From assembly GCF_006345805.1 (NCBI RefSeq), contig NC_043007.1, forward strand, positions 2,604,001 through 2,668,000: a stretch of 64,000 nt of DNA, read 5' to 3'. Within the stretch, counting starts at the first letter, position 1. Each line of letters opens with the position of its first letter. Below the pieces are notes generated by a model. It had not been told where the DNA came from. It worked only from the letters and a program-made list of their open reading frames with translations, and ran no database searches. The position numbers were made by a program, and so were the translations under genes. Below are positions 1 through 64,000 of this stretch, one piece after another. The DNA is from Octopus sinensis (lineage: Eukaryota).

Positions 1-141
1 TTTTCTCTTCCTGTTTATTTCTGTGGTCCCTTCTGCCGAAGAGCGTAGACACGATATGTAAAAGACTTTCTCACTTCCCGAGCGTTAAACTAATACACCT
101 GTTTGATGTTTACACACCCGTCTTCGTTTTTTTGTAAATTC

Positions 142-146
<5 letters not shown>
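1..146 (+). mobile_element. Short non-coding Penelope-like terminal fragment ending in (TA)n; related pieces in reverse orientation at ~6575-6632, ~15510-15606 and ~57359-57475
   Basis: Motif GTCTTCGT(C/T)TTTT...GTAAA(T/C)TCTC followed by (TA)n recurs as its reverse complement at the other sites; a degenerate hammerhead-like segment lies at 33-64. Confidence 0.5.
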
Positions 147-192
<46 letters not shown>

Positions 193-246
193 ACTTACCT
201 ACATAATACATACATACATACAAACATACGTACATACATACATACA

Positions 247-277
<31 letters not shown>

Positions 278-802
278 TGTCCCTTGAAAAATAAAAAAAA
301 ACAAAGCTAAACTCTGTGGGATGTGAACTCAGAACGCCAGAACCAGAGATTTTTACGCCTCCGTATTTCGTACAACATTTCTATATCTTTGCCAATAGCC
401 TACCTACGTTTCTCCACTTTCCAAACTTTAATATCAACGCCTCATCCTTCTTCTTATCAACCATCATCCTCATTCACACATAGTCACATGGATATATATT
501 TATGCTCGTATATCGATCTTTGTGCGTTTGTGTAAGTATGTGTGTTCGTTTGTGTATGTGTGTGTGTGTATGTGTAGTTATTGTGTATGTATGTTTATGT
601 TTGTATATAGAAAGAGAGGGAAGTTTGTTCTAGGTGTTTATTCGATGAATGATGCAGCATAATATTATTACATCAAATTTTATAAACATAGGATGCGATA
701 TTCATGACGTCATCAAATTTAACAGTCAGTTATGTATATTAACTACCTCAAGTAAAATAGTTGCTGGGTTTACGTGATTCGCTTTGTACAATACACACAA
801 AA

Positions 803-975
803 AGCGTAAGGAGTGGTTGTGTGGTAAGTAGCTTGCTTACGAAGCATAAGGCTCCGGGTTCAGTCCCACTGCGTGGCATCTTGGGCAAGTGTTTTCTACT
901 ATAGCCTCGGGTCTACCAAAGCCGTGTGAGTGGATTTGGTAGACGGAAACTAAAAGAAGACCGCCGTATAAATGT

Positions 976-1023
<48 letters not shown>

Positions 1024-1068
1024 ATATATATTTATATATATATATTTATATATATATATTTATATATT

Positions 1069-1112
<44 letters not shown>

Positions 1113-1360
1113 GTGTGTGTGTATGTATGTATGTATGTATGTGTGAGTATAAGTTTGTGTGTCTGTGTTTGTCCCCTCAACATCGCTTGACAACCGATGC
1201 TAGTGTGTTTACGTCCCCGTAACTTACCGGTTCGGCAAAAAGAGGCTGATAGAATAAGTACTAGGCTTACAAAGAATAAGTCCTGGGGTCGATTTGCTCG
1301 ACTAAAGGCGGTGCTCTAGCATGGGCACGGTCACATGACTGAAACACGTAAAAGAGTAAC
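803..1360 (+). mobile_element. tRNA-derived SINE family 1 (CORE-like) with internal microsatellite
   Basis: A-box-like TGGTTGTGTGG, B-box-like GGTTCAGTCCC, CTTGGGCAAGT CORE-like segment, GTAAAAGAG tail; at least 7 copies in the window. Confidence 0.9.
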
Positions 1361-1899
1361 AGAATAACAAAAATTTTTTAATAAATAAAACGGCGGTGCC
1401 ACAGCATGGCCGCAGCTCTGAGCTGAAACTAGAAAAAAAAATTATATTGCGAAGACGATGCTGAGTCAGTTCTGCGCATCACATCTACCAAATAGACGTA
1501 TACTTGCCGATAATCATGTCGCTGCTGTTGCGGCCTCTGTCACCGCCGCTGCGCCTCCTCAGGCCAAGGCTAGCTGAACAGACAGATGAGCAAAGTATCC
1601 CAGTCATGCCCATCCCGTTTTATTAAAACGAAAACCTTTGCTTATTGCTCTGTACTCAGTCCGTTATGTCGTTCTGCAAATATTAATGTCACAAGGATAT
1701 GATTTGAACGCTTTTTGGTTGGTACTTCTTGTAGAACCCTCTTTGGGTCACGCAAGTCTCTTTGTTTTTCGATAAACTTTCGGATACACTTTGCTAATTT
1801 TTCGACCACATGAAATTTCGTGATGGGACTACTTTCTGGCTTCAGTCGGGTCATTATCTTTCGGGAAAGTATCGACTTTAAAATGCATGTGCTTCTAGA

Positions 1900-3226
1900 C
1901 AAAGCTGTCAGGAAATATTGAAACAACAGTGTACTTTGCTAATATAATGCCACTCACTCCGTTACCAATTCGTCAGCAGATTATTAAGCATCGAAAGAAG
2001 GATAATTTAAGTATTGGGTCTATTGCAAATATTTTTAACAAGTCAAAAAGTGTTGTTCACGGTATTCTTAAGGTCTACGATGATTGTGGTTCGTGTGCAG
2101 CAAGAAAGTTTACAGGTAGGCCAAGAAAAACGACCAACAGAGAAGATCGTGCTATGGTAAAGTTGGTTAAAAGGGACAGATTTAAAACTGCTGCTGCTGT
2201 TTCTCGGGAAATGAGCATTGCACTGAAGAAAACTTTATCTTGAAAAACTGTGTCTCGTCGTTTAGTTGAACATGACCAAGAGCACCGGCAGTGAAGCCAC
2301 TGATCAGCTCCAATAATAAAAAGTGTCGTCTTACCTTTGCAACCGAACAGGTGTTGTGGTCTCAAGAAAAAAGGCAAACGATGCATTTCAGTGATGAATC
2401 TAAGTTTATGTTATTTGACTCAGATGGGAAAAGGTATGTTTGTCGAAAACTAGATGAAAAAGTGTCGCCTAAATGCCTTAAGACTAGTGTTACATTCAGT
2501 GGAGGAAGTACCATGGTTTGGGGGATGATATCTGGAGATGGTGTGGGCCCTTTGGTGCGATTACATGGAAAGTTAAATGAAGGAGTTTATAAACAACTTG
2601 TAAAAGATCATGTCTTTCCTGTGCTGAGAAATTCAACTAAGCGACCACCCATGTTCATGCAGGACAACGCCCCATGTCACAAGGCTAAGGTGGTCATGAA
2701 CTTCCTTAAAGCTGAAAAGGTTATTGTTATGGATTGGCCTGCTCAAAGCCCAGATCTCAATCCTATTGCAAATGTGTGGAATATTCTAGGAGACGGTGCG
2801 AAAGCCAGAAATCCTAAAACAACCGAGCATCTATGGAATGCTCTTCAGGAAGGAAAAAATAAGATCACCCAGCAAGAAATAAAAAATTTTATTTCCTCAT
2901 GCAGTCGAAGATGTCAAAGTATGATTGAAGCTAAAGGGCTTCACACTAAATATTAAATAATTCCAGTATTCTCTGGCATTTTTGATTATTTTGTTATTTT
3001 TTCGACCGTTCTGATAATTTTGGCCGCCATGGGTTTTGCAGTAAATCACTAAATCATCCATAACTTTTGTATTATCCTCTCAAATTACACCAAAATCTCA
3101 GACAATAACAATAAATATTGTATTTATTCTCTGTGAAAATTATAGAATATAAAACAACTGTGATAAAAAATTATACTTACTTTTCTGACGAAAACAATGT
3201 CGTTCTGAACATTTTGGTCGCAACTG
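1900..3226 (+). mobile_element. Tc1 DNA transposon; right TIR intact, left TIR not found
   Basis: Ends ...GGTCGCAACTG followed by TA at 3226; inner direct repeat 3007-3027 resembles outer 3201-3221; left boundary approximate. Confidence 0.8.
1947..2956 (+). pseudogene. Tc1-family (DD34E) transposase, disrupted
   Basis: HTH region with GRPRKTT; FSDESKF, QDNAPCH and WPAQSPDLNPIANVW (catalytic E replaced by A at D+35); in-frame TGA at 2241-2243 and a frameshift near 2285. Confidence 0.93.
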
Positions 3227-3295
3227 TATATACATACATATATATATATGTGTATATATATATATATATTATATATATATATAATATATATATAT

Positions 3296-3328
<33 letters not shown>

Positions 3329-3430
3329 TATATATATATATACACATATATATATATGTATGTATATACAGTTGCGACCAAATGTTCAGAACGACATTGT
3401 TTTCGTCAGAAAAGTAAGTATAATTTTTAT
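3165..3430. repeat. Fold-back inverted duplication of the Tc1 right end plus flank, centred on (TA)n
   Basis: 3369-3428 (CAGTTGCGACCAAATGTTCAGAACGAC...) is the reverse complement of ~3166-3226, and the adjacent TATACATACATA flank is mirrored too. Confidence 0.9.
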
Positions 3431-3439
3431 ATATATATA

Positions 3440-3472
<33 letters not shown>

Positions 3473-3960
3473 AAGAGAAAGACAGACAGAATAACAGGCT
3501 TAAAATACACACACACATAGACATGTGCGTGTGTATGTATGTAAACATACGCTTCTATGTGAGTACATGTCTGCTTGTGGGAATGTATGTGTGTGTGTGT
3601 ATGTGTGTATGTGTGTGTGTGAGTGTTCTTGCGAGTATACAAGTATGCATATATATGTTTGACACAGCGTTGTTTTGTTTGTGGGCTTCATACTTCACCG
3701 GTTGCTAAAACAAAAGTGGTTGGGGTATCAGTTTGTCAATTAAGCCAATGAAGAAAAATATACAGACGCAATATTTTCCAGAAATAAATGTTCGGATCTA
3801 GCAACCAGAATTCTGGAGTCCGTCCACTTGAATGGAAGTAAATAACTGGAACCTATTATACCAATATAATCATCCAAAACGTGTGTGTGTGTGTGTCACT
3901 GTGTGTGTTCCTGTATTTATATACACAATATTCATGTATACACACACACAAATATATATA

Positions 3961-4061
<101 letters not shown>

Positions 4062-4474
4062 GCATTCAGTGGTATACAGATTCACATTTGATTTGGTGTC
4101 AGACTAATATAACAATGGCGATCACTAACTCACTCCCATGAGCACATGTCCTGTATCTTGCAACCAATTATTAAATATGTCGATACGTGTGTGTATGTAC
4201 ACACACACACGCACACACACATATATATATATATATAATTAATAATATCAAAGTGTAATCAAAAAATTAGAAATTTCCATTGCCAGTGGCCTACCTTGTA
4301 AAAATTTAGTCAATAGACTATATATTATTCATATAGATATAGTGTACGTTTAAACACATAAGAGACATCCATCATAAGACTCCTTGCACGCTAGAGAGAA
4401 CAGTTAAATTCCACACCACTGTTAGGGATAAAATTTCGAAGGGAATGAAAAATAAAAGCATTTACCATCTAACT

Positions 4475-4546
4475 CCTAGACCAATGGTTTCAGAAGTTTT
4501 TTTTAGCAAATAATATAATTTGTTAGGCGAAGTCTTCTTCAGCAGG
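4475..4546 (-). ncRNA. Type I hammerhead ribozyme motif (helix II partly mutated)
   Basis: Minus strand reads CCTG CTGAAGA AGAC...TTCT GAAA CCATTGG TC TAGG. Confidence 0.7.
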
Positions 4547-5143
4547 TACACCTTAGATTAAATATATACACACGAGGCAATCCAGTATATGACCCGTGTT
4601 TAAACATTCTGATTTTTCAAATCTACCGCAGAAGCGCAGCTCCTTGTCGGTGATATATAAATATGCCGGCTTTTCAATGAGAAAATTAGGCAGAGAAAAA
4701 ATTTCAAATAATTAATAATATCAAAGGGTAATCAGAAATATTAGAAATTTCCATTACCAGTGGCCTAGCTTGTAAAAGTTTAGTCAATAGACTATATATT
4801 ATTCATATAAATACAGTGTACATTTAAATGAGTCCTATGGTGGATACCTCTTATGTGTTTAAATGTACACTGTATTTATATGAATAATATATAGTCTATT
4901 GACTAAATTCTTACACGCTAGGCCACTTGTAATGGAAATTTCAAATATTACTAATTACGCTTTGATATTATTAATTATTGATAATTTGTTCTCTGGATAA
5001 TTTTCGAAGTGAAAAGCCGGCATATATATACAATGCCAACAATAAGCTGCGCTTGCGCAGTAGATTTCAGAAATTAGAATGTATAAGCACGGGTCATATA
5101 CTGGATTGTCTCGTGTATATATATATATTTAATCTAAGGTGTA

Positions 5144-5209
5144 CCTGCTGAAGAAGACTTCTAGCAATTCATTTTATTTGGTAAAAATGTCTGAAACCAT
5201 TGGTCCAGG
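5144..5209 (+). ncRNA. Type I hammerhead ribozyme
   Basis: Helix I CCTG/CAGG; core CTGAAGA 5148-5154; helix II AGAC/GTCT; GAAA 5193-5196; helix III CCA-T-TGG; GUC cleavage predicted after 5205. Confidence 0.88.
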
Positions 5210-6507
5210 AGTTAGATGGTAAATGTTTTTATTTTTCATTCCCCTCGAAATTTTATCCCTAATATTGATTTGGAATTTAACTGTCGTCTCTAGCGGCGTG
5301 CAAGGAGTCCTATGATGGATGTCTCTTGTGTGTTTAAATGTACACTGTATATAATATATATATATATATAATATATATATATATGTGTGTTTGTGTGTAT
5401 GTATATTTATACGCTTATATAATATATAAATATATGCATATATACATATATATATGTGTGTGTGTATGTGTGTGTCTGTGTGTGTGTGTCTGTGTGTGTG
5501 TGCGTGTGTGTGTGTGCGTTTGTGATTGTGTGTGTCGTAAATGAATTTCTGAATTTTTCACAGCATCAAGTGGTAAAATGTGTTACCATCTTCTCACCTT
5601 GCGCCCTTACTTTCATAATGGCGGAAATTATACCTTTTAAGCTTTCGAAAGCATTCTGCAATTTATTTGCACTCACCCATTTAAAAACACAATGGTGTGT
5701 ACTTTTCTGCTACTTAACAATATATTGGCTATTGGTCTTCCTTTGTCTTCTCCTTTTTCTTCACTATTATTTCATTCCATCCTCTTTGTTATGACACGAG
5801 TATGTAGTTTATAGTTTGAAATGGAAACTGCGAATTGAAAGAGACGTAAGTGCGTGAGAGATAAAAGACTGATCAAAATATGTTTAGTTTAAGAATACCT
5901 GTATTTGCTTTAATAGTACATCTATTTTCCAATAACATTCCCAAAGACTGGATATAAACCTCAAGAGAGAATAAATCAATTTTTTTATAAAATTTACAAA
6001 ATTCCCTTGCTAAGATATTTCCTGACAGAAATAGAGGCATTTAGACACATTCGTAAGGGAAGATTATATACGTATTATATCGAAAGCAGCTTATTACTGG
6101 TATTTATTTATGACGAATTCTATAAACGAATAAAGGAATGATAATTTCAGCTACAGCATATTTAGAAATCACACATTTAAAACCAAGACAAAATTACTAC
6201 TTCATCTGGTGTGAGAATTCATATGGTAACGCAGTAATTTATGATCCATCTACCAGAATAAAGAAACGTGTGTAGAAGAAACACTTCAGCAAGCGGGCGT
6301 GTATGGCTTATTCAATATTATTCCTTACCAAATTTTATAAAGCATTTTGCTCTAGGTGACACATATATACACGCAACTGCACACACACACACATACACAC
6401 GTACGCACGTGCGCACGCACTCACACACACACTCATAGATTCATGCATACACATATACATATGTGTGCGTATGCATCTATGTATACACACACGCACCCTC
6501 TCTCTCT

Positions 6508-6575
<68 letters not shown>

Positions 6576-7261
6576 CGGGAAGCTTTATGAAAATAGACAA
6601 AAGACGAAGGCAGGTGGAAAACAAACAAACAATTATATATGTATGTATATTTAAACATGTCTGTTTCATAATATAAATACATTGCGAAAAGTCGAATTTA
6701 TTGAAGTATTCGTCTCCTTCCTTGCTTTGTTGGAAACCCTACTATACATTGGAGGCAGACGAAAATTGTCTCGTTGGCAGTTAGAGAGAATACGAGAAGC
6801 ACGTTTCTACCTCCGTACGCCTTATCAGTTGCATGCACTCACACTGAACTGTATGCTAAGATGAAATCTTTCGCCACTGTTATAGGCAAACAGAGAACCT
6901 ACAAACACTGGTGTAGCGTATAGTTGCTTTGATGGATTTTTGTCCTATCTAGTTTTCACACTCCGAGTAACTATTGCAATATTCATGCATACTACGATGT
7001 CCTTTCAAAGATGATCAATGAAAAACATGGGGACCGAGAATAAGGTACTCTTATCTGAAATTTGAACCCACCTGTTCTTGATCACTCGACATTCCAGTAA
7101 TAATAAAAGATATATATCCCTCAAATCGCACGCGTCTATCATACACTATATCAAAGAAAAAGAAGGCTTGCTTAGCCTTCAAACACAGATCTACGAGTTG
7201 AGTCTGATTTGCGTCCTAACAACAACCTGCACAGATGAAATGTTCACAATTATATATATAT

Positions 7262-7576
7262 ATCACCGTGACCACCGTGACTGACCAGGCTATCAGATGT
7301 TGCTACACATCGTTGTTCACAATGCGCTTCGCATTGTTTTAGCCTTCAAATGACCCCCCACTCCGCTGGCTGAGCGAGCAGGCCTACAGAAGAAAGAGTG
7401 GGAGAAAGTTGTGGTGAAAGAGTACAGCAGGGATTGCCCCCCCCCCCCTGCCAGAACCTCGTGGGGCTTTAGGTGCTTTCGCTCAATAAACACTCTCAAC
7501 GCCCGGTCTGGGAATCGAAATCGCGAACCTACTACTACGTGTCTGTTGCTTTAATCACTGGGCCTTTGCACCTCCA
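7262..7576 (-). mobile_element. tRNA-derived SINE (family 4)
   Basis: Minus-strand head GTGGAGGTGCAAAGGCCCAGTGATTAAAGC...GATTTCGATTCCCAG with A/B-box-like motifs; short repeated (CACGGT) tail. Confidence 0.7.
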
Positions 7577-7587
7577 CATATATATAT

Positions 7588-7667
<80 letters not shown>

Positions 7668-9200
7668 GTATGTGTGTTTATTGATATTTACTCATAGTCA
7701 TATTAGGATGTTGACAGTTAAAGAGATTCTGCCACGTGAGAAGCGCTGAACCAATGGCAGAATATAAGCAACCAACTCTTTGGTAAGTCTTGCATGTCGC
7801 CAATTTAATCCAACACACTTTTATTACAACAAAATGAATCTGAAGCAATGGTGTCATTCTTGTTGTCATTGTTCTATTGATTTAATCCAATATTTCAAGT
7901 CAATTGACTTTTGTTGGTAGTGTTTAGAATATCCATTGTTTAGACCATTGCTTCCCGGAGAGTATCATATTGCTTGAACATTAAATTAAATTGATACATG
8001 TGATAGAAATAACAAACTTCCTTTTAATTCTCTACAAGCTATTTGCTTATATTCTGCAAAGTAGAATTTTTTTTCTTTTTACCATTTCCAAGTTTTGTAG
8101 AAGACTGTATAATAAATTTAAGAATTCTAGTAGCCTAAAGGCATCGTGAAAGACATAATTAGACTGAGAGGAAACGAACATGAAATATGTATTATCATTG
8201 CAAATATTGCGTTTATTGAAGTGCTGCCTAGATATTAATCGAATACATTGCTAACCATTTACTAGGAAGTTGAAATTACTTTCTTTTTATATAAAACATA
8301 AACATGTGAATTATTAGAAGATAATAACTCTGCAAAATTTCTGTCTAGAAACCGTGATTATAATATCCTCCCTCCCAACCCTCAGGTACACATCTCTTTC
8401 AAACCAAACTGAATAAAATATTGTCACTCCTGCCTCACTGAAATTAGCATATTATGTAGAAGTATTGAATCTTTTCTAAATCATTCTTTCTCCACGTCTC
8501 ATCTTTCTCTCTTCACATCCTTTCTGGATTAATTTTGTGAGGGTTTTAATAAATGTCAGGTATATGATCGTGAATTAGAATTAAAATTCAGTAGACGTAT
8601 CTCTTCCCGATAATTTTGTGATTCAGTGTAAATTTTGGTAATCATTATTAAAGAGCATTGCAATTTGCTCGAAGTATTATAATATATAAATGACATAAAT
8701 ATTTAAAAAAAGAACTTTAATCAATGTAGTTGAGAATTTAGGCAAAAGTTTTAAGGCAAGGTTGATAATAGATAAAAATAAAGAGAAGATATATTACCAG
8801 ACGGTTTTTTTTCTTGTATGATATTTCGGGAAACCTTCTCCTTATCACATATTATAATGAATGTTATCTAAATGTTCGGAGAAAGCAATTTTTTTATGGC
8901 AAGACATTATTTATTTCGACTGGAAAGAAAACCGTTTAAGTTCGCGTGGAAAATGTTCCGAATGAAACGAGACACACACTTAATGCTTAGATTATTGCAG
9001 TTTTGTTTATTAGAATCTAGTAAGAAGGGAACTTTAAATTACTTTGAAACCCCCTCAAGGGGCCATTAACTCCGACGAGATAAGATATGTTGTCTTGAGC
9101 ATGTATATATATATATATATATATCAGTGCCTTTTCGTCACTGGAAAAAGCATATATGTATTTCCAGTGGGACCCCTTCGCATCGAAGACCGGTGATTGT

Positions 9201-9245
9201 CGTGCGCTGACGACGGGTAAATACCCAGAAACTCGGGTCCGTGCG
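9201..9245 (+). ncRNA. Minimal type I hammerhead ribozyme motif within a ~285-nt GC-richer element (9125-9410)
   Basis: CGTGCG CTGACGA C GGGT AAAT ACCC A GAAA CTCGGG TC CGTGCG; helix I is 6 bp including two G-U pairs; C-A mismatch at the base of helix II. Confidence 0.7.
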
Positions 9246-9470
9246 TATCAGGTCAGGTCGACGATGAGAAGGATGGCTTCCCTTTGCAAATACTGATAGG
9301 GCACAGAAGGCGTGTCAATAACCAGTTAGAGAAGATTTTCTCCTGGGGCTGAAAGCTACAGTAGCATCAACCCTTAGTGGTTAGCCGCATTTAAGTGGCA
9401 TATATACTTCACGTTGTCGTGCAGCTGCTGTTTATACCTCGTTCAAAGATTTAATATATATGTGTGTGTT

Positions 9471-9515
<45 letters not shown>

Positions 9516-10001
9516 ATAGAGAGTCGACGTTTTATGAGCGTTTTGTGTCTATGTGTGCTTTATTTCTATATCGTTACATTACAGTGTACTCCAACCACGA
9601 GAAAATCGATAAAACCAACACGGTTATAAGACGGACATCATTAGCAACAACACCACCATTCTTTGTTTTCGTATTCACTACCTGTTCATAGACAATGCCG
9701 CTGTCTATCAAGCTATCAATGTACGTCAATAATTACAGTTTTACGTTTCCATTATTCATCTGTTTCAGAGTTCAATTGAAAATGAGAAAATAAGCAAAAC
9801 GGAAAATATAGAGCAAAAATATTTCATAGCAATTATACGTACTCATAAACAAACACCACACACTCATACATACATACATACATACATACATACATACATA
9901 CATACAATTCTCTCGAGTGTTTCTATCGTTATAGCATGTAATCTCTTATTCCTTTTCTTATATATGATTATATAAATGGTAATACACAGACACACACCAT
10001 A

Positions 10002-10058
<57 letters not shown>

Positions 10059-10164
10059 AGAGAAGTGTATAGCTGTGCATATATATATATATATATTTAT
10101 ATATATATTATATGTGTAATGTTAATACACAGACAGATACCCATATATCTGTATAATATATATG

Positions 10165-10225
<61 letters not shown>

Positions 10226-10428
10226 TATATATATATATATGTTATATATATATATTATATAGATATATATATATATATATATATGTACATATGTTTATAT
10301 AAATGGTAATATATAGACACACACACATATATATGTATATATATATATGTATGTGTATATATCTAATGTGTGTGTATATATATATATGCGTATGTGTACA
10401 TATATATATATATATATATTACATATAT

Positions 10429-10460
<32 letters not shown>

Positions 10461-11510
10461 ATGCGTAAATATATATATGTGTGTATGGGTGCACACATGT
10501 GTGTGTATGCGTGCACTGCTGTCCATAGAAGCCCAATGCTATCCTTTAGAAATACATATCGTGTATCGTATTGTGATTCTGGAACCAGCTTTCGAATTCA
10601 TTATCGATTATCGTTCATAACTATATAATTAGGTTGATATGTCAATTTAGAGTGTGGATATTAAACTGTCAGAATGTTCCCTGGAATAATATCGAATGAG
10701 AGATGTATGTAATGTAGATAATGTATGTCTGGATGGTAAAGGAATAAAACCCTGTTCGCTTCTTGCATTGATTGGCACTCATAAATTCTTGTTTGCCATA
10801 GAAAATAGAAAGATATACCCGAAAGATTAATTTTATTATAGCCATTGAAGGAAAGGCATATTCAATCATCTTGTAACATCACATATAAATATTTCATATC
10901 TTCTCTTTAAATCGAGAAATATTTCAGGAAGTTGGCAAAAATAAAGTTTATTTTTATTACAGATAATTCATAGATGTATATTTGTAATTTTACATCGGCA
11001 ATTAATGATCTTTGAATGGAAGTTTGTATGTAAGAGAATTCGAACGGGATATTGCTGCGCAAAAATAATAACGAAACAGCCGCGAGTTTTGGTAGCCTAA
11101 AGTTTGGACTGTTTAATTCAACAGCGCGCATTTGCACTATAAATATTTGTAAAATCGTGTAATTTCTAGCTGCACAGTTGCAGTGCATCGTAGTCTGTCT
11201 GCAATCTTAATGAAGACTTTATGATGCCATGTTTGGTAGAAATCTTCTACTGATGTCAATGATAACGCAATAAATGATTCTTACAAGAAAACTAGAATTT
11301 CATATTGATTCTTATTGACAAGTTATTTCATATGTAGATTAATATTGATTTTTATTAGCATGTACATTCTGTACGTCAGAGATTTTGATACTCACATATC
11401 AAGGACAAAGTTATATTATATATATATATATATACCCAGGTATATACCCGGTATCGGTTATCATTGAATAATCCGTAACAAGATAATTCATCTATCCATT
11501 TCCATAAATA

Positions 11511-11541
<31 letters not shown>

Positions 11542-11703
11542 ATGTATATATATATAATATATGTATATATATATATAACACATATAAATCTATATATTAC
11601 ATATATATATATACATGTATATATACATTATATATATATACATATATATACATATATAATGTATAATATATAGTACAAATACACAGATATATATATGTAT
11701 GTA

Positions 11704-11746
<43 letters not shown>

Positions 11747-12380
11747 ATAATATACATATAGATATATATATATATAGATATTTTATATATATATTACGAT
11801 CACATGCATATGTGTGTAAGCATATTTATTATATATTTCTTATTTGTACATATACACAAACATATATACATTTATATAAACACACACACACACATATATA
11901 TATACATACATACATACATTCATGCATATAGATGCATCGCTATTAATTGAAATCGCAATATTTGATGTTTTTGGCATACTTGCCAATGAGAAACTCGAAA
12001 GAGCAAATATTGCAACTCAGACTCCGCAATGTCAGTGATTCTAGTTTATTAATATGTGGCTTTGAAATTTCAGAGGACTTCTAAAGCTCCATTAATTATT
12101 TACTATAGCTATAGAGTAATTCTGCTCTCTTTTAACTGATTGCACCCGATCACTTATTACGTTTAACAGTTCTATTAATTCTTTGGAAAAGGAATTCGTG
12201 AAAATCACAGTTTATGAAATTCTAGCATTTAACCTTTCACCACAAGTCTGCTGACGCATATTCTTCAAAGAATTACGTAAATTTTTCTTTTGTTCTTTTC
12301 TTCTGCTGGAATGAATTTTTATTAATGCCATTCATAAAAATTTGACATCAACATATACCGTAATATCTAAAACCTTCACC

Positions 12381-12612
12381 TATTTCTTTATTACCCACAA
12401 GGGGCTAAACATAGAGGGGACAAACAAGGACAGACACACGGATTAAGTCGATCATATCGACCCGAGTGCGTAACTGGTATTTATTTAATCGACCCCGAAA
12501 GGATGAAAGGCAAAGTCAACCTCGGCGGAATTTGAACTCCGAACGTAGCGGCAGACGAAATACCGTTGCGCATTTCGCCCGGCGTGCTAACGTTTCTGCC
12601 AGCTCGCCGCCT
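12381..12612 (-). mobile_element. tRNA-derived SINE family 2, full length, with ~20-bp TSD
   Basis: Head GGCGGCGAGCTGGCAGAAACGTTAGC, B box GAGTTCAAATTCC; flanks TAATATCTAAAACCTTCACC (12361-12380) and TAATATCTAAAACTTACACC (12617-12636). Confidence 0.9.
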
Positions 12613-13207
12613 TTCATAATATCTAAAACTTACACCATAGATGACGATTCTTCGATGATGTATACAGAAATATACACCCATCCACATACATTTAGCATCC
12701 AGCATTGCCCCTAAATTCATTCTGGGTCAATTTTTGCAGTATATATAGTGAAGCTAAACACGTGCCCTTTTTCAAGTTCCACAGAAACTCTTGAAGTGAA
12801 TATGGTACAAAATATCTAGACATAGCGCAAGTTAACTTGCAATTTTTCTTTGTGTGGTACATTCAAATCTCTCCCTCACCCTCTCTCTCACTCTCTCACT
12901 CACTCACTCACTCACTCCCTCACTCATTCACTCACTCTCTCTATCTATCTATCTATCTATATGAAAAATACCTACGCGCTTACTTACACAACTACGCACA
13001 CACTAGCCCCCCCCCGCACACATATATAATGCTTGTGGAGTCACACGGTGTAAATGATGCAGTAATGCGCTCAGGATCGTAAGATTATACTTTCGATTCC
13101 TGGACGATGGGTTGTGCTCTGGAGCAAACACTTCATTTAACGTTGTTCCAAACCACTCGACATGCAAAACTGTGGAACTCTGCGACTAACCGGCATCCGG
13201 TCCAGGG

Positions 13208-13227
<20 letters not shown>

Positions 13228-13250
<23 letters not shown>

Positions 13251-13416
13251 TGTCTTCCCTTCTCTGGATCTTTCTCTCGTCTTTTCGTATGTTTCCGACA
13301 AAGAGCTCCGCTCGAAATGTTAAATCCTCCTTCTTCCCTTCTTTCTTGAGCGTCCAATAATACTATATTTGTTCCACGTCCTCGCGTTTTTGTATTTTTT
13401 GTTTTCTTGTTGGATA

Positions 13417-13420
<4 letters not shown>
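13228..13420 (+). mobile_element. Short Penelope-like element between (TA)n tracts with a degenerate minimal hammerhead at 13291-13325
   Basis: GTTT CCGACAA A GAGC TCC GCTC GAAA TG TT AAAT; two core mismatches against CUGACGA. Confidence 0.5.
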
Positions 13421-13485
<65 letters not shown>

Positions 13486-13843
13486 TATACATACGTATAT
13501 ACAGATCGTTCTCTTAATTGATCAAATACTAACGAGATCCAGTAAGGCTAACACATTACCATTGATGACAGAGTCCCCGCTAATAAGAGAGACGTTTGGC
13601 ACTTAGCATAACTTTTTATTATTTGCAATTCTTAAGTTCTTCAAAAGTGAATCTCCCGATTACTATGATCGTCGTGAAAAATTTCTGCTAAGTTTTCGTT
13701 TCTTGATCCAAACTCAAGACGTTTTTTTTCATTCAGATATTTTTACTTACGTCATCTACTGTCATTACCTACGGCATAATATATATATATATATATATAT
13801 ATCTATATATATATATATTATATATATATGTATATGTATATAT

Positions 13844-13900
<57 letters not shown>

Positions 13901-14011
13901 TTATGTATGTATGCGTATGTAAGTATATGTCTATTTTGTATTTACGTCTAACAATCAAACAAACATAAATATGTACACGTATATTCATGTATATAGTTTT
14001 GCAACATATAT

Positions 14012-14088
<77 letters not shown>

Positions 14089-14599
14089 TGGCATATACAT
14101 GCTCATGCACACAAATATACACACACACAAACGCACGCACACAGACATTTATATATATATATATCCATAATTGTGTCTCATTCAAGATTTCTTTTTCTAG
14201 TTCTTTTTATTTTTCGCTAGTCATACAAAACTTTTTTTTCTTCCGTTTCCAAGTAATCTCATGGCTCAGGGACATTCCGACTACAAGCTAATTAAAGAAA
14301 CTTATACAAATTTAAATTTTATGGAATCTGTCCTTATCAAACTAAGCTTTTTTTTTTCTGCCACTAAATTCCAGCGAATGGGTTCGCGAATTGACGTATT
14401 TCTACGTTTTGTAAGACTATATCTTCAAGCAACCTGGTTTATGACAATTATTGATATCCGTGCTCAGACATTATTTAGGTTTCATTTCAAGCAATTCATT
14501 TTTCTAGCGAGGAAGAAAAAAGGAGCGATACTGAAAACCATTAAATGAACACGAGATACTACCCCACATTAAGTAAACAGGCCCAAAGTAACGGAATAT

Positions 14600-15067
14600 T
14601 CTTTTACTCTTTTACTCTTTTACTTGTTTCAGTCATTTGACTGCGGCCATGCTGGAGCACCGCCTTTAATCGAGCAACTCGACCCCGAGACTTATTCTTT
14701 TGTAAGCCCAGTACTTATTCTATCGGTCTCTTTTGCCGAACTGCTAAGTAACGAGGACATAAACACACCAGCATCGGTTGTCAAGCACAGACACACAAAC
14801 ACACACACGCATATAATATATTATATTATATATATAATATATATATATTATATATATTATATATATGTATATATATATATATAATATATATTATACATAT
14901 ATACGATGGGCTTCTTTCAGTTTCCGTCTACCAAATCCACTCACAAGGCTTTGGTCGGCCCGGGGCTATAGTAGAAGACACTTGCCCAAGGTGCCACGCA
15001 GTGGGACTGAACTCGGAACCATGTGGTTGGTAAACAAGCTACTTACCACACAGCCACTCCTGCGCCT
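14600..15067 (-). mobile_element. SINE family 1
   Basis: Reverse complement of 803-1360, including head, internal microsatellite and (CTTTTACT)n tail. Confidence 0.92.
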
Positions 15068-15453
15068 ATTGTATTATCTGTTATATTAGTTGTATTATGT
15101 GTTATCTTTTACTTGTTTCAGTCATTGGGAGGCGACCCAGCTGGGGTAACGCCTTGACGAATTTTGTCGAGTAAATTAGCCCCAGTGCATATTTTTATGC
15201 ATGGTATTTTTCTTATTGGCTTCTTTCGCCGAACCGTTAGATTCCGAGAATAAAAAACACGTAACAACTGTTGTCAAGCGTTGAGGTAATACCTCGTAGG
15301 AATATGCTGTGAGTAAAAGCTTAGCTAGCTAAAACTTCGAAGTTACTGTCAATACTATTGTTGTTAAAGAATAAATTTGTATACACCAAATGTATAGAGT
15401 AATATTACAATTTAATTTAAAATTGAATTTATTATAACGTAAAAATAAACATT

Positions 15454-15494
<41 letters not shown>

Positions 15495-15606
15495 ATTGGT
15501 ATATATATATAGGGAGAGTTTACGAAAAAAACAACAAAAGACGAAGACAAAAAACAAACGGTGTATTAGAATAAGGCTCAGGAATAAAAAAAAAGTCCTT
15601 TACGTT

Positions 15607-15651
<45 letters not shown>

Positions 15652-18173
15652 CTATATATATATATATATGTATATATATGTATATATATGTATATATATA
15701 GTTAATCAAAAAATACGTCGTTGTCTGGCAACGGCTTATTTACAATAATTATGATTCATACATGGCTATTCTAATTTAATAACGCTTCTATCTTTATATC
15801 TATATACATATATTGATAGATATAAATTTAAAGCAATGGATAAATACATACATGTATACATGTACGTATGTATGTATATACAAGTATACATATACATTCA
15901 CATAAATATTGATAGCTCGCAATGAGCAATGTATAATCTATAAAGATAATCCGCCATTACAGTGTCACTGTTTTTCGTTTGAGCATGTTAAGTTCTATAA
16001 TGATTTATAATATAATACCTCTCACGGTGCTTAATTATATTTATACATATGAATTTCATTTTCTTTTAATGTTTGTATCATTTTCGTACATCATCGATTG
16101 TCTACAGATTTAGAAATATGTTGATTAGTTGAATGGAATTAAATGCTTAGATTTTTCTTTCATTTTATCGTTTTTGAGTGTCATTATCTGTGTCAACACC
16201 GCATGATATTTCCATCTATCCGACATATCGTTGTATCATTCACTTCATGGAAACCACTTCGTATTGTAAACAATTCAATTAATATCTACATTTGTTTGTT
16301 ATAGACTCAATCTGACGAAGAAATAGACTCTGATGGATAAGTACAATTGAATTATCCTGCTTCCTGTTTCTGCACATCAAATAATAACCTCAAACGTAAG
16401 CCTGCTGATGGTAAATTAACAAGTATAAACACATGTGATTTCATGTGTGTGTGTGCTATGCTGTTAATAAGATTATCTGTCCACGGGAATAAGCGTGAGT
16501 GTAATCGATGATATCTGAAGATATTTTGTTATGTTTTTATCAAATTATGAACATGAAAATCTTTTTCGTTGCCAGTAATTAATCAGCTCCTTTTCAGAAA
16601 TAGACAAGAAATGTAATCTGTAAGAGCATTCGTTTTGGAAGGAAAGGCGCAAATTAGGCATAAAGACTGATTAATATTCTAAAAGAAAAAAATTATTATA
16701 TACGGCATTTGTTTAATAATCGGATTAAACCGCTCTGTTTTCTATATCCTTAAGGTTCACTTTTTCATAAAGAATTTCTGTTTATATGAGATAGCTCATA
16801 TAAACTCATTGATATTACACTGCTTTCTCACATTGGTAAAGGAACCAAATCTATGCCATTTGTGACATGCGCTTGTAATAAGTTTCACCTTTTTTTTTTA
16901 CTACCACTCCTGATATTACTGAAGTAAAAACTATCTCAACCGGAGATCTTAAGCAGGAAGCTCACACCGATTAATGGGGGCGTATATACGCACTTCATTA
17001 ATTAGACCTGCTTAAATCTATTAGTTCTCCTAGTTCTCCATCTCTACGTATAAGGTTCACAACCAAAATGTTCCTGATATTGTACCTGTGGAAAAGTAGC
17101 TATTGATAATGGTTATATGAATTGTTTATACTCCAGGGCCTCCCTTGAATTTAAAATCCTTAAATCAATTTATATTAAAATAAAACAATATGATGCAAAA
17201 ATTGAGATCAAAATATCATTTTTTCTTTTCGTTATTAGATGGAATATGAACATCTCGCGAAACAATTTGAATACGTTTTTGTTATTCAATATGTTTGTAG
17301 TTGACAAAAATCTTGAAATTGGCAACCATCACGCAAAAGTATTTTTTCCTCTTACATGTCATATATTACTTTATATTTAGTTTGTGCATACAAACATGGA
17401 CGTAAGTTACGGGAAAATTGTAAATAAAAGTTTTCAATTGCAAAAGTTTCGATTTTAGCGCAGATCGTAAGTATTACATTTTGCACAAATGCATAAAATA
17501 ATGCACACAAATGAACGGCATAATGATAACGTTTGAGTTTAGCAACACTATAAAGTGGGTGAAGACTAAAGCTGTACAAACGTTTCTTATGATAACAATT
17601 AGTATCAGACACTGATGTCTAATAATCACGAATCATCTGTTACATTCCAATGTTTTATAGTTAGCTGGGCTAAACTGATTCATTTAAAGTCATTTCTTTC
17701 ATCTGGTTTGTTAAATGTGTTAATTCATTTTCATATTAATATACATTATGGGGAATATCATTTGTTATTTGAATAGTTATAGGAAACGTTCATAATGGAA
17801 CTGATGAAACACATTTGTCAATAAATCAAACTAATTAACGGAAAATCTCACTGCGGATATCGATAGAATATTTACATAAACCACTAAAGGAGAAAAATGT
17901 CATTTCACATTTCAAATATTTTTTATTGGTTTGTAAAGTGCGGCAGATTAGCATTATGATAGTTTACCATAAGAAATGCATAACGTTATTGGTGCTGTTC
18001 TGCCCTGGTTGAGCATCTTCAAGTTTCGGATTACTCTGGGTGTTTTACATATCATTAACTCAGGTGAGTCGTCGTTATTCTGTTCAATTTTTCCTCCTTG
18101 TTCTCTCACTGACATTCATCGTCCATATTCAGCTTCTTTTCTGACCGAGTCAACTACCAATATTACAGTAATT

Positions 18174-18408
18174 GGGGCGACGAGCTGGCAGAATCGTTAG
18201 CACGCCGGGCCAAATGCGTAGCCGTATTTCGTCTGTCGTTACGTTCTGAGTTCAAATTCCGCCGAGGTCGACTTTGCCTTTCATCCTTTCGGGGTCGATA
18301 AATCAAGAACCAGTTACGCACTGGGGTCGATGTAATCGACTTAATCCCTTTGTCTGTCCTTGTTTGTCCCCCTCTGTGTTTAGCCCCTTGTGGGTAGTAA
18401 AGAAAAAT
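18174..18408 (+). mobile_element. SINE family 2
   Basis: Near-identical to the reverse complement of 12381-12612. Confidence 0.9.
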
Positions 18409-18554
18409 AAATAAAACAGCAATTGTCCTTGGCGCTCTTATTTATTTTCCGAGCTATATAAAGTGGTACGAGTATATGAGCGGGCTTCTATCACTCTCGC
18501 TTCATCTGATTCCGTTTTTCGTCATATTCTCTCAACACACTTGACATCATTAGA

Positions 18555-19686
18555 TCTCTGTGGAATAATGAGGGGTACAAGACGGTAGGATATTAGAAGG
18601 AGAAGTTAGAGAGAAAGTACAAGAGGAGAATTAGGGGAGGGTGCTCGAAGCAAATTAAATGGAAGGAACATCGTGAAAACTATGGGCTATGTCAGTATTA
18701 AGATACTCTAGCCCCTTTCTGAAATCGGTTAAAATCGAGTCACAGATCTTGGATAGAACTAGAAAGCTGCTCACAATGCGCAGCGACCGACCGACTCTGC
18801 CTACCAAGAAAGGAAGGTGGCAGGGGATTACTAAACGCAGAAGACACATTTAACTCTGCGATACTGGGTTTGATGAAAGATCATGAAGTGCAGTGTAAAG
18901 AAAAAATACTATCGGCTGCCGGAAATAACCGAACTGTGACTGAAAGAGTAGGAGAATTCAAAGACAAAAGGGAGAATAACAAAAGAAGAAAGGGAAAAGA
19001 AATGGAAATACATGGCAAATTCATGCAAGAAACCGAATCTTTTGGAAGCAAATAGCGTTCGTTCTGGTCGACAGACGAGAACTTGAAAGAGAAACGTAAC
19101 AGAAGAAGAAGCCGCTAGTAAAAATCTGATAAAATCGAAGTTGGCCAAAGAGAACACAGTCAGACACATACATCACATGTAGATTGTGCAGGAAAGGAGG
19201 CGAAAGTAACAATCGCCTTTTGAGTGAGAATAGAAAGGAGTATAAGTGTGGACATGTCTGCGTTGGCAAAAGAGTACAATTTGATGTTAGTCGAGTGTGT
19301 GGCTACAAAGCAACAGAAAAGTGGTGTAAATACGAACCAGAGGCCGAGATATAGAATGAGAAGTGTAAGCCCTTTTCAAATTCCGATAAACACTGACTAA
19401 ACTATTGAAGCAAGATAACCAGATAGAGATGAAGATGAAAAAAACTGTGCAAAGTGCGGGTAAAATGTATCCCAGTAGTTATAGGTGCAGTGGGAACTAT
19501 CCCTAAAGATCTGAACAGATGGATAGAGGAAACAGTCATGAAGTCCTGTTTAGTACAAGTGTAGAAAACAGTGTTATTAGGGACAGCTAGGCTACTTGGG
19601 AGGGTTATTCGCATCTAAGACTATTTGTTTTCGCCCGATGTTAGGATTCTTTTCTCTTCGAACAGTCTATTCTGTTGAGTGTATGG
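18555..19686 (+). mobile_element. Decayed R4/Dong-like RLE non-LTR retrotransposon
   Basis: Fragmentary motifs LPTKKGR, MEIHGKF, CRLCRKGGES, CIPVVIGAVGTIPK, KTVLLGTARLLGRVI; ends in (AAT)n at 19687-19730. Confidence 0.75.
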
Positions 19687-19731
19687 AATAATAATAATAA
19701 TAATAATAATATAATAATAATAATAATAATT

Positions 19732-20062
19732 AAGGCGCATGGCTCAGTGGTTAGAGCGTCGAGCTTACGATCGTGAGGTTGTTGAGCTCGATCCCGGACG
19801 GGCTGCGTGTTGGTTCTGAGCAAGGCACTTTATTTTCCTTCTCCAGTTCACTCAGCTGTAGAAATGAGTTGTGACGTCACTGTGCAAGCTGTATCGACGT
19901 TTATCTTTCCCTTGGATAACACTGGTGGGTCGAGAGGGAGGCTGGTATGCATGGGCGACTGCTGGTCTCCATAAACAACCTTGCCCGGACTTGTGTCTAG
20001 GAGGGTAACTTTCTAGGTGCAATCCCATTGTCATTCATGACCGAAGGGGGTCTTTACCCTTT
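19732..20062 (+). mobile_element. tRNA-derived SINE family 3
   Basis: A box TGGCTCAGTGG, B-box-like GCTCGATCCC; the 3' half matches the reverse complement of 56720-56895. Confidence 0.85.
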
Positions 20063-20119
20063 AATAATAATAATAATAATGATAATAATGATAATGATGA
20101 TAATGATGATGATGATACT

Positions 20120-20347
20120 AGAGCATGACCAATTTTAGCCACGAATTGTGGGATCAACCTTAGGAATGAGCAGGTGCTTTTGCAGTACCGCATCTGTAAT
20201 ATTGTTGACGAAACCATTGCCGGTATGTTAGAGCAAACAGATAAGACCAAGTGGTGGATGATAAGATGCACCACATGTGCTACATAGTTCATGTTGCATG
20301 CCCCTTTGACCAAGCCCCATGTGTAGTCAAGAAGGAAGGTGAAAAAT

Positions 20348-20390
<43 letters not shown>

Positions 20391-20690
20391 CCTTTTAAGT
20401 ACGAAATAACCTGGCTAAGGAAAATGCAGCCAGTGAAGATGGAGTCAATTATTCTTGGGTTCTCGGAAAGAATATCAGAATACAAGAAGAGGATTATAAA
20501 TAAAATCAGAATAGAGTGCCAAGCAGAACTGTTACAAAAGGTTTGCCTCCTTGGCACAGCCAGAAAATCAGGAAATTATTAGATAGTTGAAAAGAAGGGA
20601 TAGCATGATACTGTAGGCTGGGGCAGCAAGCACGCTACGCATAGAAGGACTACAGGAGTTATAAAAAGAACTGAGAAAAAAATGAATGGA
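20120..20690 (+). mobile_element. R4/Dong-like 3' remnant interrupted by (TA)n
   Basis: HVACPFD, KYEI and LQKVCLLGTARK motifs of the restriction-like endonuclease end; (AAT)/(GAT) repeats on both sides. Confidence 0.65.
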
Positions 20691-20744
20691 TAATAATAAT
20701 TACAAACAGAAACACTTTATTTTGACCTGTAATTTCGGGGGATG

Positions 20745-20912
20745 TTTTTAATCGAATAAATTTATCCCTGTGATCAACTGATTCTTATTTTATAGATCTC
20801 AAAAGGATGAAAGGCAAAATGAACCTTGGCGGAATTTGATCTCAGAACGTAAATCGGGAAGAAATGCCGCAAAATAATTTGTTCGGCGCGCTGAAGATTT
20901 TGCCAGCTCACT
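20745..20912 (-). mobile_element. Degenerate SINE family 2-related copy
   Basis: AAAGGATGAAAGGCAAAATGAACCTTGGCGGAATTTGATCTCAGAACG matches family 2. Confidence 0.65.
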
Positions 20913-21794
20913 GGGATTTGAATGCAGAATGTTAAGAAAGAGAACAAATATTTTCAAAGTATTTTATCCGAGTATCTAACATTAATCACAAGTCAAAGTA
21001 TTTTCAGAAAACGCAGTTAACCGATAATATGGACCCCAGTACTTGACAAAAAAATGTTTATTGATTGCGGAAGTGTGAAAGTTAAAGCTTGCCTGGGTTT
21101 CCATGTAATTCTTCAAATATATCGTCATACTACCTTTATTAGTATTCATAAAAGAAACACTAGAAATAAACTACGATTGATGAAACCGTTTCACATTTAC
21201 AATATTTTTTCTGCTTTTCTTCCGACATAAGACATCAATACATCTTCACAGTATTTTTCCTCTTTAGTTAATTTTTCTAAAAGTTTTATTATCTGCTCTG
21301 AGTCGAGAAGATGTAGTGTTTCTAGTTACAAAAGTGTTATATATAGTTGTCAGTGTCTAGCAAAGAAGGAAGTAAATTCACGGCAAATTACACATTCTTT
21401 GTTGTTATGGAATGTGTGATAGTTTAAAAAATGCATATTGTCCGTTAATCCAATTATGCTATGTTCTTTGTTTTATGCAAATGATAGAACATCAATAAAT
21501 AAGAATAACATGAAAAAACAAATAGCTAAAATACAAAATAAATCTTATTTGAAATGGTTATAAACTTTACAAATATCATAATGGAAAGATCATTAAATAG
21601 AGACACTGAGTCTCTTCTAAAACTGTTCTAAAACTTGACAAATATTTCGGCGTACATTTCACGCTCCGACAGACACATAAATACATTCTAAAAAATGTAT
21701 ACGTTACGTATGTATGTGTACGTACGCACGCATGTACGTGTGGATGTATGCACGCATTTATGTACGTATATATTCTGTATGTATGTATGTACAT

Positions 21795-22949
21795 ATGCAA
21801 CACATTTTGAATGCATTCTCTGATGTTTGCACTGCCTTAGGATTGACAGTCAATCTCAAGAAAACTGTTGTCATGCATCAACCTGCCCCTGGTAAGCACT
21901 ATAGTGTACCACATATCTATGTGAATGGTAAACGACTTGATGTAGTCGATCAGATTGCCTACCTGGGAAGCAGTATTAATAGATATGGCAATGTGGATGA
22001 TGAAATTCCATATAGAATTAGGAAAGCAAGTGTTGCTTTCGGAAGGCTAGAAAAGCGCCTCTGGATTCGGCGAGAAATATGCAGAAAGACAAAGATAAAG
22101 GTGTACAAGGCATGTGTGCTCCCTTCTCTTCTCTATGCTTGCAAGACGTGGGTCACATATCGATACCACCTTAAACATCTGGAACGTTTCCATCAGATGT
22201 GCCTCAGACGGATCTATAGCATTAAGTGGAAGGACTGCATCAGTGATCTTGAAATACTCGAAGGCTCTCGGTGTGAAAGTATAGAAGCTCTTGTGTTAAA
22301 GCAAAGGCTCAGATGGAGTGGTCATCTGGTCAGAATGAAGGATTTAAGGATGCCAAAACAACTCTTTTATGGAGAGTTAGCTAAAGGAGAACGACCTCCA
22401 CATAAACCAAAAAAGAGGTATAAGGACTTGCTGAAGGCTTCCTTAAGAGATGCTTGCATCTCTCCTGACACATGGGAAGGCATAGCTATTGATAGTAGCA
22501 GGTGGAGAAGGGGTGTGCATGAGGGGACAGCCATGTTTGAGAAATCTCGAGTTGCACATGAGAAAGTAAGGAGGGATGTCAGGAAGGGCATCGCTGTTAC
22601 ACTTCCAGAAGGGAAGGGTCTTCCTTTGATTCTGACATGCAATATCTGTGCAAGACCCTGCCTCAGTAAAGCTGGACTCATGAGTCATCTTCGTAGTCAT
22701 AAAACGAGACAAATGAGTGACAACCTGGCCACTGGTGGTGGTGTAACACTCCATACTAATTATATCTGTCGGGCATGCGGAAAAGAGTGTAATTCGGCAG
22801 GAGGACTTAAACGACATGCAAAGGTACATGAAGCCCAGTTACAACTACAGCCGGCTATTAACGGTAAGGGTTCTAGTTGCCAATTTTGTACAAGACATTG
22901 TAGATCTTTAGCTGGGCTAAATAGTCACATTCGATCACAGCACCAATAA
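21795..22949 (+). CDS. RTE LINE ORF C-terminal part (end of RT, thumb region, three C2H2 zinc fingers); open but 5'-truncated
   Basis: GLTVNLKKT, YLGS, RLRWSGHLVRM, PKQLFYGEL; CNIC..HLRSH, CRAC..HAKVH, CQFC..HIRSQH; the first ~27 aa of the track ORF are microsatellite flank. Confidence 0.9.
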   Translation: MQHILNAFSDVCTALGLTVNLKKTVVMHQPAPGKHYSVPHIYVNGKRLDVVDQIAYLGSSINRYGNVDDEIPYRIRKASVAFGRLEKRLWIRREICRKTKIKVYKACVLPSLLYACKTWVTYRYHLKHLERFHQMCLRRIYSIKWKDCISDLEILEGSRCESIEALVLKQRLRWSGHLVRMKDLRMPKQLFYGELAKGERPPHKPKKRYKDLLKASLRDACISPDTWEGIAIDSSRWRRGVHEGTAMFEKSRVAHEKVRRDVRKGIAVTLPEGKGLPLILTCNICARPCLSKAGLMSHLRSHKTRQMSDNLATGGGVTLHTNYICRACGKECNSAGGLKRHAKVHEAQLQLQPAINGKGSSCQFCTRHCRSLAGLNSHIRSQHQ

Positions 22950-22999
22950 CAGTTAAGCTTCGTGGAAAGGCCATACTCGATAACGAGGGGTCAGCCATC
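21798..22999 (+). mobile_element. 5'-truncated RTE-clade LINE with 11-bp TSD
   Basis: ATGTACATATG at 21787-21797 and 23000-23010 brackets the element. Confidence 0.88.
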
Positions 23000-23103
23000 A
23001 TGTACATATGTGCATATATGAGTATTTCTAGATATATATCCGTTTATGCATATATATATTCATATGTATTAGGCATTAAATGTATGTATTTATGTATGCA
23101 AGC

Positions 23104-23193
<90 letters not shown>

Positions 23194-24126
23194 TGTGTAT
23201 GTGTGTATATTTAGATATATATACATATATACATACATATGTGTATGTGTGTGTGTGTGTACATGTACATATATGTATTCATACATACAATATACATTCA
23301 TACACGCACATATACACACAGACGCACACACACACACATACATTTTGTCTGATAAGTAGAACTGAGCAGCACATAATGGTTTTTATTCTTCCGTCTCTGA
23401 ACATTCAGACTAATTTCTCGAATCATTAGCGTCGAGTGAAAATTGTAAGAGTACAGACAAAAATAGTTGAATTCCACTTAATATTAAAGATTACAATTAC
23501 ATTGTCTGACCACATTTAAATAATTCTCTTTATAGAAATTTCACTTTACGATTTTTATTATACATCTACAGTTTTCCAAAACAAAAAACGCCATCGCAGC
23601 ATTACTGGAGAATACTTCTGATCAAGCATCTGTTCAAAGGACCATACATAGCCATATTCCACATAGGAGGGTAACATAAGTGTACCCTTATTAAAGCTGA
23701 TTGTAATTGGGGTCTGCGTCGAAGTATGATACGAATATCACCGAAAGGCTTTTCGCAAACGAAACCTGTAACCCTAGCCTTAAGTGAACAGTAAATATGA
23801 ACTGAATTCTATCTCAACCCATATTTTATGAGTATCACATTAGTGAAGTGTATAAAATAAGCTCAGATATTGAATTTAGTTCATTAATATTCTCTGCACA
23901 AAAACGACTGTATCAGAGGCTGAACAACAAGCGATTACGCAGTATCTAGCGTCTTTCAGTTATTACACAGCGTCAGAAGTAAAGGGGAAGTGATATGCTT
24001 TAGCGTATTGTACAGTAGGTCTTTAGGAAAAGAAGATGGTGGATTTCCGGGAAGGAACGTTAGGCAGAGAGATACAAACGCATGTATGTGTGTGTGAGCG
24101 CGCGCATGCTTGTCCCACCCCAACTC

Positions 24127-24207
<81 letters not shown>

Positions 24208-24519
24208 TTGCTTAAACACGACGACGAAAATATACAGAATAATTAAAGAAATAAACCGTGGTGCTTCTGTTGATGTTGTTTAACATTATATAATTATTTG
24301 GTGAGCAAATCTCTGATGAATGAAAATATATTAGTCGAAAGTAACATGAGTAGAGGGGTTTAAAAAGGTAGGGAATCGCATCGTACCTTTCGGATGATTC
24401 AGAATTTGGAAGTGTGAACCCACAACATGAAGGGCAATTAATAAGTGTATTCACAAAACGCTGAAGACGATGACGACGATGATGATAATGATAACGATGA
24501 TTACGATTGTGCTGGTAAA

Positions 24520-24526
24520 AATAATA

Positions 24527-24590
<64 letters not shown>
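24520..24590 (+). repeat. (AAT)n microsatellite
   Basis: Direct reading. Confidence 0.95.
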
Positions 24591-24591
<1 letters not shown>

Positions 24592-25946
24592 TGTTAAACA
24601 ATTCGGCGATGACATCAGAATGAATTTGGCCACGATAAATGTGCAAAAGCTACCTTTATCCAAAGAAAAATGACAAAAACATCCAACGTTAGTCTTCAAC
24701 AGAAGAATGTCATAAAGGATTTAGAACCAGAGGAGAGCTACAGATACCTAGGGGTATTTGAATGGGACGGAATCAAACATTCAGTGATGAGGGAAAGGAT
24801 CAGAAGAGAATGGTATCGTAGGCTGAGAGCAATACTGAAGACAGAGCTGAATGCAAGAAATAGGATCGAAGCGATCAATGCTTTAGCCATACCGGTCGTA
24901 ACTTATAGTTTCAATATCATTAACTGGTCAATTACTGAAATATGTAATCGTGACAGAAAAATACGAAAATTGTTGACAATGTATAGAATGCACAATCCTA
25001 AGACAGATATAGAACGACTTTATCTGCCAAGAAAAGAGGGAGGCCGTGGACCTTTACAACTGGCATTAACAATGAAGATTGCCACTATTGGTCTAGACAC
25101 CTACCTCAAAAACAAGAAAGCGTCATACTCAGTAACAAAACAGGCGAAGAACTATCTAAATGAATTACAAATACAACAAATTCCAGAATTAGGCGTACTA
25201 GAAACAAGTACAAGAAAAGCTAAGCGTATGAAAGCCCGTGCTAAAACCGCTGCCTTAGATATTCTTACTGATAAATTCTGATATATTCTTGCACAATATA
25301 TTCACTGGTTAATTTGCAAACACCTGGACCTGCCCCATGATAAAAACTGGTGGGAACACAAACCACCCCCAGTGCTTGAAAATGATCATATCTCACTCGT
25401 CTGGAACTTCACCATTCAAACTGACAGAAAGAGAGATGCAAATAGGCCAGACATTATATTGAAAGACTTCAGAAAAAAAATTATGCCTCCTCACTGATAT
25501 GACTGTCCCAATTGATATAAATGCATCTGTCAAGACCTACCGAAAGCTGTGCAAGTATAAAGATCTTGAAATAGAAATTGGCAAAATGTGGAACCTGAAG
25601 ACTAAAATAATACCTGTTGTCATAGGTGCCCTAGGAATGATAGCAAAATGGGCTGATTCCTACCTAGCTCAGATACCAGGAAACCCCAAAATGGCAGAAA
25701 CTCAAAGGATAGTGCTTATGGGAGCTGCCCATATCCTACGAAAACTACCGTCTATGTAATCTCAAATTTTAAAACAAATATAATTTTCGTATGGTTTTTT
25801 AAACATTCTCTAGAACAACACTCTGTACAAAACCAAAGGTATGACGCGCTAGGCGTAACAGCAACATGAACTTCTTACTTGGTGTCACTTGACACCTCTG
25901 GGTGAGACTTGGAGCCAACTTGTACAATATAAAGCAAAAGTCAAAC
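24591..25946 (+). mobile_element. R4/Dong-like RLE non-LTR retrotransposon, 5'-truncated and internally deleted, inserted in (TAA)n
   Basis: ESYRYLG and RLYLPRKEGGRG (ORF 24670-25281); NRPDI...DMTVP...KYKDLEIEI..MW...IPVVIGALG (PD-(D/E)xK-type RLE); the CCHC region appears deleted near 25280. Confidence 0.88.
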
Positions 25947-26326
25947 ATATAATGATAATAATAATAGATGTCTAGAGTAAAACAAACTATATTTGCATAC
26001 GTAGACAATTGGATAGATAAAATATATATCATAAAACAATAAACATTAGAAAAACCAAAAACGTTTCGTAATGATAACAAATAAATATCCAATAAAAAAA
26101 AACATTAATTCAGTTTTTGAGCCTAGATAGAATATAACGTTTCACTTATATGTAAACGATTTCATAAAATAAAATATGTGGAACGGGAACAAATGAATAA
26201 GTGAATGAAATTTACACAAATATTGATAAGATGTAATAATAAACACAGAAATACATAGAGTAAATGAGAATTTGCAGTCGACTAATAAATATATTACGAG
26301 ATACCAAACACGCACAAACACATATA

Positions 26327-26389
<63 letters not shown>

Positions 26390-26392
<3 letters not shown>

Positions 26393-26640
26393 TAAAAACG
26401 GTAAGATAACAAAAGAAAGAAAGAGGTACCTCAATATTATATAAATAGAGGAAATTTATCTATAATTTAATATGTTACAATTATACTCAATAGTCAGGAT
26501 AAAACTCTGAGTTTCAGATGCCGAAGTGGAAAACCACAACACCATCTCTTCGGTTATCTGGCCATCTGAAAAAACGCTATCTGAAACTCAGAGTTTTATC
26601 TTGACTATTGAGTAATTGTAACATATTATTTTATAGATAT
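26390..26640. mobile_element. Short Penelope-like fold-back element with a hammerhead-like motif on the - strand (26498-26558)
   Basis: 26579-26640 mirrors ~26455-26519; - strand reads GATAA CCGAAGA GATG...CATC T GAAA CTCAGAG TT TTATC; same family at 54032-54190 and 28135-28300. Confidence 0.7.
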
Positions 26641-26759
26641 ATATATATATTTATATATAATTATACATACAAGAGTATATTACGCACATACATACACATA
26701 AGCATCTCTGTAGGAATATGAATGTATATGTATATATACATATATATATGTATATATAC

Positions 26760-26799
<40 letters not shown>

Positions 26800-28134
26800 G
26801 TATATATGTATATATATATATACATATATATATACATATATATATATGTGATATATACATATATATATATTTATTAATAAATATGATATATACATATATT
26901 ATGCTATTAATGCATTATATATATATATACATACATATATTATGCTATATATACATTATATATATATTTATATGTATATATTTAGGTTCTATAAAATAAC
27001 AACTATATTTACAGTACCAAAGACATTGAAGAAAATCGTGCCAGAGGCAGCTCGTTTCTCTGAAGTGTATCGATACTGCATTATTGCCAATATAAAACAA
27101 GATAAGGTAATTTAAGGATAAAGGCTTAAAGAATTATGATTTAATAAAATTCAGGCAAAATTATTACAGAAGCAAATTGAAAGAAATGAAGAAGGAAATT
27201 GTATTTCATGGGGAATATTGTGAAACGAACGATCGATAGATAATACGTAAAATCGCTTAGGAGAATATCGTACTGAAGCGAAGTTTTAATAAAATCACCG
27301 AAAAGCAAATAGCAAATTATCGGTGAATAATTTATATAAGTTTCTATATATGAATAGAAAATTCAACTGAAAATTATATTATGAAATAATAATTACTAAT
27401 CCGATATCAGAAACTTACCATAGCCCGTTAATATTTAGTGGAACGAATATAACAAGGAATCGATAAACTAGCGTATGTGAAAAACGTCGGGGAAAAGAGT
27501 TATGAAAATAGTTCGGAAGAATAAAAAATTTCTAATTAGAGAAAACGTATGAGTTATTGATTGATGTGATTTAAAATTTACGAAATAATTTTATGAATAT
27601 AATGTAAATATCCATCCCAAATTCAAGGGTGTATATACTGTAAAATTAGGGTGTACTACGGATGATATACTCTTTTCGTCTATTTAATCCTTCCAATGCT
27701 GTATGGATAACTTTCCACCTTCACGTCCAGTGTATAGTCCGTTATATATAGACTGGACAACATATTTTCTGGTATTTTTTCAGTTCAAGAGAATGGCGAA
27801 ATGAAAAGTTACCCTGTCGCTATGAGAGGCAGACAAGGTAGATAAGGGTATCCGAGGCGAATAAGGCATTCGAAATGATACATTGACATATTAAGGTATG
27901 TAAAAGCATATGGCAACAGAGAAGAACACAGACACATATATACATGCATATATACACACGTATATAAGCGAGGACACACACACACGTGTTCATACACACA
28001 TAAATATATACGTGCATATACATGTATAAACACGATTACATAAACACGCATATATATTTATGTATACATGTGATTATGTAGATATGCATATATATATATA
28101 TATTATTATTATTATTATTATTATTAATAGCAAT

Positions 28135-28295
28135 GGTGACTCAACAAAAGAATGAAAGACACCTCGATATTGTGTAAATAGATGAATTTATCTGTAATAT
28201 ATTTTGATCGCCTCTGCACTGATGAGATGCCAGTGCAGGTTTCCGCCCCGACATCCGAATTCGAAGTTTTATTATGGCAACCGACTAATTGTCAC

Positions 28296-28300
<5 letters not shown>
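28135..28300. mobile_element. Relative of the 26390 family with a degenerate hammerhead core at 28219-28270 (+)
   Basis: AACAAAAGAATGAAAGACACCTC...ATTTATCTGTAAT matches 26408-26466; CTGATGA GATG...CATC C GAAT. Confidence 0.5.
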
Positions 28301-28350
<50 letters not shown>

Positions 28351-28576
28351 ATATATATATATATATATTATGTGAATAGAAAGATGAATAATCTTGTAGC
28401 AGATTATTCAAAAGTTTAACCGATACCTTGGTAGCAAAAATCACAGCAGAAGACAGCACGGTTGGAGGTACAACCATATGGTGTTGCAACCGTGCGTTGG
28501 TGCGGATAATTGAAATTAAAATATTATTGGTGAATTGAAGAAATGGAGCTGAACGAAGATTGAACAGAAATCGTTT

Positions 28577-28669
28577 TATTTCATTCTACACGTGTTTCGA
28601 AAGGCACAATTTACCAAAATCCGATTGAATAATGAGACCATATTGTGTCTTTCTCTTCAGGAAGAAATA
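28577..28669 (-). ncRNA. Type I hammerhead ribozyme (mirror copy)
   Basis: Reverse complement of 28715-28806. Confidence 0.83.
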
Positions 28670-28714
28670 GGAAATCCGCTCTGTTCCGTTTTTGTTTTTT
28701 TCAAACGGATTTCC

Positions 28715-28806
28715 TATTTCTTCCTGAAGAGAAAGACACAATATGGTCTCATTATTCATCGGATTTTGGTAAATTGTGCCTTTCGAAACACGTGTAGAAT
28801 GAAATA
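28715..28806 (+). ncRNA. Type I hammerhead ribozyme
   Basis: Helix I TATTTC-TTC/GAA-T-GAAATA; CTGAAGA 28724-28730; helix II GAAAG.CACAAT/ATTGTG.CTTTC; GAAA 28785-28788; helix III ACACGTGT palindrome; GUA cleavage after 28796. Confidence 0.85.
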
Positions 28807-28876
28807 AAACGATTTCTGTTCAATCTTCGTTCAGCTCCATTTCTTCAATTCACCAATAATATTTTATATATATATA

Positions 28877-28945
<69 letters not shown>

Positions 28946-29401
28946 ATACATATATGTATGTATCAGTCCTGCACGGCCCTGGCGTAAATACCTATACAAT
29001 AAAAGTTATGCTTCCGAGCTTGTTTATATAGAAAACAAAAGTTTGTTTATCACTGCTAGCACACATCTTGACACATTTCCCCTGCAAACACATTTTCCTT
29101 GGTTATCGGAAAACTGAGAGCGGTCAGCGTAGACTCACCGTTTATTACCTTTTTATTAGCGATCGGTTACATGCTGTTTCTTTTTTTTTTCTATTTGTAA
29201 ATGGCAAAATATATGGCAACGTTCCAATATGGTGATATTTATTAACACACACATAAACACATTCATGCACACACGCGCACACACACACAAATACATAGAC
29301 ATACTTATGTTTGTGTATATACATACACATATTTATATATGCATACGCATATACGCACACTATACAAATATATGCATATATATGTTTATATTCATATTTT
29401 A

Positions 29402-29435
29402 GTATTATTATTATCATTATTATTATTATTATTAT

Positions 29436-29480
<45 letters not shown>

Positions 29481-29481
29481 C

Positions 29482-29521
<40 letters not shown>

Positions 29522-29538
29522 ATTATTATTATTATTAT
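29402..29538 (+). repeat. (ATT)n-(AGT)n compound microsatellite
   Basis: Direct reading. Confidence 0.95.
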
Positions 29539-31463
29539 TCGAGAATAACTTACAAAAGTAACTCAGGGTTGAATGTCTTCTACGTACGACTTATCAACGT
29601 TTGATTAAAATATAAATACTCGTGTATTGATTTCTGTTTATCCAGTTTCTTTCAGTGAGTCTCTGTGTGTGTATATGTGCGTGAGTATGCGTGTGTTTGC
29701 CGGTCTGTGTGCGTAAATATGCATGGGTTTTCATGCGTGTGTATATATACAAATCAAGAATCAAAGTTAACGTTGAAATTATCAGCGAAAATTTATATTA
29801 AGTATTGTATTCCCATGTTATATTTACAAAGATCAATTACTTCAATGTTTTAATGGCTGTTTTAGATTTAGTGACGAAAAGAAGACAACAGTATCAGTTG
29901 ATTTAAATTTGATTTCAAGCTTTGGGATTTCTATTTTAATTTACGCGTAAATGTGACTCAGAGATTCACTCATATATTTGCAACCGGTTGACTTGCAGCC
30001 GTGTGAACTTAAACCTATTTTCGATGTTTTTTTTGTCCCAGAAGAAGAAACGGTTAAGTCAACCTATGTGACTTCAGGATTTGCAGAAACAGAGGCTCTG
30101 CCGTAAATATTAACATACATGGATCATTGTTATACTAGTGTTGGACAAGTGATTCGAATGTTTAGAACGGAATGAACTTTACTGAAGTTTCTGAAAAACC
30201 TGGTAATATTGTGAAAGCTGATATCGGTTTGATTTTACTTTTGCTAGAGGGTTATTTCCTACATGTTATGCCTACCAAATGTCAGACGCAGGTCTTTGTT
30301 CAAACCAATACACAGTATACGGGTCTTTTTTAAAGTTACCCCTAATTGTGATCAAATCACAAGCTACTCAGCTACAGGATCCTACGCGCTTACATACAGA
30401 TTACATACCGATCTCTAAAACTCTGAGCATGAATATGACTACCTGGACGTTGAACAAATGTGCAGCTAGATTATACATAAATATTCACACTAAAATTGTG
30501 CGGCTGATTGGACATTTAAGAACGCAGTTTAATTATTTAAGCTCCAGTTTAATCTACAATGATTATCACTATTTCGAGGTTAAACTGTTTTGATGCATTT
30601 ATACAATATTTTATTTTTGTGATAAGAGCTGATAAATGTCTGGTAAATATGTAAAATACATTATACAAGAAGACAATAATTTTTTATTTCGTATTTTTGG
30701 TATTATTTTTGGAATTTTATATTTATATTTGTATATTAAACAAAGAAAACCGCCAGTTTGTTTGTTTTTTTTGGTGATTAGTGACTTTTATGTGTATGAT
30801 ATATTTCAGAATAGACAAAGAGGCAAAAAATAATTGCATTGCATTAAAGACTATTAATTTTTATGTGAGTCTTTAGAGATAGTAACTCTTTAATTGTCGA
30901 AGTATAGCTGAAGGCGTAACACAGTAGTTAAGAATTCTTTCTACAATCAGTAATTATCCGGTTCAATACTACAGCGTTGCATAAAATATTTACCACAATC
31001 TGGAGTAAACGAAAGCCTTGTGAATAAAACCGGCTCGGCAGACACAGATTGGATTCATGACAAATACATCAAAATGTAATTTCTAACTTTTGCTGGTGCA
31101 TTCTCGATTATTTAGCCTCTAAATGACATTAAAGCACTGTATGTTTAATTTTCCCCTCTGTCGCGACTAACATTTGGTGGTTTAGTTAGTAGAACGAATA
31201 AATATTCACCATCAAAATCACCAGGGTTTCTATTATCAACTACATTTCATTTGGGAAACTATATTTAATTTGTGTAACAAATATACAAATATTATCAAAG
31301 TTTGAAATATACGAATACATTAATTTCACAAGCATAGCAAAAAGGCGGCTTTGCAGAGTGTTGCTCCTCGATTTCATACTATTCCGTAGACCCTTCAGAA
31401 ATTCTTCCTATATTTTCACTTGTTGACTTAATGGTTACATGTGTGTGTATGTTTGTTTGTCTG

Positions 31464-31520
<57 letters not shown>

Positions 31521-33205
31521 CTGAGTGTGTGTGCTTTGTGTGTATGTGCACGTGTGAACTTTCATGTTTGTGTATGTGGTTGAGATTGTTGAGGAATATT
31601 TCAGCGATTTAAGCTACGTAGTATTACGAAAGTTCTTTTAAAATATCTTTAAAACGAATATCACACGAATCACTAGGATCGATGTAAGTGAATGACCGAT
31701 GCTTACTCGCCAGCTATACCATATACGTAGCTATGTTACGTATAACCGTGGATAGACTTATAATTAAAAGTTATATAAGAGTGTAAATAATTAAAGGGAA
31801 GAATCAAAAGCATACTTCTTTAGACTATTTTAATCTTATCTTTCGAGGTGAACATTTAAAAATAATATTTTTATCTATACAAGATTTTAAACTCTGAATA
31901 TCACCAGAAATAATTTTGTTGGATATATATAGCAGATTTATTCCAATACCATGCTTATATAAACCAATAATGTCACAGATGCAAGATACTTGCAATTATA
32001 TACCCGAAGAATCTACCGTATTAAGCTGATGTCACCACTGAGCTTATTCTAGTGATTTTTTTTAAAGAACTGTATGGGATCTTTAGACATTTTTCTCGTA
32101 TGAGCCTATGATTTCCTTTCTGGCACAATAAATATTCAATTATTCCTGACTAAAATATCTTTCTCCTCATTAAAAGTTTCCAAAATTCAGCAATATCATT
32201 TGTTGTATATTAATTTTGATCTGGTTCTGACATCTGGTAGTATCACGCCTGTTTAAACAATTTTTAAAAAATCTACCACGCCAATGCTGATCATCAGCAA
32301 ATTATAGGCATGCTCTGAGCTTGTTCTAGAGAGTGTATATAATCTTTTACATCAGATAAATACTTAAGCTCGAGAGAAAAATGTTATTAATCAGGAGTGG
32401 CAAAGTGAGTTTCTATAACCTACACCAAGCCTACGAAACATGAATTCTAAGCATTTGGGAAATGTGTTATATAAAGTGTTTGTAAGCCTAGCGCATACAT
32501 TAGAAGAATGTGCTTGTTTATTGTGAAAAATAAATATAATTAGCGTAAATATGTAATGCCATCGCTCCGTCAGAGACCAGGTGTATAACGTTAGAAGTTT
32601 TCTCTTTTAAATAAAAGCTCCAAATTCGAAATCTCTTTGAATACATATAGGAAATCTTTATCTAAATGTGATATAAATACTAATCAAATGGTCGCCTCCA
32701 AAGACGATTTAATAGTTTGACAAATTGTTACCTCGTGAGCAGTTATTTAATGAAATGTTTACTCACCTGTAACTATAAATGCTTAAATATTTAAGTGTTT
32801 ACCAGAGAAACGTTCCTCATATTTTTTTTAGCAATGTGTCATATCATTCTCAAAAAGAACACAAACGAAATTAAAAGTACACAGGAAATTAATGTCTGCA
32901 CAAAAGTTTAGTTTCAAATAATAATTTCGTAATTAATAGTTATTATCAGTAAACATTTACTTTCCTACGTGAATTTATCAGAAGTATTTTCTACAACAAA
33001 AATAAAGTGAAATTTGCATCCCAGAATTTCTGACTATATATTTAGTTTTCATATCATTAAACATGATCCTTATTCCTTCGCTTTATAAAAACAGTGCATG
33101 TTGTTTTTAGGCTTGCAAACTTTTAATAGAGTAAAAATTATATTGTAATTATTTGGTTAAATATAAGACCATGTTTTTGTGATAATTGGTTGGCAACTCT
33201 CTCTC

Positions 33206-33570
33206 TCTTTACTCTTTTACTTCTTTCAGTCATTTGACTGCGACCATACCGGAGCACCGCATTTAGTCGAGCAAATCGCCCCCAGGACATATTCATTGTA
33301 AGCCTAGTGTTTATTCTATCGGTCTGTTTTGCCGAAATGCTAAGTTACGTGGACGCAAACACACCAGCATCGGTTGTCAAGCGATGTTTGGGGGACAAAC
33401 GCAGACACACAAACATATACACACACGACGGGCTTCTTTCAGTTTCCATCTACTAAATCCACTCACAAGGCTTTGGTCGGTCCGAGTCTATATTCAAATA
33501 CACTTGCCCAAAGTGCAACGCAGTGGGGCTGAACCCGGAACTATGTGTCTGGTAAGCAAGCTACTTACCA
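33206..33570 (-). mobile_element. SINE family 1
   Basis: Homologous to the other family 1 copies. Confidence 0.88.
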
Positions 33571-33668
33571 GAGAGCGACCATAAACTTTGTATTTCCAAC
33601 AGAATGTTTCATATTCGACAATTTGTCACATGACGGAGTTTAGGCGCTTTTTTTATTTATTATTTCAT

Positions 33669-33702
<34 letters not shown>

Positions 33703-34534
33703 TTCTGTCTGTCTATCTGTCTGTCTCCTGCTCTTGGTTTACTAAAGAATAACCTTGGGGATCTGATGTCTCGATGAGGGGCTACATTTTATTTTAATGA
33801 GATTAAAATAACGTTTACAAGAAATAGATATACATAACCTATAAAATGTAGACGTTACCCTTTCTGTCTCTTTTACTTAGGTATACAGTCTAGCAATCTA
33901 GCATCGCATGAGAGGTCATCCGGAAACAAGTAACGCTTGAATACTTCATCATCAACCCACAAGAAATTCGCTTTACCTATTGGCTTTAGATCGAAGTACT
34001 TATTCTACTGCCATTGTTTATCAGAAGCTACCACCGTGACGTCATACCACACTTAAAGGCGTCCTGCAGTGATCTTTCTCGGCTTTTCTCTTGACATAGA
34101 AACTGTCAATATGTCCCCACGTTAAATAAGTTTACACACTATCTCATTCTGGGTAAAACATCCTTAGTTTTCATACTCAAATATATTTATCCTTGATTAT
34201 TTAAGACTATATTCTCAATTTTTTCCAACTTATGTAACATTTCATGTTCGCAAACGTTTTGAATAATATTTCATCTGTAAATTTGAGTCAGAGTGTTGTG
34301 TGTTTTTGTGTCTGTTTTCTTATCCACAATGTCTTATCCACGCCCTCTACATAACATCTCAATCTATTTTCTCTATATAACATAAATTTTCTGTTCACAC
34401 CACCTAATCTTCTCTCCTACGCATTCGTATAACTCTATCCGTGTTATATAAAAATTGACGTCATTACCAATATTTAATAAAATCGTATAACAATGCTTGC
34501 TAAACTTCTGTCTCCCGTCTCCATTTTTAAATAT

Positions 34535-35130
34535 AAGTTAAGTTAAGTTAAGTTAATTGTTTGGCTAAAAAAGCAAAAAGCAAGGCCATGTAGGGGGACA
34601 TGGAGTTATGTACAGGGAGGGTGTTCATGCAAAGATTTCAGGCCATTTCTGATCAAGAGAGACTTTGAACCGAGCGGTCGTCGGCATCTTCACTATCTCG
34701 TCCGGCAGCTTATTCCATGGATCCGCAACCCGGACGGAGAAAGCCCCTCTCCTTCGATTGAGACGAAATCGTCGCAGATAGAGCTTTTCGAGAGCGATCC
34801 CGCAGCCGACGCTCTGGAGCAGGAGTGAAGAACAGCTCTTTCGAGAGGTAATACTTATGATGTTGTGAGCAAGAATGAGATCACCACGGCGTCGTCGTTT
34901 TTCTAGAGAATAAAGGTCGAGCGACTTCAGCCTTTCTTCATAAGACAAATTCTTGAGACCAAGAACCATGCGGGTAGCCAGCTTCTGGACTCTTTCGAGA
35001 TGATGTATGTCTTTGAGGAGATAAGGAGAAGAGGCTTGAATCCCGTACTCCAATATGGATCTCACCAGCGTGACATAGTGCAGTAGGAATATGGCTGCTG
35101 TGAGCATCCCGAATGACCGTCGGATCAAAT
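34535..35130 (-). mobile_element. CR1-like LINE 3' end
   Basis: LVRSILEYG..SPY..KDIHHLERVQKLATRMV..LSYEERL..LEKRRRRGDLI; (TAACT)n tail at ~34535-34557. Confidence 0.88.
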
Positions 35131-35790
35131 ATGTAGATCTAGCATGCCTTTTATCATTTCTCATTTCATTTCATTACATGAAGTAACTTGCTACCTTTTC
35201 ATCATTCTAATTTCATTTTTTCCTGATTTGTCATTCTTTTCATACTTTTATATATAATATCTCGAACTCTACTGCAGCCGTGTTGGGGCACCGACTTGAA
35301 GTGTGTAGCAGAAAAAATCGTTCCTCGTACTTCTCCGTTTTAAGCCTGGGACTTATTCTACAGGCCTCATGCCGAATAGTGGAGAACCCTGCTATACTCT
35401 TTCACTTCAACTTTGCTTCACTCTTTCTTCTTGTATTTCAAGGGGCCAGCCTTGTCACACACTGTGTCACGTTGCATCACCCGAGAACTACGCTAAGGGT
35501 ACCCCTGTCTGTGGAGTACTCAGCCACTTACACGTTATTCCACAGCAGACTGACCGTATATCGGATCAACTGGAACCCTCGTCGTAACCGACGGAATGCC
35601 ACTATTCTAGTATAATTCTCTCCGTTTATAGTTGCCCATGTTTGCTCACACGTTTCTTTTCCCCTCTCGCTGTCTCTTCTGTCTGTCCACCTGTCTCTCT
35701 CTCTCCTTTTCTGCACTTAAATTCAACCAAGCCAAAAGGGTTTTTGTTCTGTATGTTCGAGGTGCTGCATATAAGAAATAACTATATATA

Positions 35791-36200
35791 GGCGCAGGAG
35801 TGGCTGTGTGGTAAGTAGCTTGTCTACCAATCACATGGTTCCGGGTTCAGTCCCACTGCGTGGCACCCTGGGCAAGTGTCTTCTACTATAGCCTCGGGCC
35901 GACCAAAGCCTTGTGTGTGGATTTGGTAGACGGAAACTGAAAGAATCCCGTCGTATATATGTATATATATATATATATATGCGTGTGTGTGTTTTGTGTG
36001 TCTGTGTTTGTCCCCTAGCATTGCTTGACAACCGATGCTGGTGTGTTTATGTCCCCGTTATTTAGCGGTTTGGCAAAAGAGACCGATAGAATAAGTACTG
36101 GGCTTACAAAAGAATAAGTCCCGGGGTCGAGTTGTCGATTAAATGGCGGTGCTCCAGCATGGCCACAGTCAAATGACTGAAACAAGTATAAAAGTATAAA
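35791..36200 (+). mobile_element. SINE family 1, full length
   Basis: GGCGCAGGAGTGGCTGTGTGGTAAG head through to GACTGAAACAAGT tail. Confidence 0.92.
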
Positions 36201-36544
36201 AGATATAAAATATATATATGTGTGTGTGTGTTTGTGCGTGTGCGTGTGCGTGTGCGTGTGCGTGAGGGTGTGAATGGATATAAATATAAGCATATAACAC
36301 GCAGAAAACACTGCCTTCTATAAGCAAACGCTGCATCAACTGTAAATTGTTTACAGTTGATGCACTGCTACCCGCTGTCCTAAATTCACGTTACTGTACT
36401 TTGAGTCTAAAATAGTGAAAATGAACTAAGTTGGTAGGAAAACCTAGTAGTGATCTGTCAACGAGCATGTCAGCCCGCACCGGAACAAGTTCCGGCAGTG
36501 TATTTCTGTAATATAGAATGAAAACGGAAATATATATTTGTGTG

Positions 36545-36784
36545 CACACACACATACATACATACACATACATACAAACATACATATATACATACACATA
36601 CATATATACATACACATACATACATACATACAAACATACATACATACATACAAACATACATACATACATACATACATACATACAAACATACATTCAAACA
36701 TACATATATACATACACATACATACAAACATACATACATACATACATACATACATACAAACAAACATACATACATACATACATA
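36545..36784 (+). repeat. (TACA)n-type imperfect microsatellite
   Basis: Direct reading. Confidence 0.93.
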
Positions 36785-38653
36785 TTTACTGACGGTAAAT
36801 CTCTATATATGTACATAAAAACATGCCTGCACGTATATATCTGGCTAAGTAAACGTATGTGTATCTTATATTTCTGTGTATAGCTGTCCATTTTTTGTAG
36901 CTGCTCTACTCTTAAGCCCCTCATGTTCTAAGAATAATATTCTATTTATTTTCTTGATAAAATATCGCAGCAGTATTATTCGTATCAATCGTATTAATAA
37001 TAAAATACAAAAGAATACATCAGGATAATCGTGTCAAAAAGCTTCCTTTAGGAAAATTAAAGTCTACACGACATTGTACTCCTCTATTTTGAGTACATTA
37101 AATCTACGGTATAACGCGGTTCGCCTATCGATGTTAATTATTTAAGCTTACGTCCATTCCTCCGTGATGTTGTTTTGCATTGATAATAAAATAAATATAT
37201 ACAAATTATAAACATAATTAAGAACTACAGTGCTGCTTCTAGTTCGCGGATATTCACCTATCGCGTGAGGTTATGGAACGTATCACCTGCGATAGTCGAG
37301 GGATTCATGTATATCCAATTATAAAGATATACTTGGCTTTGTGATTACTTTTCTAACATAAGTGTGTCATTCATGTTTTACAAATATTGAAATGTTTCGA
37401 CAGCCTTGTAAGGAATATAAATGTCTGTGAATGGAATGTTGATACAAAAGCAGCATATACATTCTTAAAGCACGTATCATTTCTATATATACTACTTTAT
37501 ATTAAATTCTCAGAGACAGGTGGTTTGTGTATCAACTGATATCTAAGTTTCAGCAATAATATCAATGTTTATATATCCATAAATATACAAATATTCACAC
37601 CAAATCTCTGGAATATCAAACAATAAAAGTATCTTAACAACTAATAATTTCTTCCCGATGAAATTGCTAAGTATTCACTATTTGGAATAAAATTTACTGC
37701 AAGGCAAAATACATGATACTCAAAATAGCAGATACGATTGCTTGCCTAGTTTTCCAGAATTACTATCAGAAGCTTAAGACAAAACTAAGTAAATTCTGAA
37801 ACCAACGTTTACATTCTATGAGTTGTATTCAGTAGAAATAACTATGTAGATTCAAAACAATATCTGTTAAACACATTGACCTGACTATCATAAATATACC
37901 AATTACTTTTAGTACAGTGTCTGCGGATGATTTTGTACGACTTGAAATATTTATAAATAACAAATTCTGACACTAATTTTATTTTAAGGGGTAATATTTG
38001 AAAGAAGTGCAGAACCTATGAGTTTTATTAATTTTTGAGGCCCCCTGTAACATTTAGAAAAGTTTAGGAATGTTATCAATATAACAGAAGAACTGAATGC
38101 TTAAAGAGATAAGTGAAGCAGTTTCAAAGCCTCGAAGGTCAAAGTGGTTGTGTTGAACTGCGCAGGAGATCAAGTATGTCAACAACATATTTCGACAGTT
38201 GGCAGCAGATTAAATAGATATCGTACCTTCGTTAAAATCATAGCCCTGAATATTTAAGACCATATAATGCAAATCACGAACGGTCCCAAACGATTTCCGC
38301 CTTGCTTAAAGAAGTTTGTACACCAGGACGGAATTAGATTCTAATCGAACCTACACAGTTTAAAGCATATCTCTAAACATTCCTTTGGATAGAGAAAGAA
38401 GCGTAAAAAATGAATGCTATGTTCATAATTTATTCATTGTATTAACTGTTATTTAATTAGTAAAGTATAAAATATTCGATTAGCCCAAGGCAAAACATTG
38501 TCAACATCTGGACTGTATTCAGTTAAAATATAAACGTAGCTTTAATAGCATCATCGCCTGTAAACATTCTACATTGATTCGTTTATCATAGAACCCAGTA
38601 GGTTTTACGCCTACATATATATATATATATGTATATGTATATATATATATATG

Positions 38654-38705
<52 letters not shown>

Positions 38706-40492
38706 TGTGGGTGTGGGTGTCTGTTTGAGTTGTGTGTTAATACACTTGTAATTCGGACGATCAGTTTCGTCCGTTATAATGGCTCGCTAAAAATGCAATA
38801 CTCCGATCAATAGAACAGAGATATTTCATTAAAATGCTGGTTATGCTCAAATGGACAACCAAATGGCTTTTGCGTCATACTACTGCAGAAGTTGTATCAT
38901 TATGCGAGTTATTTAAACTCATTTTCAACAAATAATTTTCTTGGAATGAGAAATTGAACAATGAAAATCGTAGCAACACTGGAGAATGTAACTGATGAAT
39001 GAACAAAATGAGGTAATAAATATACAAATATTATGAAATAGATACGTTTCATTGTAAGATATGTATTGTAAAATACCAAACTGGCAGTTTGATCGCTCAT
39101 ATATATAACTGATAAGTGTGCAACAGTTATTGAGATAAGTATAACCAGCCTACAAAGTCTGTGCAATGGTGATTGATAACTGTGAAGTTGTCATTTAATA
39201 TATGAGAAACTATGGAAAGTAGTTCACAATAAAACTAATATTCAACGTCAAAGTAAGAAAAATGAATATCTTTAGACATTATTTCATCAATCATGAATTG
39301 AAAAATGAACTTCAATGTAAATATTTCTAATTTGGTTATCTTAATAATAGAAGAAAATAATTTAATATTATATTCTTAATATTTACACTAGATGCATCTC
39401 TCTCACACAGTTCTGCCATTTTTAGCATATAATTCCTCAGTATGAAATTACTATAATTCACATTGTGTTCGTAATTTGACAGCATGTAAATTTACCAGTA
39501 GCCCATATGTCTAGCTCGCTAGCACTAGATAATAATCATTTTTTTCTGAACAATTTCAATGCTTACTGTATCGATTCTGTGAATAGAGAAAAGGATTGAA
39601 GAAAATTGGATATTAACAAATGAAAATATCGAGAAAACAAAGCTGACTTTATTCAGAGCTAACTTTGAAATTCACTGAATGCTCTTTTACAAATAAAAGT
39701 TCTAGAACATTTTAAACAATTTCTATTCCGAACTGATCAAATGCCATTCATGGGTAATTGTCGGACAATTCTTACTCACTTTATTTGGAATCAAATGTTC
39801 CATACGTTTTCAACTGAATAATATTTAATAAATAAAAGATAAAATGCAAGGATAATTGAATACTGGAAGTGAAAGTGAAACTATAACTATTGTGTCAATG
39901 TACAACTATGCAATGCAGCATTGTGCACCACAGGCTTAATAATATGCAGCTGGTAATATTCACACAACTAGACAATAAGTTTGAGAGCAAATATTCGTGT
40001 TTCATTATGTTTAAAAGGCAAAAATTCTGATATAAACTGCTCATGTGCTAATAGGCAATGATATATCTGGAACAAGACTATGAAAGCATTTTAATAATCT
40101 AAATTAAAAATCAAAGAAAAATATTAATGCTTCCATCCATGAAACACTCAAAGAACAACGGCAATAAAATTGATATAATTATTAACATCTCGCAGTTACT
40201 ATAGATTCTAATACAAACAAATAACCGACGAGAAATTCATTCTAAATAACAGACGTTGCTCGAAGTGTTAGCTCTATAATTATTTAGTATCTGATGTACA
40301 AGGGAAACCTAATAGTTGATGCAGCATTGTTTTGTCAGATACAAATACACATAGTAAATAGAATGAATTTCATGACCTTTCCTCTACCGAGCCATCCATC
40401 ATTTCTCGATTGGTCAATACAATTGAGTAAAGGGACCATTCAACTTGTTTAAATAGAAAGCTGGCTTTGTACGCCAAGTAGCTCTCGTGAAA

Positions 40493-40885
40493 TCTCCATT
40501 ATATATAAAGCCGAAGTTGTCTGTGTATGACAGGTTTGGTAGCCTTCAATTAACACCATCTCCTCCGAGACCCTCTGGCGCACGTTGACCAAAATTGAGA
40601 GTATGATAGAAGAAGGCTTGGTCTTACTTCCATAGAATAAAAAATTCAAATCGGACCATGTTAACACCAAACATTATTTACGTCAAAAAGGTGCTTTTTT
40701 TCTATGAAAATCCCTATTTTTTACGATTTTTTGACTGCCGTGTCGCCATTTTTCGGTGTATTTCAACCAGAAAAATGTTCACTTAAAGAGAATAACAAGC
40801 TACATAATGCAAAGTTTTTACTTTTCAAAAATTCCAATTCTAAATAGTCGAAACAAACCCGAGCAACGCCGGGCGATACTGCTGG
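40493..40885 (+). mobile_element. Non-autonomous Helitron
   Basis: 5' TC after A; 3' subterminal hairpin CCCGAGCAACGCCGGG followed by CTGG (CTRR) and then T; no TSD. Confidence 0.75.
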
Positions 40886-42403
40886 TATAAAATACATTGC
40901 TGTTTAAAACATGGACGCCATCTAATGGTGGAATCTCTTTACAGTTTAATACAGTTTGACTGCAGCGTAGCAACAGAAACGCGTCATTTCACCACCGACT
41001 AGGTCAAACGCTATTCACCCACTTAGATGTTTAGATTACGTGTTTCACACTTTTATTATCATATTCCTGTTGAAATATAACGCCATTGTTTCAAATAATT
41101 TTGAAAATACTGAAGAAATTATTAAAATAACTTGGTCATTATCAAGCTAGTATTTAGAACATAAATCAACACAAAATAGTGATGGAAGGTTTTAGTTTAT
41201 AACACCTTAAAAGAAGTTTCTATTATAAAATCGTTGTAGGCAGCGAAATCCTCTTCATGCTCGCCTTCAATAGAGAAAAAAATACGCAGTTTTAAATAAA
41301 ATGTTCTTAGCTGTATGACTTTGATCGCAGATAAGCCGGGATAGGTTTCACCAGGATCGAGCGGTAACATTAACGACAGCGTGAACACGAAAGTCAGTTT
41401 GATTCATCTATTCTGAATTCCAAAGATAACTAGTATTCTATATATTGTATTAGATTAAAGAGAAGCAGTTCTGATTAATTTGATATTATAAAGAAAATGC
41501 GTTATACGAGTGTAACCGAAAGATCAGCGTCATATCTATGTTCTGTTTGTAAAGCAACATCACTGGATTCATTTTTCGTTTACCTAACAATGCATCGCTT
41601 TGAGTGCGATTGTCATATGTGCATTAAATGTAAACAAATAAAATATTATATATTATTCAATAAATATTTTTATATCCTATTTAGATAATGAAAAACATAA
41701 AATATTGTTCATATGAAGAATTTATTGATAATCTATAACGTATTGTAGTATTAAAGAAATAATATATAAAAGTTACAAAAAAAAAGCAAACGATATTTTT
41801 CACGTGGAACATTTAATCGTTTTGAAAATCTATCCATAAAACTGACACTTTTATTAGAAAATATACTCATATTTGGTTAACAAGTTTTGTATATAAAGTA
41901 GTTTATGGGTGATAATTATATAAGTTTTATTAATTATAGTCTTTTAATGCCAGAACACTTTAAGCGTGTTATCATTAAACTTTTTCTCTCTTTAAAAGTT
42001 TCTTACACATGCAATAAAAATAATATTTATACAATATTCACTTTCCTGGATTATTTCTTTTTCTTGTTGAATCTTTGCATTTAACATTTCAGAGTGTATA
42101 TAACAATGTGATTTATTTGTTTAAATCCATGCGAACCTTTCATTCGATAAGAATTATACATCGTGATTTTCATACAAATATGATAATTTATTGGTGTAAT
42201 GGATCAGGAAGAAATCGATCCACCTAAACGAGAATCGCATCAAGGAATTATTGCGATCTTGGATATCATAAATGAATATGTATGCAAACTAAATTCTTTT
42301 CAAATTGCGTAATATTAGCAACCAATTAAAATTGGAAATTTACAAAATATTGGAAAATTCCAATGCTGTTTACTTTTGTATTTAAGTATGTCCTCCACCA
42401 TCG

Positions 42404-42473
<70 letters not shown>

Positions 42474-42516
42474 TAATAATGATAACGATAATGATAATAA
42501 TAATAATAATAATAAT

Positions 42517-42584
<68 letters not shown>
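42404..42584 (+). repeat. Long (AAT)n microsatellite (~60 units)
   Basis: Direct reading. Confidence 0.95.
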
Positions 42585-42586
<2 letters not shown>

Positions 42587-42860
42587 CTTACCTTACATTC
42601 CCAGGGCTGAGGGAGGTCGAGGTTTGATCCAGCTTGAACTTACGTACAACATTACCACAATCGGACTGGCCAAATAACTTGAAACAACCAACAATTGGAT
42701 GTTAAAACTTGTTGAAAAACATGAAAGACTGAAAAAAAATTCACTCTATTCTGAAAGAGAGCAAAAAATTCAATACTGATCTCTCAGATACCTACCAGAT
42801 TGATCAGGTTGAAGGAAATGCGCCAACTGCTGCTGCAAAGAAAATATAATTAACTGCAAC
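42585..42860 (+). mobile_element. R4/Dong-like fragment
   Basis: LYIPRAEGGRGLIQLELTYNITTIGL is homologous to LYLPRKEGGRGPLQLALTMKIATIGL at ~25020. Confidence 0.75.
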
Positions 42861-44105
42861 TAATCCTTTCTACCTACAGTAGAAAGGATTATTATTATTA
42901 TTTTTGTTGCATTACTTTAATACAAATTTCGAGTCTTGTGGGTAAGCTTTATTATTATACATTCCTTCCCTCTTTCTTTCCTTTTATCCCTTAATATGGA
43001 CGTTGCGTGGGTCACACAATGATGACGTAAAATTGTCGCCACTTCTCAGTTTTCTATTGATCTCCATGAGTCGGCGAAATGGATTTTAACTTATGCGACT
43101 ACGGGTCCCGTATGGATTCTGGTGTTGTTGTCATCATGAATATATAATGAAAAATTAAGCGTGACAGTGCCCATTCCATTCTGCACTGTTTATCATAACC
43201 GTATGCGCCTACCTGAGGCACATCTTAGCCATAAACACAAGCCCAGTGATCTGGGCAGGTCCCTCTACCTTAGCTGGTGACTCCTTGTTGGGAAGCCTTG
43301 CCCCGACTCTTTCGTCTAACAGTTAACAACTTTCCTTCCTTCACTCGGTTTTGCTCACAACAGAAGTGGAGTACCAGGGACATGAAACACGTAAGAGATT
43401 AGATGTTGAATGAGGACGAATGTTGCTTGGCCACCTGACAATTTGTGACAAGGTGCAGGTGCCAGACACCAAACATACTACCCTATACAGAGTACCCCGC
43501 AGCTCTACTATTATCAATATTATTATTATTACTAGCGGGTCCCATGAATATTTCACAAAATTAATGGGTTATTTCTGGAAACTTTGTCCACAAAACCTGA
43601 GAGTGTTCCACAATGAACCTCAGAATATGTACCCCACACTGTACGAATATACCAAGATCCAGCAATTTATTCTTCAACTTCCGCTTCATAACTTCCATTC
43701 AAACACACAGTCGTTTCATAAAACTTATGGTAACATTTATAGAACAACGAAGTTTGAGAGAACAACAAATTTCTTATATACAATATGTTTAATTTTTTTA
43801 AAAAATGTGCTCAAGTTATTCTGGAGAGGTGATACAGAAGCGAGAAACAGAATTTCAGTGATTAATGATACAATAACGAGATAATAGACACATGAAGTTC
43901 GATGAATGTAATCGGGTAACGACGTCTGAGATTGTATTAAGGATAGTGAGTGAGATAATGATTACGCCTGAAAGAAAATGACGATATTTTACGAAGTTAT
44001 ATTATAAAAAATTTGGAGCGTATTAATGTGATATTTTAATGGATTATCTTTTAGAATGACAAAATATTGATACTCAAACTGAAGAAAAATATTTTTTTTT
44101 AATTG

Positions 44106-44140
<35 letters not shown>

Positions 44141-44701
44141 CTATAGGAAAGAGAGTAATACTCCAGTGAAATAAACGTTTCTCGTAGTCGATGAAAGTCC
44201 AAAGACTACCTGTTTAAATATTCCACTTTGAAGATAGTGGCTGGCTAAAGTCTTTGAGTAACTATGAAAGATACTCCAGAGTAAAAGCAATGTTTTGTTC
44301 GTGATTGTATAGATAATGAGAAGAGAAGAAGAATGGTTCCCGCAGGAGAAGTGTTTGCCATTGTATAATAAGGAATTATATTCTACAGAAGAAATTAAGC
44401 GATGGTTATCAATTCCCGCTGAAGTTACTGATACAGTCCATGAATTTCGAAAGCCATTACACACAGAAATTCACACACTCATCCACATTGATGCACACAC
44501 TCCACACAAGCATTATATATACATACAAACATATATTTATGTGTGTGTGTGTGTGTGCGTGTCTGTATATAAGTATTTATACGTTTACGTATACAAAATG
44601 CACGCACACACATGCACACAGATACAAGCACACGCACAAATACAAACAATCATACATACAAACGAACATACACACACACAGATATGTATATATAAATATA
44701 T

Positions 44702-44740
<39 letters not shown>

Positions 44741-44746
44741 TTTATA

Positions 44747-44796
<50 letters not shown>

Positions 44797-44886
44797 CATA
44801 CTTACATACAAATCTGCGAGCATGCACATGCCAATGTTCATTTGTGTATGATTGTCTACATACATACATACATATATACATAAATT

Positions 44887-45016
<130 letters not shown>

Positions 45017-46044
45017 GTACATACGTATGCCCTCGTTATGTTCTTAACATTCATTTGTTTGTGTGTTGTAGGAAACTGTGTGAGGTTAAATGCGTGAGAG
45101 TATGTTCAACTGCATTGGACATGTGGCATTCACATGTTTTCCTGTGTTAGCACGTACGGGCATCGCTATGTAAGCTTGTAGCATCTTGAAAGTCACACAT
45201 ACATATCGTTTATATTTGCATATAGTCTGTATGTGTTTTAGATATCCATATTATCTCCACGAAAGTAAATAGCAGAATATTGAAGAGGCGGATCGTGATC
45301 CGAAATAAAAAGAGAATTCAAACTTTTATATAGAAGATGAAAGATAGTATAGAATTCCAGTGATTTTTCCAAGCTTCATTGTGAATGTCTTTCAAACCAA
45401 TTCTATTTACATGCAGCTGTTAATGTGTTGCGTGTTTTCCTTTCATAATTTAATTGATCAGGGGCTGCCTACCGGTATTGTTACCTTTTCAGCCATTTCT
45501 GTTCATTCTTAATTGAATTAAACTCTTTATTGGCCGGCGACGTTGGGTCTTTAGTGGAGAAATCAATGTGAAAAATTCTTTATCTCTGTCGTATCAAATA
45601 TTCCCAGAGAACCTCTTCGAGGAAGTGTCGTGATAACATTTTGCACCATTCTACTTCTCTGTTAGTGCTGTAGTTTTGTTTCAATCTGATTAAGCTTAAA
45701 GTTGTTGCACACTTTGATTGACACGCAGTTACATGATAACATTAAGATAACAATCTGCAGAATATTATCATCAGTTTGCTCTGTCGCACACTAAATATTA
45801 CATCACACATCAGGAAATAGTAGAATTATTTGTTAAGAGTTAATCAGTTTCTAACATTAGAGTTTTGCAAGACCTCTATTCAAATCTGGTTTCTTAAACG
45901 CTAAACAGTTGATAGTTCTTGCTATTGTTCCTTAAGCGTTGATCAGTTCTGATCGATCAATTCCATAACCAAGGGTTGTTTTGCTACGAACCTCTCACTC
46001 TTTTCTTTCCGGGACTGCATTTCCGAGTCTATACTTTTCTTAAG

Positions 46045-46239
46045 GCGAAATGCGTAGCAGTATTTCGTCTACCGTTACGTTCTGAGTTCAAATTCCGCCG
46101 AGGTCGACTTTGCCTTTCATCCTTTCGGGGTCGATAAATTAAGTACCAGTTCACTGAGGTCGATGTAATCGACTTAATCCGTTTGTCTGTCCTTGCTTGC
46201 CCCCTCTGTGTTTAGCCCCTTGTGGGTAGTAAAGAAATA
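46045..46239 (+). mobile_element. 5'-truncated SINE family 2 with 15-bp TSD
   Basis: TATACTTTTCTTAAG at 46030-46044 and 46240-46254. Confidence 0.92.
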
Positions 46240-46767
46240 TATACTTTTCTTAAGACGCTAAAATTTGATATAAAGGATATTTAACTATTATTTTTAATAG
46301 ATGGAGTTAAGAGAAAACAACTCTCACGCTGGTTTATTCATTAGTTGGATATTCAGATAAAGAAGTCAGGAATATTGAATAAGATGCTGTCATTTAAAAC
46401 AAAACACAATAATCACAACATGGTTTCTCCAATATAATTATTATTTCCAACGTGATCTCAGCTGCAGTGCCGGAGGAATTTGCCATTGTCAAATTCTGTA
46501 TTATTAATTAAGAAGTGCTTAGGGTAGTGAATCGGTGATAACGTTAGAGCGACGCGACCAAAACGTTGTCTAAAATCCTCTATTTCAGCGCTTTGCGTTC
46601 TGAGTTCAAATCCCACAAAGTCAACTGAGTTTTTCATCCTTGGGCGCCGACAAAATAATGTACAAGTCATTTCATGGATTGAATGATATCGTAACTCCCT
46701 CCCCTCAAAATCACTGGCGTTGTGTCACAATTAAAAACAAATTAATCAAAGTGTATATCAATGGCAT

Positions 46768-46972
46768 TTACTGTTTACTCTTTTACTTGTTTCAATCATT
46801 TGACTGCGGCCATGCTGGAGCACCGCCTTTAGTCGAGCAAATCGACCCCGGGATTTATTCTTTGTAAGCCCAGTACTTATTCTAGCGGTCTCTTTTGCCG
46901 AACCGCTAAGTGTCGGGGACATAAACACACCAGCATTGGTTGTCAAGCAATGCTAGGGGGACAAACACACAA

Positions 46973-47035
<63 letters not shown>

Positions 47036-47122
47036 CGACAGGCTTCTTTCAGTTTCCGTCTACCAAATCCACTCACAAGGCATTGGTCGGTCCGAGGCTA
47101 TAGCAGAAGACACTTGCCCAAG
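46768..47122 (-). mobile_element. SINE family 1, head truncated
   Basis: Homologous to the other family 1 copies. Confidence 0.9.
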
Positions 47123-47453
47123 ATGAAGATAAGGACTTAGTCTGGTATATGTAATGTGTGATGTACCGCTGAAAATATTTCTATTTGTAACTGTTTGTTA
47201 GAACTAGAAATGAGCGTAAATGAACGACCTACCCTTCCTGTCTTTTATGGGAATTAATTTGCAATTTTAGACTTATATGAGTAATAGTTATTATTGATAG
47301 GTTAATCTCCGTAGATTCCCCAACCCTGTAATCGATTGAATCGAAAGCAACAAAAGCATGACACTTAACTAAATTGCACAGGGAAACAAGTTAAACGTCA
47401 ATCACGACATTTTAATTTAGAATTTAGACGGAGTCAAATTATATGCTTGCGTG

Positions 47454-47497
<44 letters not shown>

Positions 47498-47516
47498 ATA
47501 TACATGTGCGCATGTG

Positions 47517-48940
47517 TGTTGTGGAGAGCGTTACGACACTCCCTGCGAGAATAGACTTGACCAAAGTACTATAAATGGTATCGAACTGAGCGAGAGACCG
47601 GACAGGACAGGCGTTAATCGCAAGAAGTCGTATGGCGTCGTTTGGATAATTTGTCGGAATATGGTTTAGTGGTTTCGTGTATAGGACGTGGACAGTTTGT
47701 TGGATTGTTACGTTGTTGTTACCCAGCTTCGTTATATGTTCTTTTGTTAAAACATGGTTATAGAGTAAAAAAAAGTATCGTCAAAACAATATTGGCGATA
47801 CAACAATATTGGCGACGAGGGTTCGAAGCTCACGCAGATCAGTTAACATATTTTCGTGATACAAAGTTGTTAATGCTTGAAGACCTATTAGCTTCTATTA
47901 TGCAGTTGCAAAAACAGCATCAAGAACAGCAACATGAGTTGCAGAAACAATTACTTCAGCAACAAGAAAATAATGGAGATATGTCTTAAGAAGTCTGGAA
48001 ACACTATAAGTTCAGTTTCACAGGCATCGTATCGAACTCTATAACAGAATTCACTTAGGACCCAGAGGAGGGTATAACGTTTGCAGCGGACTTAAGAAGG
48101 TACGAAGAAATCTTTAGGCAAGATTGCAAGTCGTGAACGAAAAAGTAAGACTATTATTACGTCGCTGCAAATGAAAAATATTGTAATTTCATACTACGTC
48201 AAAAAACTAGATAAGTTTATTTCCAGGAAACAGTCGAGTTACTGTCAAAAATATTCAGTGATAAGAGTTCCGTATTTAATACTCGATGCGAGTGTTGGAA
48301 TCCTCTTTAAAAAACAAAAGAGGATGAAGACTTAGTAACATATGCCGGGGCCGTCTACTGAATGTGCGAAAGGTTTAAACTGAAAGGATCTAACTCCTGA
48401 TATATTTAAGTGCCTTATTTTTGTACAAGGGCTTTCGGCAAACAAAGATGTGGAGATACGTTCAAGAGTTCTCTCAAAACTTGAACAAACGGACCAAAAT
48501 TTAACCCTGCAGACAGTTGCAGAGGAATGTCAAAGGGCGTAAAGAAAATTGAAGCGGATTTCTCATATGTAGAAGCATATCGACCGCGAGGTTATAAACA
48601 AAGAATGAGTTAAGACCGAACCCATGCTACAGATGTGGAACCCTAAATTTCAGGAGGGATTGTCCTTTCAAAACACAAAAATGTTACAGCTGCCAAAAAG
48701 TAGAACATAAGAGTTCACATTGCAGAGCAAAGTTAGGAAGGTCGACCATAAAAATATTCTAAAGTTTTCTCATCGGAATGTAGAAGCAACACTAAAAGGA
48801 AGAAATTTGTACATATAAAAATAAACGAAGTGAATATCAATTTAGAGCTAGATACTGGTAGCATAATCTCGATTATTAATACCGACACGTGGAAAGCGAT
48901 TGGGAAACCTACGTAAAGAAAAACGTGAAATATTGCAGGT
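47517..48940 (+). mobile_element. Gypsy (Mag-like) LTR retrotransposon remnant: 5' LTR, PBS, decayed gag-protease
   Basis: LTR TGTTGT...ACAACA 47517-47805; PBS TGGCGACGAG 47810-47819; Q-rich gag start, DPEEGITF, two knuckles CYRCG..DC and CYSCQKVEHKSSHC, protease LELDTGS at ~48842-48862; many stop codons. Confidence 0.85.
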
Positions 48941-48973
48941 GTATCTGTTCTTTACGGGTGGGACATTGTACAG

Positions 48974-49208
48974 CTAGTTGTGTTGTATCAACCAAAGCAG
49001 GCAGTATCTCGCCGGGCGTCTCATTTAAATAAGATACCTTGCTATATATACTGAGTTTTGTTTAGTATGCTGTTGTCGCCTGTAGTATCTTTGCTACAAC
49101 GGACAGACACAATATACCGAGCGAAATTGAAAATATGTTGTGAGGTATCTTATTTAAAGGAGACACGCGACGAGACACAGCCTGCATTGATGGATACAAC
49201 ACAACTAG
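48974..49208. mobile_element. MITE-like element with ~65-bp imperfect TIRs
   Basis: CTAGTTGTGTTGTATC...TTTAAATAAGATACCT is mirrored by AGGTATCTTATTTAAA...GATACAACACAACTAG. Confidence 0.75.
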
Positions 49209-49234
49209 TTGTTTCAGGTTGGTGGCGAAAGAAA

Positions 49235-49403
49235 TCGGTCTATTACATCGACATGAGCACTCAGTTGGTACTTATTTTATCGACCTCGAAAGGATGAAAG
49301 GCAAAGTCGATCTCGGTAGAACTTGAACTCAGAACCTAAAGATGGAAGAAATACCGCTAAGCATTTTTCCCAGCGTGCTTATAATTCAGCCAACTCACCA
49401 CCT
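49235..49403 (-). mobile_element. SINE family 2-related copy
   Basis: GAAAGGATGAAAGGCAAAGTCGATCTCGG...TTGAACTCAGAAC. Confidence 0.75.
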
Positions 49404-50737
49404 TATCTCTATGGGTAATAAAAAACGTGTTTGAATTATATTATTTTTGTTGCCCACATCAGTTTCCCTTTTTCTTTTCTTTTGCTTCTTTAGTTCGTAA
49501 TGTCCGTGGTTGTGCATCCCTCAGGAGATCAATTTAGATCGAAACACCGTATGTACCGATCTGCTGCCATTCTCTACGATCCTTGAGATTGTATGTGTTT
49601 TCTATCATACAAATATCTTAGCGAATGCTCTGAGGCAAAATATTTCTTTGGCGACTTTCAACGTTTTTATATACGTTTAGATATTGTTTATCAGCTGTTC
49701 ACCTACATTTTTCATCCGCTGTAAGCAATGAGGAACCTGAAGTTAAATTCAGCTTAATGTAATATTCGGATTGGGTATTAAACCTGTTACTACAGCTATT
49801 AAAAATCTATTAATGCTCACATATCATCTCGGGGAAAATCTCTGAGGAGAAATGAAAACAGCAACGAAAGCAGCTTAAATTTTCAGAGGTGGGGAGATAA
49901 AGGTGAATCAGAGGGGGATGATAAGATACATAAATACGGGTATTAGAAGAGGAAGTGAACATGACATGAACGTAGTGTTTATGAGACTTACATAAACACT
50001 TCATGATTATAATCCGTAATTTAACACTAAATGATATTCTGGATTATTTTATTTGTCTTAACTTATTGAGGTTTTGCACGTTTTCGATAGCGACCATTTT
50101 TTAAAACAAATTCCTCATCGTTTTGTTTTTGTACAAGCACTGGTTCCTCGCCCTTCCTCGTATGTATTTCATCAGCATGTAATTTAAATTCTGAAAACAA
50201 ATTTTACGTCCTACGTACTTCACATCTGCCACCACGACAAACACCACTACCACCTACACTACATTTACTACTACTACTACCACCACCACCACTACTACTA
50301 CTACTACTACTGCTGCTGCTGCAGTTGTTGTTGTTGTTATGCAACAAGACGGGTAAGGGTGATTAGGTGATGGTCTAGGGCTTAGGGGTGGGAGACCCCA
50401 GACCTTGGAAAAAAAAACTTTGGTCGTCTTGTTGTAGTCGAAAGCTCTTCGTTGACGCCCGACATCACTGGGAGGTGGCCCTCGAAGTCGCTGGAAATGG
50501 ACATCTCCAGGTCCAAACTCTGGAACGGCTGCTGCTGCTACTACTACTACTACTACTACTACTACAGATGTCAATGACGCTGCCTTTAATATACTCTCAT
50601 TATCGGTGTTGTTTGTTTGTAGATATATATATAAATACATCTCAGGAGCCTCCTAAGATTTCTATATTGCTACGTACGTGTATTACATATTGTCTACGTG
50701 CATTTCATAAGTATCATTCTGAAATATTGTATAGAGG

Positions 50738-51572
50738 TGGAGGACTGGCTGTGTGGTAAGTAGCCTACTTACTAACCACTCGGTTCCCGGTTCAGTTTTA
50801 CTGCGCTGCACCTTCGGCAAGTGTCATCTACTATAGCTGCGGGCCGACGAAGGCCTTGTAAGTGGACTTGGTAGACGGAAACTGAAGGAAGTATATACAC
50901 GTGCGTCAGAAATTAATTAGCACTTCTCAAATTTCTATATTGAATAGGTTAAATCAATTAACCTATGAGCTGTTCAATACGTCTTACGCGATGAGAAAAC
51001 TTAGTATGGTGTGTTTCGGTCCTTGCGAGGCGCTACCTACATCTATTAAACAAAGGAAGATTTGTCTGCATCCGCACTCCAAGTTGTTGTTGCACTGCTA
51101 TGTCAACATCATAAGGCTGTAGACTCTCAAACTGCTCTGCAAACAAAGTTACGTCATCGTTCTGCGCAACAGTGAACTCGCAGCAAAGCAATAGTTCGAG
51201 ATATGGCCACTAGGTGACAGCACATACCTTGAGTGAAGAGCAAATCAAGGGTGCTAATTAATTTCTGACGGTAGTGTATATATAAATAAATGAAACCATA
51301 CTAGGATAATTCATTCAACTACTTAAATATATATATATATATATTATGCGTGTGTGTGTGTGTGTGTGTGTGTATTTTTGTGTGTCTGTGTTTGTTCCCC
51401 CAGGATTGCTTGACAACCGATGCTGGTGTGTTTACCTCCCCGGCAAAAGAGACCGATAGAATAAGTACTAGGCTTAGAAAAAATTAGTTCTAGGGTCGAT
51501 TTTCTCGACTAAAAAGCGGGGCTCCAGCATGGCCGCAGTCAAATGACTGAAACAAGTAAAAAGAATAAAAAG
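50738..51572 (+). mobile_element. SINE family 1 split by a DNA transposon insertion
   Basis: Head at 50738-50891 and tail at ~51345-51572. Confidence 0.85.
50898..51276. mobile_element. Non-autonomous Tc1/mariner-type element, 26-bp TIRs, TA target
   Basis: CACGTGCGTCAGAAATTAATTAGCAC ... GTGCTAATTAATTTCTGACGGTAGTG, flanked by TA on each side. Confidence 0.85.
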
Positions 51573-51619
51573 ACTAGTGTGTTGTAATATTTATATTCTC
51601 TCTCTTTCTCTCATCGTAT

Positions 51620-52830
51620 GTTAACTTTGCCAAGAATCTGTGGAGATGGACAAATTTGAAAAATACAGACTTGAATGCTTTGCCGACTGACTTTCTGTCC
51701 CAAAGTAGGCGAAATACTGAAATAAACAGCAAATATGTTTTTAGGTCTATCTTCCATAACATCCTGACATCTCACTCATACCTATCACGCCCTTTAAGAT
51801 CACCTACAAGCAAAATTCGGAACCTTAAACTGATGCTTGGTCCATTTTTGGTGTCAGAAACAGCTGATGTACTACATTCTCTTTCTTTGAAACCTAAATA
51901 GCGGCTGAACTAAACAGAGGTTGAAGTATTTTCTTTTGTTTCATTCCCTCTTTTCTTTTTGTCTCACATAACGGCCTGACGTGGCGCCCATGCCTTTCAC
52001 ACTCTCTCTGACTCTAACAGACTTACAGAAGCGGAGATTGTATTTTATTATTTTTGTCCCTCACATCTGTGAATAAATTGTTTGTCGAGTTCTATATTGG
52101 AACAAATGTTGTATTAGCTATGCCATTTAAGAACGGTTTCGGAAACTGTGAATCGATAACATTATCACTGTCGTTATTATAGATATGATCTCTGTATGGG
52201 TTTTGATAACATGAACACTTATCTGCTTCGACAGGGCGCCATAACTTGTAGAAATGGGGGCCATGCAACCTCTAACTTATCTTTCCCATGCCTTTTAATC
52301 AATCTAGCGATCGAGTGCGCTTGGTTAGGTTTTAGTTGCTCCCAATTTGCAAACATTTCGCAATAGCTTTATCTCAATAAAATTCTATTTTCTCTATCCA
52401 TTTCGCAATGTTATCCTTCTCTGTCCCTAATGGCACTACGATTAGGGTCATAATAGTACCCTCTTTATTTTCAATACCCTAATGATTTCATTCTTCAACC
52501 CCTTAGAATTTGTCAACCCTTCTGCTTCTTCATTTTCTATTCGTGTGACGAAGAGACGTGATTGGTCAATAAAGAGACATGTCTTACGAATGTTAACAAC
52601 TACATTGATGTTAGTTTTTTGTTCTACGTACAATAGACAACACTCAAATGTTATGCCAGGTTTGTGTACGAAACACGTTTCCCCATGCTAAAAGACATCC
52701 CCTGCCTGGCAAATTTTCCACTGGATGGTCCTAATAACATAGTCATGTCACAATTTCTTGCACTCTTTCTGTGCAGCCTCGAGCATTCGGACATCAAATG
52801 GACAAGGGAATAAGCATGGAACAAAATTTC
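51620..52830 (-). mobile_element. Highly decayed R4/Dong-like fragments
   Basis: HDYVIRTIQWKIC and KTCLFID..TRIENEEAE...GLKNEIIRV resemble the RLE C-terminus; weaker similarity at 51620-52050. Confidence 0.5.
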
Positions 52831-53530
52831 ACAGGCTGCAAGAGGAGGGACAACCGATCATGCGTGACGGTATTGCAGATGTGTAAACATCGTTACTGGT
52901 TACATAGTTACCGTTCTTCCTTTGCCTAGCAAAGGTAGGAGTGGTGGTGCCGGCATTGATTCTATTACAGTTGTTATATTATTAGAGTTTGAACGAGAGA
53001 AGTGGATTTGCCCCCTTAATTCCATCTGCCTATTTCTTTCCTACATCTCCGTCACTTCTTTGTCCCATGGCGATTTTTGCGATACTGCTTCCCTTAAAAT
53101 CAGTTTAAAGCAATACGTTTCTGGTGTGTTTCAACACTTAGAGAGAACAGTTAAAGAAATGATCAGCCATCCTTCCTGATTGATAATTCTACCACAAAAT
53201 ACACAGCAAAAACATAAGCACTTACGGAAGAGAAAAGAAAAAAAAAAGCTTTTGTTCAGTGATGACAAAAAAAAAAAAAGAATCAAACAAAAGAAACAAA
53301 AGAGAAAGAGAAAAAAATATAAGGCAATTATTTTACTTCCATAGTAAAAATCATTGGCGTGGATTATGTTGCCTTTCTTGCAATCTTGCAACATATATAT
53401 ATATATATATATATAATATATATATATATTTATATACATATATATATAATATATATATATGTGTGTGTGTGTGTGTGTTGTGTGTACCCTAGCAATGTTT
53501 GTTATGTTTTGATTTTTCTTTGTCTTACAG

Positions 53531-53698
53531 GGATGCGTTATTCGACTACGATGTAAATATGTTGTTCTTTCCTTCAACGGTAGTGGAGAAAAAAGAAAAC
53601 GCCTGCTATGAATTACATTCATCTTTATACTCTATGGACATATTTATCTTCGAACAGATTCAGCAACAGCTTGGTAAAAATAAAGAAGCAAACACACA
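53531..53698 (+). other. Candidate internal exon of an unidentified host transcript
   Basis: TTTTTCTTTGTCTTACAG acceptor, GTAAGT donor at 53699, 168 nt, one frame open; no homology recognised. Confidence 0.3.
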
Positions 53699-54031
53699 GT
53701 AAGTTATTTGCTTATTTACTTCCACTTGCTTGTCCTTACGGCACTCAATATTGAACAAAATCAACATCAGAACTCTTATTCTACTGATATTATACGGATT
53801 TATGAACGGATTCCTAAATATTACTTCTTGTATGCATTCATATCCATCCAAAAACGAACATTCACTAGAAATATTCATCTCTCTCGTAGTATATATATGT
53901 GTGTGAATACATATGTACATAGATACACACACAAGTGTGTATGTGTGTGTATACATATATAGAGAGAGCGAGAGAGTGGGATAGATCATTTAATACGGTT
54001 TGAATGTATGCATATGTATATATATATATAT

Positions 54032-54190
54032 AATAATAATATGCTACAATTATTCAATAGTCAAGATAAAACTCTGAGTTTCACATAAATTGAATAATTG
54101 TAACATATTATTTTATAGATAAATTTCCTCTACTTACATATTATTGAGGTTTCTTTCTTTCTTTTGTTATCTTACCGTTTTACCACATCT
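54032..54190. mobile_element. Second fold-back copy of the 26390 family (hammerhead truncated)
   Basis: AATAGTCAAGATAAAACTCTGAGTTTC, then inverted TTGAATAATTGTAACATATTA...TTGTTATCTTACCGTTTTACC. Confidence 0.75.
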
Positions 54191-54411
54191 ATATATATGT
54201 AAATATACATGATATATAAAAATAATATGCATACATATACATGTATAATATATATAGATATATATATATATACCGAGAGAGAGACAGAGAGAGAGTTAAT
54301 ATATGTATATCTGTATACCCATAGGTACCCTATCTATTATTAACTGTATAGATCATGGACGGTTCGAAGTGCAGCATATGTTTATAGAACACAAGTGTGG
54401 TTCTTCATATA

Positions 54412-54455
<44 letters not shown>

Positions 54456-54539
54456 ACATTTATTTATATGCGTGTGGACAAACAAAAGAAAGGCACTCAA
54501 CCAATTTATTGGGAGTTATATGATTGGATCAAAACAGAA

Positions 54540-55050
54540 CAGTTCGATTCAAATACGTTGGTAGATCTGATTTTTAAGCGCGATGCTAGTAATCAGCCAT
54601 TTTGAATTTGAATTACAGATCGTGGGCTGCGATTGGTCGAGGAAATTCATGTGGTGTCGTGGTTTGATGTTGGTTGATGGGTAACAGCTGGCTGGAAAAT
54701 ACTGCATGGTGGACAGGATATTGATCATGTGGAAGACAGGAAATAGATCAAATGGTGATTAGAAATCGGTCAGATCGTTAAGTGTAATTAGGAAAGGGCG
54801 GCATGTGCAAGTATATATTACTATATGTGGGCGTGTAAACGCGCTCATTTGCAACGGCAGTTGCAGGTTGAGTTTGGGGTGATGTGGGTGCATATTAATG
54901 TCTGTTGATGCATGCGATGTTCGTTATGATGATGTCTAAGCATGGGTATCTGACCATGACATTATGGAGGTTGAAGAGTTTTTAATTCATATGGCTTCTA
55001 GGGTAGTGTTTCTTAATTAACGACAGAAGACCCCCTAGCTACGTTGAAAG
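54540..55050 (-). pseudogene. Penelope-like element ORF remnant (RT C-terminus into GIY-YIG endonuclease)
   Basis: Manual - strand translation with frameshifts: FNVARG..LIKKHYPRSH..LFNLHNVMVRYPC...STCNCR...VIYTCT...TSIALKNQIYQ, resembling the PLE motifs LIDKHFP..HKIFN..VKVSYSC / CNCR / VVY. Confidence 0.65.
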
Positions 55051-55068
55051 ATTCCCCTCTTCAGTATG

Positions 55069-55127
55069 TGCCGCTGAAGAGGGGAAAATTTCTTGTGAAT
55101 TAACCCCGAAATTGGACCAATACGGTA
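55069..55127 (+). ncRNA. Type I hammerhead ribozyme at the start of a pLTR-like segment (to ~55340)
   Basis: Helix I TGCCG/CGGTA; CTGAAGA 55074-55080; helix II GGGG/CCCC; GAAA 55108-55111; helix III TTGG-A-CCAA; AUA cleavage after 55122. Confidence 0.87.
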
Positions 55128-55583
55128 ATAACGAATTTTTTAGAGATTTCTATCGGTTTGTTTCGAGACGCATAAATTTAATGGTTATCGACAATTTTTT
55201 GTTTCGGCGTATCTGGCATTAGAATTTTTCTTCTGCCCTTATCTTGTAAATTATGTATAAATTTTACCTTTAAAGGCATTTTTTGATATGCTGGCCATTG
55301 ATAAAATTTATTTCCCGAAAAATGTTTATCCTATATCAATTATATATATGTATATATATATATGTATATATGTATATATATATGTTTATGTATGTATATA
55401 TGTGTGTTTATGTATGTATGCATATATGTTTATGTATATATATGTATATATATGAATATATATATATGTATATATATGTATGCATATATATACGTATATG
55501 TATATATATAACTGTACATATATATACATATATACATATATATATACGTATATATTTATATACATATAAATATTTATACATAT

Positions 55584-55633
<50 letters not shown>

Positions 55634-55679
55634 ACGAACATATACATATATCTTCGGGAAAACGGATACCCTGATATTT

Positions 55680-56415
55680 CCATACTCCCTTCTTTCAGGT
55701 GATGTTCTCATGGCATCCAACAACATCACAAGCTTTGGAGTAATCGTGAACAACAACATAAGCTAGGCCGCTCCTATAAACAGTAAAGTTAATGTGGCTC
55801 GCAGAATGTGTTCCTGGGTTCTCAGAATTCTACAGTCCTGAAATATCCACACCATTATTCTGTCGTCTCCTCACACGAAACAAAGTATCATGGAAACTGA
55901 AGCACGTCAAATATCAATTACAAAAAGATAGATAGCATGATAGGTCTTGAAAATTAGGGTCGACTAGAAAATTTCAAGCTTTATTCTCTCCAACGTTGCC
56001 GTGAGTACTACATCATCTACATGATGTGGAAAATATGCCCTCAGCATTGCGCAAATGATGCTGGCATCGCCTTTAAGATACACTCCGTGCTATCCACCCA
56101 CAACGTAAATCATACGCGCATAACATGACAACAATACGGCACAATTATTTCCCCTCAATTGGTCCCGCTGTCTTGAACACTACACCAAAATATATTAAAG
56201 CAGAAACAGAACGCCATAAAGTTCAAGAAGTCTTTGGAAAATTTCCTTCAAGAGTTCCCGGATAATCGATCCTACACTTGGATATATCTCCGTAAACAAT
56301 AACTCTCTCAGAGAGGGGGCCAAGTTGTCCGATTCCTGATTCGAATGACTTTGCCAGGTGGTATTATTAAGTTAGTCATGGCCTGGGCCAATGCAGGTCG
56401 AAACCTATCAAAGTA
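55680..56415 (+). mobile_element. CR1/L2-group LINE 3' remnant
   Basis: SFGVIVNNNIS, RMCSWVLR, RLENFKLYSLQRCREYYII, GPAVLNTTP, FLQEFPD. Confidence 0.75.
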
Positions 56416-56719
56416 CACACACACACACACACAAACACGCATACACACACCACACACACACAAACACGCATACACACACAAACACACACACACATACAAT
56501 ATGGATATACATGGTTAGGGTATCGGACTCACATCCGCAAGATTTTGGCTTCCATTTCCTAATCAAAAACACTTAATTTCACGTTGCCACAGTCAACTCA
56601 GCTGACAAAGTGAGTATTCTCGCGACGGACCTGTATACTCCACTTCGACGGGGAGCATGCATACCACAAAATCTTGGAAACAGATCCTATAAGGATGGAG
56701 TATATGTATCTATATAAGA

Positions 56720-56895
56720 TGAGACCTCCTTCAGTTATGACTGACCATGGAATTGCACCTAGAAACTTACCCACCCAGGCACAAGTCCAGACAAGGTTGT
56801 TTATGGAAGACCAGCAGTCGCATATGCATACCGGCCTCCCCTCTCCACGCCACCAGTGTTAACCAAGGGAGAAGCAAAGGCCGACACAGCTTGTG
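56720..56895 (-). mobile_element. SINE family 3, 3' portion
   Basis: Reverse complement of ~19885-20052. Confidence 0.8.
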
Positions 56896-57515
56896 ATGTC
56901 GCCTGTGATATGAGTATTGGCATCTGTGATATATATTATATATATATATATGTATATATTTATTTATAAAGCGCATGTTGATACAGATATTGTTTTATTT
57001 GGAGATGGTAATTTTTCTTGCCAAATAAACACACGCACTATATATTCATTCTTCACTTGCTTATGATTGCTTATTACTGTCCTTATTTTGAGATGAAAGA
57101 ATCACTGAAGAGGTCACAGATGTGTGACGAAATATCTACAGACATAGGGCATTAGATAATAATAAAAATAATAAAGAAGTCATGAAGGAAAATATAGTCC
57201 GTGTTTATCAAGAAAAATAGATCATCACGAAAGATTACACTATTCATTCAAAAAGCATACATAAATAATACATCTACACACATATACATACATACATATA
57301 TATATATACATATATATATGTGTGTATGTATGTACATGTATTATTTATGTATATATATAGGGAGAGTTTACGAAATAAGAAACAAAAGACGAAGACAGGT
57401 GGTGTACAAAACTAACAGATGTATTAGTATAACTCTCAGGAATTGAAAAATTATTTTACCTTTCTAACCTGACTCTACTATGTATAATATATACACCATA
57501 CTATATATATATTAT

Positions 57516-57572
<57 letters not shown>

Positions 57573-58102
57573 TGTGTGGTGTGTGTGTGTGTACATTACA
57601 CACAATTCATAATGATTGTTACAAATTCTTGTTATGTAAGGGTAACATTTGAGTATATTTGTGCGAATACGTTTGATGCCCATTGGTAGCGTTATTAAAG
57701 GTTTAGTCAGTTCTTATTGGTAACCTTTTATAACAAACATTTAATAAATTGCATTTATAGAAATTTGATTTATAGAAGGTGTGGTAAGTAAATAAACGAT
57801 ATATTTTCTGAATTATCTAGTGAAAAATAATTGAATATTATTTGAACATCGAATATATGTGGTATTTAATCTTCTCTTGACTGAAAATCCAATACCAACA
57901 ACTACTGCCAACAATCTGCCCACGCAAACCCATTTAATAACTTCTCTTCTTTGACAATTCACTGATATTCGGTGTTGATAACAATGAAGCGAAGGCGTAA
58001 TTTGCGTCAATATAAAACTCCATCTCCTTCTGCGATATATATATATATATATATATTATAATATACAGAATATGTATGTATACATACAAATACTACATAC
58101 AT

Positions 58103-58150
<48 letters not shown>

Positions 58151-58213
58151 CATATATATATATAATATATATATATATTTATTTATTTATATATTTATAT
58201 ATATATATATACA

Positions 58214-58262
<49 letters not shown>

Positions 58263-59073
58263 TTATACACATATATATTTATATATATATTTATATATAT
58301 ATATGTGTATATATACATATTTATATATATATATTTAGATATATATATATATATTTATATACACATATATATTTATATACACATGTGTGTATACACACGT
58401 ACACGCATACAGTATATATATTAATATATGTATACACACATACATGCATACATACGTACATACGCACAAACACACACACACACATATATATATGTATACA
58501 CATGTATGTATGTACGTAAGCATTTATACATGCGTATATACATATATACGCATCATCATTTATTTATACAGGGTGGTGCACATTAGGCTAACAGAATGTA
58601 TATTATATACGTAAATGTGCATATGTATAATCAGGTATAAACACAGTCATATATGTATTGTCTTTAAATACTCATATTGTCATTGAATGCTTGAAATGAG
58701 GAGTAGATAGAAAGCCGACAACCGATGAAGGGTCGTTCTTTGCGTTTATATCCGGTTTCCCTTTTACTCTCCCTTTGTTTGAGTATTTAATTCGTTTGTT
58801 TACGCAATTCGTGTTGTTTAGACAGTTGGTGACATCCTGTACCAATTTATGCATATATATAGGTATACACACATATTGATATATATATATGTATGCATGT
58901 AAGTATGTATCTATATATAATATAATATAATATATATATATATATATATGTGTGTATATATGTATCTATATATATATATACAAAATATATATATATATGT
59001 ACCACATATATTCATACACACATACACATACACACATACACATAGATATAAATAAATATATATACATATACAT

Positions 59074-59104
<31 letters not shown>

Positions 59105-59369
59105 CATACACACACATATACATGTATATATATATATATATATATACACACAAACAAATACATATCTATATACATAGATACATAGACACACATATACAAA
59201 CATACAAATATATACATATATATGCATGTAGATCTCCCACATCTACATCACCTCATCCTCCTCTTCTTCTTCACATATGCTTTTGTATTTTATATATTAT
59301 ATTATATTATATATATATTCTTTGTTATTCCTCCCATTTTTTGTATATATTGGTTTTGTATGCATACTT

Positions 59370-60200
59370 GTCAGAAAAAATTCCAGTTCCTACGCTACCG
59401 AGATACAAAGCTACACGACATTCAGACTGGATACACTGGCCTCGGAGGAATTGAAATCACCGAATCAAAATCAGTGCATGGCCTGGGCATTGACATGAGC
59501 AATGATGCATCTTTCTAAGTGCATATTACCCATTTGGTAATAAAATGTAGACGGTTGGCTGGCTAGATCCTCCGAACTTTCAAAACAAGAGAAAAGGAGA
59601 CATTGATCATCCTTTGGCGGACATACGTTCTTAGCCGCTTAGACTATTGCTCCCAACTATGGTCACCACGCAATAAAAAATCCGCGGCGGAACTCGAAGC
59701 AATCCAACGAAGCTACACTAAGAAAATCGTCTCGATGCAACATGTCAGCAACTGGGAAAGACTGAAAGAATTAAAACTCTTCTCCCTGGAGTGAAGGTGA
59801 GAGAGATATGCAGTGATATACAGCTGGAAATTCTTAGAAGGCCATCTACCAAACTTTGGCATTGAAAGTTATTCAAAGTGCAGAACGGGGTGCAGCTGCA
59901 TAGTGCCAGGGATCCTAGCATCGCCATCAAAAAGCAGGACCAGATGCTGCAACAGATTGGGCTTCAAGGGCCCACAGCTCTTTAATATCCTTCCAAAATG
60001 CCTGAGAGAACTGCATGGTGTGGATGTGTCTTTAAAAAAAACTGGATCGCTTGCTGTCATGGGTTCCAGATGAGGGCAGCAGCATCAACTCTTTCATTGA
60101 CCAAATGCTACAAATTAGAGAAGGTTTCAAATAATGGTGCAGCTCAGTCAATGGTAGTGCTCCAGTATGACACCGCTTTGCAGCTGAAACATTACAAAAA
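59370..60200 (+). mobile_element. CR1/L2-group LINE 3' remnant
   Basis: KFQFLRY, LGIDMSNDASF, LWRTYVLSRLDYCSQLWSP, LEAIQRSYTKKI, WERLKELKLFSLE, GPQLFNILP. Confidence 0.85.
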
Positions 60201-60235
60201 TGCGTATATGTAAATATATATATGTAAATACATAT

Positions 60236-60270
<35 letters not shown>

Positions 60271-60272
<2 letters not shown>

Positions 60273-60675
60273 CTCTTTTACTCTGTCTTAATCTTGTTTC
60301 AGTCATTTGACTGCGGCCATGCTGGAACATCGCCTTTAATCGGGCAACTCGACCCCGAGACTTATTCTTTTGTAAGCCCAGTACTTATTCTATCGGTCTC
60401 TTTTGCCGAACAGCTAAGTAACGGGGACATAAACACACCAGCATCGGGGGACAAACACAGACACACAAACACACACACATACATATAAACATATATATAT
60501 ATATATATACGGTGGGCTTCTTTCAGTTTCCGTCTACCAATCCCACTCATAAAGGCTCTGGTCGGCCCGAGGCTATAGTAGAAGACACTTGCCGAAGGTG
60601 CCACGCAGTGAGATTGAACCTGGAACCATGTGGTTCATAAACAAGCTACTTACCACACAGCCACTCCTGCGCCTA
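60271..60675 (-). mobile_element. SINE family 1
   Basis: Homologous to the other family 1 copies. Confidence 0.9.
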
Positions 60676-61135
60676 TTATGGTTTGATATGTATAACTATT
60701 ACTATACTTTGTATTATTGCGTTTACATATTGTTTGTACGTAGCATTTCTCTTTATAGATGGATATTCTCAGAGAATAACACTTGGTCAGTTCGCATCCA
60801 CCATGTAAGATCATGGAATTGCTCGTCTGCAGGGTTTGGCAACAATAGAACTTAAATACAAATAAACACATCAGAAATAAAGTCCAGCGCGAAAACGATC
60901 AACTGTGACTTCGAAGTTTTGGCTTGCTCTCTTTCATGAAACTATGCTTTACACCATTCTTTTTTTTTTTGTGGTGCGAAAAAAACAACAACATTAAATC
61001 ATTTGATAATGTCGAGCAAATCAAATTTCGATGCCACTGAAACGTTTCCATTGTAAATGTTTAAACTCTTACACACGTACCAACACATACTCGTATACAC
61101 ATATACACATGCATATAGAACATACGCACATATGC

Positions 61136-61189
<54 letters not shown>

Positions 61190-63312
61190 CATATACACAT
61201 ATATATATGTATGTTATACATACTTACATATAATATAATACAATATAAATAATTATATATATATATACTGTAGGAGAAATTCATAAATTTTAATCAGTCA
61301 CTGCATAACTTAATTTAACTTCGATAAAATACAAGTGACTATCGTAAACGGCTCGTACATTTTATATAGAATATCGCCCAAAACGAATATTGTCGGCGCG
61401 TCAGTTACTAGCACCACTGTGTGTCAATGATGTAAATCTCTGACATATTAGAGTCGCCAACACTGGCAGCAATATCTGAAGTAAATGCAATCTGTCAGTG
61501 ACCATAGACTAATTAGTTGCTGAAGAGTTCACAATGATGCTTGAATTTAATTTTGTTGATTCCACTGTTTTTTTTTCTCTCTATTTTGTTCACAGGTGGT
61601 GTATGCACAATGGTAGTCGTTTACGTCTGCTCAACATATTCAATTTATTTCAAATAATGTCGTTACCCGACTCCGGGTCAATTATTATATATTTATCGTG
61701 TTGCATATCATAGCATGAATAATGAACTCTCTTGTGTCAGTAATTCATAAGAGGCCATGTAATAAGAATGTATCGTTCATATAAGTCTAGATAACTAATT
61801 TACAATAGTGGCTGTGAATACGGTCTGAAGGTCACTCGACAGAATTCTTAAAGCGTGGAACAGACTGCTTTACGGTAACCTTTCCAGCACTTTACGTTCT
61901 GAGTTCAAATCCCATTGCAGTGAACTTTGTCTTGGTGTGGAGAAATAAACTACTCTTTGCCAGGATCAATTCTCGTCTCTTCCTCTCTGCCACCTTTCTT
62001 TCCGCATGTCAGACTTGATCCATTCTGGAGGGAATCAAATGCGAAATGGATCAGAGAAGGATACGTTCTGCCGGTTCAAGAAATTCTCAACATACGCTGT
62101 ATATTTAGTCGGTTACCCTACAACTCCACGAAGGAGTTGAAAGCTCCAGGCAAAGCAATGCCACATATTGATTTATTTGATGACTTCATTACTGAGAGAA
62201 ATATAGTTGTTTTATGATGAAACCGCAAAGCGCACTGAAACAATATCTATCGATCTTTACTTTTTCTGTTCCCTGTGAAACTGTATGGGAATATTGCTAG
62301 CTGCTTTTGGCTGACCTGTGTAACAATTTTAATTAAATTACACACACAGTATGAGTTAAAGTCAGTCGGTGTGTTCTATGGCAATATTATAGCATCAAAA
62401 ATGGACAGACATCAGTAGACTGTTAGATCACTATTGCAACAAAGAATGTGTTATTCGTATAAGCCGGCGTACCTAGTTTAATATAATCTCTCAAGATTAT
62501 ATTACGGGGGTAAAATAAGATTGTTATTTAATAAATAGACATTCGTTGAATCAGAGGTAAAATAGAAATTATCTAATATACTAAGAGAGCAGAAGTTGAA
62601 AGATTACTTAAAGTGTTTTCCGTTAGAAGATTTCGGTTGAAAAGGATTTTATTTGCAAAACAATATTCGCAAAGAAATTCTGGTAAAAAGAGAGAAGAGA
62701 AGAGTTGTGCGCGGAAATTAAGAAGGAGGAAATAATAAAAATAGAGTGGTGGATAAAAGGTGGAACAGTATAAAGAAATGAATGAAGAAAAAGGTAAAGT
62801 TATACTCACACCCCTATGAACATTCCTGCCACACTTTCTTTTTTCAATACGTGCATTTCGGTTGAAACGGAATTTCTTTGAAAGTAAAAATGATATATAA
62901 TGAGATGGGAATAAATGGGATGCGTGTACGAGTGTGGCTGTGCGTTTGTGTATGTGTGTGAGAGAGGGAGAGAGACAGAGACAGAGAGACAAACAGAGAC
63001 AGAGAGATAGGCAGACAGAGAAAGGAAGAGAGAAAGAGAGGGAGAGAGAAAGAGGGAGATTGTTCTGTAAAGCAGTGAAAAAGTAGACTGAAGGAGAAAC
63101 AAAAAGAACAGATCGAAGGTAGATATAAAACAAAAGTACAGGTTCCTAGAAAACAAGAACTTAATACAGAAGAAGTGGAATGCATGTAAGCCACCGAAGG
63201 CTGGGATAAGTCGAAATGCAAAAAAGCCATCAATTAAGTGAATAAAAAGTACTCACATCTAATATTGCAGAACGATATAGAGTGAAAATATGGTACATTA
63301 AAAGCTTTCTGC

Positions 63313-63363
<51 letters not shown>

Positions 63364-63376
63364 GATCTATCTATCT
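63313..63376 (+). repeat. (ATCT)n microsatellite
   Basis: Direct reading. Confidence 0.95.
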
Positions 63377-63568
63377 ATATATATATATATATATATAATA
63401 TATATATAATAAATATAAATATATATTTAGATACGAAATAAAAGCAGCGCTGGTACAATAAATAGCATTAACTACTATACTTCACATATATGCTTCGTGT
63501 ATTTGCTGGCGGGTTGCTATTGCTGCAGTGGATATATACCCTCTCAAAGCGGCGTGTTAACATATATG

Positions 63569-63622
<54 letters not shown>

Positions 63623-63664
63623 CAATAATAATTCTCTAAATGAGATATAGACAGTGACTGCTCC

Positions 63665-63838
63665 ATAATATAAGGGACATTAGCCAACTGAATATGGCTA
63701 GGGACAGGGCAGGGTGGTGGGGGTGTCAATGTTGCATTAGCCCGTTGATGTTCGCCTGCGGCTAAATGCAACAGTGACACCCCCACCACCCTGCCCTGTC
63801 CCTAGCCATATTCAGTTGGCTAATGTCCCTTATATTAT
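63665..63838. mobile_element. Hairpin MITE-like element (~78-bp arms, 17-nt loop)
   Basis: Arms 63665-63742 and 63760-63838 are reverse complements with one mismatch and one indel. Confidence 0.8.
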
Positions 63839-63915
63839 ATATATATATATATATATATGTATATACATTCATACATATATATGTATATATATAACATATA
63901 TAAGTATATATGTTG

Positions 63916-63997
<82 letters not shown>

Positions 63998-64000
63998 AAT

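Follow-up and report, generated by a model that had tools for sequence, protein, structure and literature searches.

The 64,000-nt window of the Octopus sinensis genome analysed here (contig NC_043007.1) harbours a short locus in which a unit of about 474 nt runs beyond its own length and meets an inverted copy of itself between two (TA)n tracts. The question arises as to what kind of element this locus represents and how it was inserted. The way in which Penelope-like elements generate tandem and inverted insertions is described as an open problem (PMC8557442; here and below, statements on cited work refer to the available excerpts of these papers).

A repeat finder and self-BLAST confirmed the repeat periods of 473 and 475 nt and the inversion near 4829 that a preceding sequence-only reading had reported (Table 1). 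In the left arm, the first 120 nt are repeated with a period of 473–474 nt (4235–4265 vs. 4708–4738, spacing 473; 4262–4354 vs. 4736–4828, spacing 474, 92 % identity), and the right arm has a period of 475 nt (4827–4893 vs. 5302–5368, 81 % identity). Inverted matches connect 4559–4828 with 4858–5127 (87 %), 4263–4385 with 4827–4949 and 4389–4501 with 5183–5295; the two arms are 86 % identical. The left end of the element lies at 4235–4237, being ambiguous against the adjoining (TA)n. As also stated in the sequence-only reading, (TA)n flanks the element and no meaningful ORF is present: no ATG-initiated ORF of at least 35 aa was found inside, and the sole listed frame begins at 5338 and extends across the microsatellite. 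ARAGORN detected no tRNA gene in the element and hence no tRNA-like head of a tRNA-derived SINE (decayed heads can escape ARAGORN). By ORF scan and GC content (0.31 for window positions 4001–6000), the element shows the non-coding, low-GC constitution without LTR features expected of a retrozyme. Since release of a 474-nt monomer demands two ribozymes on one strand and the locus has one per strand, it cannot itself release such a monomer.

Table 1. Features of the two-armed element in the window (P and D, proximal and distal fixed 3′ sites)
Feature	Position	Strand	Remarks
Left arm	4235–4828	-	594 nt, 1.25 units, 5′-truncated, ends at D (4235); repeat finder, self-BLAST
Right arm	about 4829–5350	+	about 521 nt, 1.1 units, 5′-truncated, ends at P (about 5350)
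Head-to-head junction of both 5′ ends	4827–4829	.	possible microhomology of up to 2 nt (AA)
About 100-nt tail between P and D	4235–4334	-	at the left end only of this locus
Type I hammerhead motif	5133–5216	+	intact core 5148–5154, GAAA 5193–5196, near-palindromic stem III, cleavage predicted past 5205
Second type I hammerhead motif	4468–4557	-	core 4542–4536, predicted cut between 4479 and 4478
(TA)n left flank	4221–4234	.	presumed half of the target microsatellite
(TA)n right flank	5351–5384	.	presumed other half of the target microsatellite

Elsewhere in the window, a perfect 55-nt inverted repeat (3213–3267 and 3328–3382) surrounds a (TA)n tract and possibly represents a small MITE or another two-armed insertion. 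Two open frames on the plus strand were also observed, one of 226 aa with a DDE_3 transposase domain (2276–2956; E 1.6e-12) and one of 422 aa (21681–22949) in which a C2H2 zinc finger is weakly matched towards the end.

Rfam yielded no hammerhead match by gathering threshold or E-value, and below the cut-off only hairpin-type matches arising from the inversion; moreover, the hammerhead fold of the plus copy is not the minimum-energy structure (constrained −8.4 vs. MFE −15.8 kcal/mol; z −0.04). The motifs were therefore called from conserved core and stems, by which one type I motif per arm was identified, in agreement with the one hammerhead per unit proposed before. In the plus copy, stem I pairs CCTG (5144–5147) with CAGG (5206–5209) and is extended by TCTAA (5133–5137) with TTAGA (5212–5216), the core reads CTGAAGA, stem II pairs 5155–5158 with 5189–5192, and GTC occupies 5203–5205; the position of this motif supports the earlier prediction of cleavage after GUC 5205. 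The minus copy is weakened, stem I containing a G-U pair and the fourth pair of stem II being broken. Helix III is near-palindromic, with a self-duplex of −10.3 kcal/mol, and palindromic helices III have been described for hammerhead motifs acting as dimers (PMC4209133). Among 124 copies of the repeat family to which the unit belongs (family 1, see below), pattern and pairing counts revealed an intact core in 66. A T at the C3 core position (unit phase 287) occurs in 34 of the 124 (about 28 %), often accompanied by a perfectly palindromic helix III that is shorter by 1 nt, which suggests a subfamily that may have spread with an altered ribozyme. A U3-A8 hammerhead variant is on record (PMC4209133); A8 is found in only 8 of these 34 copies. 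Compensatory changes are almost lacking across the 124 copies, so that the pairing counts provide no independent sign of structure conservation, and conservation is 94 % in the core columns vs. a median of 93 % elsewhere in the unit. Each family 1 unit bears a predicted type I hammerhead, the motif by which a retrozyme is recognized.

Exact matches to a 22-mer of the unit number 1,449 in the 2.72-Gb assembly, against none for its reversed control; the repeat is therefore not due to chance, and family 1 comprises well over a thousand copies. Three samples (one ranked by similarity and two picked by exact pattern) provided 335 distinct arms from 208 loci. They were mapped on the natural left arm together with a column-count profile, positions being given as phases of the 474-nt unit with the predicted cut after phase 350. 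Removed beforehand were 52 duplicate arms (396 to 344) and a further nine (344 to 335; below 45 bits, plus two repeated arms of L263), as well as four duplicate loci. Whole two-armed insertions duplicated together with their flanks were observed in tandem at a distance of 955 nt (L263:2968-4512) and in L330 and L332, 8 Mb apart on C1; both cases may reflect later duplication or assembly artefacts.

The 3′ ends of the 335 arms are bimodal: 143 are located at site P (phase about 20, window position 5350), 143 at site D (phase 121, window position 4235) and 49 elsewhere. The two sites are about 100 nt apart and lie about 144 nt (P) and about 245 nt (D) past the cut site. Typically, (TA)n follows both types of end; a strict 12-nt TA test was passed by 75 of 143 D ends, 52 of 143 P ends (where the alignment absorbs part of the TA) and 10 of the 49 others. 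The 5′ ends, in contrast to the 3′ ends, are scattered, the median arm length being 183 nt with 15 of 137 arms longer than one unit (first pattern sample). Family 1 thereby displays the fixed 3′ ends, 5′ truncation and optional tail of non-autonomous Penelope-like elements as well as their microsatellite or AT-rich target. Partial tandem and inverted 5′-truncated copies are represented by 115 head-to-head pairs among the 208 loci; one arm only was present at 36 of 86 loci in one sample. The Penelope insertion architecture supposed at the outset is borne out by these pairs and by the 286 arms that end at P or D. The accompanying idea of greater-than-unit-length, circularly permuted copies held in part: the template exceeded one unit (17 of 226 arms) and the 5′ ends vary, but the 3′ ends are confined to two sites.

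The longest of the 335 arms measures 846 nt. Without exception, long arms continue from phase 1 into phase 474 and never into an ORF, and unpaired arms have no body in common in their upstream flanks; the non-coding unit was therefore copied from a template that either exceeded one unit or was closed. The same observations bear on the notion that the copies are 5′-truncated pLTRs, the terminal repeats of an autonomous Penelope-like element. In its favour, a hammerhead, a tail, inversion and a microsatellite target likewise characterize pLTRs (PMC8557442, PMC4209133), and the search for a parent element was small. Nevertheless, every sufficiently long arm, up to 846 nt, wraps from unit start to unit end, no body is shared upstream of the unpaired arms, and a second family (family 2, see below) forms pure arrays, which renders a pLTR origin very improbable.

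The two 3′ sites are not used independently within an insertion. Of the 115 head-to-head pairs, 82 had both ends classifiable (33 with an unclassified end were left out), and 78 of these combine one P end with one D end (p 3.8e-19 vs. independent choice), the individual samples contributing 11/11, 37/39 and 30/32. The window locus is itself such a pair, and the left arm can belong to either class (P 46, D 32). This asymmetry is at odds with a DNA element of the MITE or foldback type having the arms as terminal inverted repeats, for which the long inverted repeats and (TA)n flanks might speak: the outer ends are offset by about 100 nt in 78 of 82 pairs, 36 of 86 loci of one sample are one-armed and the inner ends are variable. 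The end mapping contradicts terminal inverted repeats that match each other and are fixed on either side, leaving a DNA transposon hardly credible. Fixed ends, which the sequence-only reading had tied to such a transposon, were indeed found on the 3′ side, but as one-sided reverse-transcription start sites rather than as terminal inverted repeats.

Both arms of an insertion appear to stem from the same template variant. Polymorphic positions agree between the arms of one insertion in 321 of 348 cases, as compared to 56 % between insertions. Rare variants are shared to 13.5 % from arm to arm, 11.6 % from lap to lap and 1.9 % between insertions, with divergences of 0.097, 0.093 and 0.170, respectively. 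The window arms are a weak case of this sharing, having 7 of 60 minority variants in common at a divergence of 0.123. The lengths of the arms, by contrast with their variants, are independent: the 5′ positions of paired arms are uncorrelated (rho 0.01), and neither arm is nested in its partner in 44 of 78 pairs (family 2, 9 of 29). Junction overlaps of 1–3 nt occur in 47 of the 115 alignments, part of which chance extension may explain.

An older proposal is self-priming (PMC3846280), by which one arm would be copied from the other on fold-back, the asymmetric tail being attributed to endonuclease resolution (PMC8557442). Variants common to both arms, the palindromic or hairpin-embedded position of some junctions (L085, L237, L320) and the nesting of one arm in its partner in 34 of 78 pairs would suit this model. 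The 44 pairs without nesting, together with several pairs devoid of any overlap (L079, L097, L140), mean that simple fold-back copying fails, an argument that counts against this simple form and not against an antisense template longer than both arms. Overall, we consider fold-back priming quite improbable. One P and one D end, a shared variant, independent lengths and outward-facing tails are together what two simultaneous primings by one complex would be expected to leave behind. The window locus is a dispersed copy of a non-coding 474-nt hammerhead-motif family with Penelope-type ends, probably inserted into (TA)n by a borrowed Penelope-like reverse transcriptase (RT)-endonuclease that primed two cDNAs at once. 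The reading that fits best names the element a non-autonomous Penelope-type element (non-LTR retrozyme) that likely inserts by two simultaneous target-primed reverse transcriptions performed by an enzyme dimer.

A second and younger hammerhead family with a unit of 535 nt (family 2) was encountered during the search for a helper, at L265:5764-6875 (G000:C6:12735263-12736374), and a 31-mer from it has 1,418 exact genome matches. In 46 loci (L332 was dropped from all counts), its 78 arms end at D (38), P (37) or elsewhere (3), and all 29 classifiable pairs out of 32 combine P with D; the tail is about 128 nt long. Ten arms exceed two units, with lengths of up to 5 and about 17 units (L311), and one spans 9,242 nt. 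In L335, nine minority variants recur in all four full laps as well as in the opposite arm. The laps of L315 and L318 are heterogeneous, with differences common to neighbouring laps. The nearest relative of a lap resides in the same insertion in 32 cases and in another insertion in 39, with 17 ties (n = 88). Homology of the two families is not significant: the motifs keep a colinear order between core and D end, yet their score of 98.5 falls within that of shuffled sequences (89 ± 9).

The first ribozyme is read through in 67 of 226 arms of the two pattern-picked sets, and 17 of the 226 exceed one unit; a cut linear monomer is therefore excluded as the only template. Of the 69 arms at risk in the first pattern sample, 16 have 5′ ends at phases 344–361 vs. 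6.4 expected (p 4.5e-4), and three arms reaching the second cut site stopped there. The second sample did not replicate this excess at the cut site (13 of 62 vs. 9.7 expected, p 0.16), and family 2 has four stops in 94 encounters vs. 2.5 expected; the pile-up was accordingly discarded as proof of in vivo cleavage. Ten starts in the pooled set are at phases 345–350, upstream of the cut, and a second 5′ cluster inside stem II suggests an effect of structure or microhomology. None of the 335 family 1 arms reaches two full units and only seven hold two ribozymes on one strand, which would permit monomer release, the sample being a fraction of the family.

Chances are about even that the template was a circle, the alternative being an uncleaved multimer. 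In its explicit form, this alternative retains the element and the double priming and replaces the circle by a multimeric linear RNA that was transcribed from a tandem copy and left uncleaved in part or entirely. It would accommodate the absence of family 1 arms of two units (longest 846 nt, n = 335), the pile-up with the three arrested arms, the U3 core of 34 of 124 copies, which may not cut, and the report that RNA left unprocessed serves as the main substrate (PMC11167929). The heterogeneous laps of family 2 also belong here, as a single circle does not predict them without later exchange. On the other hand, the pile-up is confined to one sample and has no counterpart in family 2, and ten of the pooled starts lie upstream of the cut. 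Tandem ribozymes of such type cleave better as dimers (PMC7229834), and long uncleaved transcripts are therefore less expected; moreover, if neither a circle nor template jumps were involved, arrays could presumably do no more than shrink. A linear multimer is, on balance, unlikely.

Three raw RNA runs (X21–X23; species uncertain, about 6 % of each covered) contain the unit only as fragments inside other transcripts, 96–97 % continuing into other sequence. Full-unit RNA was not detected in these runs of uncertain species, depth being near zero in mid-unit and molecule ends not piled up. One abundant transcript in X21–X23 comprises a short piece of the unit (window positions 4840–4875) followed by unrelated sequence (128–307 reads per run) and likely is a host transcript with an embedded copy. 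An abundant loose RNA end with three genome matches was dismissed as helper candidate, since the unit does not adjoin it in the one locus inspected.

From these data, insertion may be pictured as follows. A rare copy that carries a pair of ribozymes on the same strand would be transcribed and self-cleave as a ribozyme dimer, and ligation would close the 474-nt monomer into a circle whose lone ribozyme stays quiet; alternatively, an uncleaved multimer would serve. An enzyme dimer would bind the RNA near the tail and nick both (TA)n strands. One strand would then prime at P and the other at D, a mechanism deduced from the observed genomic pattern. Each run halts at its own variable point and can cross ribozyme and unit boundary, as observed. 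Finally, the cDNA ends may join via 1–3 nt of microhomology and be filled in, which would leave the tails outside and the heads together.

Several of these steps have a precedent in a lizard Penelope-like protein (PMC11167929). This protein introduces nicks into either strand of AT-rich DNA and extends both, and it initiates reverse transcription at two positions within the RNA, which are located downstream of the hammerhead and delimit the genomic tail. It is predicted to form a dimer, and ribozyme cleavage is not required. In the light of this system, we read P and D as start sites. The strands did not differ in start site (PMC11167929); this neutrality fits a random assignment of P and D and does not show the coupling of one each. 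Carrying the proposal further, we tentatively raise the possibility that Penelope-type integration might be an obligate two-polymerase event, in which a dimer would prime both target strands on a single circular ribozyme RNA, one subunit per fixed start site, and roll round the circle.

Candidate helpers are encoded in the genome: intact ORFs of 762–883 aa combining RT and GIY-YIG domains are located at L265:1721-4063, L267:1689-3974, L268:3040-5688 and L266:3245-5569. The commonest RT and GIY-YIG family, which we take to be Neptune-like from its cysteine-rich linker, has copies ending at (TA)n and a hammerhead-like stretch with a TTGATAA core in the 3′ region (L179:2719). Among the matches listed, it seems to end at two points separated by only about 30 nt, the mapping being swamped by (TA)n. 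The unit matched none of 30 GIY-YIG loci (of 5,029 candidates) and, beyond (TA)n, none of six longer regions. No protein remnant was found, and the RT and GIY-YIG ORF of an autonomous Penelope-like element is absent from the element. Further hammerhead-like cores with palindromic helix III were noticed near other Penelope-like loci at L266:6521 (+), L266:6916 (−) and L269:4667 (+).

The kind of element is already known, the one-end tail has been noted qualitatively (PMC8557442, PMC3846280), and repeat databases may already hold family 1. In the excerpts of the literature on Penelope, hammerheads, octopus and twin priming, no description was found of family 1, of a tail of 100–128 nt or of a near-obligate count of one P and one D end on one template variant; the supplements of PMC4209133 and PMC7229834 may list cephalopod motifs. 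The short and numerous copies are of value in that both priming sites are recorded within one insertion, yielding a quantitative rule (one P and one D end, the same template variant, independent lengths) that is testable in the in vitro system of PMC11167929. If the two-polymerase reading were true, tail, head-to-head inversion and tandem repeats would be explained by one mechanism, and animal retrozyme circles would be direct substrates of Penelope-like enzymes, a link that has so far consisted of co-occurrence and sequence similarity (10.64898/2026.07.22.740005).

Metazoan non-LTR retrozymes (PMC7229834; 10.64898/2026.07.22.740005) resemble family 1 in their non-coding, low-GC unit with one type I hammerhead, their partial tandem copies and their co-occurrence with Penelope-like elements. 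The unit of 474 nt is larger than the 170–400 nt given in PMC7229834 and falls within the 51–972 nt of 10.64898/2026.07.22.740005. Unlike these retrozymes, family 1 has no arm of at least two units (n = 335), is mostly two-armed, inverted and shorter than a dimer, and is known here from genome copies; the excerpts of both papers contain no mapping of insertion ends and no tails. The non-autonomous Chlamys elements, e.g., MRC1, are likewise non-autonomous and pLTR-forming, with head-to-tail copies and microsatellite targets; in contrast to family 1, they belong to green algae and most are without a canonical hammerhead. At the 3′ end they resemble their helpers (PMC8557442), a likeness for which the 30 GIY-YIG loci and six longer regions compared gave no sign in family 1.

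In LINE-1 twin priming, two primings from the two sides of the target lead to an inverted insertion. There, the second primer uses variable internal sites and the parts cover separate stretches, whereas the insertions described here use a fixed second site and the sequences of their arms often overlap.

The closest correspondence is to endonuclease-bearing Penelope-like elements (Penelope/Poseidon, Neptune), which share 5′ truncation, partial tandem arrangement, head-to-head inversion and an optional one-end 3′ tail (PMC8557442, PMC3846280, PMC11167929), as well as a minimal hammerhead that lies upstream of the start sites and has a palindromic helix III, and an AT-rich or microsatellite target. 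Family 1 differs in being without the RT-endonuclease ORF and in its tail of about 100 nt (family 2, about 128 nt) vs. 30–40 nt described for Penelope-like elements. The tail, often one-ended according to these papers, is one-ended here as a near-rule (78/82 and 29/29). As judged from its genomic copies, the element works like a non-autonomous Penelope-like element and shows the testable structural features of one.
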